Positions 1 to 64,000 of a stretch of 64,000 bases of DNA are shown one piece after another (the stretch's first letter is position 1; each line of letters starts with the position of its first letter). The notes under the pieces are model-generated. The model was not told where the DNA came from and searched no databases. It saw nothing but the letters and a program-made list of their open reading frames with translations. The stretch is taken from the IMG/VR virus record IMGVR_UViG_3300032030_000037, positions 36,101 through 100,100 of that record; one strand, given 5' to 3'. The position numbers and the translations under genes are program-made. This DNA comes from a virus (lineage: Duplodnaviria; Caudoviricetes).

Positions 1-428
1 AATTCTTTTTCTGTACATAAACCAAAGAGGTATTTATATTTCTCAATAGTCTGAATAAAGCTTTCCACTTCGCCGGAGAGTCCTTTGTACCTTGGATCAT
101 CGGCCGGAAGAAGATTATAGAATTCAAGCGTCTTATCTTCTACTTCTTTAATGAACGCTTGTGGATTTATTTTTTCATCGGCCGGAATATAAGGTATATC
201 CTGAGCGGCGAATTGACCTCCTATTCCCATAAACCCTTCGGCCACAGTATCTTGAAATTCATAAAGCTCTTTCCATAATCCATCAAGGTATTCGTGTATG
301 TCTTTTCCACGAGCTCCCCAATGAAGAGACTTAGCTCTTGAGATAAAACCACTAAGGCGACCAAGATATTGAAGGACTACAGAAGAATCAAGATCTGAAA
401 ATAATCTTTGTCTGTATAATTTCATCAT
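1..428 (-). CDS. Dps/ferritin-like protein (runs off window), with N-terminal RQRLFS leader
   Basis: Not in the ORF track. Translated by hand: MMKLYRQRLFSDL...KSLHWGARGKDIHEYLDGLW...DTVAEGFMG. HW-x7-H and D-xx-AE match the Dps-type four-helix bundle. Confidence 0.6.
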   Translation of the reverse strand, partial: MMKLYRQRLFSDLDSSVVLQYLGRLSGFISRAKSLHWGARGKDIHEYLDGLWKELYEFQDTVAEGFMGIGGQFAAQDIPYIPADEKINPQAFIKEVEDKTLEFYNLLPADDPRYKGLSGEVESFIQTIEKYKYLFGLCTEKE

Positions 429-1009
429 GATATTAATCCTTTTGAACGTAAATAAGCAATTATAGCCGCCGACGTTGGAATTTCATTTGATGATTCTGAT
501 AAAGTGGTTGTGGCTATAGTTTTTGTTCCCATTGCACCATTAGTTCCCGTATAATATGGAATAGTATTGGAGGTAGTTCCAGAGGTTTGTCTACTTAGGA
601 GATATTGACTTCCTGAAGTATTGGTGGGAAGATAGACAGAAATATTTGATGCAGTAGTATTTATTAAAGTTGCACTATAGGACGTATTTGTAGACCTGAG
701 CTTAAGTCCTCCTGAATAAAATGTTTTAACTCCAGCAATAGCCTCAGTTCCTGACAGATGTACATACCCGTCAGAGTCCTCTCCGTCACTAAGACTTAGC
801 GTACTGCTTCCACTTTTTGGAGCCGATGCCATCATTAATGAACTGTTCGTACTATTAGTGCTACTTCCAGCTACACCATAAGTTGTTGCAAGCTTATAAT
901 CTACTTCTGCCTTCGAATATACAGAATTTCTATCTGCTTTTCCCGCTAAAGCTGCAACTACTTTATTCCATAATGCAGTAAGTGCGGTTTGTCCTGCGTA
1001 TGATGCCAT
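425..1009 (-). CDS. Tail-fibre-like/virion protein
   Basis: Ser/Thr/Gly-rich. YVHLSGTEAIAGVKTF fibre-type repeat. N-terminus (YxxxxxLxxLWxKV) resembles the paralogs at 22384 and 23382. Confidence 0.45.
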   Translation of the reverse strand: MASYAGQTALTALWNKVVAALAGKADRNSVYSKAEVDYKLATTYGVAGSSTNSTNSSLMMASAPKSGSSTLSLSDGEDSDGYVHLSGTEAIAGVKTFYSGGLKLRSTNTSYSATLINTTASNISVYLPTNTSGSQYLLSRQTSGTTSNTIPYYTGTNGAMGTKTIATTTLSESSNEIPTSAAIIAYLRSKGLIS

Positions 1010-1015
1010 ATTGTA

Positions 1016-1723
1016 TTATTTTTCTAAGTTTTCTTTTCTAAATAACTTCATAAATTCTTCAATAGCCGCCCTTGACTCTGGACTATCGAGTGTTGTATCG
1101 TTTTTATCTTCACTTAGTTTCTTAAGTACCTGATCGGAGTCTTTAATTTTAATCTCATTAAACATGTCGTTTAGGGTAGTGATATACCCAATGAGCTTAT
1201 CTACTACCAAAAGCATATCAGCGGAATTAAAATCTGGACTGTTCAAGAGCTTTTCAGGACTTAGGACATTGTCTATAACTAGCCAAAGTTTTTGAATTAT
1301 ATTTAAGTATAGGATAGGCCTGATACTTTGCATAACCTCCGAGAGATATAGTTCTAAGACTTTTCTTTTCTCTGGAGTTGCTATAGCTGTCAGAGAGTCT
1401 GACATAGAATCAAGATTAAGATTAAGGTCAAGGCCATATTCTTGATTGTATTTAGTCAGAACCTCATTCATAGCTAATTTTATTTCATTAGCCTTAGCCT
1501 CTCTTTCCGTTCGTGCTAGTGCAGATGCGTCGTGAATAACAGTTTTTGCACTCTTCGGTATGACAGGGGCATTTGTTATAATACTTCTCAAATCCTGTCC
1601 CTGACTTTCTGATTGATCATCTGGAAGTTCTGTAAATGAATCAGGGCCTAGTCTCCCCTCCTTCGAAAGGATCTGTCTTCGTAGGTCAGAATCTCCAGAA
1701 AAAGGATTGACACTATTTACCAT
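1016..1723 (-). CDS. Hypothetical protein in the portal operon
   Basis: Long ORF; likely ATG start at 1723 after an AT-rich leader. Confidence 0.6.
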   Translation of the reverse strand: MVNSVNPFSGDSDLRRQILSKEGRLGPDSFTELPDDQSESQGQDLRSIITNAPVIPKSAKTVIHDASALARTEREAKANEIKLAMNEVLTKYNQEYGLDLNLNLDSMSDSLTAIATPEKRKVLELYLSEVMQSIRPILYLNIIQKLWLVIDNVLSPEKLLNSPDFNSADMLLVVDKLIGYITTLNDMFNEIKIKDSDQVLKKLSEDKNDTTLDSPESRAAIEEFMKLFRKENLEK

Positions 1724-1945
1724 AATTTTGTTTATTTTATTATTATAATTGGCTCCTAAGTTCCACAATCAAGGGAACTTAGAATAGTATTTAAATAAGT
1801 TTTCTCTATCTAAGGTTAATATTTTTTCATCCAATCAGAGTCTAGTCGCTCTTTGTTTGGATTATACTGTTCCTCTCTATCTCTTTCCTCAAGGGCATTT
1901 TCACGACCTTCAGTGAAAGTTTTTTCTTTTAGTTCGTTCATAATA

Positions 1946-2281
1946 TTATCCTCTCATTGGAATAGGAGTTACGATTTTAGATTTTGATTTGTAGAGACCT
2001 TGATTTTCTGGCTTATTATTCTCTTGTTCAATCTTTTTTGCCTTTATCTGATCGTCTCTTTCCTTATCGTTCTTCTCGTCTTCCTGTTTTTGAAGTTTTT
2101 GCATCATAGTCATCCTCTTTCTAGCCTCTTCAGATCTAAGCTTATCTCTTTGTTTTTGCATTTCCATAGCTTGCTTCTGAAGTTTCATTTGCTGTACCAT
2201 GAGCTCGCTAGAACTAGGTTGCTGATTTCCATTTTGTGCCTGCTCAGCAAACACTTTATCCCTCTTTCTCAATATAACCAT
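1946..2281 (-). CDS. Coiled-coil protein with MVILRKRDKVFA leader
   Basis: In-frame ATG at 2281; Q/K/E-rich helix. Confidence 0.55.
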   Translation of the reverse strand: MVILRKRDKVFAEQAQNGNQQPSSSELMVQQMKLQKQAMEMQKQRDKLRSEEARKRMTMMQKLQKQEDEKNDKERDDQIKAKKIEQENNKPENQGLYKSKSKIVTPIPMRG

Positions 2282-2525
2282 CTTTTTTATCTTGTTTTTT
2301 CTTCCAGGATATAAGTGATCCACAAATCATAAATAGAACACAAAGAACAGAAACTATAATTAATCCTAGAACATGATGATTTCTAAATATTTCAATCATT
2401 CCTAGAGCAAATACAGTCAAGATAGTACATTTAGCTAAGAAACATGGGATATTCTTAAAAACATCGCTCTTCCGGTCAACTTTGTTTTCGGATTGAGGTG
2501 TTGGAGTTTTATCGTTATCTATCAT
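2256..2525 (-). CDS. Small two-TM membrane protein
   Basis: Two hydrophobic segments followed by a basic tail. Confidence 0.55.
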   Translation of the reverse strand: MIDNDKTPTPQSENKVDRKSDVFKNIPCFLAKCTILTVFALGMIEIFRNHHVLGLIIVSVLCVLFMICGSLISWKKKQDKKDGYIEKEG

Positions 2526-4252
2526 AGGCCTGGTTTATTTTTCTGTTCTTCAATGATTGGATTAAATATCTGCTCGACGATACTAGAATCCATTCCCTGT
2601 TGTTCAAATTGTGCTTGCATCTTCATCTTTAAGACCTGAAGATAGTTTTCTATAGATTGATCATCGACTATAGCTTCTGTATTCGGGTCTATATCCTTCA
2701 AGAGATTCTGAATATACTCTAAGAATGCCTTTGGATTGATGAATGGCGCAGCAGTATCCAGAGTCTGAAGTGCATTAACCACAATACCAGAGACACCCTG
2801 CACAAGAGAGTTGATAGACTCAGATTGGTTGATCTGATTATTATATTCAACACTAGTCTTCTCTGATATATGAAGCTTGACCTGGCTTGGATCTAGTTCT
2901 TCGTTGTATAGAATTCTATAAAGAGTACATACAAGATTAGTTACAGAGTCTTTAATTCCTGCCATATATGTTGCTACTCTAGAATTGGCACGCTCGGATT
3001 GTTGAAGAACCTGCCATTTACTTCCGGATGTTGAATCTAAGATAGTAGATGGCAAACCTAGTGGACCGAGAACATTATTTTTACAGGTCTCGACGGACTG
3101 CATAATATCCAAAAGTTTATCACTAAGTTTATCAAGTGGAAGGAGTGCATTTTTACCTCCAAGCGTTGAATTATAGTCAGGAATAAATTTAGCAGACTGA
3201 GTTAGGGTATTCTCGATGAAAGACACTACATCAAATTGTGATGTAAGGAAGGAGCTTAACTCATTTGTATTATTTGCTAGTTTTGTAGCTCTAGCACATA
3301 ATTCATTTGCTGCTTCAAGGGGAACGGATTTATCTACCTGAAGAAGGAATATTTGTATGGAAGATAAATCTCGTAGGCTAATAAGAGAAACCAGAAGCTC
3401 TTTTACCGCAAGCTCTTTGACTTTTAAGATTAGCGAATAGAATAAGGGCTCGGATGCAGTGTAGGACTCTCGCTGCATTACTTTCTCTCTGTTTTCTTTC
3501 TTCCCTTCTTTTGGCTTTTCCCGGAGTTGCTTTTCTCTTTCTTTCCAATCTTCTCTAAGGTCATTGACGAGTCTGAGATTATTGGAAGCTATATACAGTA
3601 TTTCATTCTGAGGGATTTCATACATACAGTTATCATCACCTCTCGCTAGAAATACCTCTTCCATGTCGCCGTCTTTAGATTTTTTCTTCTTGACGATGAC
3701 AGCAATTGGGTCATAAAGCTCTTCGACTCTGAATCTAGTGTGACCTTGCTCGTCTTTGTAAGATTTGAGCATAGAATAATAGTCACCATAGAAAACATAA
3801 TCTTGTACGTGATCTCTTAAGTAATCAAAAATCCTAATGTCCTTTGTTAGAATTTCATTTATTCGTTCAGTTTTTTGTTCATCAGTACTTCCATCTTCAT
3901 TAAGGACTGTCACCACCTGAGTTCCATTTCCTTCGTCAGCCAGGAAGTTGATGATATAATCTGAAAAGAAGTTCGTCGCAAGTTTTGAAATATCCAAGAG
4001 CTGATATCCACGAAGCTCACCGATTTTATCGAGATAAGACGACATTAGATTAGAGCTCGAGTAATTTCCCAAGAGCGGCGACTTTCTATCTGCATTAGAA
4101 AAAGGAGAGGAGCTCGAATGGCCGATAGGGTTAAATCCATGTTTTCCTGGGTTTCCATTTCTTACGATATTTGACTTCAATGGTATTAATCCTTTCTTTC
4201 CAAAACTAGCTCCAAACAATTTTTCAATTAAATTACTGTCGTTTCTTTTCAT
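2522..4252 (-). CDS. Probable portal protein (T4 gp20-like size and pattern)
   Basis: 576 aa. DYVFYGDYY and 'ISLR...IQIFLLQVDKSVP' segments resemble gp20-type portals, and it heads a structural-looking operon. Pattern recognition only. Confidence 0.55.
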   Translation of the reverse strand: MKRNDSNLIEKLFGASFGKKGLIPLKSNIVRNGNPGKHGFNPIGHSSSSPFSNADRKSPLLGNYSSSNLMSSYLDKIGELRGYQLLDISKLATNFFSDYIINFLADEGNGTQVVTVLNEDGSTDEQKTERINEILTKDIRIFDYLRDHVQDYVFYGDYYSMLKSYKDEQGHTRFRVEELYDPIAVIVKKKKSKDGDMEEVFLARGDDNCMYEIPQNEILYIASNNLRLVNDLREDWKEREKQLREKPKEGKKENREKVMQRESYTASEPLFYSLILKVKELAVKELLVSLISLRDLSSIQIFLLQVDKSVPLEAANELCARATKLANNTNELSSFLTSQFDVVSFIENTLTQSAKFIPDYNSTLGGKNALLPLDKLSDKLLDIMQSVETCKNNVLGPLGLPSTILDSTSGSKWQVLQQSERANSRVATYMAGIKDSVTNLVCTLYRILYNEELDPSQVKLHISEKTSVEYNNQINQSESINSLVQGVSGIVVNALQTLDTAAPFINPKAFLEYIQNLLKDIDPNTEAIVDDQSIENYLQVLKMKMQAQFEQQGMDSSIVEQIFNPIIEEQKNKPGL

Positions 4253-4320
4253 AAATATCTCGATTCAAAATTAAAGATAAAGATAATTTCACTTAAATAC
4301 TCTAGAACAATTATCTTTAT

Positions 4321-4363
4321 CATATATAAGGCTTTTTAAGAAAAATTGCTCAAAAAGTGGGGG
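4321..4363 (-). repeat. Extended promoter repeat, copy 1 (copy 2 at 24441-24483)
   Basis: catatataaggctttttaagaaaaa...aaaaagtggggg occurs at both divergent intergenic regions. Confidence 0.8.
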
Positions 4364-5354
4364 AAATGGAGCGATTTTTGTATTTTTTGCCCCAAAACCT
4401 TAAAAATGAATGAAAAACATTAAAAATTACAATGAAAAAGAAAGAAGTTAGTAGAATTAGCCATCGAGCTGATAAAATACGAGTAGGTTCGCTGGTAAGA
4501 TGGCCTGAATTTCCTGACAGGCTTTATTACGTTAAGGAAATGCCAATCTGGTTTTGCGGCAATTCAGAGTGTGCAAAACTAGAGACGATAGATCATAAGC
4601 ATGTGGCTATCGTTGGTATAGATAATTTGATTCTTGATGATGTTGACTATGATGAAGTTACATATATCAGTTATTCAAAATATTATATGAAAAAGACTCT
4701 CTATTACATTCTACTTCCGCTCCTCTTCGTTTTTGGTCTTCCATTTATGATTATAGATAAAGAAGGCTGGAACGCTTTCGGTAGAAAAGTTGATAAATTC
4801 TTTGGTGTTGAATCTAAACATTCTAAGAACTATGCCTCCACTGACAATAGGTGAGATTGAGAACACCAAGAAACTTGAGAAGGCATCTAAAACTTTTAAG
4901 GATTCTGTAGATAAGTTGATTAAACTTGAAGCAATGAAAGCCACAAACCAAGAGAGGCTTTCTAGAGGTGAGGCTCTGGCTTATGGTGAGGATGCATTTC
5001 TTAAGCTCTTAGAAGAATAGGATATGGAAAAGATAATTTATACAGCTGAATTAATAGGAGACCTTAACCTATTTCTTAATATAATCATGACTATCGGATG
5101 GGTAGTCTTTGTGATATATTTTTGTGCATCCGGAGAAAGTGGCAGTCTTGAATATCCTAAAACTCGGAAGCAGCTGGGAATACTTTTCTGTATTGCCATG
5201 ACACTAACCCTTGCAGTTGTCTTTATTCCCAGCAAAAGAACATATCTTCGAATGCACGCCGCTGAAGTTATAGAAGAATACCAAGAAAATAACTATTGGA
5301 AGAAAGCGCTTCCAGAAAGTACAGTTCAGATTATAAACGAATGGGTAAAAGAAA

Positions 5355-6125
5355 ATGAGCAAAGCAAATAAACCAATCTTAGCCGTCTATAGTGGAAGTT
5401 TCAATCCTTTCCACCTTGGCCACTTAGATATAATTCAAGAACTACATAAAAATCCTTGGGTTTCTAAAATTATGGTGGTAGTAAGTCCTCAAAATCCGGG
5501 AAAATCGCCCTCCATATATATCCAAACTCCGACGGAAAGATTAGAGGCGGTTCAGGATGCAGTCTGGAAATATAAACTCTCTGACAAAGTTATAGTCAGT
5601 GATATTGAATTTTCCCGGACACCGCCTATCTGGACCGTCGATACCTTAAGAGAAATACGGGCGAAGTATCCGGATTACAAAGTCGTCTACGTTTCTGGTA
5701 TAGACTGTCTTGATAAAATTCGAAGATGGAGAAATGGAGAGGAAATACTTTGTGATTTTGGAATGATTGTTTTCCCAAGAGAGGGCTATGATACAGGAAA
5801 GATAATAAACGATACTTATAAAAAACATCCAAAAGCAATCCTAATGTTAGCGGTAAAGGCGCCTATGGAAGTATCGTCAACGGAGATACGAAGAAGAATG
5901 ACTGCTGGTGAAGACTATAGTTCCTTAGTTCCGGAAAAATTAACAGAAGAAGAAAAAGAAGAAATTCTTAAAAATCTTGTGGTTTCTGATGACTCTGACA
6001 TTATTAAAAATAAGTCTGAGTTAAATGACCCCGACTCTGTGAAAGCAACTGTAGATATTAACAAAAAGATGACTAGCCTAGAGCAGAAGGCAAAGCAGAG
6101 AAAGGGAAAGCTTACAGAACAATAA
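5355..6125 (+). CDS. nadD: Nicotinate/nicotinamide mononucleotide adenylyltransferase
   Basis: SGSFNPFHLGH (HxGH), SPQNPGK, SDIE, TVDTL, GID...W and VSSTEIR motifs. Confidence 0.9.
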   Translation: MSKANKPILAVYSGSFNPFHLGHLDIIQELHKNPWVSKIMVVVSPQNPGKSPSIYIQTPTERLEAVQDAVWKYKLSDKVIVSDIEFSRTPPIWTVDTLREIRAKYPDYKVVYVSGIDCLDKIRRWRNGEEILCDFGMIVFPREGYDTGKIINDTYKKHPKAILMLAVKAPMEVSSTEIRRRMTAGEDYSSLVPEKLTEEEKEEILKNLVVSDDSDIIKNKSELNDPDSVKATVDINKKMTSLEQKAKQRKGKLTEQ

Positions 6126-6335
6126 TATGAAAGTAGATGAGTTTATAAAGAGGCATCTGTGGCCATTAGTCGATTCCTATATAGCCTGGAAATACTATGG
6201 TGGAGAGGAAATAGAAACTACAAAGGTCATGGAGAAAGCACGAGAACTAGATAAGATTCTAAAAAATGATGAAGAATCTACAGAATCTAGTATTGAACAA
6301 GCTAAATTTATTATTAGAAATATATTTAAAAATCT

Positions 6336-6722
6336 ATGACAGAGGATTACGTCAGCTTTGAGACTGCTAAACTCCTGAAAGAGAAGGGGTTTGATGAAGA
6401 TACATCTGTCAACTATTTCGTTGGTGATGATAAGCCGCGTGGATGCGTGGTAGGCGAAATGATTTACCACAAAAAGTCTGAAAGTGATACACATCTCATT
6501 GCTTGTCCAACTCTTCAAACAGCAATGAAATGGCTAAGGAAAAAGAAAGGTATCGCCATCATACCTATCATTAGTAGTATCCTCGATAATGAGAGGTTTC
6601 TTTGGGACATCAAGATTGTTGTTGCAAAAACCAATGAAACATATTCTCAAGGGTGGATTTACGAAGAGCCCGAGGAAGCCTATGAGACAGCCATTAAATA
6701 TGCACTTGAAAATTTGATATAG
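6336..6722 (+). CDS. Conserved Bacteroidota-phage hypothetical protein
   Basis: EDYVSFETAKLLKEKGF...CPTLQTAMKWLR pattern. Confidence 0.6.
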   Translation: MTEDYVSFETAKLLKEKGFDEDTSVNYFVGDDKPRGCVVGEMIYHKKSESDTHLIACPTLQTAMKWLRKKKGIAIIPIISSILDNERFLWDIKIVVAKTNETYSQGWIYEEPEEAYETAIKYALENLI

Positions 6723-8010
6723 ATATGCCAGTCTACGAAATAGTCAGTATCGTTGTGATTATTATAGGCCTTATAGCGCTTATTGTTTATGAGCTCTTTT
6801 ATGACTCCCCTAAAGATAAATGGGTAGCAGTAATTCTTATTGTCCTTACTATTTCAATGATTGGAATTTTAGCAGGAGAGAATAGTCAAACTAAATATGC
6901 TCCAAAAGAATTTCCAGCCAAAGAATATGACTTAGGGTATAAAGTTATAGAAGAAGGTAGTCAGAGAGATACTATCTATACGCTAACTAGAAAGAGAGAA
7001 AATAATGTCTGACGAAATTAGGAAAGCTGTCGAAGAACTAGATGCACTAATTATAGAACAAAAGTCTTTAATACATCAGGCCTGGGAAGAAGGAGATTGG
7101 CAAAGATATAATGAGCTATCTTCTTATCAGAATGGCCTTAAGAAAGCAAGGAAGATACTGTGTCCTGGGAGTTCTGATTTTATACCTCCTCTTAAATAAT
7201 GAAATTTTCTGATATCGCTGAGTTCCTACGAAAACACGGCTATACAGAAAAAGAAACACTACCGCATCATCGAGTCTTCTATGAGTTTGGGACAATGGAT
7301 TTTCTTATTTCTAACGTTGCAAAGAAATATGAAATGGACTACTTTGATGGTGAAGTGGAAAAAGTTATTATGACACAGTATTGGTTCGGGACAACAGAGT
7401 TTAAGACCATATTAACCTTAGACGAACTTTATAATAGCTTATAGGGATGGCATTTAAATTTATTATAATAGCACCGAGAGAATCCTTTAGTCATTTTGAA
7501 CCAGAAGGAAGATTAAGATTTGGAAACGTGTGCTATCATAAAGACCTCCTAGGAACAGGGAATTATGTCTTTGGCGGAGGAGATTTTATGATAGATGATG
7601 AAACTATGACTGTCAAACTCTCTGGAAATAGCGGAGACTTTGGATATCCTCAACTTGATGGTGAGATGTGGGATTGGAAGAAACTCTACGTCGACGAAGA
7701 GTGGTCTGAAGATGGTGGATACAAATTCATTTATCAAGATCCATACTACAATAATGGAAAAGCAATAGACCTAACTCCACTAATCGAATATAAAGATGAG
7801 TGATTTTTATATAGGCTCGGGAGATTTCTTTGGCGAAAACGGGCCAAATGAAAAGTTTAATAAAGAAATAGTCCCGGAACTCCTTAAGATGGGAATAAAA
7901 GAAAAAGATCTTAAAGAAGTAGCTAGGATGTTTACAGAAATCTATGATATTGGATATTCTAATGGGGCTGATAATGAAGCTGGGGCAAGGTCTGAATATC
8001 CATAAAACAA

Positions 8011-8046
8011 AAAGAAGGACTACGGTATCCTTCTTTATTTTTTTTA
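8011..8046. terminator. Bidirectional intrinsic terminator
   Basis: aaagaagga/tccttcttt stem with A/T tracts, between convergent gene blocks. Confidence 0.7.
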
Positions 8047-8342
8047 TTTCAGCTATTGAACAATTTTTGTAATTATATAAGTCGTATCATTATCCTTAAT
8101 GACAGTCTCTAGTGTGTATTCTTTGGCTTGGAATACTTTTGGCCTCATCTCTACTTGTCTTTCTTTTTCGCCAATAATTAAACCAATTGATACGGCTATA
8201 ATGACAACTCCAACGACAACTAGAAAGGTGTTTAATCTCTCGCCGCCCCTGGCTTTAGCACTTCTAAATATGCCAATACCCATCATCGCCCATCCAATAA
8301 CAAACAAAACGAGCGAAATTATAATTACCATAGTAAACTTAA

Positions 8343-8819
8343 TCATAATCTATCTAATTTTATATACATCTCTTTTGGTGCTTCTAACGCTAGGCCTTTT
8401 TCAATCAGGCCTTGATAGTCGAAATGATGTTTATTAAGCCAGTTGATAAGATATAGATAATCCTTTAAACTACACTCTGTATCATTGTCCCACCATCCCT
8501 CCATATGATAACGTATTGTTATACTACCAAAATCTGAGAAGTTATAAGATTTATTAATTTCTTTTCTCTCCTCTTCTGTCATAGATGATAGTGGACGAAG
8601 AAATGGCTTGACTTCAGATAAAAGACATGACCAATCTCTTATACGACCATTTTCATCGTAGGTAAATTCAACGGTTTCCTCCGTAATTGTATCTATAGTA
8701 GCAATACAGTCACATTCCCTATGATTACAGTCTTCTTCCTTATGGTATGGAAATTTAATTCCATACGGAAATTTAAAACAAAGGTCTATAAATAGCAGCT
8801 CTTTGTCTTCCTGTGTCAT
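8343..8819 (-). CDS. Paralog family 'LLLKDLCARLPYG', copy 1
   Basis: Shared N-terminus, KPFLRPLSSMTEEE and HHFDYQGLIEKGLALEAP motifs. Confidence 0.8.
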   Translation of the reverse strand: MTQEDKELLFIDLCFKFPYGIKFPYHKEEDCNHRECDCIATIDTITEETVEFTYDENGRIRDWSCLLSEVKPFLRPLSSMTEEERKEINKSYNFSDFGSITIRYHMEGWWDNDTECSLKDYLYLINWLNKHHFDYQGLIEKGLALEAPKEMYIKLDRL

Positions 8820-9242
8820 AATTCTTCTTCTTTTTTACTGTATGAATTGAACGGACATTCTAAACAAGGATATGGAACTACTTCATCCATTACGCTATGT
8901 CCTGGTTTTTTGTCCAATATTTCACAATGAGCAATGTACTTGTCTAATGGCATTGGAAAATCAAGCCAGTAATGCTCGCAAGTCATGCACAAATCTTTCT
9001 CTTGTCGCTCTTCTCGTGTCATATTTTTAATCTTCGAAATCGTCTAAATATACAAAATCACCGTCAAGCCTATCAGGACCGTTGCCGTCATATTCAATAT
9101 GCCAGACAACAACGCACGGATATTTTTCCGGTTCAAACCAAAAATCAGATTCCACATTACCATGCCCTGGAATGTAACCGGTATTATAGTTCACGAAAGA
9201 ATCAAAATCTTCCTTACTTTTGAGTAGTGTTTTATTCATAAT

Positions 9243-9665
9243 CTATTCAGTTTTATACATTCCTTCTGGTGCCTCGAGAGCGAGACCCATAGGAATCAAG
9301 CCACGGAAATCAAAATGGTTTGCAAGGAGCCAATCAATGACAGCGGAAAAATCTTCTACATAAACAAACATAATAGATTCACCCTCGCTGTTGAGTGTGG
9401 CCCCAAGCATATGCCTGTATATATATTTTTCTTCTTCTGTCATAGAAGACATTGAACGGAGGTAGGGCTTGATGTGTTCCGCAGGGAACTTGAATGCGCC
9501 AGTATCAACTTTTACAATAATTGACTTGTTATCGTTAGGCTCAATACCTAATAGTGTGCAAGTATGATTTTCCCTTATTGCAGAAGTATAAAAGTTTAAC
9601 TTAACTCCATACGGCAATCTTGCACAAAGGTCTTTAAGTAGTAGTTGTTTTTCTTCTTTAGTCAT
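9243..9665 (-). CDS. Paralog family 'LLLKDLCARLPYG', copy 2
   Basis: Same three motifs. Confidence 0.8.
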   Translation of the reverse strand: MTKEEKQLLLKDLCARLPYGVKLNFYTSAIRENHTCTLLGIEPNDNKSIIVKVDTGAFKFPAEHIKPYLRSMSSMTEEEKYIYRHMLGATLNSEGESIMFVYVEDFSAVIDWLLANHFDFRGLIPMGLALEAPEGMYKTE

Positions 9666-9932
9666 AAGCTAAAATCCTAATATTACTTGAAGATAGTTAT
9701 CAATAAAATGAATTGGAAGTGATGGTGTGCGACCATCCTTGCCGATTGGGTATTTTTTGCCTTCATAAACAATATAGTATCCGTCACTTTCGCTTTCTTT
9801 TACTTTGCAAAGAAAAGCCAATAATGATGGGTCGTGCCGCACAACCCCCAAAAAGCGGTCACTTGGTGAATAAAGAAAAGCTTCAAACTCTCCTGCGTGA
9901 TTATCAAAAGTTAATTCTTCTTCAATCATAAT

Positions 9933-10358
9933 TTATTCGGTTTTATACATATCTTCTAGTGCCTCGAGAGCCAACCCCATTGGAATCAGCCCTCGGTAGT
10001 CAAAATGATGGGCATTCAACCAATCAATATGACAATATTGCGGAGTAAACTTATTTTCAGGATGAAATGTCCCTGCCTCGAACTGTTCTCTTAACCCGTC
10101 AGCAGTTCTGTCCAAATCTATATCGACTTGCTTATGGTATTCTGTCTTTTCTTCCTCAGTCATACTTGACATTGGACGAAGATATGGGATAATAGTTACA
10201 TCATCATAGTCAAGTATATAGTTATTCAAAGATAAATTTGTGATATATGGCTCCTTTGTTTCATTAAAGTATTTTTCCCCTTCTATTCTTACCATCACCC
10301 CATAAGGTAATCTCCCACAAAGATCAACCAATAAAAGTTGTTTTTCTTCTTGTGTCAT
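9933..10358 (-). CDS. Paralog family 'LLLKDLCARLPYG', copy 3
   Basis: Same motifs; ATG start at 10358 inferred by homology. Confidence 0.8.
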   Translation of the reverse strand: MTQEEKQLLLVDLCGRLPYGVMVRIEGEKYFNETKEPYITNLSLNNYILDYDDVTIIPYLRPMSSMTEEEKTEYHKQVDIDLDRTADGLREQFEAGTFHPENKFTPQYCHIDWLNAHHFDYRGLIPMGLALEALEDMYKTE

Positions 10359-10533
10359 ATTATCTAATACAGTGGTTTCCAATTTAACCTATGATTCTTT
10401 TTGATATGTCGATGATACACTCTTAAAGCTTTCATCCATCTTGGCGGTCCAAGTAACCAACCATAGTGATTTGGCTTACCATTTACAGCTTTTTGTAGTT
10501 CTCTAACGATTATCTTCTTAGCTTGTCTAAATT

Positions 10534-11019
10534 TCATATCTTATACATTTCAGGTTTGGCCTCAATTGCTAACCCTTTTTCAATAAGATGGTTAATATCA
10601 AAGTGCCTTTCAAGGAGCCACGAAATTGCAAGAAAGGCCTCTTCCATAGAAGTTCCTACATCATAAATATCATTATGAAAGGCTCCATCATAGCATACAC
10701 CAAGTTTTCCAACCTCCCTCTCTTCTTCCTCTGTCATACTCGACATTGGACGAAGATAAGGTTTGATTTTATATTCTTCAATATTAAATCCTCCACATCT
10801 TACATCGTATTGTGCTATCGGCTTATCAAGTTCATCGACAATAATTCTTTCTTCATCTGGAAATATAGCATCTAGAACACCAACAAGAGTTCTTCCATTT
10901 TCATAGGAAAACTGATTAGTGAACTCAGTTCTTTCAGGTTCAGTTACAGATATTTTTACTTTATATGGCAACCTTGCAGATAGGTCCTTCAATAGCAGTT
11001 GTTTTTCTTCTGTAATCAT
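10534..11019 (-). CDS. Paralog family 'LLLKDLCARLPYG', copy 4
   Basis: Same motifs. Confidence 0.8.
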   Translation of the reverse strand: MITEEKQLLLKDLSARLPYKVKISVTEPERTEFTNQFSYENGRTLVGVLDAIFPDEERIIVDELDKPIAQYDVRCGGFNIEEYKIKPYLRPMSSMTEEEEREVGKLGVCYDGAFHNDIYDVGTSMEEAFLAISWLLERHFDINHLIEKGLAIEAKPEMYKI

Positions 11020-12525
11020 ATTTATTCATCGACAAAATCTTCCCAATTTCTAGCCTCTTCGTCTGTCATGTTTAGGGAACGCTGTCTAAATGCTTTACAC
11101 AGTTTATCTCTATCCATGTTTTCATAAAAAGAAGATGTCTTCAGCTCTTCTAGTATTTCTTCATATGATGCTGCAGCCAGACAATCATTCGGATGACAGA
11201 TAGATTTATAATCGTTATACTCTTTATAAAGTATCCATTCATAGAAATTATACTCAGGTACAGAGACCCAGTATGCATAGGGTTTGTCATTATAGTACAT
11301 CTGAGAATAGTCAAAATATTCTGGAAATAGTGTTGTTCCTTTTTCTATCATGTCTTTAGAAATTTATTCATTAAAAAATGGCCAACAATAGTACCAGATA
11401 TCTTTTTCTATGAGATATCTTATCATATGTTCATTCCACTTATAGGAAGCGCAAAATCTTCTAGTCCGCTTTTTCATCTTTCTAAAAATTGGCTCACTAT
11501 AACCGGGAGGAATAATATCAAAGACTTTTTCTAAAATCTTCTTGTGCTTAGTATTTCTTAGTTTGTGCATGGAATTTCGATACGATCTCCAAACCAGACA
11601 TCATAAGAGTGTCCATTATACTTAACAACTCCAATTTCATTCTCTCCAATTCCATCCGACAAACATCCATCTAAGAAGCTAGTAATCGCATCTTTAAGAG
11701 TTCCATGTCGAGTGCAAAGAGGGTCTCGATATCCATTATCCCAAGATACAGGAGAGTCTAAGGGGAGATCAGATAAGAATTCTGCGACATAATATCCATC
11801 CTTAAAATAGACTTCCATCACAACCTCCTTTATCGTAAATCCCTTTGATTTTTTCTCACAAATGTAGAATTGGTTTTCCTCTATCCCACTGTCCTCCGGA
11901 GTATCAATCCAGCAATATTGTCCATATAAGTCTTCTATTCCAGAGACCCTAGTTATATCTAGATCCTCCATATTCCTAACGAGACAGCAGTTCCTATTCT
12001 CTGGGTCTATCTCGTCGTGCGAATACATTAAAAGCGGAAGTTTGAATCTTAGTGTCTCCATTTCCCGTCAGTCTTCATACCATTCAACACTAAAGTATTC
12101 ATAGGGTTGCCAGACTTTATTAATATCAAATCCATCTTCCCTAAGCCGAGTTATTGTTTCAGGACAAACAACCCAATCAAATTGACTTTCAAATTCGGGC
12201 TTGGGAAGATATACATAGTTCTCTCCTCTTAACATCGCCTCTTTAATTCTTCTCTGGGCTTCCTGATAATTGGCTTTCCCTGATGTTGCAAGGTAAAGCT
12301 CTTTCATTTCTTCTTTAGTCATCTTCGTATAGTTTTTCGGCTGAAGTTTCTAAAACCTCATATGCATCATAAGGCATTTGTTCTTGTGCTGCTTCGGCTT
12401 TTACTTTCCTGACGGCCTCTATAGAAATTCTTAGGGCCTCGTTAAATGTATCCTTCCCAGTCAGGACTTTAATAAGATCCTTTAAGATATTTATTTGTGA
12501 ATCTTTATCAAATTTGCTGCCCATA

Positions 12526-12912
12526 TTATCCTTTCTTGATTATAATTTCTACTTCCATCGGTACACTTTCCCAGGTGACTTCTGGAAATGCTTCATCAGG
12601 GAGTCTTTTTATTTTATTTCCTTTCCAATACCCAGTTCTTTCTTTCCTAGGTCTAGAGGAATATAAAATAAGGGCGCCGTCGTTGTCTCGTGCTATCCAA
12701 CCTTTTATTGTTGGAGATTCAAGAATTTTTATAGCAGTATCAAGAGTTACGTTTTCTTCTTCTAGTCTTTCTTTATACCCGTCGAAAAGGCCTTGCATAT
12801 ATCCTTCTCTTCTTTCTTCATTGGTATCTTTTCCTCCGTCATAAGGATCAATAGCCCCAGCCATAGGATACTTATCATATCCTTTTCTTAAAACATCCTT
12901 ATCTGTTAACAT
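12526..12912 (-). CDS. Hypothetical protein; C-terminal domain shared with 12906-13400
   Basis: IKGWIARD...FPEVTWES.P.EVE. Confidence 0.65.
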   Translation of the reverse strand: MLTDKDVLRKGYDKYPMAGAIDPYDGGKDTNEERREGYMQGLFDGYKERLEEENVTLDTAIKILESPTIKGWIARDNDGALILYSSRPRKERTGYWKGNKIKRLPDEAFPEVTWESVPMEVEIIIKKG

Positions 12913-13400
12913 TTATTTCCTGTTTTAATTTCTACCTCTACTTCCTTCGGTTCGGATTCCCAAGTTACTTCGGGGAACATGTCGGCTGGAAGATGCATCA
13001 TTATCGTCTGATTTGACCACTCATTTCCAGTCCTCCAAGGCTTCTGGCTATGAATGCACAAACCAAGGCCATAGACAGGGTTTTCTACCTCATCTCGTGT
13101 TATCCAACCTTTGATTTTTGTAGTCTTCCTGTCCTCTCCTTCATCTTCAAGTTCCCGCATGATTCCTTGAGCACAGTTATGAAATCCGTCCCACCAGGAA
13201 TATGAACCTTGATCACCCTCGCTCTGATCCATGCAGCGTTCTCCTTTATCTACGAACTCTTGGACAGCCTCTTTTATTTGAGCCCCTCTTAGTTCATAAA
13301 ATTTCTTAGCACACTTAGCGAGACGATCATATTCTGCATGAGTCATCGGTCCATTTTCTTTCCAGAACTTCTCAATCTCTTCTTTTAGGGTCTCTTTCAT
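12906..13400 (-). CDS. Hypothetical protein; C-terminal domain shared with 12526-12912
   Basis: IKGWITRD...FPEVTWESEPKEVE. Confidence 0.65.
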   Translation of the reverse strand: MKETLKEEIEKFWKENGPMTHAEYDRLAKCAKKFYELRGAQIKEAVQEFVDKGERCMDQSEGDQGSYSWWDGFHNCAQGIMRELEDEGEDRKTTKIKGWITRDEVENPVYGLGLCIHSQKPWRTGNEWSNQTIMMHLPADMFPEVTWESEPKEVEVEIKTGNKC

Positions 13401-14118
13401 ATCTTTTGTATTTCGTAAGTGTCAATATATTCTTCGTACTCATCCCAACATGCTAAGGTAAGAGTGAGTCCATATTCTTCATTCTTAAACTCACCCTTCC
13501 CGACATTAGTACCATTTCCCCAGACCGCAGTTATTTTCCATCGGCCGGGGATACGAGAGTTAAGATACTTGTTTATAGAGCCGTTCTTTTTGCTCTCACT
13601 GAAATCATTAAAGAACCAGGCATCAAGGTCACGGCTCTGTATATGTTGATCTAGACTCTTCTTTAGACTCTCGATAAATTCGGCCGGTGTCATATTCATT
13701 AATCCTGTTATTTTTCTTTCGGACATAAGTATATTCCTTTATCCGGAGTCTCACCAGTCTTTACGAGATAGTAATTTAGATCTCCGAAAGCGTTAGGCCA
13801 GGAAGCGATATAGTATCCTTTTTCTAGAATCTTTTTTATTCTAGAGGCATCATCTGTAAACTCTTTATTTGCCATCTTTCTCCCCTCCTAGTTTTTCGTT
13901 TATCCACCAAATGAGATATCCGAAGCGACTCATTAGGATATAGAAGATAAGTATTATTATAAAGAGAGGCCAAAGAAGCGACACCCCAGCCATAGGAATC
14001 GGGTCATCTAAAGTAAAATATTCTGCAAATTCCTTGATTCTTTTAAACAATAGGCATGCAACGACACCTAAAATAAGATATCCTACAATTCCTGCTAAAA
14101 CTAAGTACCAAGCCATAA

Positions 14119-14961
14119 TTATTTTAATGCTTTAATGTTAATTTTCGGTTTCAAGATAAATTCTACGGATGCACAGGGGTCGAGGTTCTCTAAGATTTCA
14201 TCCTTAGGTTTATACGCCATAGGAGATTCATCTAGAGTTTCCCGACAGACAGAAGTTGAGTAGATTCCCTTCATACTTTTCTCAAAGTCCTTCAGAGATA
14301 TCTTAGACTTAGCCGCCGACCTAGACATTAATCTTCCTGCACCATGAGGGGCGCTGAAGTTTGTGTCGGGATTTCCTTTCCCTCGACAGACCGCAACTCC
14401 ATCTCTCATATTAAGTGGGAGAAGGAAAATCTCATTCTTCTTCGCCGAAACCGCACCCTTTCGTATAATTGGAGTGGGACCAGAAAAGTCAATGTAGTTA
14501 TGTCGTGTGGTGATTCGTTCTTTCTCTAGGCCCCCAGTAAGTTTTGTATAGACGTCAAGAATCCTGTCCATAATTATCTTATGATTCCAAGATGCATATG
14601 ACATACAAACTACCATGTCCGTTAGATAGCCACGAAGATTCTCACCACTAAGATAGCCTAAGTGGATATTTTCTTCTTTCCATTTCTTAAGCTCCTCATC
14701 TATAGTAGGCTTAATCTGATGCTTGTCTATCCCAGGCCTTGACTTCACCTCTTCCTGGATGGCTCTCTGAATATCCTTCGGCACCTTATCACACATAGCC
14801 TGAGATTTCCAGTATTTATTTACTTTCACCCCCAAGTTTCGTGAACCCGTGTGTACAGATATTCCTTGAAATTGTGTGAACGTAGGATGTGAGAACCCGA
14901 GAGGATTACTACCAAAAGAGTCCCAGGTATTCTCTCCTTCATCATACTCAATATAATGATT
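14119..14961 (-). CDS. rtcB: RtcB RNA ligase, exon 2
   Basis: NHYIE, VHTGSRNLG, HNYID, RKGA, SAPHGAGR and DESPMAYK motifs. Confidence 0.93.
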   Translation of the reverse strand, partial: NHYIEYDEGENTWDSFGSNPLGFSHPTFTQFQGISVHTGSRNLGVKVNKYWKSQAMCDKVPKDIQRAIQEEVKSRPGIDKHQIKPTIDEELKKWKEENIHLGYLSGENLRGYLTDMVVCMSYASWNHKIIMDRILDVYTKLTGGLEKERITTRHNYIDFSGPTPIIRKGAVSAKKNEIFLLPLNMRDGVAVCRGKGNPDTNFSAPHGAGRLMSRSAAKSKISLKDFEKSMKGIYSTSVCRETLDESPMAYKPKDEILENLDPCASVEFILKPKINIKALK

Positions 14962-15885
14962 CAATTTGTTACGCTGTATTTTTAAAATATTCTATTCTTA
15001 TAACTAGACCTCCATGGCCTAGCTGGAACTGTTCTAGTCCAACTCTGTAATTCTACAGCAGAATTATATTTTCTATCTATGTATATTTCTGGATTTCCAA
15101 AGATATACAATAGCTTTGCTAAGTCTACTGCAGCTTCATTAGTTACTACAATATTATATACATTATCTCTTTTATTTCTAGTAGCTGACTTTTGCAAGTT
15201 CATTCTTTTATCTAAAAATTCAAGAAACTTTGTTTTCATATCTTCGCTTTTTGTAACTAGCCCTATAAATGGAACACTGCTTTTGCTAATGCCCAAGCTC
15301 CCGTCCCCATCTATAACTCCTCTCCAAAAGTCTACCTCACTATATTCAACTATTGGGGTGCTAGCTAGACTTGTTTTATCTTTCTTAGGATATCCAGAGT
15401 TTATTAGATCTGTCCTAAAATCTAACATTCCATCAACAAAACTATAACTAGTATAACTTTCGCTAAAATTTGTAGATCTAGTTCTAATTCTAATATGTGA
15501 TTCTGGATATAAATTATGTAATTTTTCTACTATATCTTTGTCTTTTTCACTAACCTCTAAGGTAACTCTTCCTCTATTTCTTACTTTAGCAAGATACAAG
15601 TTTCCGTCAGTTATTAAAAGTCCAAAGACATAGCTTTTTATTTTATCTAACACAAATCTTCCCTCCTTTTATATAATACAGCGACTAGGTCATTTCTGCC
15701 TAGTTCTGCAAGTTCGTATTCCTTGCAGTTCGGAGCACACCTTCAGCTTTTACCGCTGCTCAAGTCCCTCTGCTCTCTACGGGGGTATTTAAACCTTCCC
15801 TCGGAGATTGGCATCACAGCCTCTCCCGATATGGACGAGTTTTACAATGAACGATTATTAGTCGTTCTGGAGGCAATCAAGTCTC
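14962..15885 (-). mobile_element. Group I intron (924 nt) in rtcB
   Basis: Exon GGAGGU pairs with intron GCCUCC (P1, U-G at the splice site). P3 gucc/ggac. P7 region guagagagca / aaggugugcucc. Terminal G precedes AAU CAU. Splicing restores GTLGGG-NHYIE in frame (453 aa). Confidence 0.9.
14982..15653 (-). CDS. Intron-encoded double-motif LAGLIDADG homing endonuclease
   Basis: YVFGLLITDG and FWRGVIDGDG motifs. The ORF is looped out by the cgctgtatt/aatacagcg stem. GTG start with aggagggg upstream. Confidence 0.9.
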   Translation of the reverse strand: MLDKIKSYVFGLLITDGNLYLAKVRNRGRVTLEVSEKDKDIVEKLHNLYPESHIRIRTRSTNFSESYTSYSFVDGMLDFRTDLINSGYPKKDKTSLASTPIVEYSEVDFWRGVIDGDGSLGISKSSVPFIGLVTKSEDMKTKFLEFLDKRMNLQKSATRNKRDNVYNIVVTNEAAVDLAKLLYIFGNPEIYIDRKYNSAVELQSWTRTVPARPWRSSYKNRIF

Positions 15886-16404
15886 ACCTCCACCTAAAGT
15901 TCCAATACTTTTATAGAATGTTGCCAGATCCATTCCAATTCCACTACACCATCTCTTCAAGTCATCCTCATCATTGAAATCAGGAATCCAAGTGAGTCCG
16001 TGAGTGTTCTGATATGCTTTCTGAAGTTCTGACCTGAGATAGGCTAGAAATTCTTTAACATCAAAACACCGAGAGGGTTGGATTTCGTCGCCCGTTGGAA
16101 TTGCCTTCCTGACACGATGTTCAAATAATGCATAATCCTTCGGGTCTAATGGTTTATCGAGGAATAGCATTGAAACACTACACCCTATATCAACCCCTAT
16201 ATAGTCGGGATCTATGTATTCGCCAAGTTCAGAGGTAAATCCAATACAGATTCCACTCCCCGCATGAACATCCGGCATAATCCTAACTTTAAGTCCCTTC
16301 CACTCTGGAGCTTTAATTGTATCATAAACCTGCTGAAGTGCGGCAGGTTCAATATTATCTGTAAAAATTTTACAGTCTAATCCATTATTATTTATTTCTT
16401 TCAT
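15886..16404 (-). CDS. rtcB: RtcB RNA ligase, exon 1
   Basis: RIMPDVHAGSGICIGFT, GVDIGC and SIGTLGGG motifs. Confidence 0.93.
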
Positions 16405-16406
16405 AA

Positions 16407-16417
16407 CATATATAAGG
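16407..16417 (-). promoter_or_regulatory. Phage promoter motif CCTTATATATG, with rtcB ATG 3 nt after the G
   Basis: Instance of the recurrent motif found at nearly every operon start. Confidence 0.65.
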
Positions 16418-16856
16418 AAAACAAAGAGAGCATTAATCTTTGCTCTCTATATTCAACTCTTTCATGCGTCAAAATCTAAGAATCCCGAAAGAAGTTCTGT
16501 ATACTCTTTCTTCTCAATTTCTATATAATTGTTTTCTTTAAATTCACGAACAGGCAAAGACTCCTTGGTATGAATAAATACGCTCATATCCCCCGGCGTA
16601 AATATAGTTCCTTGAGCCTGAAATCCTGTAATAAGAACTTGATGATCCTTGGCGCTTGATTCTACCGGATGAAAGACTTCTATGCCTCCAGCAAAGGTAT
16701 CTCTCTTAAAGTATTTTCCAACGAGACTATTGGCAAACTCTATATGTTCTTGATATTCTAATTTAAACTTTAGGCCATCAAGCTCTCTTACTTTCTTGTA
16801 GTGTTCAGAAATCTCAGCATTAATAGCATCTAATTTATTTTTTGTAAATTCATCCA

Positions 16857-17738
16857 TTATCTTAAAACTTTATAAGTTAGGCTATTCACTTCATTTATAT
16901 ATACATCAATCATATCTTGAGTTATACTAAGATTAACCACAGTGATATGATCTGGACAAAACAAATGATTCCTTCTACCGGGGGTGAAATAGGAACAATT
17001 AGTCTTATCCTGTTTTGATTTTTCTAGTGTTGGCTTGACTGTATTTTTGAGCCAGGCATTATAGTCTACCAGTTGCTCAGGAGTCTTAATATTTGATAAT
17101 GGAACACCAACACCAAAATTCTGAACATAAATATCCCAATCAGATAAGTCATAAATTCCTGGTTTTCCGTCGGCCTCTTTTATCTTCTGGTCCTTGTTCC
17201 ATAAAGTTAGCTTCCCCTTTGGTAAAGTTATTTTCTTCTTTTTCTTTAGCCAATTTATAAGTGGAAGAACTGCTTTTGGATAGTTTAGATATGGAAGAAA
17301 GTAATGATGAATAAATCCGCCATCTCGAATAGAAAATACATATCCTCGTGTCGGGCCATACTCTTCTTTCTTCTTTAGAGGTAAGATAACCTCGCTAGCA
17401 TCCATATATACATCTGTCCATCCGATATCCTGTGGCTGGTGATATAGTGAGAAGTCTTCGAAGGAGAGCTCATAGTATCCATCTCCGAGAGGTCTTAGTT
17501 CTGGAGATTTAGCTTTAGCCAGACTCTCAAAGAAACTAACACAGGCAGAAGCTCCTTTATTGATTACCCAGAGTTTCTTCCCGGCTAGTTTTTCTGCTTT
17601 CTGTCTTTCGGCTTCAACATAGGAATCTGGGGTAACCTCTCTTGAACTGGGGTCTATATAAATTCCTACACTAGACCCCTTAATTTTATCTACGCTCTTT
17701 CCTATAAATCCAGAGTCAATAAATTCTTGTAATTTCAT
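16857..17738 (-). CDS. Hypothetical protein
   Basis: 293-aa ORF downstream of a promoter motif at 17760-17770. Confidence 0.7.
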   Translation of the reverse strand: MKLQEFIDSGFIGKSVDKIKGSSVGIYIDPSSREVTPDSYVEAERQKAEKLAGKKLWVINKGASACVSFFESLAKAKSPELRPLGDGYYELSFEDFSLYHQPQDIGWTDVYMDASEVILPLKKKEEYGPTRGYVFSIRDGGFIHHYFLPYLNYPKAVLPLINWLKKKKKITLPKGKLTLWNKDQKIKEADGKPGIYDLSDWDIYVQNFGVGVPLSNIKTPEQLVDYNAWLKNTVKPTLEKSKQDKTNCSYFTPGRRNHLFCPDHITVVNLSITQDMIDVYINEVNSLTYKVLR

Positions 17739-17812
17739 AATTCGTTTTTACATCTCTTTCATTAGTAAGGAAATAAAAAGAGAGGAAATTAATCCCCTCT
17801 CTGTTATTATTT

Positions 17813-18022
17813 TTAAAATTTTCCCATCCTAATTTTATAGGTCTCGGGATTATTTTTAAATTCATCTTCTGCAGCTACCTCTTTATAGGCCTGATGATTT
17901 AAAGCTTCATAGGCAGGATTTTTTGCTTGGATATATGAAAAATCCCCATTCCTAAAACGCTTTCTGAATTTGGGTTTGAAAGAGGCAGCAGTAGCATAAG
18001 TTTTTTGTCGTAATATAATCAT
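17813..18022 (-). CDS. Small protein with MIILRQKTYA leader
   Basis: Shared N-terminal motif. Confidence 0.65.
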   Translation of the reverse strand: MIILRQKTYATAASFKPKFRKRFRNGDFSYIQAKNPAYEALNHQAYKEVAAEDEFKNNPETYKIRMGKF

Positions 18023-18192
18023 ATAATTCCTCTTCTAATTTTTTCTTTCCCTAACCACTCCAGGGCACGAACATATCCAATCTTCCACATAGTACTTCCT
18101 GGCTTGAATTGCTTATTAATTCTAGCTCTCATCTTAAGTAGTTCGTTAGCCAGGAAATTACGAACTCTGGAAAACACGCGTCTAATTACCAT
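18019..18192 (-). CDS. Small basic protein (57 aa) with MVIRRVFS leader
   Basis: Hand translation; overlaps both neighbouring genes. Confidence 0.55.
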   Translation of the reverse strand: MVIRRVFSRVRNFLANELLKMRARINKQFKPGSTMWKIGYVRALEWLGKEKIRRGII

Positions 18193-18565
18193 ATTCCATC
18201 TCTATTTGCTTTGGGCCTAGGTTAGTATTATTAGCTTTAAATCCTACTTTTGTATATAGATTAATTGCAGCTTGATTATTTCGTGAAACGCTTAATTTTT
18301 TACAGCCAGATTTTATTGCCGTCCTAATCAGCTTCTCTCCAAATCCTTTCTCACGGTATTTAGATAAAACTTCAAGAGCGACTATATAATCTCCTTTCCA
18401 AGCACAATATCCTATCAAATCATTTCTATTTTTAGAGACGAACATAACTCCTTCAACGTCTGGTCCTATTTTAGCATGACGTAGTAAGTTATCGGGGCTC
18501 TTATACTTTTCAACCGCTTCTTTCGTATACTGAATTTCACGGTATTGCTTTCTCTTTACTATCAT
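18182..18565 (-). CDS. GNAT acetyltransferase with MIVKRKQY leader
   Basis: LEVLSKYREKGFGEKL (motif A) and NQAAINLYTKVGF (motif B). Confidence 0.85.
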   Translation of the reverse strand: MIVKRKQYREIQYTKEAVEKYKSPDNLLRHAKIGPDVEGVMFVSKNRNDLIGYCAWKGDYIVALEVLSKYREKGFGEKLIRTAIKSGCKKLSVSRNNQAAINLYTKVGFKANNTNLGPKQIEMEYGN

Positions 18566-18697
18566 ATTTCTATCCTTATAATATTAGATTCCAGACTCCA
18601 CATCAAAGGATAGTCTCTATGAACGGTCTGGTATTAAATCTTTCTACCCCCCAGTATTTAAATTATTGAGGATAGAAATAAAAGAATAGTACAAACT

Positions 18698-19109
18698 TTA
18701 TTTTGCGTATTCTATTTCAATTATACTATGTCCGAGAAGATTGGTTACTAGAATATAGTTAATGCTTTTAAAAATGAGATAGTTAACTCGGTTCTCGCTA
18801 TCAATCTCAGCACTCCAAATTACACACTCGTTGTCCTCATCATAAAACTCCCACAAAGGGTGCTGACCATAATTTCCTTGGAATGGCTTTGTTTCTAGCT
18901 CTTTTAGTATAGAGTCTACTATCTTTTGCTGTTTATCGTCAAGCTCTTGATATTCATCACAAGCATTTTCAGACAAACTAATCTCCCATGGTCCAAACTT
19001 TTTATAACTAGAGCTCCTCTTAAAAAATTCTAGTTCTTTTTATTTTACCTTTCTTCCCACCAAATCCATCCTGAAGGCCAACAAAAAGTTTCTGTCTACC
19101 TAATATCAT
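18698..19109 (-). pseudogene. RelE/YoeB(Txe)-like protein with MILGRQKLF leader, interrupted by a +1 frameshift near 19020-19042
   Basis: The ATG at 19109 reads 29 aa to TTT TAA. The +1 frame continues KRSSSYKKFGPWEISLSENA...PFQGNYGQHPL...WSAEIDSENRVNY...GH, a YoeB-like pattern. Confidence 0.55.
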
Positions 19110-19257
19110 CTCTCTTGTCCCCAAACTCTTTTTGTTTTCTTCTTTCCTTACTTTTCTTCTTAAGTTCAGCAAGAAGTTCTGGTGTTACTTTGTATTTCTT
19201 TCCCTCTAATGCCTCATTTATCTTACTCAGCGTATATTCAATTTCTTTCTCATTCAT
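19096..19257 (-). CDS. Small 53-aa protein upstream of the YoeB-like gene (antitoxin position)
   Basis: Hand translation MNEKEIEYTLSK...DDIR; promoter motif at 19275-19285. Confidence 0.55.
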   Translation of the reverse strand: MNEKEIEYTLSKINEALEGKKYKVTPELLAELKKKSKERRKQKEFGDKRDDIR

Positions 19258-19419
19258 AATATTATCTCCTTTTTCAATTATAAGGTTCTAGATTTCTCAT
19301 GGAGGCAGATTAATTAAGAGAAGATAAGGGAATTTCACAACTGCCTTCTTCCCTTGCCACACTATATCTAATTACCTCCTTCCTTTAATTAAACATTGAA
19401 AAATCTGTGTGGACTTTAT

Positions 19420-19767
19420 TTATTTCTTTCCTTCAAAGTATTTCTTCTTTTCTTCTCTCCAATATTTTTTGACATCAGACATTGGAGCATCAAACACTAA
19501 TGGAAGATATCCATCAGTTTCATATACATTTGGATATTCTTTCCTAGTTCCAGTTTTCTTATCTACCCTAATTACCTTTCCGTCTTTTGCCTGATAGAAT
19601 CGGTACTTACTATCGGCATATCCTCCTAAGCCTTTATAACCTTTTTCCTTAAACTCCTTATCATCTTCTTCCCATCTAGGATCAGATATAGGCTTTTTAA
19701 TAGTACTGCTTTTATCTGGGGTTCTGGGCGCAAATTTCGTAAATGATCTTTGTCGTAGTATTATCAT
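19420..19767 (-). CDS. Protein with MIILRQRSF leader
   Basis: Shared leader; FYQAK.G segment similar to the next gene. Confidence 0.7.
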   Translation of the reverse strand: MIILRQRSFTKFAPRTPDKSSTIKKPISDPRWEEDDKEFKEKGYKGLGGYADSKYRFYQAKDGKVIRVDKKTGTRKEYPNVYETDGYLPLVFDAPMSDVKKYWREEKKKYFEGKK

Positions 19768-19782
19768 AGCTTATAAATTTAC

Positions 19783-20073
19783 TTAGTCACCAGCCTCTAA
19801 AAACTCACATTCGCCAGTTTTATTATTTTTCCGTATTGCCCAATAAAAGTCAGGGCCGTAAGTATTATAAATTTTAGATCCTACCTTTGCTTGGAAATAG
19901 ACATCAGTATACCTTGGGTCTTTATCATTTTCATCAAATTTTTCTAGACTCGCGGCAAAATCATTTGGCAAGTGCTTCGTTTTTCCGTATTTCTTTTCAT
20001 ACGAATAAATCTTGTCTACAGCTTTATCGAAATCTGTCTTTCCTGAATATAGTTTCTGTCTTAATAGTATCAT
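19783..20073 (-). CDS. Protein with MILLRQKLYS leader
   Basis: Shared leader. Confidence 0.7.
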   Translation of the reverse strand: MILLRQKLYSGKTDFDKAVDKIYSYEKKYGKTKHLPNDFAASLEKFDENDKDPRYTDVYFQAKVGSKIYNTYGPDFYWAIRKNNKTGECEFLEAGD

Positions 20074-20567
20074 AGCTTATAAATTTTTCTTGTTCTTGAA
20101 TCTACTGCAATCCAGCCTTCCCGACCAGATCCAAACACATAGAGTGGATGGATATAGCCTTCTGGTTTTTGAATTACAAATATCTGTGTCTGTGGGAGTA
20201 TGTAATTTGCATCTCTTAGAATCTCAACGGCCTCTAAGAATGTCAACTCAAGCTCTCCCGGAAGTATATCCATCTGTCCGCCAGAGGTTCTTCCTTTAAT
20301 TGTATGAAGAGTATCGGGATAAACTACCACACATCCGTCCCTCAGTTCATAGACTTCTGTATAGTCAATTATCCTTATTGTATCACTATAGTTCTTTAGG
20401 TCCCCAGAGAATATACATGTGGCTGTTTTTAATTTAGCCTCTGGATATTCTTGGAGAACCGTACTATAGTCTCTACCTAATGTTTCTATGTAATCTTGTT
20501 CTTTCGGTTTTTCCTTACATGATCCTACGAAAACTATTCCTAGGAAAATAATTAATATTTTACGCAT
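20070..20567 (-). CDS. Putative lipoprotein
   Basis: MRK plus hydrophobic stretch plus VGSC lipobox. Confidence 0.6.
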   Translation of the reverse strand: MRKILIIFLGIVFVGSCKEKPKEQDYIETLGRDYSTVLQEYPEAKLKTATCIFSGDLKNYSDTIRIIDYTEVYELRDGCVVVYPDTLHTIKGRTSGGQMDILPGELELTFLEAVEILRDANYILPQTQIFVIQKPEGYIHPLYVFGSGREGWIAVDSRTRKIYKL

Positions 20568-20838
20568 GTGCTGGAGTTAATTTATTCTTTGATCTAACTA
20601 AGTTATGTACCTCGGCTTCCTGCTCTAATCTTAATTTTTTAGCTTCCTTTAAGGCATTAGTAACTCTATTTTTTCTTGGGCCGAAGAAGTCAGAATATTC
20701 TCCTCTACTGCGTATCTTTAAGACTTTATCCAAAGTCTCTCCTCTTTTCATTTGTGCTTTAAGTCTCTCTATTGGGCCTAGTTTCTTTAAAGATTCTGTA
20801 TAGGCTCGATTAAATGATTTTTGTCGTAAGAGTATCAT
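20560..20838 (-). CDS. Basic protein with MILLRQKSF leader
   Basis: Shared leader. Confidence 0.7.
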   Translation of the reverse strand: MILLRQKSFNRAYTESLKKLGPIERLKAQMKRGETLDKVLKIRSRGEYSDFFGPRKNRVTNALKEAKKLRLEQEAEVHNLVRSKNKLTPAHA

Positions 20839-21341
20839 AATTTCTTTGTTTTTCCTTTTTTATCCCACTCTGGCAATATTTCTTTCCATGAATACCGGGT
20901 AAGCTTAGATTCTTGGACTGCTGCATTTTTCTGATTCCTAAGTCCATATCTAAATTTCCTTTCTCCAGAGACACCAAGAACCTCAATATCTGCTATCTTT
21001 TCCATTCTCAACGGAAGAAGACACCAATACTCATGGCCTTCTAAGATATCACGATAGGGGCATTGGGAAAGGTCGGTGGGGAGTGTATTTTCATCTCTTA
21101 ATCCTCTCGGCCGATATACTCCCAGCGTTTTTCCGACCAAATCACGACCCCCTAAGCCAAAGACAGAAATAGCATCGTCCAAGGAATCATAGAGAAGTAT
21201 TCTTTGAGTCTTGTGGTCGATACATTTACGCTGGACCAAGAAATTTTGCGGAACGGCCGGATTTATAGGTTGTTCAGAGAGTCCAAGATTTTCCGATAAC
21301 CAGTATAGGGACTTAGGATTTTTTCTTCTTAGTATTATCAT
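20835..21341 (-). CDS. Protein with MIILRRK leader
   Basis: Shared leader (partial). Confidence 0.65.
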   Translation of the reverse strand: MIILRRKNPKSLYWLSENLGLSEQPINPAVPQNFLVQRKCIDHKTQRILLYDSLDDAISVFGLGGRDLVGKTLGVYRPRGLRDENTLPTDLSQCPYRDILEGHEYWCLLPLRMEKIADIEVLGVSGERKFRYGLRNQKNAAVQESKLTRYSWKEILPEWDKKGKTKKL

Positions 21342-21903
21342 ATCCGCTAACCTTTTTTCTTAGATCTTCGGACTTCTTCTTATCCTTATAGTGTTTATAT
21401 GCCTTGATACCACCATAAGTTAATCCGGACGCAGCAAGAACAGAACCACCAATTATAAGGCCTTTTTTATTATTTTTTAGAATCTCTGAAAGTTTTTTCT
21501 TTCCTTTCTTGACAGTCTCAACTTCAACCTCAACCTTGGGCTTTGGTTTATCGAAAGACTTGGCAAAATTTTCTAGATTTTCTTCTTTTGGTTTTGGTTT
21601 ATCTTGATAGAGGTAGTTCTTTAGGCCATACTTTTTTCCATTCAGCTCCTTTCCCGCCTTATCTAGCTCTTCTTTCCAATTATCATTAACCTTTTTAACT
21701 GCTTTCTTATAAGGCTTGCTTCCCTTTTCAAAAACTTCTTCAATTCTATTAATATCCTCTTCTGCTTTTCTATCTATTTCAGCCTTTCGTTGTTTAAACT
21801 GCTTAGCTAATTCATTTCGTTTTTGTAGAAGCTCTTCTTTTCCTTTTTCAGTAAGCCCTTCAAGATCTGCTTTAGAATACAATTTTTGTCGTAGTAATAT
21901 CAT
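21313..21903 (-). CDS. Coiled-coil protein with MILLRQKLYS leader and C-terminal TM anchor
   Basis: GLIIGGSVLAASGLTYGGI flanked by lysines. Confidence 0.7.
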   Translation of the reverse strand: MILLRQKLYSKADLEGLTEKGKEELLQKRNELAKQFKQRKAEIDRKAEEDINRIEEVFEKGSKPYKKAVKKVNDNWKEELDKAGKELNGKKYGLKNYLYQDKPKPKEENLENFAKSFDKPKPKVEVEVETVKKGKKKLSEILKNNKKGLIIGGSVLAASGLTYGGIKAYKHYKDKKKSEDLRKKVSGYDNTKKKKS

Positions 21904-22391
21904 TTTTCTATGCTCTCACAATGAGCCCTCCAATTATTTTTATTCTTTTTCCACTCCTCATGACGTAGGAAAAGAGGAGTTCTATATTTCTTCAAGTTCT
22001 CCTTCGTGGCCTTGTATTCTAAGTTACCCTGATTTCCATAGGCTTGTTTTTCTACAGATATAAGATAGTAACTTCCAGAAAATCCAGTCCACGTAAATAG
22101 GAGATTAAGAAGATATTCTCCCAGATATCTAAGATAAAACGAAAACCAAGTCTTCCCCATCATTTGAGCCTGTTGAAGGTGTATCTCCTCATGTTTCTTA
22201 GTCCATACAGAGATGTCTTCTGGATTTTTTCTTGTTATTAATTTTCCTGCCCATGACATAGCACCATAGCCTTGCCATGGATAATATTTCATTTGAACAA
22301 CTTCTAAGTGTTCATTATCTTTTGACATCCTAGAGAACAAAGTTTTCACAAGATACCAAGTTTCTGCAAACCACGTTTTCATATTATACAC
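21900..22391 (-). CDS. HExxH zincin-like protein
   Basis: KHEEIHLQQ ... VEKQAY. Confidence 0.55.
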   Translation of the reverse strand: MYNMKTWFAETWYLVKTLFSRMSKDNEHLEVVQMKYYPWQGYGAMSWAGKLITRKNPEDISVWTKKHEEIHLQQAQMMGKTWFSFYLRYLGEYLLNLLFTWTGFSGSYYLISVEKQAYGNQGNLEYKATKENLKKYRTPLFLRHEEWKKNKNNWRAHCESIEK

Positions 22392-23043
22392 AATTTGAAT
22401 TAATCCAGGTTGTTGTTATTTCTTCCATACTGCTTTCACTCATAGGTCTTGATAGAGTTACTATTGAATTTATAACTGTTCCAAGCTCTGCATAGGTATC
22501 TGCTGTAACCGTGGAAGGGTCTATTAAAGTGCAAGTGAAAGCATTAGATAAATCACTGGGAGTAGCAGACCAATAAAATTGTGCATTTACTACTTCAACA
22601 GAATTATATCCATTAGCATGAACAGCAAACCAAATTTCCCCATCACCATCTTTACCGAATATTACTTTAGAGTTAACCCCACTAAGAGCACCAGAAGCAC
22701 CGAGACAAAATGCAGTAGGACTATACCACCCTTTATTAGTTGAATAGTTATATCCACCTATATTAATAATTCTATGAGTATATCCGCCCGCAACTTTTAT
22801 GGTTATGGAAAACATACATCCATAGTTTATATTAATTCTTATCTTAAACCACTTAGCTGCACTAGCTTCACTAAATTTAATTCTGTGACTAAATGTAGAA
22901 GCATGATATCCATCCAAGAGGTCTGCATTTAGATTGGTAACTTTATTTGTATTGCTCATTGTTCCACCGGATAATGGAAGGAATAACGACTTTATTTTGG
23001 CCCATACTTTTTGAAGTCCAGAGTATGATAAATATTTTGCCAT
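22384..23043 (-). CDS. Tail fibre/receptor-binding-like protein
   Basis: KYLSYSGL..VW.KIK N-terminus and LPLSGGTM...NLNADLLDGY repeat. Confidence 0.6.
   Translation of the reverse strand: MAKYLSYSGLQKVWAKIKSLFLPLSGGTMSNTNKVTNLNADLLDGYHASTFSHRIKFSEASAAKWFKIRININYGCMFSITIKVAGGYTHRIINIGGYNYSTNKGWYSPTAFCLGASGALSGVNSKVIFGKDGDGEIWFAVHANGYNSVEVVNAQFYWSATPSDLSNAFTCTLIDPSTVTADTYAELGTVINSIVTLSRPMSESSMEEITTTWINSNCV
22907..22980. repeat. 74-bp direct repeat, copy A
   Basis: 70/74 identical to 23869-23942 by manual alignment. Confidence 0.9.
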
Positions 23044-23056
23044 TCCTTAGTCCTCC

Positions 23057-23389
23057 CTAAAATTCTGGTGCTTTGGGTTCTTCGGCCGGGAAATCTTCAT
23101 AGTCTCCTTCCCCAGACTCTTCGGCGGTATCATCATCAATCGGCGCATTAAGGTCATAAGGGTCGGAAGAATCATCATAACTTCTAGTCCTAGGTCTTCC
23201 AAATCCGCCTCCATATCCTCCGCCATACATTCCACCGCCGAAGTCTCTATCACGATGAGAAGCAAAATCTCGGCCGGTGTCTCTTTCATATTTTTGGTCT
23301 TTTGTTCCTACCCTATATCCTACAAAACATAGAACTAAGAGAACAAGAACAGTTATTCCAATTACTATTAGCTCTTTCATATTATACAC
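23057..23389 (-). CDS. Membrane-anchored Gly-rich/acidic protein
   Basis: N-terminal TM, GGGMYGGGYGGGFG, acidic tail. Confidence 0.6.
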   Translation of the reverse strand: MYNMKELIVIGITVLVLLVLCFVGYRVGTKDQKYERDTGRDFASHRDRDFGGGMYGGGYGGGFGRPRTRSYDDSSDPYDLNAPIDDDTAEESGEGDYEDFPAEEPKAPEF

Positions 23390-24296
23390 AAATATTATTA
23401 ATTTCTGTAGTTGTCATTTCGTTAGTTTCCGTAATATTTTTTATTGGAACCACAGTTACTAGATTAGTTATCTCAGAGCTGTCAGGCATGGCAGAGTTCG
23501 TTATACTTGCTACATGATTAGTGTGTCCATTAGAAGACTGTGTATACCATCTAACGTAAAATGTTTGATATGATCCAGTTCTATAGAACCATATACATAC
23601 TTTTCCATTATATCTGAAAAGTTTAATCTCCTCTATAGAATTGTTTCCAAGGCTTATTGCTTTAGGAGACCCAATTATACCACCAGACGAGGTGTAGTCA
23701 TAGAAGTTTAAAAGAATCATAAATGGGGTCTTATCTCCTCCGCTTCCATAACTATTTCCAGTAATCTCTACATAACACATGTTTGAGCCTGCTGCAGCAA
23801 AGTCTGAAGTAACTAAACATCCATTTCCAAAATTATATGCCATCCTAACAAGAAACATGCTGCTATCGTATCCATCTAAGAGGTCTGCATTTAGGTTAGT
23901 AACTTTATTTGTATTGCTCATTGTTCCACCAGATAATGGAAGATAATTTCCTAAATTTCCTAAAGCTACCTCTTTCCATCCATCAGAACCAGATCCACGA
24001 ACATAAAATTTCTTAGTTGAGACGTTCCATCCAATACCCATATGATACCCATATCCACCTATATTGAGACCAACAGCATAGTTACTACCACCTGGAACGA
24101 CTCCCTCATCTAAAGGTGCTTGACCATAAGAAGACATTATTGATAGTCCAGCACCTGAAGCAGGAACAGCCCAATATCTATAATTTCCAAATTTAATCGG
24201 GGCTGTCATTGTTCCTGTTCCAGAAAGATCTAGAAAAGTCCCTTTTATTTTCCCCCATACCGTTTCTAACCCCGATAGAGATAAATATTTTACCAT
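23382..24296 (-). CDS. Tail fibre/receptor-binding-like protein
   Basis: Same N-terminus and repeat as 22384. The C-terminal GNSY...GKVCIWF...YQTF domain resembles Bacteroidota phage fibres. Confidence 0.65.
   Translation of the reverse strand: MVKYLSLSGLETVWGKIKGTFLDLSGTGTMTAPIKFGNYRYWAVPASGAGLSIMSSYGQAPLDEGVVPGGSNYAVGLNIGGYGYHMGIGWNVSTKKFYVRGSGSDGWKEVALGNLGNYLPLSGGTMSNTNKVTNLNADLLDGYDSSMFLVRMAYNFGNGCLVTSDFAAAGSNMCYVEITGNSYGSGGDKTPFMILLNFYDYTSSGGIIGSPKAISLGNNSIEEIKLFRYNGKVCIWFYRTGSYQTFYVRWYTQSSNGHTNHVASITNSAMPDSSEITNLVTVVPIKNITETNEMTTTEINNICV
23869..23942. repeat. 74-bp direct repeat, copy B
   Basis: Encodes LPLSGGTMSNTNKVTNLNADLLDG in both genes. Confidence 0.9.
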
Positions 24297-24440
24297 ATTT
24301 TTGTTGATTTTAAAAGTAATAAAAAAGAAAGACTCAAACACGTCCTCGCCGGGATAGCTATAGTAGCCTACTATAGTATCTCCACAACAAGAAATAAACG
24401 TGCTGAGCCTATCCCTGAAATAGCTTTCCTTGACTTATTT

Positions 24441-24499
24441 CATATATAAGGCTTTTTAAGAAAAAATAGCAAAAAAGTGGGGGCAAATCCTTACATATG
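24441..24499. promoter_or_regulatory. Divergent pair of CCTTA-N5-G promoter motifs
   Basis: catatataagg (24441-51, minus) and ccttacatatg (24489-99, plus; ATG at 24502). Confidence 0.65.
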
Positions 24500-24501
24500 A
24501 T

Positions 24502-25353
24502 ATGACATACGTTATAAAAAATAAATCCAAAAACTGTATTTGGATAAAATCAAGCTATACCATACCAGAGAACGAAGACCCAGACGCTTATTCTCTAGTA
24601 TATGCTTTTCCTTGGGATATTCAGGATCTTAAAGCTTATCTTAGACCATGGATAGTTCCAAGAGAGGAATACTATCAAATTGAGGTTATAAATGCTATAG
24701 AGGAAATTAAAGATCTTAAAGAACCCCCAAAGACAGAGCTTAAACGGATATATCAAATTCCAGAAAAAGTTTCTAAATTTGAAGAAGGAATTCGTGAGCT
24801 TATTAAATTTGGGCTTCTTCATGACATCGAATTCCCCAAAGGAGATTATTCATGGATTATATATAAAGATGACTTAATTTCTTATCTATACTCGCTCTGG
24901 CCTGAAAAATATGTAGACTTAGGACTTGAATACCTAGAACTAGACCGAGAGGAAAGAGGGTTGATTCAAAAACTTTATGCTTTTAATACTAGACCTCAAC
25001 AAGAAAAGTTTCTAGAATCTGAGGGACCTAGAATATTACCAGAGTTTCTAATATCTTCTCTTAGAGCAACTCAAAAACTCTTAGGAGAAAATATAAAAGA
25101 AATCAAGCCAGAATTTGTAAATAATAACTGTATTTGGAAACCAGAAGGGCCAAGTGAGGAAGAACTAAAAGATAGGATTCTGAAGGATTTTCCTATAGGC
25201 TCATATTGGGAAAGAACAGAAGCGAGAGAGAAGCTAGATAAAATAGAAACAGATCTTGGACTTCCTGGAAAAATTAGAATTACTGACTTAGAAAAATATT
25301 TTGAACTACCTGGAGTTAAAAATAAAAAATTCAAAATCCTTAGAAGAAAATGA
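24502..25353 (+). CDS. Hypothetical protein
   Basis: 283-aa ORF. Confidence 0.7.
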   Translation: MTYVIKNKSKNCIWIKSSYTIPENEDPDAYSLVYAFPWDIQDLKAYLRPWIVPREEYYQIEVINAIEEIKDLKEPPKTELKRIYQIPEKVSKFEEGIRELIKFGLLHDIEFPKGDYSWIIYKDDLISYLYSLWPEKYVDLGLEYLELDREERGLIQKLYAFNTRPQQEKFLESEGPRILPEFLISSLRATQKLLGENIKEIKPEFVNNNCIWKPEGPSEEELKDRILKDFPIGSYWERTEAREKLDKIETDLGLPGKIRITDLEKYFELPGVKNKKFKILRRK

Positions 25354-26465
25354 TAGAAATTAAAAACACAGACAAAGAATTTTTAAAAGACCTACTAAAT
25401 GCATCATCTCCTAGTGGACAGGAACAGAAAGCTACAGAAATTTGGAAGAAATTTTTAAAAGACAATATTCCATTTCAGGCTCTGCCCCTTGACTATTATC
25501 AGGATAGAATTGGAAATAATGCCTGTTCTGTAGGTACTGGAGATACTAAGCTTCTTCTATCTGGCCATATCGATCAGGTAAATGCTAGAGTATCCTTGAT
25601 TCATGATTCTGGCCTTATCTCAATTCACTATACAGGTGGAATTGATAATCGTTGTCTCCCGGGATCTAAGGTATCTATTCTCTTAGACTCCGGCGAAGAA
25701 CTTGAGGGCGCAGTAATTAAACAGGCTATGCACTTAGATGAAAATGACAAGTGGCCTGAAAACCATCGTGACATGTCTCAAATGAAGATAGATGTCGGTG
25801 CAGAGTCTAAGGAAGAAGTCTTAGAGCTTGGAATTCATCCTGGAAGCCTAGTGTGCTATCGACCAGAAGTAAATCTAGAGTTTGGGAAAAATAGGATTTG
25901 TTCAACTTCCCTTGACGATAAGATAGCTGTCTTTATTGTAGCAGAAGTACTTAGGATTCTAGGAGAGGATTGTGCATCCTGTGGAACTTCTATTCCGGAC
26001 TCACATTGGTCAAAGAAATATCAAGTTATAGGGCTTGCTGCAACTCAAGAGGAAACTGGACTTCGAGGAGCAACAGTAGCAGCACATGGAATAAACCCTG
26101 ATATTTCACTGGATATTGATGTAGATTTTGCTTCCGATGATGAGATGTCTGGGCCTAAAGAAAAAATAGGAGATATTAAACTTGGCTCTGGCCCTATCAT
26201 TGCTTGGGGCTGTGATAAGAGTCTAAGAATTAATGTCCTCTTAAAAAATCTTGCTAAAGAAAAAGATATTAAAATTCAAGAAGTAAGCACAGGTACTGGA
26301 GGGACTAATACCGACGTTCTTCAACTTGCTTCTAAGAATTGTGAGACGGCTCACCTAGCAATTCCGAATCGTAGTATGCATTCACAAAACGAAGTGTGTG
26401 ATTGGAGAGATATTAGAGGAGCTATTGATCTTATTGTTAATGCAATTATCGAAAAGAAGATATGA
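25350..26465 (+). CDS. M42-family (TET/FrvX-like) metallo-aminopeptidase
   Basis: GHIDQ, LDDK, QEETG, DIDV, GGT.TD and MHS metal-ligand motifs. Confidence 0.88.
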   Translation: MIEIKNTDKEFLKDLLNASSPSGQEQKATEIWKKFLKDNIPFQALPLDYYQDRIGNNACSVGTGDTKLLLSGHIDQVNARVSLIHDSGLISIHYTGGIDNRCLPGSKVSILLDSGEELEGAVIKQAMHLDENDKWPENHRDMSQMKIDVGAESKEEVLELGIHPGSLVCYRPEVNLEFGKNRICSTSLDDKIAVFIVAEVLRILGEDCASCGTSIPDSHWSKKYQVIGLAATQEETGLRGATVAAHGINPDISLDIDVDFASDDEMSGPKEKIGDIKLGSGPIIAWGCDKSLRINVLLKNLAKEKDIKIQEVSTGTGGTNTDVLQLASKNCETAHLAIPNRSMHSQNEVCDWRDIRGAIDLIVNAIIEKKI

Positions 26466-26765
26466 TAGAGATAGAAATAGAAAGACGTCGCGCACTTCCC
26501 TGTTGCTTGAAAGTTTTTAAAATTAATGGAAAAGACGCATCTGAGTATGATTTTGGTGAAGGGAAACTAAGTGGATATGCTATGGAAGGGACTTGTCATC
26601 ACGAATTCAAACCAAAGATGCCGACGGAAGAAGTCTTAAAGAAATATAATATTACGCTTTCAGAATATGCCGAAATTGTAGATCGTCTTGAGGATGAGCT
26701 CTATATAGGAGGCTGTGGATGGTGTAGTTGAAAAATAAAAAGAGGGATTTAGGTCCCTCTCTTTT

Positions 26766-29393
26766 TTATTCGAAGCTTACGGATACTTCATCGCTCTCTC
26801 CTAGGTCTACAGAAATTTTTTTCTTTTCAAGATCTATATCAGGATTAAGCATCGCCTCTACAATCTTATCCTCAATCATAGTTCCAATTCCCTTTGTCAG
26901 GTCTCTGGCGCCATACCTAGTATCTGTATCTTTAACAATCTTCTCCTTCAGTTTCTTTCCAACTTTCAGAGAATAGCCTTTTTTCTTAAGTCTCTCTTTA
27001 AATTTGGCAAGCTCAAGGTCGAAGATCTTCATCATCTCGGGTTCTCCAAGACTATTGAATACGGTGATTCCAGTCAAGCGCCCTCTGAATTCCGGTCTGA
27101 ATTTCTTTTCCAGGGCCTTCATTACAGTAGACTTGTCAATCTTTTTTCTTTCTGCTTTTCCTGGTTCGATAAATCCAATTCCAGCTCCCTTAAGCTCTAA
27201 GTCTTTTGTTCCTTCATTAGACGTAAAGACTATGATAGCATTTCTGAAACTAACGTCTGTTCCATTAGCCATCTTAACCATACCAGTATCCATCATGTTG
27301 AGGAAAATGGTATTGATTATTTCTTGATTCATCTTCTCAACCTCGTCGATAAGAACAACCACACTTCCTCTGTCTCTAACCTGGTCAAGAACTGCTTTAT
27401 CTCCGTATCCAACAAAAGATGCAGTAGAACCAACGAGTTTAGTCACAGAGTGGCTTTGAGCATATTCACCTCCATCTATCCTTATCAGCGCCTTCTTATC
27501 TCCATAGATTGTCTCTGCAATCTTCTCAGCAATTAGAGTCTTTCCAACTCCAGAAGGCCCAGTAAATAGAAGTGATGCTACGGGTCTATTTTCATTTCGT
27601 AACCCGAGGAAGCTCTTAGACAATACTTTGACGACAGAGTCAATAGCTTCATCTTGACCGATAACAACTTTCTTAAGGTCATCACGCATGCTTCTGATTT
27701 TCTCCATCTCTGGCTGAATAATTTTATCTACAGCAACACCAGAAATTTTCGAAATAACTGCAGCAACGTTTTCCACGGTCACCTCAGGCCAAGATGCTTT
27801 TCCAGAAGACATCTTTTTCTTGGCATCTGCTATTTTCTTGTCTATGTCAAGGCCTACTTCTCTCAGTCTTTTTGCCTCTTCAAAATCAGAATCATCGAGA
27901 GCCTTTACCTTTGCAGCCTTGATATCCTCTCTTTCTTTTTCTAATTTCTCAAGCTCCTCCATCTTTTCAGGATTAGAGAGCTTTGTTAGAGCACCAGAGG
28001 TATCAAGAAGGTCGATAGCACGGTCAGGACTCTTTCGGTCATACATATACCTCTCACTATATTCTACACAGGCACGAATAGCTGCATCTGAATATCGTAC
28101 ATGATGAAAATCTTGATACTTCTTTACGATTCCTTTAAGAATCTTATATGTTTCTTCAGCATTCGGTTCAGTAACTAAGACCTTCTGGAATCTTCTCTTC
28201 AATGCTCCATCCTTCTCAATGTATCTTTTAAATTCGTCAAGAGTTGTAGAAGCTATAACTGTAATCTCTCCTCTACTAAGAGAAGGTTTGAGCATATCAG
28301 CGATAGAGGTTGAGTTTTCCGAAGTCGCTGAATGGAACTCGTCAAGATACAAAATAACGTTTTTTGCTTGAGCCAGTTCTTTACAGAGATTCATAACTCT
28401 TTCTTCTAACTGACCTCTGTACTGAGTTCCAGCAGTTAGGTCTGTTGTTGATACTGATACAACTCTTTTGTCCTTGAGGTCTCTCGGAACATCTCCAGAA
28501 GAAATCTTTTGAGATAGTCCTTCAACCAGCGCGGTTTTACCTGCACCGGCCTCACCTAAGAGAATTGCATTACATTTCTTTCGACAACTGAGAATTTCAA
28601 TTATCTGAGAAATTTCCTTATCTCTTCCAATAACAGGATCATATCTTCCTTCTTTAGCGTTCCAAGTCATATCAATTCCGAACTGGTCTAGTGTCGGAGT
28701 CGTAGAATTTGGATCTGCTTTTCTTGGAGACATAGCTGCTTTTTCGCCAGCTTTTTCGAATCTGGTAGCATCATCATCTTCATCCCCATCATCTTTCGAA
28801 GCCTTAGGGGCCTCTTTTTTAGGAAGTACACTAGTCGGGTCTGCAGATGTAGTGTCGCTTTTTGGAAAAACTCCCATTAACTCTCCTTTTTTCTTTAAAA
28901 TTTCCATATTTGTTATTCCTAGATAGTCTTTCATATACTGATTTACTGTATTCTTCTCGAAAAGCATAGAATTAAAGAACTCTTCTGAAGAAATATCCGT
29001 ATCGGGAGTATCTGGTCTAATGTCTTTAAGCATATCCCTAGCTGCTAGAATTCTATCCATAACTCTTGATAGATCATCAGATATAATTATCTGGTCTTTA
29101 TCAAAAATTTTATCAGAAATTCCACTATTGTCCTGATGTGGACAATATTTATCAGCATCACTAAGTGCATCTACCATGACAGATAAAAGTTTATTTCTGT
29201 CATCGCTGCTTAAGCTTTTAAATAGCTCATTAATAAGGTCTCCCTCTCCACACTTAGTTATATACTTTAGAATCAGATAATATTCAACCGAAACTAAAGA
29301 TATCTCACCGAGATTATTATCTTTAGCATGGTCAAAAGCTAAATCCATTATGTCTTTAAGCTCTTGTGATAATTTATATTTATTTGTTTCCAT
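26766..29393 (-). CDS. clpC: ClpC-like Hsp100 AAA+ ATPase
   Basis: DPVIGR, GEAGAGKT, GPSGVGKT, UVR-like DFEEAKRLR middle domain, GIGF ClpP-docking loop, YGAR. Confidence 0.88.
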   Translation of the reverse strand: METNKYKLSQELKDIMDLAFDHAKDNNLGEISLVSVEYYLILKYITKCGEGDLINELFKSLSSDDRNKLLSVMVDALSDADKYCPHQDNSGISDKIFDKDQIIISDDLSRVMDRILAARDMLKDIRPDTPDTDISSEEFFNSMLFEKNTVNQYMKDYLGITNMEILKKKGELMGVFPKSDTTSADPTSVLPKKEAPKASKDDGDEDDDATRFEKAGEKAAMSPRKADPNSTTPTLDQFGIDMTWNAKEGRYDPVIGRDKEISQIIEILSCRKKCNAILLGEAGAGKTALVEGLSQKISSGDVPRDLKDKRVVSVSTTDLTAGTQYRGQLEERVMNLCKELAQAKNVILYLDEFHSATSENSTSIADMLKPSLSRGEITVIASTTLDEFKRYIEKDGALKRRFQKVLVTEPNAEETYKILKGIVKKYQDFHHVRYSDAAIRACVEYSERYMYDRKSPDRAIDLLDTSGALTKLSNPEKMEELEKLEKEREDIKAAKVKALDDSDFEEAKRLREVGLDIDKKIADAKKKMSSGKASWPEVTVENVAAVISKISGVAVDKIIQPEMEKIRSMRDDLKKVVIGQDEAIDSVVKVLSKSFLGLRNENRPVASLLFTGPSGVGKTLIAEKIAETIYGDKKALIRIDGGEYAQSHSVTKLVGSTASFVGYGDKAVLDQVRDRGSVVVLIDEVEKMNQEIINTIFLNMMDTGMVKMANGTDVSFRNAIIVFTSNEGTKDLELKGAGIGFIEPGKAERKKIDKSTVMKALEKKFRPEFRGRLTGITVFNSLGEPEMMKIFDLELAKFKERLKKKGYSLKVGKKLKEKIVKDTDTRYGARDLTKGIGTMIEDKIVEAMLNPDIDLEKKKISVDLGESDEVSVSFE

Positions 29394-29414
29394 AATCATA
29401 TATAAGAATTTGAC

Positions 29415-30080
29415 CTATTTCGTTATTTTATATCGACTATTTTGCCAATCCAAAAATTCTTTCATTATTTCTGGTCCAAGCTTAATCTCAATACCACGCG
29501 CATATCCGTCCCGCGATAGTAATGTGAGCTCATTGCCACTATTCCAATAATCTCTACACCACTTTTTTCCATCTGGCGGAAACAAGATTCGCTTTTTTAG
29601 TCTAAGCCATACCAAGAACTTATAAATATCCCTTCTATTTTTAGGCAGAATTATTTTTTGAAAACTATAGTAGCAATAAAATCTTCTATCGTAACATATA
29701 AGTTCTTCGTAATACTTAAGAGTTATTGACTTTTTTCTTGGTAGCCACACTCTCCGAACTGACATGAAGATGTAAAAGATTTCTCCCTCTGGAAGCGGAA
29801 TAAATGGGTCATCAGATGATATGCCTACAACATGAATTGAAAAATCTTCAAAATCTATAATAACATTCCCCTCCAGTCCCAAGCCTTTTCTTACAAAATT
29901 ATATAACTCTGTCCTACCTCTGCTAACAAGATAAGAGAGTGGAGTTGATATGCTTATAATTTGACGATAATTCCAAATTTCTTTATCTAGGTCTGAAAGT
30001 AAAATACCACAAAGAAAATCTAAAGTTTCCTTGTGGTATCTTGAATTTATAAAATCACTTAATTTTGCGCTTATTCTCAT
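29415..30080 (-). CDS. Hypothetical protein
   Basis: 221-aa ORF coupled to the upstream gene. Confidence 0.6.
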   Translation of the reverse strand: MRISAKLSDFINSRYHKETLDFLCGILLSDLDKEIWNYRQIISISTPLSYLVSRGRTELYNFVRKGLGLEGNVIIDFEDFSIHVVGISSDDPFIPLPEGEIFYIFMSVRRVWLPRKKSITLKYYEELICYDRRFYCYYSFQKIILPKNRRDIYKFLVWLRLKKRILFPPDGKKWCRDYWNSGNELTLLSRDGYARGIEIKLGPEIMKEFLDWQNSRYKITK

Positions 30081-31008
30081 TTCTTCCGAAGCGTTTTCTT
30101 ATCTCCCGAAACATTTTATCTGCAAACCTATCTTCAATTGGTTTTCTATCAGTTTTATCAAAATCACTGTAGAAAAATCCATTAACTGCATCAATGCAAA
30201 GTTCAAAATCTTCTTCGGGCCTTACATAAAATTCGTTCCACAATTCCTTTCCTTCATCAAATAACACTTCTTTTACGTGTAATTGATTTACGGCTATATT
30301 ATCAAAGGTAACTGAAGAAAACGCATCTGGAAATTCTGTCTTAATAGCCTCTTCCAACCATTCTTTATTATATTTAATATCCTGTGGATCTATAGCTACT
30401 GAAGCAATATTCTCATCATATCCATGGATAAAGATCTTAAGGTCTTTTCCTTCAAGATTATCTAAGTCGTCTCCAGTAAAAATTCCAGACATTACATGAA
30501 TAGTTGGGCTACTGAAACTTTGAATTTTCTTTAAGAATTCTGAATTTTCACTGTCTTCCAAAGAAACCTCAAGTCCGCGAATAAGCCTTCTTTCAGTCCA
30601 GCCAAGAATTCTATGATAGTTTTCCATAAAGTGTTCTTGACTTATTAAGATATTTGAAAAAACTTTTTTCTTTCTAAGATATACAAGAAGTGCTAAAATT
30701 TCTGGGTTGCTTAAGTCATTTCCACTTATAGTAACCTCAGTAAAAGGCCGCAGATTCTTTATATATCTATGTATTGTTTCAATCTCATTCTCTGCCATTA
30801 ATGCTGCCTGATTATCTCCTTCTGACACAACATTGTGGTACCAAGGACAGGCAGGATCTGGTCTTTCTGTTATCATGAGATTTATATTTTCAGCAAAACT
30901 AGGAATAAAAGCATCTCCCTCAGTTTCACGTATCTTTGTTCCATCACTATAAATAGCAATAGTATAGTTTCCATTTTTATAGGAACCTAATAGTTGTTTA
31001 TCTTTCAT
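30055..31008 (-). CDS. Radical-SAM-like protein with degenerate cluster motif
   Basis: YKNGNY...SDGTKIRET...FAENINLMIT followed by ERPDPACPWYH where CxxxCxxC is expected. Confidence 0.6.
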   Translation of the reverse strand: MKDKQLLGSYKNGNYTIAIYSDGTKIRETEGDAFIPSFAENINLMITERPDPACPWYHNVVSEGDNQAALMAENEIETIHRYIKNLRPFTEVTISGNDLSNPEILALLVYLRKKKVFSNILISQEHFMENYHRILGWTERRLIRGLEVSLEDSENSEFLKKIQSFSSPTIHVMSGIFTGDDLDNLEGKDLKIFIHGYDENIASVAIDPQDIKYNKEWLEEAIKTEFPDAFSSVTFDNIAVNQLHVKEVLFDEGKELWNEFYVRPEEDFELCIDAVNGFFYSDFDKTDRKPIEDRFADKMFREIRKRFGRNENKRKIK

Positions 31009-31594
31009 ATATCTTTGATTTTATTCAATAATAAGAATCTTAGGCTCTCGGATTAGCAAAACCATGTCCAACCATATGATACTTTTTCTGTATTCTTCTC
31101 TGGTCCAATATCTGTTCTGCTAAAAGGAACGCAATCTTCTTGAATATTAAGAACTGATTTGTTGGAAAATAAGAAACTAATAAGTCTTCTTGAGTTTCCA
31201 TATATTAGTTCCTTAAAAAATTCATCTTCCATATTATCAGTATCTATTGAGTATCCAGCATCACTATCATCTTTCCACCACCAAATGGACTCTGTTTTGT
31301 CGTAGGTTTCTCCCGGATTCAGAAAAGATACCTCCTTAACTCCAAACTCTTTTAACTCTTTTGCTATATATTTAATGTAGGCAGAGAAGATTCTGGGAGA
31401 TTTTTCATAATATTTATCTAGGAGCGCAGTATACAAGAAATCTAATTTATCTTGTGTATCTGTGGTCTTAATGTCTTTACTTTCAACCGGTATAAAATCT
31501 CCAAGCCCAAAGCTAACACTCTCCGGGGCTTTTATTTTGGATATATCTACTCTTGCTACCGAAACTGAATAATAATTATAATAGTAGTTATCTG

Positions 31595-33421
31595 TCATAA
31601 GATATAGTCCGTTCTATGATTTCTCCATTTTACAAATCCAGAGGCATCATTTGTATAATCTAAGCCGACTACAATTTCCTTGAATCCAGGCATTTGATGA
31701 AATTCGCTCATAATATCAAGAATTTTATCAACGAGCTCTCTGGATCTTCGGTTTATTCTAACTCTCATATAAAGGTCTGGATATTCAAGCGCATTCAGCT
31801 CTATAATATCTTTTCCGAGAGATTTATAATATTCTTCTTCTTCCGAATCAAGCTGAAGAAACTCATTAAAATCGTATGGCTCAATATTATAACCTTTTCC
31901 TTCTTTAACAGGTTTTACGATTGATGCATTGTAATTCATAAAACCATCTGTCCAAATCCAGATTGACCCCTTAAATTCTGATTCATACATTCTAAAAAGA
32001 GTTTCAGAATCCATGGACGGGTCCTCATAAAACAGCTCTTGAAGCATGTCTTTTATTTTTCCTATCTGCTTTCCGGACTTAAATCCATACCTATTCATTA
32101 TATCTGAACCGCTGATGGGAAGTTTTACAGAGGGTCCTGAATTTATACCAGGATAATAGATATCATCATATGCTTTATAGAAACTGTCGACTTGCCCAGG
32201 CATACACCACTGAGGAGCATGAGACTTATTATCTGCATCTATAAGCTTCATTAGAGAATCAAGTTCATTTCTATTTGGATACTTTGATGCTACCTTTCTA
32301 GTATATTTTTTCGATCCCGTGTACGTATCGTCAGAATAGCTATAGAACTGTTTGATGATCATATGATCTTCTATGAGCTTACATATACTAGAGATATCTT
32401 TCTCAGAGCATTTAAGCCTTCTAAGAATTGATTCAGCCATTTGTGCAGACTTCTTTTCATGGCCGTGGAAACTGAATGTTCCATCTTCCTTTACTTGAAA
32501 GTCTTTATACTTACTAATATCATGAAGAAGCGCGGCCCACGGTAAAATTGCACTGCCTCTAGTGATTCCTCTTCTATCTCCCGAAGAAGTCTTATTAAGA
32601 ACAGAAAGTATGTGATCTGTAAGATTCATCGAGTGGTATTTGGAGTTTTGATTGAATCCCCAAGCTTCTTCAAACTCTGGTATAATATACCCCAAGAGAC
32701 CTTTTTCATGAAGAATCCAGATGTACTTAGAGGGTTCCCAAGTAGTTATTATTTTTTCAAACTCATCCCGAACTCTCTCCATCGATAACTGATAATATTC
32801 TGGAATCGGTTTCATTGCTGCAAGAACTGCTGGATCAATGCTAAAATCAAGTTTAGCAGAAAACCTCACAGCTCTTAACATTCTTAAAGGGTCGTCCTTA
32901 AAGGTTTCCTCAGGATCAAGTGGTGTTCTGAGAATCTTATTTTCAATATCAGAGAGCCCACGTCCCGTCGGATCAAGAATTTTCCCAGTCTTAAGGTCCT
33001 TGTAGAGAGCATTGCAACAGAAATCTCTTCTCTGTGCATCAATCTCAAGCGTAGTTTTAGACACTTCACTGGGTTTTCTTGGGCCATTTTTATATTCTTC
33101 AGTCCTCGGCATAACACACTCGATGGGCTCTGTTCTTGTTCCATTTCCATAAGGAATAGTTAGGTCAAATTTTGCTGTTCCAAATTTAGGATATACAGTA
33201 AAACCTGATGTTCCTTGAATTTTATTATCCCTAAGGAAATCTGTAAAATGTACTGCAGGAGAGGAATCTCCATCAAGATCAATAACTAGGTCGAGATCAT
33301 GTTTCATATTATTCATTATCTCATCCCTAACATATCCTCCAACTGCATATATATTGGCCTTAGGATTCCACTGTTCTACTAGTGCTACTAAAGCTTTTTC
33401 TACTTGTTCTAAATATTTCAT
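31595..33421 (-). CDS. cca: CCA-adding tRNA nucleotidyltransferase with HD domain
   Basis: AVGGYVRD, DLDL, DAQRRDF..NAL, DDPLRMLRAVRF, SMERVRDE, LLHDISK. Confidence 0.9.
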   Translation of the reverse strand: MKYLEQVEKALVALVEQWNPKANIYAVGGYVRDEIMNNMKHDLDLVIDLDGDSSPAVHFTDFLRDNKIQGTSGFTVYPKFGTAKFDLTIPYGNGTRTEPIECVMPRTEEYKNGPRKPSEVSKTTLEIDAQRRDFCCNALYKDLKTGKILDPTGRGLSDIENKILRTPLDPEETFKDDPLRMLRAVRFSAKLDFSIDPAVLAAMKPIPEYYQLSMERVRDEFEKIITTWEPSKYIWILHEKGLLGYIIPEFEEAWGFNQNSKYHSMNLTDHILSVLNKTSSGDRRGITRGSAILPWAALLHDISKYKDFQVKEDGTFSFHGHEKKSAQMAESILRRLKCSEKDISSICKLIEDHMIIKQFYSYSDDTYTGSKKYTRKVASKYPNRNELDSLMKLIDADNKSHAPQWCMPGQVDSFYKAYDDIYYPGINSGPSVKLPISGSDIMNRYGFKSGKQIGKIKDMLQELFYEDPSMDSETLFRMYESEFKGSIWIWTDGFMNYNASIVKPVKEGKGYNIEPYDFNEFLQLDSEEEEYYKSLGKDIIELNALEYPDLYMRVRINRRSRELVDKILDIMSEFHQMPGFKEIVVGLDYTNDASGFVKWRNHRTDYIL

Positions 33422-33473
33422 ATTATTTTATTTTAGTCTAACAATTATAAGGATTTGAAATAAAAAAGAGTGC

Positions 33474-34073
33474 TTATTCAGCACCCTCTTCTTTTGTTTC
33501 TTCTTCGACTGTTGTCGAAGGCTCTTCCTGATCACTCTCGTGATAGCTCTCAACAAGCATCTTCAGGAGTTTATCGTGATTCCAGGCCCAGAGGTAGTTA
33601 TCAATCTCATGCTCAGAGACGAGTCTGATTTCCGCCACCTCTTCCTTTTCACCCCCTCTTTCTTCGGATTTGAGGCTAGGATTGGAATCAACATAGGACT
33701 TAAGAAAGTCATAATCTGTCGGGATGACAAATCTTGTAGTTACGTTCTGCTTAGAATTATCCTCCGGGTCATCCATAGTCATCCATTCATAGATGTCATC
33801 AGCTGCTGCAGAAAAGTCAAGTCCAATCTCTTCTTTGATTTCTCTAACAACGGCCTGAACTCTGGTTTCACCCCAGCCAAGATATCCGCAGCAATTGCAC
33901 CAATATCCTACATAATCCGGGCATCCTTCTCCTCGTTTAGTTACTAAGAAGAACAGCTCTTGATTCTTAGGATTTACGCACAGAATAATCCCACATACGG
34001 CCATAGCTCTGGAAATCCAGTAAACTCTGCCGGTCTCTTTGTCAACGATTTGAAAATTTTCTTTGTATCTCAT
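33474..34073 (-). CDS. Nudix hydrolase
   Basis: Complete Nudix box GYLGWGETRVQAVVREIKEEIGL. Confidence 0.9.
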   Translation of the reverse strand: MRYKENFQIVDKETGRVYWISRAMAVCGIILCVNPKNQELFFLVTKRGEGCPDYVGYWCNCCGYLGWGETRVQAVVREIKEEIGLDFSAAADDIYEWMTMDDPEDNSKQNVTTRFVIPTDYDFLKSYVDSNPSLKSEERGGEKEEVAEIRLVSEHEIDNYLWAWNHDKLLKMLVESYHESDQEEPSTTVEEETKEEGAE

Positions 34074-34944
34074 ATTTTAATCCAAATTGGTTTATCAGTA
34101 TTTGCCATTTCATTTATTTTATCTCGAACGTATACAAATTCTCCTCTATCTTTCGGGAATATTAACAGGTCATCTCCAGACTTATGGTATACCCGAATAT
34201 ATGCTTGCTGTTTTACATCAAGATATTCAAAAGTTGTGCTTATTGTAACTCTGACACAGATTCGTTTTCTATTTTTAATACGAATCCAATATAGAAACTC
34301 ATTATTTCTAGCCCACCACGGCGACCGTATTTCGTAATCTATAAGATTTCTTGTACTATCCTCATCGTCAGTTATAATGATTTCTGGTCCCTTAAACAGC
34401 CTGTTTTTAATCTTAACATAGACTAGATCCTCATTGTTGTCTTCAACAATAGATACTGAGCGTATCTGCCTTGGTTCTAATCTAATAAGTTTTGGTTCCG
34501 ACTCTCTACTACATACCTGGTATTCTCTTTGTTTAAGAATTTCCTTAATCTGGTCGCTAATCATAATTTAATTATTGTTTACTTTTTGAAGTATAGCCTT
34601 CCAGCCTAATTCTTTTATAACTGGAACCCCATTTCGTTGACAAAAAATTCTAGTTGGCTTTTTTAGGTAAAGCTCAAAAATTGGAGTTCCATAGTCTTTC
34701 ATTAAATCTTTTTCATTCAGGTCATCCAGGTTATGAATATTTAGTACCAGAGCTAATATCATCTGAACTATCACAAAATTGAAATTACAGCCGGAGTCTA
34801 GGGCTTCATTTATGAGTCTAGTAAATTTTTGAGAATTTATTATAGACTCAGCATTCTTATAGACTTCATTCCCCGTTTCTTCTCCGGCGGTTTCCATTAC
34901 TAAGATAAATATATCTTTATATTTCTCGTATAATTCTCTTGCTG

Positions 34945-35796
34945 TCATTTCATAGATAAGGGTTTGCTGCCAAATCTATCCCTAAAAGGCTTATAATTTC
35001 CTTCAGGATTAAATTCATGATTTGCATTATGGTCATCTAAGACTGCAAAGCAAATCTCTGAAAATGCTCCGGTAAATTCAGGTTCTTTTAGGACTTCATC
35101 AAAACATCTAGCAACCTCTTTAGCTGGACATGCAAAAGCTCCACATCCCCAAGCCGGAAGAACCAGGTTAATCATTCCTTCTTTGATTGCTACTCGCAAA
35201 ACCATTCTTATCTTCTTCTTCATGGTTTCCTCCTGATTCCTCTCAAAAGTGAAATCAAGATTCAGAGAAGGATGATTGATGGCAGCTGCAGTTATTATAT
35301 TAACTGAAACCGGTGCTGGCATTGGATTATAGGACGAATCTCTATATATGCTAACTCCACCAGACCAGATACATTCAAAGTTTCCTAGGGGCGGCATATA
35401 TAGTCCAGTCTCCTTGTCTGCAAAAATCTCTATACTGTCAAGAAGATTACTTCTTCTACAAATAATCTCTTCAAGAGCTCTTGACCCACTTCTAACACCT
35501 CCGCCAGCTCTTTTTGCAGAAGCCGGATTAAGAATTGCAATATCTGGATCTTTTCTGCTAAGTTCAATAGCTTTATCCAGAAAGTCTATATTCTCAGCGT
35601 AGATGATAGTATTAGGGAAATCCTCATACTTTCTATCATCTGGTTCTAATTTACCCGGACTCTTAAGCTTAAATGTATTTCTATTAAGCGCTCCCGGGTC
35701 AATAAAACTAATAAACTCTCCTCCATATTCATATCCTTTAAACCAGATATCATCACAGACTGATTTATATACCTCAATTAGTTCATCTTTCGTCAT
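34945..35796 (-). CDS. Bacterial PARG-like macrodomain (TIGR02452/DUF2263-like)
   Basis: LNPASAKRAGGG...ALEE.ICRRS and LPAWGCGAF. Confidence 0.85.
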   Translation of the reverse strand: MTKDELIEVYKSVCDDIWFKGYEYGGEFISFIDPGALNRNTFKLKSPGKLEPDDRKYEDFPNTIIYAENIDFLDKAIELSRKDPDIAILNPASAKRAGGGVRSGSRALEEIICRRSNLLDSIEIFADKETGLYMPPLGNFECIWSGGVSIYRDSSYNPMPAPVSVNIITAAAINHPSLNLDFTFERNQEETMKKKIRMVLRVAIKEGMINLVLPAWGCGAFACPAKEVARCFDEVLKEPEFTGAFSEICFAVLDDHNANHEFNPEGNYKPFRDRFGSKPLSMK

Positions 35797-36568
35797 GTTG
35801 ATGTCTTATAAGTTTTTTAGTTATACATGAGTTACACTTATCACTGTCCTGATATATGCACATTGGACAGATATTGATATCTTCTGGTATATAATATAAT
35901 AATTTCGAGTGTTCACGAATATTTAAATCCCTTGGTAAATCTCTATAACCTGCGCTAGAACCCTCTCTATATGTTAATGTGGGAGGATTGGTTTCAAATC
36001 TTTTTAGGAGGTGGTCATAAAGCGATGGAATATCTATATAATAACTATAACTAGAACTAAACTGATTAACTCTCTCAAAAAATTTAGCTAAATGTATATC
36101 ATCCCACTTAGTACCTTCCGCAATAGTTTCATAACCCGTATCTCCGTCACTAAGAACTGGAATACATAAATTAGCTTGATATATCCAGCATAACTGTTTT
36201 CTTGACGGAGACCATACTTCATCCCCTGGAAAGAATATCTTGTCGTCCTTTGAATAATCTATTTTATAATTACAATACATACATTCTCCAAGAATATTTC
36301 TAACTTCACAGTTTTCATCTGAACAGATATAATTTCTATTTGGATGAAAAACTCTATGTAAAAGTTTTGCGCCTTTTCTTGGATAATACGGCATAGTTCC
36401 TATCATATGATTCATGTCTGTAAAACTGTATTCATTTCTTGATATGTATCTATAAATTACAGGACTAGTCGATGTATTATACATAGATACTATAATAGCT
36501 AAGTTTCCACTCCCAGAAAGATCTATTAAATCTCCTGGAAGAAATTTAACTCTAGTACGGTAGGTCAT
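35783..36568 (-). CDS. Hypothetical protein with Cys clusters
   Basis: Internal C-x4-C...CMYC and C-terminal CPMC...CNSC. Confidence 0.6.
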   Translation of the reverse strand: MTYRTRVKFLPGDLIDLSGSGNLAIIVSMYNTSTSPVIYRYISRNEYSFTDMNHMIGTMPYYPRKGAKLLHRVFHPNRNYICSDENCEVRNILGECMYCNYKIDYSKDDKIFFPGDEVWSPSRKQLCWIYQANLCIPVLSDGDTGYETIAEGTKWDDIHLAKFFERVNQFSSSYSYYIDIPSLYDHLLKRFETNPPTLTYREGSSAGYRDLPRDLNIREHSKLLYYIPEDINICPMCIYQDSDKCNSCITKKLIRHQHDER

Positions 36569-37440
36569 ATCTCTTTAGAAAATAATATGCATCTATTTCA
36601 AATCCTGTTTTACAAATAGGTAGATTATACTCAACAGCATAACTCTCTAATGGAACCTTTGGTCCACGATATCTTGCTATTCTGATTCTTCCGTATTCAT
36701 CAGGATTATCTTCATTTGGCCAGCCGTTCTGTTCATCTATTCCCAATACTATAAAGGTCTTATAGTCGTTATTTCCATAACATCCGTACATAACTAGTTG
36801 CCTAATATCTTCGTGGAGACTCCGTTCAGAATATCCATCATATTGAAAATATACCAGACAGCCTACTTTAAAATATCCACCAGGATGTAGTCTTCTAGCA
36901 AGAGGATATACTATTCTTTTTGCAGAATCGTTTGTCTTTACCAACTCAGTAATAACTGGAATAACGTGGGAAAAGTCTGCGGTTACCTCTTCGAATTTCT
37001 TTCTAAACGCAGTCTCTTTATATCTTTTATAAACTCCATCTCCACCAGCAACAACATACTCACTCTCCCCAGATCCATAAGTGACAGACATTAATGATAA
37101 AATCTCACCAGTCGACTTGTCTTTTACTACCCAATCCATAAAGTATTGTTATCTTTTATTAATTTTACAGGTGTACAATTTGTAGAATAAAGTTTTTCTT
37201 TATCTTCTTCCGATATTTTACACTCAATTATTTCTAGGAAATATATAAGTGATTTTGCACTATGGCTCCAGAATATTATAGGAAGATTATATGGAAGATC
37301 ACTATCCCAGCGTCTCCAAGTAAAGACATATTCGCTTTCTTCTGTCTTTTCTATACAAGCAATAAAATCATTATATAAAAATCCTATTCCTGTCATGTTT
37401 TATTACATACATAAGGAAAAGGCCTCAATTCCTTATAAAT

Positions 37441-37530
37441 GAGATAATAATTAATGGTGAGCTCCAGGATTGAGAGGCGATTTACGTTAAACCTCAATAT
37501 CCGCTCATTCTTAATTTTCTTTTTTTTTTA
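37441..37530 (+). ncRNA. Candidate promoter-driven hairpin sRNA
   Basis: Follows aaggcctcaattccttataaat. Nested stems ggtgagc/gctcatt and attgag/ctcaat, then a T-tract. No ORF. Confidence 0.5.
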
Positions 37531-37557
37531 CAAAATAAAGAGGGAACTTATGTCCCT

Positions 37558-38457
37558 CTATATTATTTTTGTTCCTCCCCATCCAAAATGTGGATCTTTT
37601 CGAACTATCTGAGTTGGGAACTTAACTTCTGGAAATCTCTTCATAAGATATAATAGAAGATCTTTTTCCATCTCTTGATATTCAGAGTCTTTATATTCTT
37701 TTCCTAAATCTAATGCCTCTGAACCATTAAAATCCCAATCATGCGGCCTAGATGGATCATTAACCTTGCAGAGTTCTATACTCCAAGGATCTGACCATCT
37801 CCATCTCATATAAACCAGCTTCATCTCTTGGCCTACCATAAACCAGTAGTAAATTTGACTAGGACACCAAATCAAATCCTCGTAGAATTCATTTAGGCCC
37901 CAAGTATTTACCCATTCGGACCATTTTATGTAAGACCTAACTTCACATAAAGCTTTTCCTAGGAGATTTAGCCCTCTCCACTTCTTTTTTACCAGAGCAT
38001 CCGGATCTCCTTCAGCCAGACCTATTCCCCAAATTCTGTCGTATGGGCTAGCTTCAACAAACTCGAGATTTTTCCATTCATCCTTTAGAAGAAGATCTCT
38101 AAATTTTGTATTATGATGAGCTTTATAGTATACAGCAGTATACATAACCTCATACCTAACCTTTACCCACTCTTCTTCAGAAAACCCAGAAACTTGTCTT
38201 CCTAGCGCTTTTGCTTCACTAGGCTCTTTTGCTTCTAGTATCTTCTCGGCGATATCATAATCCTTGAAATAAACAGCCTTAAGATACATAAATAGGTGTT
38301 CTGAGGTTGGTAGTGAAATAGGATGCAGGTACGGTTTGTTTGGATTATGAAACGCTTGACTGTTTAATGGGTTCCTAAATATAATTGGAGAAGTGCACTT
38401 AGCAAAATTACTTAGCTCTCCACCCCAGAATAATACAAACTTATCTGTTACTTTCAT
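37558..38457 (-). CDS. NADAR-family protein with an extra C-terminal domain
   Basis: LSNF, TSEH..M..KA..F.D, K.LGR.V, VEASPYDRIWGIG and GLNLLGKAL motifs. Confidence 0.9.
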   Translation of the reverse strand: MKVTDKFVLFWGGELSNFAKCTSPIIFRNPLNSQAFHNPNKPYLHPISLPTSEHLFMYLKAVYFKDYDIAEKILEAKEPSEAKALGRQVSGFSEEEWVKVRYEVMYTAVYYKAHHNTKFRDLLLKDEWKNLEFVEASPYDRIWGIGLAEGDPDALVKKKWRGLNLLGKALCEVRSYIKWSEWVNTWGLNEFYEDLIWCPSQIYYWFMVGQEMKLVYMRWRWSDPWSIELCKVNDPSRPHDWDFNGSEALDLGKEYKDSEYQEMEKDLLLYLMKRFPEVKFPTQIVRKDPHFGWGGTKII

Positions 38458-38809
38458 TCTTTTATTCTCCTTTTAATTTTCTGTTTAAGTAAAAATAGTG
38501 CTAGTCGAAGAGAAGGTTGTGTTTCAAATTCTACCGCTGTCTGCTCAAAATCTCTACTTCCTGGATCTATATAAACATAGTAGCCGGCCTGGTAGACGAG
38601 ATTTCCAACTTTCCAAATTTTAAGTCTCATACTTCGAACCGGATCATATTGAATCTCTGGAGGGAGCTCTTCTAGTAGGTCTTCAACAGTAGTATCTTTC
38701 CCAACTATTCTATCTACCTGTTCATCTAAGCACTCTCCTTTAAAGTTTTCTTTTTTGTCCTCTCTATGAATTGGCTGTCCAAATTGCCAAGTAAATTCAG
38801 TATTTGCCA

Positions 38810-39289
38810 TTATAATAATCCTTTATCTTCAAGTAATTTTCTAACCTTCTTCCAGTCGACATATCTAGTTTTTCTTTGAACCTTCGATTTCTTTCCAGTC
38901 CTAACACTATATACATCGATAGTATCATTAATCGTCGGACAACCTAAGGCGGTATCATCGATAATTAAATCAGCCAGGGGTTTCAGCGACTTTCCGATTT
39001 TTTCTTCACCCTTCTGATAAGTATTTATCCCTTCCAGCGGGATTTCATTTTCTCGGAACCACCTAGTCGCTTCCCCCAGGCTAGTCTCTTTCCGCCATTT
39101 TCCACCGACGAGATGATAATTATAGGGATTTTTCTTTGAATTATTTCGGCAAGTCCATAATACAATTTTATGTCCTTTCTTTACTAGATCGGAAAGAACA
39201 TCTACAGCACCAATATCTTTCTTTGAATAAAATCCGTGTGGAGCTAGTGGTATACAAGTCCCGTCGAAGTCACAAAGTATTATTGCCAT
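38810..39289 (-). CDS. HAD-superfamily phosphatase (BT0820-like)
   Basis: CDFDGT, LWTCR, KP.ADLIIDD. Confidence 0.8.
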   Translation of the reverse strand: MAIILCDFDGTCIPLAPHGFYSKKDIGAVDVLSDLVKKGHKIVLWTCRNNSKKNPYNYHLVGGKWRKETSLGEATRWFRENEIPLEGINTYQKGEEKIGKSLKPLADLIIDDTALGCPTINDTIDVYSVRTGKKSKVQRKTRYVDWKKVRKLLEDKGLL

Positions 39290-39563
39290 ACTATAATTCC
39301 AGTTCTAGTTCTAATTTCAACCGGTTTTCCAGTCTCAATGTCTCTGAACGTATAACACATAATCCCCTGACTTTCCCATTTTCCTGGTATATCATAAGTC
39401 TTCCAAACTTTTATTGTATCTCCTGATTCTGATATACAAACCACTTGATGCACTTCTTCCTTAAAAGGCTTCATCGGTTTCTTTTCCATTCCCGAAGAGC
39501 ACCTTAAGAGACATAAAATTACAACAAGGAAGATTAGGAAAGGCCAAATATCAACATTCACAC

Positions 39564-40640
39564 TTACTCTATTCGACATATATTTATCTTTGTTTTAAAT
39601 TCAGACCATTTAAGAGAGCCAGCCATAGTAAATCCATAAGTAAATATTTCATACAGGTCATTAAGCCAGTCTCCGATATGATAACCAACTCTTACCGTTG
39701 TTACTTCTGAATCACAAGGCCTACGTTTTCCAGACCAATCATGAACATCAGAATAACCGTCGCGCTTGGCTTGAATCTGATAAGTTGTGTTTCCAGCATA
39801 GTATCTTTTGACTTCCTGTTTCTTGAGGTCTTCTTTTGTCATTTCTAGAGCAGCTCCACGCAAAATTTCCTCTTCGTGTTTGCCCTCAGAATCTTGAACT
39901 GTTCTAAACATGACTCCAGCAGCCTCTACCATCCTAGCAAATTGACGTCCTATCATTACATAGTCGGCTCCAAGGGCTAGAGCCTTTAAAATATCCTGTC
40001 GTGTAGCTATTCCGCCATCCGCAATAATTGCTGGCTGTTTCATTCCAACACACGCTGATGTCTTTATTCCTTTTATGTCTAGAAGAAGAGACGCCATAGG
40101 ATAATGAAATCCTCTGTTATCATTCACTAAAGACCCAGAAGTCATGCCAACCCTTACATAGTCAGCTCCTGCCTGACAACATTCTATATAGGTCTTAGGA
40201 TTTCCAATATTTCCTATCATAACAAGAATCTGAGGACCATAAATTCTCTTCAGTTCTTTTGTTATATTAAAGACTTCTATATCGTGTCCATTTCCAGAGT
40301 CAATGCAAACCCTAAATTGTCTTGGAGCTTGTCTTCGATACTGTAAGAAGTTCTCTCTAACCTCCGGAATTGAGAAAGCTACAAAGATATACTCACAACC
40401 CTCTAGTCTAATTTTTATATCAGATGTTCTTGGGAGGACTGGTCTAATCAGGTTATCATAGTAAACTCTCCAATTCTCTTCATTCACTACACTATCCATC
40501 GGACTAGTAAATATTGGAAGAGATTTAAAATTACCATCTGCCTGATCATACACAAAATAATCACACTTAGACTCTTGATTTCCCGTATTAAGTGGTGCGG
40601 GTACCAATCCAATGTCATCTAATTCTAATAATTTTTCCAT
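39564..40640 (-). CDS. IMPDH/GMP-reductase-like protein lacking the catalytic Cys
   Basis: SPMDSV, IDSGNGH, GNIG, GADYVRVG, IIADGGI, KALALGADYVMIG. The active-site loop reads GMTSGSLVN. Confidence 0.8.
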   Translation of the reverse strand: MEKLLELDDIGLVPAPLNTGNQESKCDYFVYDQADGNFKSLPIFTSPMDSVVNEENWRVYYDNLIRPVLPRTSDIKIRLEGCEYIFVAFSIPEVRENFLQYRRQAPRQFRVCIDSGNGHDIEVFNITKELKRIYGPQILVMIGNIGNPKTYIECCQAGADYVRVGMTSGSLVNDNRGFHYPMASLLLDIKGIKTSACVGMKQPAIIADGGIATRQDILKALALGADYVMIGRQFARMVEAAGVMFRTVQDSEGKHEEEILRGAALEMTKEDLKKQEVKRYYAGNTTYQIQAKRDGYSDVHDWSGKRRPCDSEVTTVRVGYHIGDWLNDLYEIFTYGFTMAGSLKWSEFKTKINICRIE

Positions 40641-41601
40641 ATCATAAATAAGGAAAAAAGAGGAGGTTAATTCTAATCGCCTCCTTCTTGTTCTGTTACT
40701 TTACCAAAATCCTCTTTCTTTATGTCGTCTTTTGAAAAATAGTCTGGAACCCTTGCATGAATTATAGAATCTTCTATTGCTAATTTCCAATCTGAAAAAT
40801 CCATAGTTCTTATTCGAATATATCTTTTCGTATCCGGAAGGGTTGTCTTTTTCCTAGACATATCATAAACTATCTTCCCATCCTTATCCCTGGTATACCA
40901 AAGAATAAGTCTAGAATATCCACCTTTTCTTTCCATAGAAGTATTTTGTATTTTTTCGTTGTCCCCAAAGGATGTCGCAAAAAAGGTATCTATATTTTTA
41001 GGAGTTGGACCGAAAGGAGTTATCATAGGTCCCGCGCTCTCTGCAAAAAAGCAAAGATTAAGAACCCTAAATTCTTCATCTAGCTCATCCTTCCCCAAAG
41101 TGTCTTTGAAAGTATCATAGACAGCACAAATTCCGCTATTCCACTCTCTATAGTCAAGAGGATTTATCTTAGACCCTATAAATATTCTTGTATATGGAAT
41201 CTCTTCGTAATATTTTCCGGATAGATTTTGAATTTCTATTACTTTATCCTCAGAGGTTCCTTTATGATTTTTATAGAAGTCAAAGAGTTCATAGAACATC
41301 TCTAGGTCTATTTCATTCCATTGATTGATCATATCCGTCTAGTATTTTTATTGTAGCGATAACTTCTTCTTTGGGCCCAGTTATCTCTATCTCTCCAAAA
41401 TTCTCACACCAAGTTAGAACCCTTACCTTATCTTTTGTATCATAAAAACTTACATCTCCAGGAGTTGGAAAAGGCTCAAGGTTTTCCGGATATTCTAAGA
41501 CAACACCATCATCTAGAAGGAAGTTAACCTTAATTCCAAATCTTTCTAAGACCTCTTTCCACTTCAGGTCATCAAAGTCTGGGTAAATATTTCTTCCTAC
41601 C

Positions 41602-42153
41602 CTAACTCGTCTGTTCTCTAGTTTCTCGTATGCCATATTTTGCTATACTACAATCTTTACAATCAAATATACACTGATTATTGCAAAAATTAGATAAGTC
41701 TTTAAGAATATCACTATTTTTTGAGTGCTTTATATTATCCCCCAAATTTGCATGCTCTATATAGATAGTTTCTTCTTCATTTGATTTTATCGGGACTTTT
41801 ATTGTCTGTATCTCTGTCTTTTCTGTAAAGAGTTTTAAACAGACAGCAATAGACTCATTTACTTGTGTAAGATGTGTTGCTAGTACTAATCCTTCTCCTA
41901 TTACACTATCTTTGCCTTGACCTCTCTTTCTTACTCTAATAAATTTTCCTATTATAGAATCTGGAACGCTAATTATATCGGTTTCTGTTTTACAAAAGAC
42001 TTTCATATCTTTGACCGCATCTGGGCCTAGTTTTATTTTAAATTTCAAGACAGATTCCTTCTTTCCTGTGAGAAATCTATTTAGAAACCAAGATACAATC
42101 ATCATACTACCAAATACAGCTATTGTAAAGAGCATAAAACTTAGCGCACCCAT
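41602..42153 (-). CDS. Membrane-anchored protein with C-terminal four-Cys motif
   Basis: N-terminal TM; FCNNQCIFDCKDCSIAKY. Confidence 0.65.
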   Translation of the reverse strand: MGALSFMLFTIAVFGSMMIVSWFLNRFLTGKKESVLKFKIKLGPDAVKDMKVFCKTETDIISVPDSIIGKFIRVRKRGQGKDSVIGEGLVLATHLTQVNESIAVCLKLFTEKTEIQTIKVPIKSNEEETIYIEHANLGDNIKHSKNSDILKDLSNFCNNQCIFDCKDCSIAKYGIRETREQTS

Positions 42154-42157
42154 GATT

Positions 42158-42781
42158 TTACTTTTTAGAAGCCTTGGAATTATACTTAGATAGAATACAG
42201 CCTTCACCACAGTCTAGAATACACTGTGATTTACAGAACTTCTTAATATCGCTAAGCTGCATTGTTCTTGCCACCGCTGCCGAAGGCTTTGCTGGTTTGG
42301 AGGGAGTTGGGGGTGCACTATTTAAGCTAGTTTTTGATGTAGTCATTAGTGCTATAGATTCATCAGCTAGTCCACTCTCTCTAGGATTGTCGAACGGAAT
42401 GAATATTAATGTTACTGGAAGATCATCATCCTCAATAAATGAGGTTTGTCCGATAAACGCAGTTTCTATTCCGTAAACAATCATTCCGGCTTTTCCTCCA
42501 AAACTATCTAGACTTGTTGCTAGAACCACGTAGTCTGTTCCATCAATGCCTCTAACTCTATCAGAATGTGCTAAGATATCAGATGGTGCAGCATACTTTA
42601 ATAATTTCTTTAATGCTTTAGCTCCGTCTTCATGGGTAAACTTTGCATATACCTGAGTCATCATTGGCGAGAGTGGAAGTCTTCCATTATCTATATGCTT
42701 AAATATAGTATAAAAGAGAACAGCCCCTAATGCGCAACCTACTAAAACACTGATTAATATAAAAATGTATATCATATCCAT
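42158..42781 (-). CDS. Membrane-anchored protein with C-terminal four-Cys motif
   Basis: N-terminal TM; FCKSQCILDCGEGCILSKY. Confidence 0.65.
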   Translation of the reverse strand: MDMIYIFILISVLVGCALGAVLFYTIFKHIDNGRLPLSPMMTQVYAKFTHEDGAKALKKLLKYAAPSDILAHSDRVRGIDGTDYVVLATSLDSFGGKAGMIVYGIETAFIGQTSFIEDDDLPVTLIFIPFDNPRESGLADESIALMTTSKTSLNSAPPTPSKPAKPSAAVARTMQLSDIKKFCKSQCILDCGEGCILSKYNSKASKK

Positions 42782-43891
42782 CCAAATTTCTTTGACATAT
42801 ATAAGGAAATGTAGGAACGTACTGCTATATACGGAATAGATTGACCTCTAGTATCTTTTTCTAACTGTCTAATATATTTTGGAACAACTACTTTCCTAAA
42901 ATACGCATCTAGATTATTAGAATATGAATAATAGTAAGTCTGAACCCTGCCTAATAATGACTTATATTCATTTTTAAATATAAGTCTAAAATCAGATACT
43001 TTTCCACAACAAAGCTCTCCGTATATAGGCGAACTTTTCGGTTTTTTCTTATAAAATAACCGTTGTGATTTTCTTCTTTTGCTAGGCTCCATTATAACCT
43101 CTATCCAGAATTTAGTTTTATATTTTGGGAGCGGTTTAATAAAGTCAAGGTATTCTTTAGTTTTTTGTATTTTATTAAGTATTGATGGATCAGTAAGTAT
43201 CGTTTCTAATTCAGTTCCACGACTTAGGAGATGGTCTGGACAAAAAAGATCATAAACTCCAAATATAAGCCGCGTAGAATTTATCACTCTACATAATCTT
43301 TGTACCTTTACGTACCCCATTTTTCTTTTTCTTGTAGTATTTCCAAGCCATAGTCCCAAAATCTATAATTCCAATAATTGCTCCGATAATTGAAGCAACC
43401 CTTAGAATTTTATCTTTCCGACTCTCTATGACCGGAATAATATCTACGTCCTTAAGCTGAATTCCTTGGTCTCTAAGAGACTCAAGATTTTCTAGAGTTT
43501 CTTTTTTCCCGGCCGCTCCACGATAGGCCCATGAACCGTTCTCCTGATCATGAACGACAGGGATATAAAATTTACTTTTTCTTTCCATATGCTGACTTAA
43601 AAATTAATGCACCAAGAATAGTAAGTCCAAGGCTGATAAGAAGAGCCCCTAAATTTACTTCTACGTCTTCTTCGTCGTTTTCATCCCGGGCCTCTTCGAT
43701 AACAAGATGATCGGCCGGAACACCAGAGTCTAGGATCTTTTTAATTCTAAGATCTTCAATGAACTTTTGACTACCTTGTGCAATTATTTCATCTGCACAG
43801 CCAGGTTTTCTAAGAATAAGATTAAACTGTTTTTCTTTTATCATAATAGTAAATTTTAATCATTACATAGATAAGGAAAATAGAAGAAATC

Positions 43892-44377
43892 TCATGCAAT
43901 TTCTTCTATACATCCCGGTCGCAACACAAGAAGAGACTCACAATCCCATCCGTACAACGACATTCCATATTCATCACTCCATCTTGTGTTTTCTTGACCT
44001 GATTCTGTTAAAAGTATAGCATCATATTCTTCTGCCATTCCTTCAAAATCAATTAAGTCCCCAAAACAACTTAAAGGCCCCATCTTAATTTTATACGGAA
44101 CCATTAGAAGGTCTATAACAGAATCAATACGATAAACTTTAGATCCTGGTTTAAGTCGAAATCTGAATTGTGATAATCCATATTTTTCTTTCATCCACTC
44201 AGGCATTTCAGATTCTACCCACTGTTTCCATCCCCAAGAAGATTTTTCAGGACTTGACCATAAACCTCCTTTTGGCTTACAGAAATATGGGCTATTCTCT
44301 ATCTGATTAAATTTGCTGGAATCAAAATTATTTCCACACCCTAAAGTTATAAATACTTCTTCACTCATTCTATTCAT
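43892..44377 (-). CDS. Conserved phage protein (KPxGGLWSSP...YDAI...YGWDCES), possible ART-like fold
   Basis: Motif pattern only; the fold is a guess. Confidence 0.45.
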   Translation of the reverse strand: MNRMSEEVFITLGCGNNFDSSKFNQIENSPYFCKPKGGLWSSPEKSSWGWKQWVESEMPEWMKEKYGLSQFRFRLKPGSKVYRIDSVIDLLMVPYKIKMGPLSCFGDLIDFEGMAEEYDAILLTESGQENTRWSDEYGMSLYGWDCESLLVLRPGCIEEIA

Positions 44378-44412
44378 AAGGATTTTAATGAAGGCCTCAA
44401 TTCCTTATAAAT

Positions 44413-44570
44413 GAGAGACGAATTAAAATGCGCCCCGAAACACCATTTTCGGATCAGTTGGTCTAAGTACTGGCTCGGGTCCAACACAGCCGACGCCCTA
44501 CGGAGTGAGTTCGGCACAAAAGTCGAGGTTTCGTTTCTCAGGGAGGGACTAGATTTCCTCCCTTTATTTT
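44413..44570 (+). ncRNA. Candidate multi-branched sRNA with its own promoter and terminator
   Basis: gagagacgaa/ttcgtttctc closing stem; internal ccgaaa/tttcgg, cagt/actg, gccga/tcggc and ctcg/cgag stems; gggagg/cctccc + T terminator; GC-rich relative to flanks. Confidence 0.6.
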
Positions 44571-45350
44571 ATTCTTAAAGCCTTATATATAGAAACCAAT
44601 ATATTTAAAAATGAGATATAGGTTATTTATTGGCCTTGCGTACATAACGTGGGGCCTTATGATACTGTGGCTCCTAATTTTGGCGCCACTAGCAATAATT
44701 GGGGAAGAAATGCTATTAAAAATTAGAGGACCGTTTACTTGGTTATTTGCGCATTGCGCACTATGGCATTTCGGAGCTATAATTTGGTGTATGAAGAAAA
44801 CTGGCGAGGATGAAGAAGAAAAAGAAGATGTCAATAAGATAATTGACAATTGGGAAGAAGATAATCGCCTTCTTTTTGATACACTTAAGATGCTAATCGG
44901 AGAGTAGCAATACTCTCTTTTTTATTCCCTTCTATATCCCTTCAAAGCCTTATATATGTAGAGGAATACCTAATGTTAATTAAAAACCCTCTACTTTTTA
45001 TTATGAGAAAACAATATTTATTTTGGTGTATTGAGGCCCTGGGTGCAGAACTCATCACCTGGGCTCTCTTCGCCAATGATGCTCGCAAAGCTGTGGCGAA
45101 AATTGGTGGCCGGGAAGTCTATAACTCCTGGGCCGAGAAACTCATCCGCGAACGCCTCGCGGAAGGATTCTGTTATGTACCACGAGTTGCCCACCTGGGA
45201 GAAAAGTGGTATAACAAAATCAAGACGCGCTCAGATTATGGCGATATCGTCTGGACGTGCAAATTAATTCAGGAGCGCATTGGCATTGTTGCTGCCGCGA
45301 TTTACCCTGAAGGTAAGGAGGCCTAGGCCTCCTTTTATTTTCTTATATAT

Positions 45351-45440
45351 GATTGAAAAATGAGAACTCCTACTTTATTCTGAAATATAAAATAATGTGG
45401 TAGTATGGGGATTATGTCCTAGTTCTCATTTTTTTTTATT
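45351..45440 (+). ncRNA. Candidate promoter-driven hairpin sRNA
   Basis: After tcttatatat; 13-bp aaaaatgagaact/agttctcattttt stem followed by a T-tract. Confidence 0.45.
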
Positions 45441-45476
45441 TTGCTGTCCTAGAAAGATAAATTCCTTATAAATGAT

Positions 45477-46136
45477 ATGAATTTAGAATTTGATTATGAA
45501 GAATTGGAAGCTAGTTTAAATTTTGCAAAAATAAAAAACTGGTTAGAAGATGATTTACACAAAAGATTATTTCATGTTTTAACTCTTGAATCATATATCA
45601 ATGATCCTGGGAATGATACTAAAAGATTGATGGTTATTACCTCAGAACATCTAGATCCTACAGCTTTTGTACTGACTCTTCAAAAAATGCGAGATAGTGG
45701 CGGAAGCGGGAAATCTATAAGTAATTTTATGGTTCTGGCAATTCTCCATCTCTGCTCAATGACTGAAAAACAGACTAGAGAAGAGACAGTAGAATTTGTT
45801 GAAAGCAAAGAAAGAGTCCTGAACGCTTTAGAGTCAGCATTAAATCTCAATATTGGAATTGAAGAGATAAAGAAGTTTTTAAGAAACGAGAAAAATAAAA
45901 CTTATATTCTTAAAGTACTTAAACTTCATGCTAGTCAAAAAAGCGAGACAGAAGAAGTTGACCAATTAGTTTGTAAAAGTTTTGAAGATGCCTGCAATGA
46001 TGGAACTTTGGAAAGAAAAATTGAAACCGGATATAACGGAGAAGGCATCTGGAAAGCTATAGCAGAAATCGTTCGGTCATTGATACAGATGCGAGGAGGT
46101 AGAGACATAACTGATGAAGATTTAAATAATGTCTAA
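45477..46136 (+). CDS. Hypothetical protein
   Basis: ATG 3 nt after the G of the promoter motif at 45464-45474. Confidence 0.7.
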   Translation: MNLEFDYEELEASLNFAKIKNWLEDDLHKRLFHVLTLESYINDPGNDTKRLMVITSEHLDPTAFVLTLQKMRDSGGSGKSISNFMVLAILHLCSMTEKQTREETVEFVESKERVLNALESALNLNIGIEEIKKFLRNEKNKTYILKVLKLHASQKSETEEVDQLVCKSFEDACNDGTLERKIETGYNGEGIWKAIAEIVRSLIQMRGGRDITDEDLNNV

Positions 46137-47095
46137 AAAATCCTATAAACTATTGACTACCTACGGGTGTTGCTGCATCTTAGGAATTATTTTTATATTT
46201 CTTAAGATATTTGGTACTATCACGTGGCCTTGGATTTGGGTCACCGCTCCTATTTGGATGCCATTTATTTCTGGATTTTTGTTTATTCTAGTAATAGCAA
46301 TAGTAGTTATTTCACAACGTAGAAAAAGACTTGAAATAGATGACTGAAGAAGTTAAAAAATTTAAAGAGCAAAAGAAAAAGTTTTATACTTTAAGAGATC
46401 TAATCTATGGGTGGGACGTTATTTTTACAGCCACCAAAAAGAAGAAAAGAACTAGGATTTGCACCTACTTCATTTCACATGTAAAATCTGTAAAATTGTT
46501 TCATGGTTCCTCAGTTATAATTGAATCTTCTGGCCCTATATATGTAGATAGGGGATGGGAAGATTCTGGGCCAAGAGTTCAACTAATTAAGCTCAAAAAA
46601 GAGGAGATTAAAGTTGACTTAGGCAGTATTGATATGGATAATATCACTCTTACTGAAGGATTGATTAATGATATGAAAGAGTACGTCCTGAACAAATTTG
46701 ATGAAGTTATTGAATCAGATCCAACAGATTATGCCACTGAAGAAGGCGAATACGGTGGAGACGAAGAAAACGAAATATTCTAAAATGACACAGGAAGAAC
46801 TATCAGAGAAGTACATGGGGAAGAACATTGAAATCTTTACCTCCGATGATGAAGAAGTGGTTTGGATGTTCAATGTAAGATCTGTAACTAAAGTAAACAC
46901 CAAGGAGGGTTATACTTTCATTGGTTGGTTGTCGGCTGAGAAAACCATTTTTGGAACTCCCAAAGAAATTGAAATATATTCTGACCCTAAAGAAAACGAT
47001 GAAGTTGTTCTTAGGCCAGAAGATAAAATAACGATCTTTGAAACCCCAGAAAAACTTAAGGAAAGAATCGTCGAATACTTAAATAAACGTCTCCT

Positions 47096-47989
47096 ATGCG
47101 ATCCAGAGAAGAAATAATCAAGTATTTTAGGGAAGAAGTAATTCCTAGAAGTTGGGCAGAAGAATTTATAAGGGTCATCGAGAATACTAATCCTGAATTT
47201 GGTCCGACCGATTTTGGAATTCCCTTCGAAGAATATATTGGAAAGCACTGTCCGTCTAAGGTCTTCGATATAGTACTTGATGCATTCCCTAAGCCCTCGT
47301 GCAAATATACTGACATCAAAAGTATTATTCATAATCCTATCTTAGAGAAGTGGAGAGTCTTAAACCAAAGATATCTTGACTGGCTACAGGGATATGAAGA
47401 TACTGCCAAGTGGGTTTATCGGCTGGAGTCTACAAAACCAGATGCCGGCCTGTGGTATGATTCGAAGGGAAACTGGTGTCTAGAAACAAAAGGCCTAGGC
47501 TGTCTTCCTGAATGTCAGACTAAGTTTCTACCAATGGGATATGATGAAAGATATAAGAAAGGAGGCCGTTCCTGGTTTTCAAGTTGCAGCCGTCTTGAAG
47601 ATCTTTCACACTGGTATTCCTACAGAGATGCGAAGAAACTGATAGATGAAATGGGATTTGTCTTCACTAGATATCTTGCGACAGAATACTATGAATATCC
47701 GATGGAGACAACTTTCATACGTCATACATCACTTGCCCGAGAGGTTTTAGATATCCTTGATGTATTTCCAGAGTATAGGCCAAAAGAAATAAGTGAGCAA
47801 ACCTACTGGAACATGAGAAAAAGGTGTGAACAGCAAGGAAAGCATAGATTTAGATATGGAGGTCTTGGAGCTTTCTGTACTGTCTGTGGATACTATGGAG
47901 GGTGTGGTAATGACTATCCCCCTCTAGGATCTGGACCTGATCTTGTCTGTCGTGGAGAGGCTGGGTGGACAGCAATAATAAAAGGATAA
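47096..47989 (+). CDS. Multi-domain hypothetical protein with C-terminal Zn-finger-like motif
   Basis: YRLE...GLWY...SHWY...GF core; C-x4-H...CTVCG. Confidence 0.6.
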   Translation: MRSREEIIKYFREEVIPRSWAEEFIRVIENTNPEFGPTDFGIPFEEYIGKHCPSKVFDIVLDAFPKPSCKYTDIKSIIHNPILEKWRVLNQRYLDWLQGYEDTAKWVYRLESTKPDAGLWYDSKGNWCLETKGLGCLPECQTKFLPMGYDERYKKGGRSWFSSCSRLEDLSHWYSYRDAKKLIDEMGFVFTRYLATEYYEYPMETTFIRHTSLAREVLDILDVFPEYRPKEISEQTYWNMRKRCEQQGKHRFRYGGLGAFCTVCGYYGGCGNDYPPLGSGPDLVCRGEAGWTAIIKG

Positions 47990-48015
47990 ACCAATTATTA
48001 AATCAGTCTATTAAT

Positions 48016-48216
48016 ATGAAAAAACTTACGAGAGATTTAAATCACAGAGTAATAGGCGGAGTTTGTAGCGGCATTGCTAAATATTTTGGCATTGATCCAG
48101 TTATTGTCCGCTTAGGATTCGTAGTTCTGTCCTGTTTATGGGGATGCGGAGTTATAGTTTATCTATTATCTCTACTAATCATTCCAAAGGAGGACGAAAT
48201 AAAAGAAGGGGACTAA
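48016..48216 (+). CDS. pspC: PspC-domain membrane protein
   Basis: MKKLTRD..HRVIGGVCSGIAKYFGIDPVIVRL...YLL..LIIP. Confidence 0.88.
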   Translation: MKKLTRDLNHRVIGGVCSGIAKYFGIDPVIVRLGFVVLSCLWGCGVIVYLLSLLIIPKEDEIKEGD

Positions 48217-48760
48217 TCATCCTCTTCTTTTTCTTCATAATCTTTCATCTGTCTTTTCATATCCTTCTTGGAGGCTTTATCTTTTTTCTTTTCTTTTCTC
48301 TCTCGATATTCTCCGAGGTCAAAGTTTTCTCGATCCATCATCTTCTTTGTTCCTTCAGATACTTCCTCCCAGCCAATGACACCACGTCTGGCTTTTCCTA
48401 AATCTTTGTGTTTAAAATCCTTTCCCATAATTAAAACAGTCTGTTAGATTTTTTATAAATTTTTCTTTTATTTCTTCTGGTAGAGTGCATACTAATAGCT
48501 TTAAAGTAGATACTTCTCTTATCTATACTAATGATAGTTATACCCTTTAAAGAAGTTATTTTGGTATAGCTTCCAAAATCTTCTATTAAAGTTATGGTGT
48601 GTATAGAATAGTCTCTAAGCTTAGTAACATCTACCTCATCTATTATTAATATTTCATAGTGATTGCTACCACCAGTTATAAGGATAAAAATCAGTTCAAG
48701 TACTTTTCTATTATTTATTATTATCTCCACATATATAAGGCAATTACCTTATTATTGTAT

Positions 48761-49606
48761 ATGAATGATCAAATAATATTACAGAGAGTTATTAGAGACC
48801 CCAAGAGAGTTTTTATGTTAGGAGGAGGATATTTAATTCCTAAGATACGGGACGATGGAAAAAAGATGGACATTGAGGATGAATATAAGGAAGCAGTAGG
48901 TAACCTTTTTAAAACTCCAAACTATTTAAACTTTATAAATCGACTTATAGAGAAGCTTAAAACTATTTCCAATACTGATCTTTTTGACTATATCCCCGAG
49001 TTCCCTTTAATTATAGAAGACTCCGACTTCTTAGGAAATCTTCTTGGAGGAAGCATAGATAAGCAACACTTCAGAGCTGACATATTTTTTACAAGATTAG
49101 GGATAATAGTAGAACTTGATTCTTCCTGGCATAAGGATCCAAAAATAGACCAGGCAAGAGATAGATACATAGAATATACGTGGGGAATAAAAACTATCAG
49201 AGTTGAACTTGGTCTTGTAGATTCTAAAGAAAATAAGCCAACCTTAGATAGTAGGTTTGAGGAAATATGGAAAATCTTAAAAACAGCCTACTCTAGAGTT
49301 CTTAAGAATAGGATGCTTATACGAAATGGAAAACCAGGAACTCTAGATTTCCCATATATAATAAATTACAACTCTTACCTTATCAGACAATTTAGAAGAG
49401 AGGAAAGAGATACTATCAAGATTTGTGAGAAATATCTTGAATCTCAAAAAGGATTCTATACCTCAAAGACTGTTGTCTTGTATCTTAAAAACCTGGATAA
49501 AAAAGACTTAAAACTATTCAACGATCCTATTCTATATTTTGAAGAAAAGCTTCAAAGATTGCTATCTTATATTTATGGAAAAGATCTGCGAGTCATAAGA
49601 CCCTAA
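48761..49606 (+). CDS. DUF559/Vsr-like PD-(D/E)xK endonuclease domain protein
   Basis: FRADIFF..LGIIVELDSSWH...DQARDRYI...GIKTIR. Confidence 0.65.
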   Translation: MNDQIILQRVIRDPKRVFMLGGGYLIPKIRDDGKKMDIEDEYKEAVGNLFKTPNYLNFINRLIEKLKTISNTDLFDYIPEFPLIIEDSDFLGNLLGGSIDKQHFRADIFFTRLGIIVELDSSWHKDPKIDQARDRYIEYTWGIKTIRVELGLVDSKENKPTLDSRFEEIWKILKTAYSRVLKNRMLIRNGKPGTLDFPYIINYNSYLIRQFRREERDTIKICEKYLESQKGFYTSKTVVLYLKNLDKKDLKLFNDPILYFEEKLQRLLSYIYGKDLRVIRP

Positions 49607-49618
49607 TTCCTTATAAAT

Positions 49619-49765
49619 GTGTTGATATACCAACTAACAGGGCAGGTCAATTAAAAAAGAAAACCGAGTCTTGTGGGTGTCTAAAAAGTAGACATTTGTT
49701 CAATAGCCAAGGGGAATCTGGACGCAGAGGAAGTAGTAGCTTGAGATCGAATTTCTTTTTTTTTG
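49619..49765 (+). ncRNA. Candidate promoter-driven structured sRNA
   Basis: After ccttataaat; gttg/caac, aaaaaagaaa/tttctttttt and gtgtcta/tagacat stems; T-tract; no credible ORF. Confidence 0.45.
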
Positions 49766-49823
49766 TTCCCAAAGAAAATAATAAAAATGCAGTTTTCCCC
49801 TTACTGTTTTCCTTAATATTGAT

Positions 49824-50297
49824 ATGAAAATATACAAAGGAAATATTGAGCCTTCGGAAAATACTATATTCGTATTTGGAAGTAATCCAGAAGGTAGACA
49901 TGGAGCCGGAGCTGCAAAGGTAGCAAAAGAAAAATTTGGTGCTGTCTATGGTCAGGGAGAGGGACTGCAGGGAAATTCTTATGCAATTCCAACTAAAGAT
50001 CTAAGAATAAAAGAAAACAATGGATTTAGATCAATTCCAGAAGAAAAGATTATAGATAGTATTAAGAAACTATACTCTCTGGCTCGAGAGAGACCAGATC
50101 TTAATTTCAAAATCTCTTATCGAAACACCCACGAAAGAGGTCTTAGTGGATATACTGGTTTAGAGATGATGAAAATGTTCTTAAGTGATCTTCCAGTCCC
50201 TAGTAATATTTGGATATCTGAAGAATGGGCAGAATTTATTCGTGAAAATGCTAGAGAGGATGAGATACTATTGATGGGAGGACTGTATGAAGGATAA
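49824..50297 (+). CDS. Conserved phage protein (IFVFGSN..GRHGAGAA; A1S_2505-like)
   Basis: Signature motif plus GQGEGLQGNSYAIPTK. Confidence 0.75.
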   Translation: MKIYKGNIEPSENTIFVFGSNPEGRHGAGAAKVAKEKFGAVYGQGEGLQGNSYAIPTKDLRIKENNGFRSIPEEKIIDSIKKLYSLARERPDLNFKISYRNTHERGLSGYTGLEMMKMFLSDLPVPSNIWISEEWAEFIRENAREDEILLMGGLYEG

Positions 50298-50748
50298 ATT
50301 CAAAAAATTTGATGGAACAGAAATAACAGATATATCAGAGTATGTAAAGCAATATATAGAAAAATATCCAGACTCAGAAGTTCTGGTTGGTACAGATAGT
50401 CAAAATCGAGGAAATCTTACTACCTATTGTACTGTAGTTGCAATGTATAGACCTGGAAAGGGAGGTCATTGTATATATAGGAAATGGAGGACTACTAAAG
50501 TTACGGTGAGATCCTCAAGATTGCTGTCTGAAGTATGGGCATCTATTGAAGTTGCTAATCTTCTTAGCGATTCTGGAATATCAATAAAATACATAGATAT
50601 TGATATTAATCCAAACCCTAAGTATAAATCTTATGAAGTATATTCTGGTGCAAAGGGTATGGTTGAGGGATTTGGATATGAGTGTAGATGTAAAACATTT
50701 ATACCACTTGTGACCAGTGTAGCAGATAGAATTGTTAAAAAAGCTTAA
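50287..50748 (+). CDS. RNase H-like YkuK/DUF458 family protein
   Basis: VGTDSQ, GKGG, RL..EV..S..VA, DIDIN, ADR. Confidence 0.8.
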   Translation: MKDKFKKFDGTEITDISEYVKQYIEKYPDSEVLVGTDSQNRGNLTTYCTVVAMYRPGKGGHCIYRKWRTTKVTVRSSRLLSEVWASIEVANLLSDSGISIKYIDIDINPNPKYKSYEVYSGAKGMVEGFGYECRCKTFIPLVTSVADRIVKKA

Positions 50749-50749
50749 T

Positions 50750-51592
50750 ATGAAATTTCTACTACAACCTGATGTTCTTCTAGATTTCATATTTGCTATG
50801 AAAAAAGCAAAGGAATGGTGGGACTGGTGGAAACCTAAAGAAAACATTGTAGAATTTGTAGATTCAGGGTGTTCCAAAGAAATATGTCCTATCGGAAGTT
50901 TAGAATTTTGCCTAGATTATTATAAAAAACTTGGGATAGACCTCAAACCAATAAATGTTCCCGACTATTTGTTTCAATATTCTATCGGATATGGAAATGG
51001 AAGTGTGAAGGGTGCTGACTTTCCTGAGTGGATTAAAGAACTAGAAAAACGAACCAAAATGAGGATTGTAAAAACTAGTTCCGCGTCTACAGAGGAATTA
51101 ACTAGTGAAACAATAGGAATAGATAGTTTACTAAACCTTGAATGGAGAGGAGGGATGTATGTAAAATCGGAAACAAGATTTAAATATCCTGGGAACGGTC
51201 TTTATAACTCAATCAACTCATTCATAACCTCTGAATACTATGACCCTTCAGATAAATACCAAGTAACACATTTTGATCCAGAAATAGCTGATGAATGGAG
51301 ATACTTTGTCTATGAAGGAAAGGTTGTTGGATGTAAATGTTATGTACCGGAAGATATCTTATCTCCGAAAATTCCGAATAAAAGGTGGGTCTTAGATAAA
51401 ATAAGCAAAATAGATCTTCCAGCATACACACTAGATGTTGCAATGTCTAATAAACCTACTGCAGTAGATCCGAAAATTATAGAAGTTCATGATTTCTTTA
51501 GTTGTGGACTATATGGATTCGATGACTACAACCTTCTTCCATATATGTTCTTTCGTTCGCATCTTTATAAATTTAATAAATATGGAGGATAG
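50750..51592 (+). CDS. ATP-grasp domain protein (DUF4343/R2K-like)
   Basis: PIGSLEF, YVKS, EWRYFV, AYTLDV, IIEVHDFFSCGLYG. Confidence 0.75.
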   Translation: MKFLLQPDVLLDFIFAMKKAKEWWDWWKPKENIVEFVDSGCSKEICPIGSLEFCLDYYKKLGIDLKPINVPDYLFQYSIGYGNGSVKGADFPEWIKELEKRTKMRIVKTSSASTEELTSETIGIDSLLNLEWRGGMYVKSETRFKYPGNGLYNSINSFITSEYYDPSDKYQVTHFDPEIADEWRYFVYEGKVVGCKCYVPEDILSPKIPNKRWVLDKISKIDLPAYTLDVAMSNKPTAVDPKIIEVHDFFSCGLYGFDDYNLLPYMFFRSHLYKFNKYGG

Positions 51593-52361
51593 ATTAACTG
51601 TAAAAGAGCTCAGGGAATACCTACTAAGTCTCGATCCTAAATTTGATAATGCCTCAATTGCTATCGCTAAACCTGGAACAAGCACTATTATTGATGAAGA
51701 GATAGCGACTAAAAACTGTCTTGATGTTGTATTGTCACCTACAACAGATAAAGAAAGACAGGCTATGGTATTGCTCTGTGGACGAGAAACCCTAGAAGAG
51801 ATTAATAAAAACTTTAAGCAGAGATGGCATGGCAGAGATTCTAAGTAATATTTTTGATAAGTATACTACAAAACCTCATGAATGTCAGTACAAAAACTGT
51901 TATGAGATATATATAGAGTGGGACTCGAATGATGGAGATTATATAAAGGACTTTTATTATGTAGATGAAGATACTTTTAAAAAGGATCCATTATTTCAAT
52001 ACATACTATCCTATATTAACGGAGGATCTAAGTTTAGAAGCACAATGTACCGAAACTATGGGAAGCATGTTGCAGAAGATACACACTTTCCTTGGTTGGA
52101 AAACTACCTCTGTGATATAGATCTTATGTTATATTCAGACTGGGGCCCTTGTCATTCCGTAGTAAGTATTAAAATGTACTACTATACCGAAAATAGTGTC
52201 AAAAAAGATGTTATAATTCCAAGATTTGATACACTATTTGAGGGAAAGACGGAGATGGAAATGGAAAACTTTATTAACAACCTTTATGGGAATGGATATG
52301 AAGAGGGAGAATAAAATCCCTCTTTTTGCTCTTCAGACGCCTTGGGAATCTTACTAATGAT

Positions 52362-53105
52362 ATGAAAGATAGAGATTTATATTTCTGTGGGGATATTCAC
52401 GGAGATTGGAAAGAATTTATATGGAAAGCACTAAAGCAGTACCAAATTAGGGATGCTGATATTGGAATTCTAGGTGATTTTGGTATTGGATTTGATAAAA
52501 CAATGCCTGATCTTTACCGGTGGGCTGAAAAAAGATTAGAAGCTGCCGATGTAACCATTTATGCAATTAGGGGAAACCATGATGACCCTAGTTATTTTAC
52601 AGATACAGAAAAATATTCATATCCAAGACTACGTTTTCTTGAAGATCATAAAGTCTATGAAATTTGTGGAAGAAAAATCTATACCATTGGAGGCGCTTGT
52701 TCTAATGATATCGGATGGAGACTAGCTATGAATGAGACTCTTGCATCGAAGGGAAAAGATAGAAGAGTGTGGTGGCCTGGAGAAGATGTAATTCAAAAAC
52801 GAAACGACCTTCCCGATAAAGTTGACATTATTATCTCTCACACAGCCCCACTTGCTTTTCTCCCAGTCATTAGAAAATTTCCTGAAACACCAGAGTGGCA
52901 ATATGATAAAATTTTAGAGGAGCGAAGATACTTAGATTATGCTTTGAAAGAAATTAATGCTGACTACTGGTATTACGGACATTTTCATGATCATTATTCT
53001 GGTTCATATGGAGATCTTCTGTATCGCGGTCTTGGAATTATGGAATTTATAGAAGCAGGAAATATAATCAATAATAATCCACAAGGAGAAGATGGAGTCG
53101 AATGA
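52362..53105 (+). CDS. Calcineurin-like metallophosphoesterase
   Basis: GDIHG, LGDFG, RGNHD, SHTAP, GHFH. Confidence 0.9.
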   Translation: MKDRDLYFCGDIHGDWKEFIWKALKQYQIRDADIGILGDFGIGFDKTMPDLYRWAEKRLEAADVTIYAIRGNHDDPSYFTDTEKYSYPRLRFLEDHKVYEICGRKIYTIGGACSNDIGWRLAMNETLASKGKDRRVWWPGEDVIQKRNDLPDKVDIIISHTAPLAFLPVIRKFPETPEWQYDKILEERRYLDYALKEINADYWYYGHFHDHYSGSYGDLLYRGLGIMEFIEAGNIINNNPQGEDGVE

Positions 53106-53437
53106 ATTAGATATAAATGTAACAATTGTAAATAAAATACTAGCAAAAATAATAGAATCTGATCCAGACCTAATCGGAATAATAAAAAATCTCTTAAAGA
53201 AAGGTCTAGAGAAAAGCAGCTATTATGGCGAAGAAAAATTAGAAGACTTAGTAGCATCAAAAACAGACTTACAGATGCTTGATGCTAGATTACATGGGCT
53301 TGAGCATAAACTAGGGATGGATACTTGGACTCCATATGAATATAACAGTATGTCTATTCTAGAAAGAGTTAAAGCACTAGAACGAGTCGTAGATAATTTA
53401 GAAATCCAAATAAACGATTTAACTAATAGCTTAGAAT

Positions 53438-54109
53438 ATGGAAAATACAGTAATAGATTCAATTAATATCAATAGCGCTAATTTAAATAGCGACGGGACT
53501 ATAACACTTACTGCCGACAACGGAACAACTACTTGTTCCAGTAGCAGTAGTATAACAATAGATCCCAGTGCTTTTAGTAATAGTTTAAACTATGCTGGAA
53601 CCTTGACGAATCTAGGCAACGGTATAGTATGTAACACTGCAACTGGAAACTATTATTCAACAACTGCCTCATGTGGTTTCGATTCGTGGGACGTTGCAGA
53701 AAAATCAGAAACTTTGGAAGATGTAGTAAAGAAAAGACTTGAAGATCTAATAGAGGATGAAGATGAGATGATGCCTCTTATTAAAAATTATCTCAGAAAA
53801 TATCTTGAAAAAGTTATGGATAATCCAGATGAGATAATTAAAAGAGATGAAGAGATTAAAAAACAAAAGGAAGAGATTAAAGATCTTAAGGAACAGGTAA
53901 AATCATTGAAAGAAGAGATAAGAGTTCTACAGTCATACAAGCCTATTGGACTTGGGGACTATGATTATATAGGAACGAATCTCCCGGGAATTACAGTAAC
54001 AACGGCTGATTCGTCCTGGTACTATGATTCAAATGCCGTTACGTCTTCTTCCTCATTTACTGAAGTATATAAAAATAGCTGTCAAAACACTACTTCTACA
54101 ATCGGCTGA
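53438..54109 (+). CDS. Hypothetical coiled-coil protein with Ser/Thr-rich termini
   Basis: Heptad segment EIKKQKEEIKDLKEQVKSLKEEI. Confidence 0.6.
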   Translation: MENTVIDSININSANLNSDGTITLTADNGTTTCSSSSSITIDPSAFSNSLNYAGTLTNLGNGIVCNTATGNYYSTTASCGFDSWDVAEKSETLEDVVKKRLEDLIEDEDEMMPLIKNYLRKYLEKVMDNPDEIIKRDEEIKKQKEEIKDLKEQVKSLKEEIRVLQSYKPIGLGDYDYIGTNLPGITVTTADSSWYYDSNAVTSSSSFTEVYKNSCQNTTSTIG

Positions 54110-54112
54110 AAA

Positions 54113-54123
54113 CCTTATATATG
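54113..54123 (+). promoter_or_regulatory. CCTTATATATG promoter motif heading the ribozyme-containing transcript
   Basis: Perfect motif followed by a 5' hairpin (aaagagactaga/tctagtctcttt). Confidence 0.65.
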
Positions 54124-54189
54124 TAGAAATACCTAAAGAGACTAGAGAACGATTTCTAGTCTCTTTAATCTTCTAATGTGCTTGAAACG

Positions 54190-54757
54190 AATAGTACTAC
54201 GGATTATACAATATACGGAAGGTGCATACACGGAATTGTATAATTAAGATCTGGGAGTGATTAGTCCAGCGTCGTCTGAGCGACGTTAAAATATGTATGG
54301 CCAAAAGCTTAATAGAGTTGTTGTTAGCTCTACGCGTAAAGCGGCTTTTGGTATAGGCTTAGAGCGGAAAGAATTAAATATGGTTTTTACGACATAGCCA
54401 CGCCGGGTGGCCCCATTGTGAGGGCACGCCTGGTGGGCAATATAACAATTTTAAATAATTTTATAAATCGAAGAGATTTATAAACCTGAGACATTGAGAG
54501 TATCTGATGAAGATATTTCAATAGAGATGTTTCAAAACGCAGTAACCATGTATACGTGGTGAACTGAGAAAAATAAACTAGATACTGTAAATCTAGGTTA
54601 TGTAGTATCAGAGCGTTAATATAGTTCGGAAAAGTATTACAGACAAGTACCACTAGGAAATTTAAGGAAAGTTAACTTTCTTTATAAGGATATATTAAAT
54701 TATAAAATAAGAATGAGTAAATCCCGAGGAGGGAAGAAAATGAAATCCTAGTACTAT
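54190..54757 (+). ncRNA. Large (~570 nt) structured RNA domain
   Basis: No credible ORF. Ends pair (atagtacta-c-ggatt / aatcctagtactat), enclosing at least 8 hairpins. Confidence 0.55.
54270..54396 (+). ncRNA. Pistol-like self-cleaving ribozyme (variant with inserted stem)
   Basis: P1 cgtcg/cgacg. Loop tctgag pseudoknots with cttaga (54358-63). ttaaaata linker, 'tagg-PK-gcg' core, P2 tatg/cata, wobble-rich P3. Predicted cut G54391/A54392. Confidence 0.7.
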
Positions 54758-54867
54758 ATTGAAAGTCTTTGGGAGAGAAGCCTAAAGCAAAACTATATAA
54801 ACGGAAAGGTATAATTTAAATAATAACCTTTCCATTAATTTTTCAAGAAACCAATTTTATAACAAAT

Positions 54868-55050
54868 ATGCAGATTCTTAAAGCACTTGCGGCTATCATT
54901 GCTGTTCCTACAGCTATTGTTGCTGGAATCAATGAGACCGCCAAACTCGCCGATGCATCAAGAAAATCCGGCGGGTTATTCCGAGAGATCGGAAAAGAAA
55001 TCAAATCAGTCTTCAATACTGCCAAATCAATTGGCAAGAAAAATGACTAG
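54868..55050 (+). CDS. Small hydrophobic/amphipathic protein (60 aa) between the ribozymes
   Basis: ATG after an A-rich leader; overlaps the next ORF. Confidence 0.55.
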   Translation: MQILKALAAIIAVPTAIVAGINETAKLADASRKSGGLFREIGKEIKSVFNTAKSIGKKND

Positions 55051-55174
55051 AGAGGAAAAGAGTCCGGATGGATCTTACAAAAAGATCGACCTAGGATCTC
55101 CACGAGACTGGGCATGGGCAACTTTACTGTTTACCATAGCACTCAAAGTCTTTCAGTCATTATTTAAAGACTAG
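55043..55174 (+). CDS. Small membrane peptide (43 aa) between the ribozymes
   Basis: MTREEKSPDG...WAWATLLFTIALKVFQSLFKD. Confidence 0.5.
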   Translation: MTREEKSPDGSYKKIDLGSPRDWAWATLLFTIALKVFQSLFKD

Positions 55175-55201
55175 AATTCCTAGTGGGCCCTTTAAGACCC
55201 A

Positions 55202-55279
55202 CTCTGTAGTACGTTTAATACGTGCCTGATGAGACCAGAGACATTCCCCTAAAAAGGAATGCCAAAGGTCGAAACAGAG
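55202..55279 (+). ncRNA. Type III hammerhead ribozyme
   Basis: Stem III ctctgt/acagag, GUA cleavage triplet (cut after A55208), stem I gtacgt/acgtgc, core CTGATGA (55226-32), stem II gacc/ggtc extended by cattcc/ggaatg, then GAAA. Confidence 0.92.
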
Positions 55280-55348
55280 AATAAAAACCGGCTACTAATG
55301 TTAGCAAACGTTTATATTCAACATGAATAAACTATTAACAAACATAGC

Positions 55349-55591
55349 ATGAAAGAAGAAAAGAAAAAATTTAACTGGAAGAAGGCCGGAATTGTAGCAG
55401 CATTAGCAGCTGTTGCAGCCGGTTCATTTCTTCTTGGGGTGCTAGCCGGAAAGGAGCACCCAGAAAAAGTGCTTGAGTTGGAGAACCGATCACTCAGGCG
55501 AGAGCTTAAGAAAACCCAGAATCGGGTTGAGAGCCTATCGTATAGGCTGGGCAAGGTCGCCCAACTACTTGAGACCTACAGAAAAGAGTAG
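55349..55591 (+). CDS. Membrane-anchored coiled-coil protein
   Basis: TM segment followed by heptads. Confidence 0.6.
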   Translation: MKEEKKKFNWKKAGIVAALAAVAAGSFLLGVLAGKEHPEKVLELENRSLRRELKKTQNRVESLSYRLGKVAQLLETYRKE

Positions 55592-55596
55592 CCGCT

Positions 55597-55980
55597 ATGA
55601 ATCAGGTAATTTTAGTGAACGGAAAGGCGGTTACGGGGATGTTCGATTACGCCCCAGGAAATGGAATGATGTATGAAGGAGAGTATAATATCTCTGAGCT
55701 CAAAAACATCATCTTTACAAAAAATTCAATCGACAATCCTGCAGTTGAAAGCCTTCTGCGGGAAAAGTATGGCCTTGGGAAAAATCTTCCTGAGGTTCAA
55801 TCTAAGTACAATCCGAAGACGAAGGGATTTGAAAAAGATCTTCGCACATATATTGATGCAGGAGATATTGTATATTCCGTTGTGACTCCGGATGGTGAGA
55901 AAATTCATCGTGGAAAACTTAGCGGTGATACATTGCCGATAGATCTGAAGATTAAGGTCCTCAAATATATCGGAATCTAA
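55597..55980 (+). CDS. Hypothetical protein
   Basis: 127-aa ORF in the same operon. Confidence 0.6.
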   Translation: MNQVILVNGKAVTGMFDYAPGNGMMYEGEYNISELKNIIFTKNSIDNPAVESLLREKYGLGKNLPEVQSKYNPKTKGFEKDLRTYIDAGDIVYSVVTPDGEKIHRGKLSGDTLPIDLKIKVLKYIGI

Positions 55981-56016
55981 TAATTGTTTAACTCTTAATA
56001 CCCAACAAAAGAAAGT

Positions 56017-57366
56017 ATGGCAAAAGAGAGAACTGTCGAATACTATCAAACCCTGTTTATGGGAACCGGTACTGAATTCGACATAAAAAAGCTTTACAAA
56101 GCGGCGAAAGAAGCAGATGACCTTCACGACTTCCCCAAAAGAAGCGATGCGGCCTATCAAGTTTGGGCTTCAAAAATACTTCGTCGCCTAGAAGGAACCC
56201 CTTTGGTAACTATAACCAGAGCAGGAAAATCCTATAAAACAATCCAGGTTCACGATGCTAACGGAGCTGCTTTACTTCTTGGAAAAGGAAGCGAAGACAA
56301 CAAAACTCCTGTATCGGAACCGAAAAAAGAAACACCGACTGAAATCACAGAAGCTGTCATCGCCTATACGATGGAAGACAAATTTGTGATTTCCTGCAAG
56401 GCTCTTCGCTTTGCCGTTCGAACCAGCAATGGCGGAATAGAAGCGAAGATTAAGCCCGAAGATCTCATGGAAGCGTGTCTTCATAAGGAAAGATTTCCAG
56501 AGATTGCAGAAATTATTCAGGCCCTTTCTGATATCAACTTGGACATACAACTTCCTGTTGTGAAAGAAGAGGAAAAACGGATTATCTTTACTAATCACGT
56601 TTCAGACCTGAAAAAAGTGTGTGATAGGGGAACTGAATTGTATCCCTCTCGCTGGAAAAACCTCTTTAACTTTAAGTTTGCTTGCGACAAGGCTTATGAT
56701 GCTGCATTGGAAACTCTCCGTAAGGAAAAAAGGGGTGAAATTAAACCAGCAACAAAGACATCGGCCATAGAGGTTTTTACCGATGATGATAACTTCCGAG
56801 TTTTCATCATGGGAGGATACCTTATGGATAAGATGAAGGAGAGCCACGAAAATGCATCCATTCGAGAGCTTGGAACTGTATTAGAGAAAAGAGGTAGGAG
56901 TCTCAGCACTCTTAGACTTGAGTCTCTGATTAATAGTGTACCTGAGTTCTACGTGGATGGAACTGAAGTGTATCTCAAACTGAAAGACAAGGACGACAAA
57001 GATTTCTGGGACAAGTTCCGGAAAAAATACTGGCCGTTATCTGGGGAAAAAGAGCAGATTATCTGCAACCTCAGGATGTCTCTGGAAGAAATTTCTGAGA
57101 AACTCTCTGGAAGCCAGGTAAAGCTGGTAGACGAGCATCCTGATGGATTTAACACTTTCCGTGTTGATCTTCCCAAGAACTCGGTAGTCGCGAAGTACAA
57201 CTTTGCAGACTTCATGAACTGCCTCCGAAAAGGAGAGCAGATCTACACTGACAGCAAGTTCGTCGATAGTCTCTGGTCTCTTAAGAAGAAAAGAGATTCG
57301 TCACTGAAGATTCAGGACGACCTTTATCGATATGAGATCGGATATTTTGGAAAGAAGAGGGTTTAG
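56017..57366 (+). CDS. Hypothetical protein (449 aa)
   Basis: Long ORF; no recognised motif. Confidence 0.75.
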   Translation: MAKERTVEYYQTLFMGTGTEFDIKKLYKAAKEADDLHDFPKRSDAAYQVWASKILRRLEGTPLVTITRAGKSYKTIQVHDANGAALLLGKGSEDNKTPVSEPKKETPTEITEAVIAYTMEDKFVISCKALRFAVRTSNGGIEAKIKPEDLMEACLHKERFPEIAEIIQALSDINLDIQLPVVKEEEKRIIFTNHVSDLKKVCDRGTELYPSRWKNLFNFKFACDKAYDAALETLRKEKRGEIKPATKTSAIEVFTDDDNFRVFIMGGYLMDKMKESHENASIRELGTVLEKRGRSLSTLRLESLINSVPEFYVDGTEVYLKLKDKDDKDFWDKFRKKYWPLSGEKEQIICNLRMSLEEISEKLSGSQVKLVDEHPDGFNTFRVDLPKNSVVAKYNFADFMNCLRKGEQIYTDSKFVDSLWSLKKKRDSSLKIQDDLYRYEIGYFGKKRV

Positions 57367-57958
57367 GCCCTTTTCTTTTTATTCCGTCTAGGAACCTCTT
57401 AATGCTTTATTAATGTAAAAAGAAATATAAACGGATATAGAAATTATAATATTTTCTATATCTTTTCTTTCAAGATGAAAAATATGTATGAAACCTATAA
57501 AAAATTTCTTTCCTTTATTAATTTATAACCCCAATAGTTATAAATTACGATTTAAGTTCTAATATCTCACAATGTTTAGTATTGAATTCTTAGAAACCAA
57601 TAACAAAACTGATATGAAAATAATTAAACTTAAGAGCCTTGAAGTAAGGGTTCTCAGTCTTAATGCTTTCGTAGAGGTCTTTAAGAGTAATAGAGAAAAA
57701 GAACAGGTAGTAGAAATTAATCTCCCTTGTAAAATCGCTTGGGAAAAAGGAAACCTAATCATTTATGTAAGAGATGATGTTTATGGTCCTGCCGCCGAAC
57801 TCTACTATGATGTATTCTATGGAGACTTACGAGCAAATGGACTAAAACGCGATGCCATTGAGGAAGCCTGGAAAATATTAACCCCAGAACTCTTGGGCAT
57901 GTAAAGGAAAGAAAAAAGATAACCCCGATATTACTATAAAGGGATTATCTATTTTTTT

Positions 57959-58582
57959 TTATTCTGACTTAAGATGAATAAGTCTAAAATATCTATCTAC
58001 ACTATGAAAGCCTGTCAAGAAATACTGCTTTCTATCCTCTGGTTCATTAGATAAGCCATAGGATATCATAAAATCTTCAAGACTAACTACAGTATCTTGT
58101 AAAAATCTCTTAAGTTCTTCTGACTCAAGATATTTTGCTGCACAACCTGGTTGGAGTTCAGCAAGAGATACGTGTGGTGTATATGAATCAAAATCTAAAG
58201 AAACATCATATCTTTGTCTTAGACCTTTATTTATTTTTTGAAGTGGTTCGTATATTACTGATTCTGGTTTTAATTTTAGAACTACATAATCTGAATCATT
58301 TTCAAAACTTCCAAGCTCAAAGACATCTAAAACTGGGATTTCCCTTGGGTTTTGTATTTTTTCTACAAGGTCCCAATATTCATCTCCCAATATTTCCTTC
58401 ATATCATACACTAATCTTGACCTATCGATTTCTTTACCTTGTGCATATAATAATGTGATATGTGAATCAAGCTCTACCCCAGTGTCCTTCAGGTCTGGCT
58501 CATCAAACATAACTTTAAGACTAATGGGGCAATCTAAGTTAACAGCTAGCATTAAGCAGCTGTTTAATTCTTTATTTTCCAT
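57959..58582 (-). CDS. 2H phosphoesterase, T4 gp57B/Acb1-like
   Basis: Paired HxT/S motifs: DSHITLLY and YTPHVSLA. Confidence 0.75.
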   Translation of the reverse strand: MENKELNSCLMLAVNLDCPISLKVMFDEPDLKDTGVELDSHITLLYAQGKEIDRSRLVYDMKEILGDEYWDLVEKIQNPREIPVLDVFELGSFENDSDYVVLKLKPESVIYEPLQKINKGLRQRYDVSLDFDSYTPHVSLAELQPGCAAKYLESEELKRFLQDTVVSLEDFMISYGLSNEPEDRKQYFLTGFHSVDRYFRLIHLKSE

Positions 58583-58587
58583 AGTCT

Positions 58588-61500
58588 TTATTTAGTTTTA
58601 CCAAGAGCCTTGAGTCTAAATTTATTCTTTCTAGCCTCAATCTCTGCCTTAACTGAAGATCCACCTTGTCTATAACCAGATTCTTGGTCAACAACAGTAA
58701 GACCCATACCAAGAAGTTGATTAAGGAATGTCTGATTATCTTCTTTTGCTCTATCTCCACGCGCTGCCTCAATATATGATTTAGCATTTCTTGATAGAAG
58801 AACAGATAGAGACATCTCCTCAATCTTCTGTCCTGTTTCTCTATATCTACCACGTCCCATAGCAGGCTCATCTCTATTCGGATCAACCCCCTGGTAATAC
58901 ATGCTAGTAGTTACTTTATTGCTATAACTAGGAATATGATAAAGTTCTTCAAGAGTCATCCATCCACACTGTAATGGCTTTTCAACTTTTCTCATCTTTC
59001 CCTTCATTCCCTTGACTATCTCCTCATACTCGTCAGGGTCTAGATTTGCCTTAAGCTCTTCTAGGTCTGCGAGTTCTGATTCTGGCATTAAGATATCATA
59101 CTGACTAGAAACACCAAGCTCATCCATCCATTCTTGAACTTTAGCAGGAGTGAAGTCAGAGAAACAACCAACATTAATATAATATACCTCTTCAATTGGA
59201 TTAGATTCGTGAAGCTTTATAAATTCTTCAACACTAAGATTATCATATCGACCAGGGTAATATTTTTTAATCATTGGCATTATCTTCTTTCTCCCTGACG
59301 CTGTTCCCTTATATTCTTCTACAAGATCATATATCTTGTGAATAATATTACCAAGAGACTGTTCAAGAAGTACACCAGCAATCTTACGATTAATAGTAGA
59401 GTACGGATTCATAACAACTTCTACTCTGTGCTGTCTTCCGTTCTTTTCAACCATGATAGGCATAAGCTCATCTGGAACTACGGTAGATATAACACCTTTA
59501 CCTCCATATCTATTAGTTACTTTAGAGCCAACCATTAATGTAGTCTTCTTGATTAGTCTAATTCTAACTATATATGTAGTTTTGAAATCATAGGGGTCCA
59601 TATCCACCGGGTCTAAGGTATCAGAAGCAATATATTCTGGGAATTTATCATAGATTATTTTTCTATTCTTCTCATTCATATATTCTTCAATAACCTTATC
59701 AGACTCATGGGAGAAAGTATAGTCAGGCTTCTTTACTGATTTACTGATAATAGGTTTCTCTTGTTTCTGAACTATTACATCAGATACCCAAGCTTCGTCT
59801 ATATTATTGGGAACTTTATATACTAGCTCTTGCGTAAATTCAGTAAGATTTTGTCCGGGTTCACCAAAAAGTCCGCCAAGTTTTTCAGTCAGTGCTTTAT
59901 TTACTTCATCTAATCGTGTAACAGAGTATACAGAAGTTATTGGATCTATATATTTAACTCGTAGACCGATAGGAGGTAGCCATTTAATACACTGATTAGT
60001 TTTTATTTTGTAGACTAGGTCAACTATTGAATAATGCTTCATTCTTTCTGCATATGATTCAGAAACAACTAGAGCATCTTCATTGATAAGTCCGAAATGT
60101 GCTGAGAATAGGACAAGGGTATTAAGTCCAGGTTTATATGTACTATCACTAAGTCCGACAGGTCCAGTAATAACATCTCCCTTCTTTACTATCTGACCTA
60201 CTTTTACCTTCGGCTCAGAAAATACGTCAACATCATTTATACTTTGAATTGCCGTTCTTCTGGGAGTTTTTACTTCTTCACCTGAGGTTAGTTTAATATA
60301 CACATTATCCTCATCTATTTTAGTCACCTTTCCCTCGTCGTAATCAAATCTATCATTCAACGTATTGGTATGTAGTTCTTCTGCCCGACCAGTATCCACT
60401 AGAGGTCTTTGTGCATTAGCTAGTGGAATTGACTGTTTGAGCATAGAAGTACCCATTGAAATACGAACAGAATCGGTGAAATTTATAAATGGAATACGTC
60501 TAGAGACTTCAGAGAGTCGGTAGTCAGGATGAAGATCAATAAGCTCAACTTCGCTAACGTCGACCATTTTTCTTCTCATTCTATGCTTGACTTCTACTTG
60601 TCCTTCAGCATTTGGCTTAAGGGTCTTAGTATTATAGTCTACATAGGCAGAAGCACAAACTTTATGATCCAAGTAATCTATGTACTTTATAGTTATCTTA
60701 TTGAAGTCCTTGTCATATACGTCAAAGAGAACACCATCAGTATCACTAATATGTGTGGATACTGTCAGCGAATTTTGAATATTAGTATTCTGGTTGATAG
60801 GTGTATCTGCAAAGTCAATAAGGTCAGCCATAGAAGCATTATAAGCAATAGTTTTAGGAATAACAATTTTTTGTCCGATACTCTCTAAGTTTATTGCATT
60901 AACACCAGGAGGAACTTGTAGATTAGCCTCACCCGCTTTTGCCTCAGGAGTTCCTTTAAAGAATCTGAATGCAAGAGTCGATATAGGATTAAGCTCTTCT
61001 TGTATTTTTCCTTCTTTTCTATAATAATTAGCTATGGCTCTTCTAGCGTTAGTTAGATTACTTCCTCTAGCACCACCATGAAGCATATAATTCATGAAAC
61101 CGACTGGAACAGACTCAATTGTTTTATCAATAATCAAATCTTTAAGTTTATCATCTCCATAGTCGATACACTCGTTTATAAGCTTAGTGGTAATAAATTC
61201 TGGGGTATAGTCTAGATCAAGTTTGATTGCAAATTTCTTTCCCTGTTCCGGAGAAAGTCTTAGCATTTCTCTCTTAGGATAATCATCTATTTTATCATAA
61301 GGAACTTCAACAGCCCTCATAAGATAATTTCCTTCTTCGTCTCTTTTTAACTTTAGGATTTTTTTGTTTATGTCATATCTTCTTGCATAGTCAAATTGAA
61401 TCTCACGTTCTCCTCGACCACTCATTTTGATACGACAGTTCCAGTCAGGTTCAAGTTTATTTGTAGCAATTCTATATGAGCCCTCGATAATAAATGTTCC

Positions 61501-61755
61501 ATCAATTTCTTTAGGAACTTCAAAGGTAGATGACAAGATAGTAGGATTATCACCTATAGTATAATCAACCTGAACTGTCCAAACCGCAGTGAGTTTATTC
61601 TCAATGTAGTATGAAGCTGGTTGTGGGTCTTCCTCTACTATATGGAAAGTCATGCTTGAAATCTTCTTTGAGCTATATATATCAGGGGCATTAAGATAAT
61701 TTGCTACTAAGTCCTTTGCGCCTTTGTCTCTAAAATACCCGTTAAAGTTACTCAT
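58588..61755 (-). CDS. rpoB: Phage DNA-directed RNA polymerase beta subunit
   Basis: IPFI...DSVRISMGTSMLKQSIPL, NEDALVVS, GSKVTNRYGGKGVIS, VVMNPYS..NR, GQKIEEM. Confidence 0.9.
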   Translation of the reverse strand: MSNFNGYFRDKGAKDLVANYLNAPDIYSSKKISSMTFHIVEEDPQPASYYIENKLTAVWTVQVDYTIGDNPTILSSTFEVPKEIDGTFIIEGSYRIATNKLEPDWNCRIKMSGRGEREIQFDYARRYDINKKILKLKRDEEGNYLMRAVEVPYDKIDDYPKREMLRLSPEQGKKFAIKLDLDYTPEFITTKLINECIDYGDDKLKDLIIDKTIESVPVGFMNYMLHGGARGSNLTNARRAIANYYRKEGKIQEELNPISTLAFRFFKGTPEAKAGEANLQVPPGVNAINLESIGQKIVIPKTIAYNASMADLIDFADTPINQNTNIQNSLTVSTHISDTDGVLFDVYDKDFNKITIKYIDYLDHKVCASAYVDYNTKTLKPNAEGQVEVKHRMRRKMVDVSEVELIDLHPDYRLSEVSRRIPFINFTDSVRISMGTSMLKQSIPLANAQRPLVDTGRAEELHTNTLNDRFDYDEGKVTKIDEDNVYIKLTSGEEVKTPRRTAIQSINDVDVFSEPKVKVGQIVKKGDVITGPVGLSDSTYKPGLNTLVLFSAHFGLINEDALVVSESYAERMKHYSIVDLVYKIKTNQCIKWLPPIGLRVKYIDPITSVYSVTRLDEVNKALTEKLGGLFGEPGQNLTEFTQELVYKVPNNIDEAWVSDVIVQKQEKPIISKSVKKPDYTFSHESDKVIEEYMNEKNRKIIYDKFPEYIASDTLDPVDMDPYDFKTTYIVRIRLIKKTTLMVGSKVTNRYGGKGVISTVVPDELMPIMVEKNGRQHRVEVVMNPYSTINRKIAGVLLEQSLGNIIHKIYDLVEEYKGTASGRKKIMPMIKKYYPGRYDNLSVEEFIKLHESNPIEEVYYINVGCFSDFTPAKVQEWMDELGVSSQYDILMPESELADLEELKANLDPDEYEEIVKGMKGKMRKVEKPLQCGWMTLEELYHIPSYSNKVTTSMYYQGVDPNRDEPAMGRGRYRETGQKIEEMSLSVLLSRNAKSYIEAARGDRAKEDNQTFLNQLLGMGLTVVDQESGYRQGGSSVKAEIEARKNKFRLKALGKTK

Positions 61756-62118
61756 TTATGATAATGTTTTTATACTTAATTGTTTATACTCACAATCAAC
61801 TGAGTCAAAAAATTCTTCTAGCTCACCTTTAATCATATCTTTAAGGTCCCTAGCTTCTTTCCATTCTGCCATAGGAAGCTCGCCGGAACATCTAAAAAAT
61901 GAATCATAAGTAACTAGATAATTATATGTGTCCCTTAATTGATAAAGAACGAGTTTGACAGAGAATCTTTCATATTTCTCAGGGATATTTTCTTTGAGAT
62001 TTTCATAAAGTATCTCTCTTGCTTTCACTACGTTCTCTTCTTTGCTATCTAGGACGTTATAGGGAATTTCATATGATAACGTTATTTTAAAATAGTAGTT
62101 ATCAACATCTTTATTCAT
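61756..62118 (-). CDS. Hypothetical protein in the RNAP operon
   Basis: Abuts the rpoB start. Confidence 0.65.
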   Translation of the reverse strand: MNKDVDNYYFKITLSYEIPYNVLDSKEENVVKAREILYENLKENIPEKYERFSVKLVLYQLRDTYNYLVTYDSFFRCSGELPMAEWKEARDLKDMIKGELEEFFDSVDCEYKQLSIKTLS

Positions 62119-62120
62119 AA

Positions 62121-62372
62121 CTAAAACTCACCAATATTCATCATATTCCCTCCGCCTAATCCAAATGCCGGTTTTTCTTCGGCCGGTTTGGAACTAGATG
62201 CAGGGGACTTTCTCCGGGTAGTTTTATTGTCCACTTTATTATCTACGGCCGGAGTTCTATCGGCATCAGGGGTAAAGGCGGTATCTGAATATATAACCTC
62301 CCCATCTCGCCGTATTGTTATTTCTATTTTTAATTCTCTCTTAAATTCAGGGATATCAAACTCTATCTTCAT
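62121..62372 (-). CDS. Small protein in the RNAP operon
   Basis: 83-aa ORF. Confidence 0.6.
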   Translation of the reverse strand: MKIEFDIPEFKRELKIEITIRRDGEVIYSDTAFTPDADRTPAVDNKVDNKTTRRKSPASSSKPAEEKPAFGLGGGNMMNIGEF

Positions 62373-62561
62373 ATCTTCTTAATAATTTTACCTGGGTTTT
62401 GAAGTTATCGCCACCCAGGATTTTATTATTTTTTCTTTTCGTCCACTTTATCCTTCTTTTCCTGATAAAGATTTACTTGTTTTACTATTTCTACAATCCC
62501 AGTAATTATGGTTGATATCATTGATAGAATTCTTATAAAATCTTTTAATTTTATTGTCATC

Positions 62562-64000
62562 TTAATCAAGTGTATTATTAAGTAGTAATCCAAGAACAGT
62601 TTCAGTCATAACATCTCCCTGAAGATTAACATCTCCCTTAAGTGCACGACCAACTACTTTATTGGAATAGCCGTAAGACAGAGCAGTATAGAATGACTTT
62701 TTGCTTAGGGTTGCTTTATTAGTTCCCTGGAATTCTATTTCTTCTATCTTTGCGGTATCTGGATTATAAGAAACTGAAGTAAGTCCTCTGAAGATAAGTT
62801 CAATAATCTCCTCCTGGGTAGAATGTAAATCACTAACTCCAGTTTTTCCATTGGGTAAGATATAGCCTTTATCTGTAAGTGTATACATCTGCTTCCTGAA
62901 GACGAGATAGATTGAATTAATATCGTCACCAAATCTGGAAATCACGTGGTTTATATTCACTACACCATTACATATTCTATCATATTTCTTGACTTGTGAT
63001 CCGTCGGGAAAATAATACATACATAACGGATTGTACTGATAAACACCACTTCCAATGTGAACTTCTATCTCTCCCTCAGGTGTTTCTACGTACTTGATTT
63101 CCCCATCTTCGAGCGCATAGCAATCTGATACAACTACATTATCTTTTTCAAAATATCTAAGACCGTCTGAGCCTTTAGCTTTCATTAACTGTATCATTGA
63201 ATTAAGTTTTGCAATAGGCGATACAGTATTGTAAGCACAGCAGATATTTTCTCCTTTGACAAATTTATCCTTCCCAAGAGTTACGAGATTGTCTGGTCGA
63301 GGGTATTTATAATCTTTTCCCCTCGATGTGACATAAATCCATCTTCCTTCTTCTCTAAACGTACAAGAAGCATGCTCACATACAAGATATCCAGATTTAT
63401 CTAATTCTCTTTCGTGACCTCCATGCTTAAGTCCTAATGCTCCTTGAGTTGTAGCCTCGGTGAAAGAAGTAGCAAAAGACAGACCAATGGCGGTTCCATC
63501 AGTAATTTTAAACTTAGTACCGATAAGGTCCGGAGTTATTACATTAAGATCTCCCTTATTTTTAGTAACTATAGAACGAACTGGAACTAAGTCATCCTCA
63601 TTTTGTCTTGCCATCTCTTTATCAGGATATACGGTTCCATTAGGTGCTGTTCTTCCAAGAGCTTTATATCTAGGAATCAAAAGACCAGGATTATCTTTAT
63701 CCTCCCCGTCATGATAGACATAATTATTTAGGACGAAAGATATCTGACGAGTGATATAACCAGATGACGGAACGCCTGACTGTTTGATAGATTGAAGTGA
63801 TCTATTTTCAATTGAGTGATAGATCATATCCTTTTCACCATAACCAGCCAGAAGATTACCTCTTGTTATAATTGGTTTCTCATCGACGCCCGAAATAATC
63901 AATTGTGGCATGTTAAGTGCAGATATAGAAGTAATTTTAACACGGGCAGCACGATCTAGCTCGTTTTTTAAGTCCTTTGAAAATTTACCTTCAATCTCTT
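62562..64000 (-). CDS. rpoC: Phage RNA polymerase beta' subunit, C-terminal part (starts beyond window)
   Basis: Bridge helix SGYITRQ, VRS, trigger loop AIG..FATSFTEATTQGALGLKHGG, SFYTALSY. The frame is open to the window edge. Confidence 0.85.
   Translation of the reverse strand, partial: EIEGKFSKDLKNELDRAARVKITSISALNMPQLIISGVDEKPIITRGNLLAGYGEKDMIYHSIENRSLQSIKQSGVPSSGYITRQISFVLNNYVYHDGEDKDNPGLLIPRYKALGRTAPNGTVYPDKEMARQNEDDLVPVRSIVTKNKGDLNVITPDLIGTKFKITDGTAIGLSFATSFTEATTQGALGLKHGGHERELDKSGYLVCEHASCTFREEGRWIYVTSRGKDYKYPRPDNLVTLGKDKFVKGENICCAYNTVSPIAKLNSMIQLMKAKGSDGLRYFEKDNVVVSDCYALEDGEIKYVETPEGEIEVHIGSGVYQYNPLCMYYFPDGSQVKKYDRICNGVVNINHVISRFGDDINSIYLVFRKQMYTLTDKGYILPNGKTGVSDLHSTQEEIIELIFRGLTSVSYNPDTAKIEEIEFQGTNKATLSKKSFYTALSYGYSNKVVGRALKGDVNLQGDVMTETVLGLLLNNTLD

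Follow-up and report, generated by a model that had tools for sequence, protein, structure and literature searches.

A conserved cassette in jumbo phages from gut and rumen with predicted pistol and hammerhead ribozymes around an abundant structured RNA

The DNA analyzed here, referred to as the window throughout, is a stretch of 64,000 nucleotides from a 100.1-kb IMG/VR virus record, and as CheckV rates that record at a completeness of 27%, an origin from a jumbo phage is indicated. Near-identical DNA is present in sheep and cattle gut metagenomes from 13 studies. Its plus strand holds a promoter motif, a pistol-type ribozyme with a large insert, a structured non-coding RNA, a terminator-like hairpin, two small open reading frames (ORFs) and a type III hammerhead ribozyme (Table 1). 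A gene for RtcB, considered here as a candidate ligase only, lies 38 kb from this cassette.

Table 1. Positions of the cassette elements and of the RtcB gene in the window.
Feature	Position	Strand	Basis or description
Promoter motif AAACCTTATATATG	54110-54123	+	predicted start of the cassette transcript; RNA contigs begin just behind
Insert-bearing pistol ribozyme	54270-54396	+	hand reading, covariation, covariance model R1
Pistol P1	54270-54285	+	100% of cells paired; double-sided changes in 2 pairs
Pistol pseudoknot	54275-54281 with 54357-54363	+	P1 loop UCUGAGC with GCUUAGA; 100% of cells pair
Pistol P2	54296-54299 with 54393-54396	+	UAUG with CAUA; hand reading
Branched insert in pistol	54300-54352 (53 nt)	+	outer stem and two hairpins, one with conserved loop UUGUUGUUA
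Pistol core AUAGGCUUAGAGCG	54353-54366	+	read against pistol consensus UUAgGCccaGAGCG
Pistol P3	54367-54390	+	hand reading
Pistol junction, predicted cut	G54391/A54392	+	predicted from homology
Conserved structured non-coding RNA, about 450 nt	54392-54848	+	3' product of predicted pistol cut; homologues, covariation
5' hairpin of non-coding RNA	54397-54438	+	
Intrinsic-terminator-like hairpin	54803-54843	+	stem 54803-54810 with 54826-54833, then AUUAAUUUUU; fold
60-aa small ORF	54868-55050	+	hydrophobic N-terminal segment
43-aa small ORF	55043-55174	+	hydrophobic C-terminal segment
Feature before hammerhead cut	55183-55202	+	predicted fold
Type III hammerhead ribozyme	55202-55279	+	complete core, fold, descriptor, covariation
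Hammerhead stem III (open)	55202-55207 with 55274-55279	+	
Hammerhead predicted cut	after A55208	+	GUA triplet
Hammerhead stem I	55209-55225	+	
Hammerhead CUGAUGA	55226-55232	+	
Hammerhead stem II	55233-55270 (38 nt)	+	internal loop
Hammerhead GAAA	55271-55274	+	
RtcB gene, two pieces around LAGLIDADG ORF	14119-16404	-	PF01139 profile positions 14-153 and 154-425
LAGLIDADG homing-endonuclease ORF (LAGLIDADG_3)	14982-15653		inside about 900 nt that split RtcB at profile position 153/154

The first-pass annotation of this DNA had proposed a pistol-like ribozyme that cuts between positions 54391 and 54392. At its gathering cut-offs Rfam gave no match in the window, and in permissive mode it reported one Pistol match, at 54270-54322, with 20.3 bits against a cut-off of 34.5 and with a wrong alignment that places the insert at the position of the core. 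The cut-off is missed because a branched domain interrupts the pistol after the 5' strand of P2, ahead of the core. In an alignment of ten relatives the structure pairs in 93.5% of cells, compared to 30-46% with slid partners, and 20 of 37 pairs have changed on both sides, among them eight of nine outer-stem pairs and five of six hairpin pairs of the insert. The core GAGCG is invariant in all ten, and one pair of the pseudoknot switches from A-U to G-C, a change that occurs twice between close relatives (L005 versus L022/L030 and L041 versus L061). P2 pairs in just 62.5% of cells, with one compensation (UGUG with CACA in L029), and it was looked for and not found in the pistols of lineage B; some copies may thus cut poorly or fold differently. 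The window pistol further has one extra base, C54390, beside its junction, and this junction is GA where GU is usual. As the GU of the cut site is somewhat variable while the junction length is fixed at 2 nt (Harris et al., PMC4604425), a GA junction should be tolerable. A covariance model built from the alignment (R1) found exactly one copy in each of the four genomes searched, G000, G001, G003 and G004, two of which are complete. The covariation in ten relatives bears out the pistol-like element as real; its self-cleavage is a prediction from sequence, and the position of the cut is taken from homology.

Like members of the known Pistol family (RF02679; Weinberg 2015; Harris 2015, PMC4604425), which likewise occurs in phage DNA, the element has a P1 of consensus UCGUCUGRGCGA, and its P1 loop is joined with the core by a 7-bp pseudoknot; an A-rich linker and the core GGCYYAGAGCG are present, P3 is a hairpin of variable sequence, and 2 nt are read as the junction to P2. 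It differs in a branched domain of 50-85 nt between the P2 5' strand and the core, in its GA junction, in a P2 of 4 bp that is not evident in one lineage, and in its low Rfam score. The insert itself varies strongly among strains: in RNA contigs from two studies 54302-54350 are swapped for 85 other letters, and two further RNA contigs depart from the window sequence at 54301.

Relatives were sought with a pattern of pistol P1, a gap and the core, which matched 4 loci in IMG/VR, 55 in metagenomes and 10 in genomes. About 35 of the 55 metagenome matches and 9 of the 10 genome matches were discarded by eye as chance matches in G+C-rich coding DNA, and about 20 matches are true A+T-rich relatives; they belong to five jumbo phage lineages from gut and rumen, and P1, pseudoknot, core and insert are all kept, with compensatory changes. 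No matches were obtained with blastn of 54100-55350 against 50,697 phage records, with the exact P1 21-mer in IMG/VR, or with a pistol pattern allowing insert lengths of 88-118 nt, and the neighbouring protein (56017-57366) had no relative in IMG/VR. One relative, L107 (JAGAYY010000025.1, 376 kb), is filed as a 'Bacilli bacterium' bin from water-deer omasum; it contains the whole cassette, with five small ORFs ahead of the hammerhead, and is probably a jumbo phage genome that was binned together with a bacterium. Lineage D (L037, L039, L046, L056 and L059) has insert-bearing pistols with a different insert that lacks the UUGUUA loop; behind the pistol come small ORFs at once, in place of the 450-nt RNA, and the insert form is thus not bound to this RNA alone. 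The 17-kb viral contig L003 carries two Rfam-significant pistols, at 1034-1108 and 2106-2228, 1.1 kb apart on the same strand. Ahead of the second, at 2106-2119, lies a perfect P1-like hairpin with a loop that suits the pseudoknot better than does the P1 assigned by Rfam, and judging by sequence this may be another kind of insert-bearing pistol, with L011 similar in look.

For the hammerhead, proposed earlier as a canonical one that cuts after 55208, the minimum free energy fold is a three-way junction (z = -5.6). A descriptor script found it as the single match in the 100-kb record, with zero matches under strict settings, at equal stem lengths, in 100 dinucleotide shuffles. In homologues at the same place and distance (L047, L018 and L029) stem II shows compensatory changes, and one of them has GUC in place of GUA. 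As MAFFT misaligned the full set of seven sequences, the alignment was limited to five, in which all 20 modelled pairs hold (100% of cells) and seven have changed on both sides. We consider the hammerhead genuine, as the first-pass annotation had it, with self-cleavage predicted. Rfam hammerhead models, including Hammerhead_3, did not report 55202-55279 even at E <= 10, probably because of the 38-nt stem II. A covariance model for the hammerhead (R2) was too narrow and was dropped, and since it missed the hammerheads of L004 and L005, the descriptor script was used for all counts. With this script the complete 353-kb G003 yielded a single hammerhead, that of the cassette, while 396 kb of G001 yielded two, of which one is the cassette's. 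The second type III hammerhead in G001, a 401-kb relative, lies near position 529 on the minus strand, far from the cassette, and has a 12-bp stem I. With the type III hammerheads known from phages and prophages (RF00008; Perreault 2011, PMC3088659) the element shares the core CUGAUGA...GAAA and the GUA triplet, its stems I and II are likewise closed and its stem III open, and it too lies between genes of a phage operon; it differs from the RF00008 hammerheads in its long stem II with an internal loop and in the silence of the Rfam models.

Between the two ribozymes, an nhmmer search revealed a homologous RNA of about 430-480 nt behind the insert-bearing pistol in five lineages; a core-motif search for it returned L005 only. 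RNAalifold predicts 43 pairs from an alignment of nine sequences, 24 of them compensatory. The RNA contains no tRNA and no long ORF on its own strand, and no Rfam family matches it, either in 53900-55500 at E <= 10 or in L002, L004 and L005 at E <= 1. The L047 copy matches that of the window at 97.2% identity, compared to 80.3% for the next ORF, which means that the RNA changes about seven times more slowly. By fold prediction a stable hairpin starts 3-11 nt 3' of the predicted pistol cut in every lineage, with unrelated sequences, and a hairpin that is kept in structure near the predicted cut is what would be expected for a protected linear 5' end. The complement of the conserved insert loop UUGUUA (54320-54328), UAACAA, is found at 54443-54448 and 54858-54863, that is, just 3' of the 5' hairpin of the RNA, as in most lineages, and again right before the small-ORF start codons. 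The terminator-like hairpin is conserved in L018, L029 and L026; a simple terminator scan had missed it because its loop measures 15 nt. Downstream, the 60-aa ORF retains 54 of 60 residues in L047, with mostly third-position or synonymous changes, and the 43-aa ORF is less certain as a gene because it has no family match; neither small ORF matched Pfam, PHROGs or a protein atlas. Like ROOL and GOLLD (PMC5737381), the RNA is large, ornate and phage-linked, and ROOL too was first found in rumen data (PMC5737381). It differs from both in having no Rfam match at E <= 10 although Rfam includes them, in its length of about 450 nt, in the ribozyme ahead of it and in the lack of adjoining tRNA genes.

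The order of these elements is maintained in the relatives: a promoter, one insert-bearing pistol, the non-coding RNA, zero to five small ORFs that are often hydrophobic, and the type III hammerhead, which follows the pistol core on the same strand at a distance of 0.5-1.75 kb in the window and in L047, L018, L029, L005, L002, L004 and L107. In L005 it stands directly behind the non-coding RNA, with no ORF between. The exception is the L022/L031 lineage, where pistol and RNA are followed by a terminator and no hammerhead was found there. As the same layout recurs, the pairing of the two ribozymes is not due to chance, and we regard it as a conserved module. The motif AAVYCTTATATATR at its head occurs seven times in the window (4321, 24441, 29397, 34951, 44578, 44945 and 54110) against 0.87 expected, always in gene direction, and it also precedes the cassette of L004 and L005; it probably serves as promoter for an RNA polymerase of the phage itself. 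Ribozyme clusters by phage genes have been described before, with the processing of polycistronic transcripts as a proposed role (Weinberg 2015; review PMC6765202). As in those clusters, the cassette has ribozymes of different self-cleaving classes near each other on a single strand of phage DNA, but here they occur once per genome, in a fixed arrangement that encloses one large, conserved non-coding RNA, and expression data are at hand.

These data consist of Logan contigs from four metatranscriptomes of four studies, mapped on 53400-56100. Note that such contigs render the ends, strand and level of an RNA imprecisely and drop rare forms. The depth of 54136-54848 exceeds that of the ORF stretch 3- to 25-fold, depending on the run, and that of the flanking genes roughly 10- to 250-fold. 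In run X15, word depth was 4-6 in the upstream gene, 430-1300 in the leader with the pistol, 473 over 54404-54643, about 20 over the ORFs (54861-55183) and 16 in the next genes, and the profiles of the other three runs had the same shape; such contrasts exclude a carry-over of DNA. The RNA contigs start at 54136-54210 (e.g. 54136 and 54147), just 3' of the promoter motif. In three of the four studies they end at or just past the terminator, at 54804, 54807 and 54848, while in the fourth, X15, the contig of this RNA reaches only 54643. Word depth past the terminator is about 4-37% of that ahead of it, the 60-aa ORF has low RNA cover, and the flanking genes have none in X7 and X19, which is a weak hint at most. 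Another observation concerns the X15 contig 54404-54643, which has sequencing-adapter letters at both ends and suggests a discrete, abundant fragment of the non-coding RNA, 240 nt long, in that library.

The first-pass annotation had placed both ribozymes on one plus-strand transcript. They do share a strand and one promoter motif, with no second copy between them, but the terminator lies in between and no RNA contig of the four studies bridges it into the ORFs of the phage. Termination at this hairpin, which had been named as speaking against the earlier proposal of an excised, circular RNA, is largely what the contig ends and the drop in depth reflect.

Whether the pistol cuts constitutively bears on the nature of the RNA, since its insert might instead make a regulated, protein-dependent or inactive fold, leaving leader and non-coding RNA together as one RNA of about 700 nt. 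We consider this rather unlikely. The similar depth of the two parts agrees with it, as do the GA junction, the weak P2 and the Rfam score below cut-off, and the UUGUUA/UAACAA complementarity of most lineages could tie both parts together; this pairing is consistent in position but not significant, as it is no better than that of shuffled loops. In all four runs no RNA contig crosses 54373-54400, which points to a cut, albeit as a weak hint at most. The polymorphic sites coincide with these contig breaks: L047 differs from the window at 54400, 54401, 54409, 54427 and 54434, in the 5' hairpin, and such strain differences, rather than a cut, could cause the breaks near 54373-54455. Over five lineages, however, P1, the pseudoknot and the G-A-G-C-G of the core have been maintained exactly, with compensatory changes, which would be hard to explain without a catalytic fold, and the hairpin behind the predicted cut, kept in structure and not in sequence, likewise speaks for cleavage.

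A different fate for the RNA was at the center of the first-pass annotation, namely that the piece between the two cuts, 54392-55208, is excised and made circular by RtcB. In Tornado constructs, tRNA-intron circles and viroid or retrozyme circles, ends with a 5'-hydroxyl and a 2',3'-cyclic phosphate are joined by an RtcB-type or tRNA ligase. The cassette resembles these systems in its predicted ribozyme cuts on both sides and in the ends these would leave, as the end chemistry of both ribozyme classes fits RtcB (PMC8782182). The phage does encode RtcB at 14119-16404, as annotated, by its match to PF01139 in two pieces; the gap holds no group I or other recognised intron according to Rfam and may be an uncatalogued intron or the mark of a split or broken gene. 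The ligase gene is not only far from the cassette but also interrupted by an ORF. RtcB is present in G000 and in the complete G001, and it is common in bacteria, as evidenced by control genomes, so that the enzyme of phage or host might act on this piece or, in cases such as L005 where the hammerhead follows the RNA without an ORF, on the non-coding RNA alone. The bracket itself is conserved in five lineages. Conservation of both ribozymes together with rtcB, as the earlier proposal would have it, was not found: the complete G003 carries the full cassette and no RtcB, RtcB was not found in the half-complete G004 either, and L022/L031 end at the terminator. The bracket encloses terminator-like hairpins, and the protective hairpins at both new ends would be superfluous for a circle. 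The proposed pairing of the ends, ACAUAG with CUCUGU, reaches five of six positions in the window but four of six in L018 and L029, with no compensating change, and thus lacks covariation. In the contigs of the four metatranscriptomes the back-joint 55208->54392 (CUCUGUA/ACAUAGCC) is absent and neither cut site is covered, which agrees with linear ends; in X15, the one run with cover around the hammerhead, contigs break off at 55183 and start again at 55332. As contigs drop rare forms, these are weak hints at most. Unlike the Tornado-type circles, the cassette shows no junction and no conserved stem uniting its ends, has terminators within its bracket and a ligase gene that is not co-conserved. 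Together with the indication that the RNA mostly stops at the terminator, this leaves circularisation by RtcB, though chemically feasible and favored by the conserved bracket, quite improbable.

The same data bear on a possible origin as a mobile RNA element, bounded by ribozymes in the manner of a viroid or retrozyme, that entered different phage genomes. On 54401-54848 the contigs of all four studies agree with the window as far as they reach, while flanks do differ, and one RNA contig departs from the window sequence just past 54848, both of which would suit such an element. The cassette is present in one copy per genome, always behind the phage promoter motif, with ribozymes of two classes and without a repeat; neither a reverse transcriptase nor a replicase was noted in the vicinity, and the lineages diverge in step with the flanking small ORFs. 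This origin is therefore very remote.

The reading that we prefer, with a probability of about 0.6, is that two self-cleaving ribozymes serve to make the RNA ends of this cassette, which jumbo phages of gut and rumen carry in single copy. Transcription would begin just 3' of the promoter motif and run through a leader of about 255 nt that carries the insert-bearing pistol. Cleavage at G54391/A54392 would release the structured non-coding RNA with a 5'-hydroxyl and its first stable hairpin 5 nt from the new end, and as the contigs suggest, most of this RNA would end at the terminator, yielding a very abundant linear RNA, with the leader cut off by the pistol about as abundant. A minority of transcripts may read through, across the two small putative membrane-protein ORFs, to the hammerhead; we infer this step on the sole basis that no other promoter motif lies between. 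The predicted hammerhead cut would then separate and insulate the cassette from the next genes, leaving a hairpin near the new 3' end, and the message downstream would start with the folded hammerhead. If the terminator were sufficient by itself, the retention of the hammerhead in most lineages would count against this end-making role; that it is kept there for circularisation by RtcB, resulting in a natural DNA-encoded circular RNA of the phage, with or without the small ORFs, seems improbable to us.

A literature search turned up neither a paper on an insert-bearing pistol nor one on a natural circular RNA that a phage makes with ribozymes and RtcB. The roles of self-cleaving ribozymes in phages and bacteria were described as "largely elusive" in a 2019 review (PMC6765202). 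What the cassette adds is a form of the pistol ribozyme that carries a large inserted domain and escapes the current Rfam models, and a phage RNA family of about 450 nt outside the catalogued families, abundant enough to assemble from several rumen metatranscriptome studies. Were the circular model true, it would be a natural counterpart of engineered systems for circular-RNA expression. With a pistol and a hammerhead that bound one very abundant structured RNA, the cassette offers a concrete and testable job for such ribozymes.

Follow-up and report, generated by a model that had tools for sequence, protein, structure and literature searches.

What an unconventional pistol-like element does in the genome of a rumen phage is the question raised by the locus studied here. 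The window that we analysed, a stretch of 64,000 nucleotides, is part of a 100.1-kb IMG/VR record estimated by CheckV to be about 27% complete. Its source is an uncultured jumbo phage of the cattle and sheep rumen, and the record carries the beta subunit of a multisubunit RNA polymerase, with a distant likeness to the AR9/PBS1-type and staphylococcal jumbo-phage versions. At 54270-54396, the initial annotation had recognised a pistol core that departs from the canonical form by a branched insertion and by a GA in place of a GU cleavage dinucleotide. This finding is real, and that first reading was largely right. Comparative analysis and RNA contigs further suggest a scenario which we consider rather probable, namely that one rewired pistol cuts two sites and that the intervening RNA is circularised, both cleavage and ligation being predicted.

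The pistol core and its rewired P2

The sequence of the core was as described, and all the catalytic-core positions of a pistol are present (features lie on the plus strand unless otherwise stated). The P1 hairpin (54270-74/54281-85), whose UCG/CGA core is invariant, carries the loop UCUGAG (54275-80), which is the 5' strand of the pseudoknot. It is followed by the A-rich linker UUAAAAUA (54286-93), of which AAAA is invariant, and by the 5' strand of P2, termed X (54294-99). Beyond the insert come the catalytic core AUAGG (54353-57), where G54356 corresponds to purine32 and G54357 to G33, then the 3' strand of the pseudoknot, CUUAGA (54358-63), and the GCG made up of G40, C41 and G42 (54364-66), with AUAGG and GCG both forming invariant columns. 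The P3 hairpin (54367-90), AU- and GU-rich in the subgroup of the window, leads directly to site 1, the predicted scissile G/A at 54391-54392, where R/ACA is conserved among homologs and where the junction of a circular contig is located (see below). Essential roles in pistols have been assigned to purine32, the G33-C41 pair, G40 and G42 (PMC6154101; for the core including the A-rich linker, also PMC4604425), and the positions named essential in PMC6154101 are all invariant in our alignment A1.

This pistol is poorly recognised by the existing model. The Rfam Pistol family (RF02679) gave 20.3 bits against a gathering cut-off of 34.5 (E-value of 0.35 on 901 nt and of 0.009 on the 100-kb record), and its alignment placed the pseudoknot strand inside the insert, so that the model match is borderline on its own. 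No Rfam family reached its gathering threshold over the whole window and, around the element, the E-value mode returned the sub-threshold Pistol match and noise, and nothing else. The warning that a standard covariance model might miss the element was thus well founded: at the gathering threshold, standard annotation would overlook this pistol.

Homologs were sought by pattern scans of viral, metagenome and genome collections, which yielded 12 distinct real relatives on rumen phage contigs. They comprise near-identical copies (L055 and L060), a close subgroup (L045, L046, L052 and L062), a second subgroup (L002, equivalent to L043; L048/L054; L053) and three divergent homologs, namely L078 (in a complete 353-kb phage genome), L041 (on a 204-kb contig) and L058. 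The element was found in no isolate genome, as the scan of genome contigs with the core pattern gave only chance matches in GC-rich coding sequence; most matches to the looser viral and metagenome patterns were likewise of this kind, and blastn of 54100-54900 against GenBank phages gave no match.

Covariation among homologs had been put forward in the initial annotation as a check of the core, and it indeed speaks in its favour. In the 12-sequence alignment, pairing is complete (100% of cells) for both P1 and the pseudoknot, with two compensatory pairs each, the pseudoknot occurring in four sequence versions, while the G33-C41 pair, purine32, G40 and G42 are invariant. The catalytic-core positions are thereby constant across lineages that differ almost everywhere else. 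The ribozyme structure as a whole is 93% paired in these 12 sequences, versus 28-41% when the partners are slid, and none of 500 shuffles reached the covariation score observed in the 12 homologs for P1, the pseudoknot, X/X' and the two upstream helices Pa and P0 described below.

Another non-standard pistol was observed on a GC-rich viral contig (L019:2106-2260, plus strand), outside the large-RNA family considered here. It has extra hairpins within the linker, a strong P3, a G/A after P3 and a P2 of only 3 bp. Insert-bearing pistols with G/A sites may be more widespread. P3 itself is present in all homologs, and its sequences in L078, L041 and L019 are unrelated and well paired.

The one part of the core that had to be revised is P2. 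The helix implied by the initial annotation (UAUG/CAUA, 54296-99 with 54393-96) is not conserved: it can be formed only in the subgroup of the window and is impossible in the L002, L048, L053 and L078 lineages. The partner of 54294-99 is found upstream, at 54225-30 (X'), about 70 nt before X. All six X/X' pairs form in 12 of 13 sequences, and five of the six in the remaining one, always in the same register; five different helix sequences occupy this register, with compensatory change at all six pairs. The closing stem of the insert, considered earlier as a replacement for P2, was dropped after X/X' had been found. X' sits inside the loop of helix Pa (54204-12/54235-43; 97% paired, 8 of 9 pairs compensatory), between AAGGU (54219-23) and GGA (54232-34), where AAGGT and GG are invariant columns. 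A further hairpin, P0 (54251-69), adjoins P1 and has a conserved loop (54256-54264) and compensatory change at 5 of 5 pairs. With its partner located upstream, P2 does not anchor the stretch that lies 3' of the scissile bond, and the two-nucleotide junction from P3 to P2 known from published pistols is not kept. One idea is that G54222-U54223 could pair with A54392-C54393.

The branched insert and the large non-coding RNA

The 53-nt branched insertion claimed at 54300-54352, between P2 and the catalytic core, proved to be conserved and covarying. Its three-way junction is built from a closing stem S (54300-08/54344-52; compensatory at 6 of 9 pairs), hairpin A (54313-32; 5 of 6 pairs), which bears a conserved 10-nt loop region (54318-27), and hairpin B (54333-43; 2 of 3 pairs). 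In the nine sequences with an insert of the window type, 97.6% of the cells of these helices are paired, and differently built inserts occupy the same position in L041, L058 and L078. The covariation seen in the helices of both the core and the insert indicates that the pistol core and its branched insert are real and under selection.

The function first proposed for this insert, an allosteric or protein-binding module, is less in keeping with the comparative evidence, in which the insert looks more like an arm that docks the substrate RNA on its 3' side. The loop of hairpin A is complementary, over 54321-26, to the motif UAACAA at 54443-48, which we propose as a tether for the 3' side of site 1. 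Every homolog has a complement of the loop downstream of site 1, and loop and complement change together (7 bp in L041, 6 nt downstream; 6 bp in L058; 7 bp in L062). When the AU-rich tails were shuffled sequence by sequence, loop-tail complementarity did not reach significance, and it is the position and the co-variation of the complements that suggest docking. Between the cut and the first UAACAA lies a GC-rich, strain-specific hairpin (54397-54440), in place of which other homologs have different hairpins or none; this variability suggests a spacer arm of variable nature.

A conserved non-coding RNA of about 710 nt (approximately 54130-54846) has the ribozyme as its 5' domain. Conservation extends from a promoter-like motif, CCTTATATATG (54113-54123), to about 54865. 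This motif lies upstream of the RNA gene in every homolog and recurs ahead of the next unit downstream in L048 and L058; it is probably a promoter of the phage's own RNA polymerase. In a 9-homolog alignment, the 5' leader (54139-54199) consists of a variable hairpin (54139-54166) followed by the conserved TGAAACG (54183-89) and TAGTACTA (54192-99). The latter is palindromic and occurs again at 54750-57, within the RNA predicted to be excised; a helix between both copies could hold the ribozyme fragment on the circle, the pairing having been drawn by eye and not being clear in all homologs.

The predicted excised RNA (54392-54845) is a structured molecule of 454 nt, found as a closed cycle in RNA contigs, with a multi-helix core at about 54536-54610 and a hairpin at 54766-54788. 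This 3' part of the large RNA has covarying helices of its own, with compensatory change at 23 of 29 consensus pairs. The 710-nt RNA showed no Rfam family, tRNA or tmRNA, and the plus strand of 54110-54867 has no open reading frame of at least 40 codons other than a 50-codon frame (54024-54176) that overlaps its first bases. The window and several homologs, among them L041 and L062, have an open reading frame for a small hydrophobic (membrane) protein immediately 3' of the RNA gene (54868-55050 in the window).

A type-III hammerhead-like element with a long stem II was also observed further downstream, at 55201-55280 (29.3 bits against a gathering threshold of 48.5; E-value of 8e-5 in a 141-nt search). 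Its predicted cut, after A55208, falls just downstream of the membrane-protein reading frame and, together with a cut at the second site described below, would delimit a 363-nt mRNA piece, likewise with ligatable ends.

RNA contigs, the second site and the fate of the intervening RNA

As to expression, the stretch was present in 14 RNA runs from at least 10 studies of cattle and sheep gut metatranscriptomes. Contigs of four runs were placed on 53000-56000; these being assembled contigs and not raw reads, RNA ends, strand and end chemistry are not readable from them. In sheep run X6, a 484-nt contig matched the window without a mismatch from 54535 to 54845 and then from 54392 to 54564, which amounts to a 454-nt cycle with a 30-nt overlap, one A at the junction being assignable to either side. 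In bovine run X4, from another study and another strain, a 483-nt contig closes as a 453-nt cycle, and the flank of site 2 in this strain is identical to that of site 1. The joined form thus exists in the RNA libraries of two rumen metatranscriptome studies, and its junction starts at A54392 (or C54393), as expected from the G/A scissile site claimed in the initial annotation. Neither the DNA record of the phage nor viral contigs contained the junction sequence; the head-to-tail junction was seen in RNA contigs and was absent from the DNA template searched, with a tandem multimer or a template switch by reverse transcriptase left by the contigs as possible sources of it.

Upstream of site 1, the 5' contigs start at 54132 or 54136, which in three studies is a weak hint of the transcript start, and they end at 54368 (X1 and X4) or 54301 (X2). 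No contig bridged 54391/2: positions 54369-54403 are uncovered in X1 and X4, and X6 has no 5' fragment. The same contigs bear on whether the pistol might be permuted, with the G/U at 54222/3, which immediately precedes the upstream P2 strand, as the real cut. The invariant AAGGU is indeed placed like G53-U54 with respect to the 3' strand of P2, but the strand before this G/U has no P3 partner, and AAGG/U was rejected as a scissile site because RNA contigs from three studies run unbroken over 54222/3 while the junction lies at 54392. We consider a permuted pistol very improbable.

The other side of the junction defines a candidate second site (54839-54846), where UUUUUC is followed by A54845/A54846. 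This UUUUUC can pair with the 5' strand of P3 (54367-72), sharing its register with the cis strand, which would place the cut 1 nt past the helix, as at site 1. A second UAACAA, again complementary to the loop of hairpin A, follows 14 nt 3' of site 2 (54860-65), outside the circle; the motif is found after site 2 in L002, L052 and L078 as well, and its counterpart in L041 is AACCA. Both sites share one layout, that is, a complement of the P3 5' strand, 0-3 nt, R/A and a complement of the loop, and seven lineages show this layout at the 3' end of their RNA (window, L045, L002, L052, L062, L078 and L041). It co-varies with P3 and the loop in divergent homologs. In L078, whose P3 is unrelated in sequence, both sites carry UAUAAA/UUUAUA along with a loop complement of 8 nt; in L041, P3 and the loop are different again, with flanks matched at both sites. 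Over the whole 64 kb of the window, sites 1 and 2 are the only plus-strand occurrences of the composite motif, and the minus strand has it at two chance places. In L048, L053 and L058, no site 2 could be identified. The circle sizes predicted in the homologs range from 346 to 460 nt.

This second site overlaps a terminator-like signal (54803-43), made of a hairpin just 5' of it (54803-54833), present in the subgroup of the window, and of a U-run that begins 5 nt after the hairpin. The locus could accordingly be read in a simpler way, in which a single cut in cis at 54391/2 yields a linear 5'-OH RNA with a 3' end made by the terminator (54803-54845), the circles being artefacts of libraries or assembly, or products of an unrelated kinase and ligase. 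Indeed, the hairpin and U-run resemble an intrinsic terminator, which would give a 3'-OH without a second cut; contigs cannot prove RNA ends; site 2 of the window, A/AG, does not have the G and the C of the G/AC at site 1; and the phage possesses enzymes of the RNA-repair type, namely RtcB, a metallophosphoesterase and a 2H/LigT-like protein. However, the sequence past site 2, for which a terminator has no need, repeats ACA and the loop complement and co-varies with the arms of the ribozyme. Moreover, 5 nt separate the hairpin from the U-run, a contig of run X2 runs through 54848, and cycles of the same size were recovered from two studies and two strains. We regard a single cut as unlikely, although it is the most probable of the rivals.

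It could also be argued that nothing is cleaved by the element, which would then be a structural domain derived from a pistol, the ends at 54392 and 54845 being produced by RNases of the host or of the phage. Such a domain would account for the broken P3-GU-P2 connectivity and for the sub-threshold Rfam score, and the RNA is large and ornate, as are ROOL and GOLLD. It would hardly account for the invariance of all catalytic-core positions across lineages, for an RNA junction located exactly at the nucleotide predicted from pistol geometry, or for a second site that mimics the first, and we hold it to be quite improbable.

From a mechanistic point of view, the two-site reading that we favour can be described as follows. 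The 5' strand of P3 would hold the substrate on the 5' side of the cut and the loop of the insert hairpin would hold the 3' side, while P2 would have turned into an internal clamp, making the ribozyme enzyme-like. With P2 rerouted and the insert loop pairing with a downstream motif, the substrate would be recognised via two single-stranded arms. In line with this, pistols function as two-piece enzyme and substrate constructs opened at P3, and the identity of the GU at the pistol cut is only modestly conserved (PMC4604425). We infer that both cuts are made by this one ribozyme: the first would take place in cis after P3, at G54391/A54392, and the second, following strand exchange, at A54845/A54846, 454 nt downstream. 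Pistol chemistry generates a 5'-OH and a 2',3'-cyclic phosphate (PMC4604425), and both cuts would thereby leave these two kinds of ends on the intervening RNA. The latter could then be sealed into a circle by RtcB, from the phage or otherwise from the host, or by reversal of the ribozyme reaction. Ends of this type, 5'-OH and 2',3'-cyclic phosphate, are those joined by RtcB.

A candidate sealing enzyme is encoded by the phage itself, on the minus strand of the window (14119-16404). This RtcB gene is split by an insert of about 0.9 kb that holds a LAGLIDADG endonuclease reading frame (14982-15653); the N-terminal piece (15877-16404) covers positions 14-153 of the profile and the C-terminal piece (14119-14964) positions 154-425, both in frame. 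The insert has the appearance of an intron or mobile insertion, and no intron was matched in it by Rfam. RtcB was found neither in the complete 353-kb genome behind L078 nor in the record behind L002. The case of L078, a complete genome, leaves a host ligase or ribozyme reversal as possible ways of closing the circle. Gene order around the locus is little conserved between the window and L002, as the metallophosphoesterase gene is the sole common gene and differs in orientation.

Comparison with known systems and significance

References for the canonical pistol ribozyme (RF02679) are the works of Weinberg (2015) and of Harris (2015; PMC4604425), together with the env25 structure. The element described here shares with it a P1 bearing a loop of 6 nt, a pseudoknot of 6 bp with the P2-P3 segment, the A-rich linker, purine32, the G33-C41 pair, G40 and G42, as well as a P3 hairpin immediately followed by the predicted cut, which comes after a purine. 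It differs by the upstream partner of P2 and by a cleavage dinucleotide that no longer bridges P3 and P2, by the 53-nt three-way junction between P2 and the core, by the extra helices Pa and P0, by R/A instead of G/U, by its two putative substrate sites and by its sub-threshold Rfam score. The link between P3 and P2 in pistols is a fixed two-nucleotide junction of strictly conserved length (PMC4604425), whereas the spacing from P3 to the cut varies here from 0 to 3 nt among homologs.

Pistols have already been associated with closed RNAs in metatranscriptomes. Lee et al. (bioRxiv 10.1101/2022.07.19.500677) reported pistols in viroid-like cccRNAs, one of which was a segment of a dsDNA bequatrovirus, and left DNA encoding open. 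The present system resembles these molecules in the tie between a pistol and a closed RNA and in a possible origin from a DNA phage. In those circles, however, the ribozyme lies inside and pistols have a standard profile, whereas here it lies outside and is rewired, and the DNA template is a jumbo-phage contig. Hairpin-ribozyme satellite RNAs offer another point of comparison: these are rolling-circle RNA replicons in which a ribozyme located inside the unit performs both the cleavage and the ligation of unit-length circles. Here too the ribozyme would set both ends of the unit; unlike in these satellites, the template is DNA and the ribozyme would be left behind. In the engineered Tornado system, flanking twister ribozymes generate 5'-OH and 2',3'-cyclic phosphate ends which RtcB seals into a circle. 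The same logic of ends is proposed here, but in a natural, phage-encoded system in which a single ribozyme, and not two, would serve both sites via strand exchange. Finally, the RNA is reminiscent of ROOL and GOLLD as a highly structured, phage-encoded RNA of several hundred nucleotides, although no match in sequence or structure to these was found; we know of no ribozyme domain, catalysis or circular form in ROOL or GOLLD.

A search of the literature found no pistol in which P2 pairs upstream, none with a branched insert and none that acts at two sites, absence from the searchable literature being no proof. To our knowledge, no biological role has been established since 2015 for pistols or for most of the self-cleaving ribozymes of phages. 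Considered as a whole, the locus may represent a dedicated RNA-circularising device, with a two-site pistol endonuclease, perhaps also a ligase, that acts on its own transcript, and a circle of 350-460 nt that accumulates while the ribozyme stays outside; we find the grounds for and against this full view evenly balanced. If true, this would be the first natural small self-cleaving ribozyme to act enzyme-like at two programmed sites.

Several consequences can be drawn. The pistol core appears to tolerate a rerouted P2 and a modular substrate-docking arm, which may be relevant to ribozyme engineering, both for trans-cleaving pistols and for the production of circular RNA. As standard models miss the rewired form, the finding is also relevant to homology searches. 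The circle would constitute a new large structured RNA, directly testable now. The two-site reading, if true, would also mean that a pistol ribozyme of a phage has a biological role, with a concrete product offered for it: an abundant and conserved circular RNA in the jumbo phages of the rumen.
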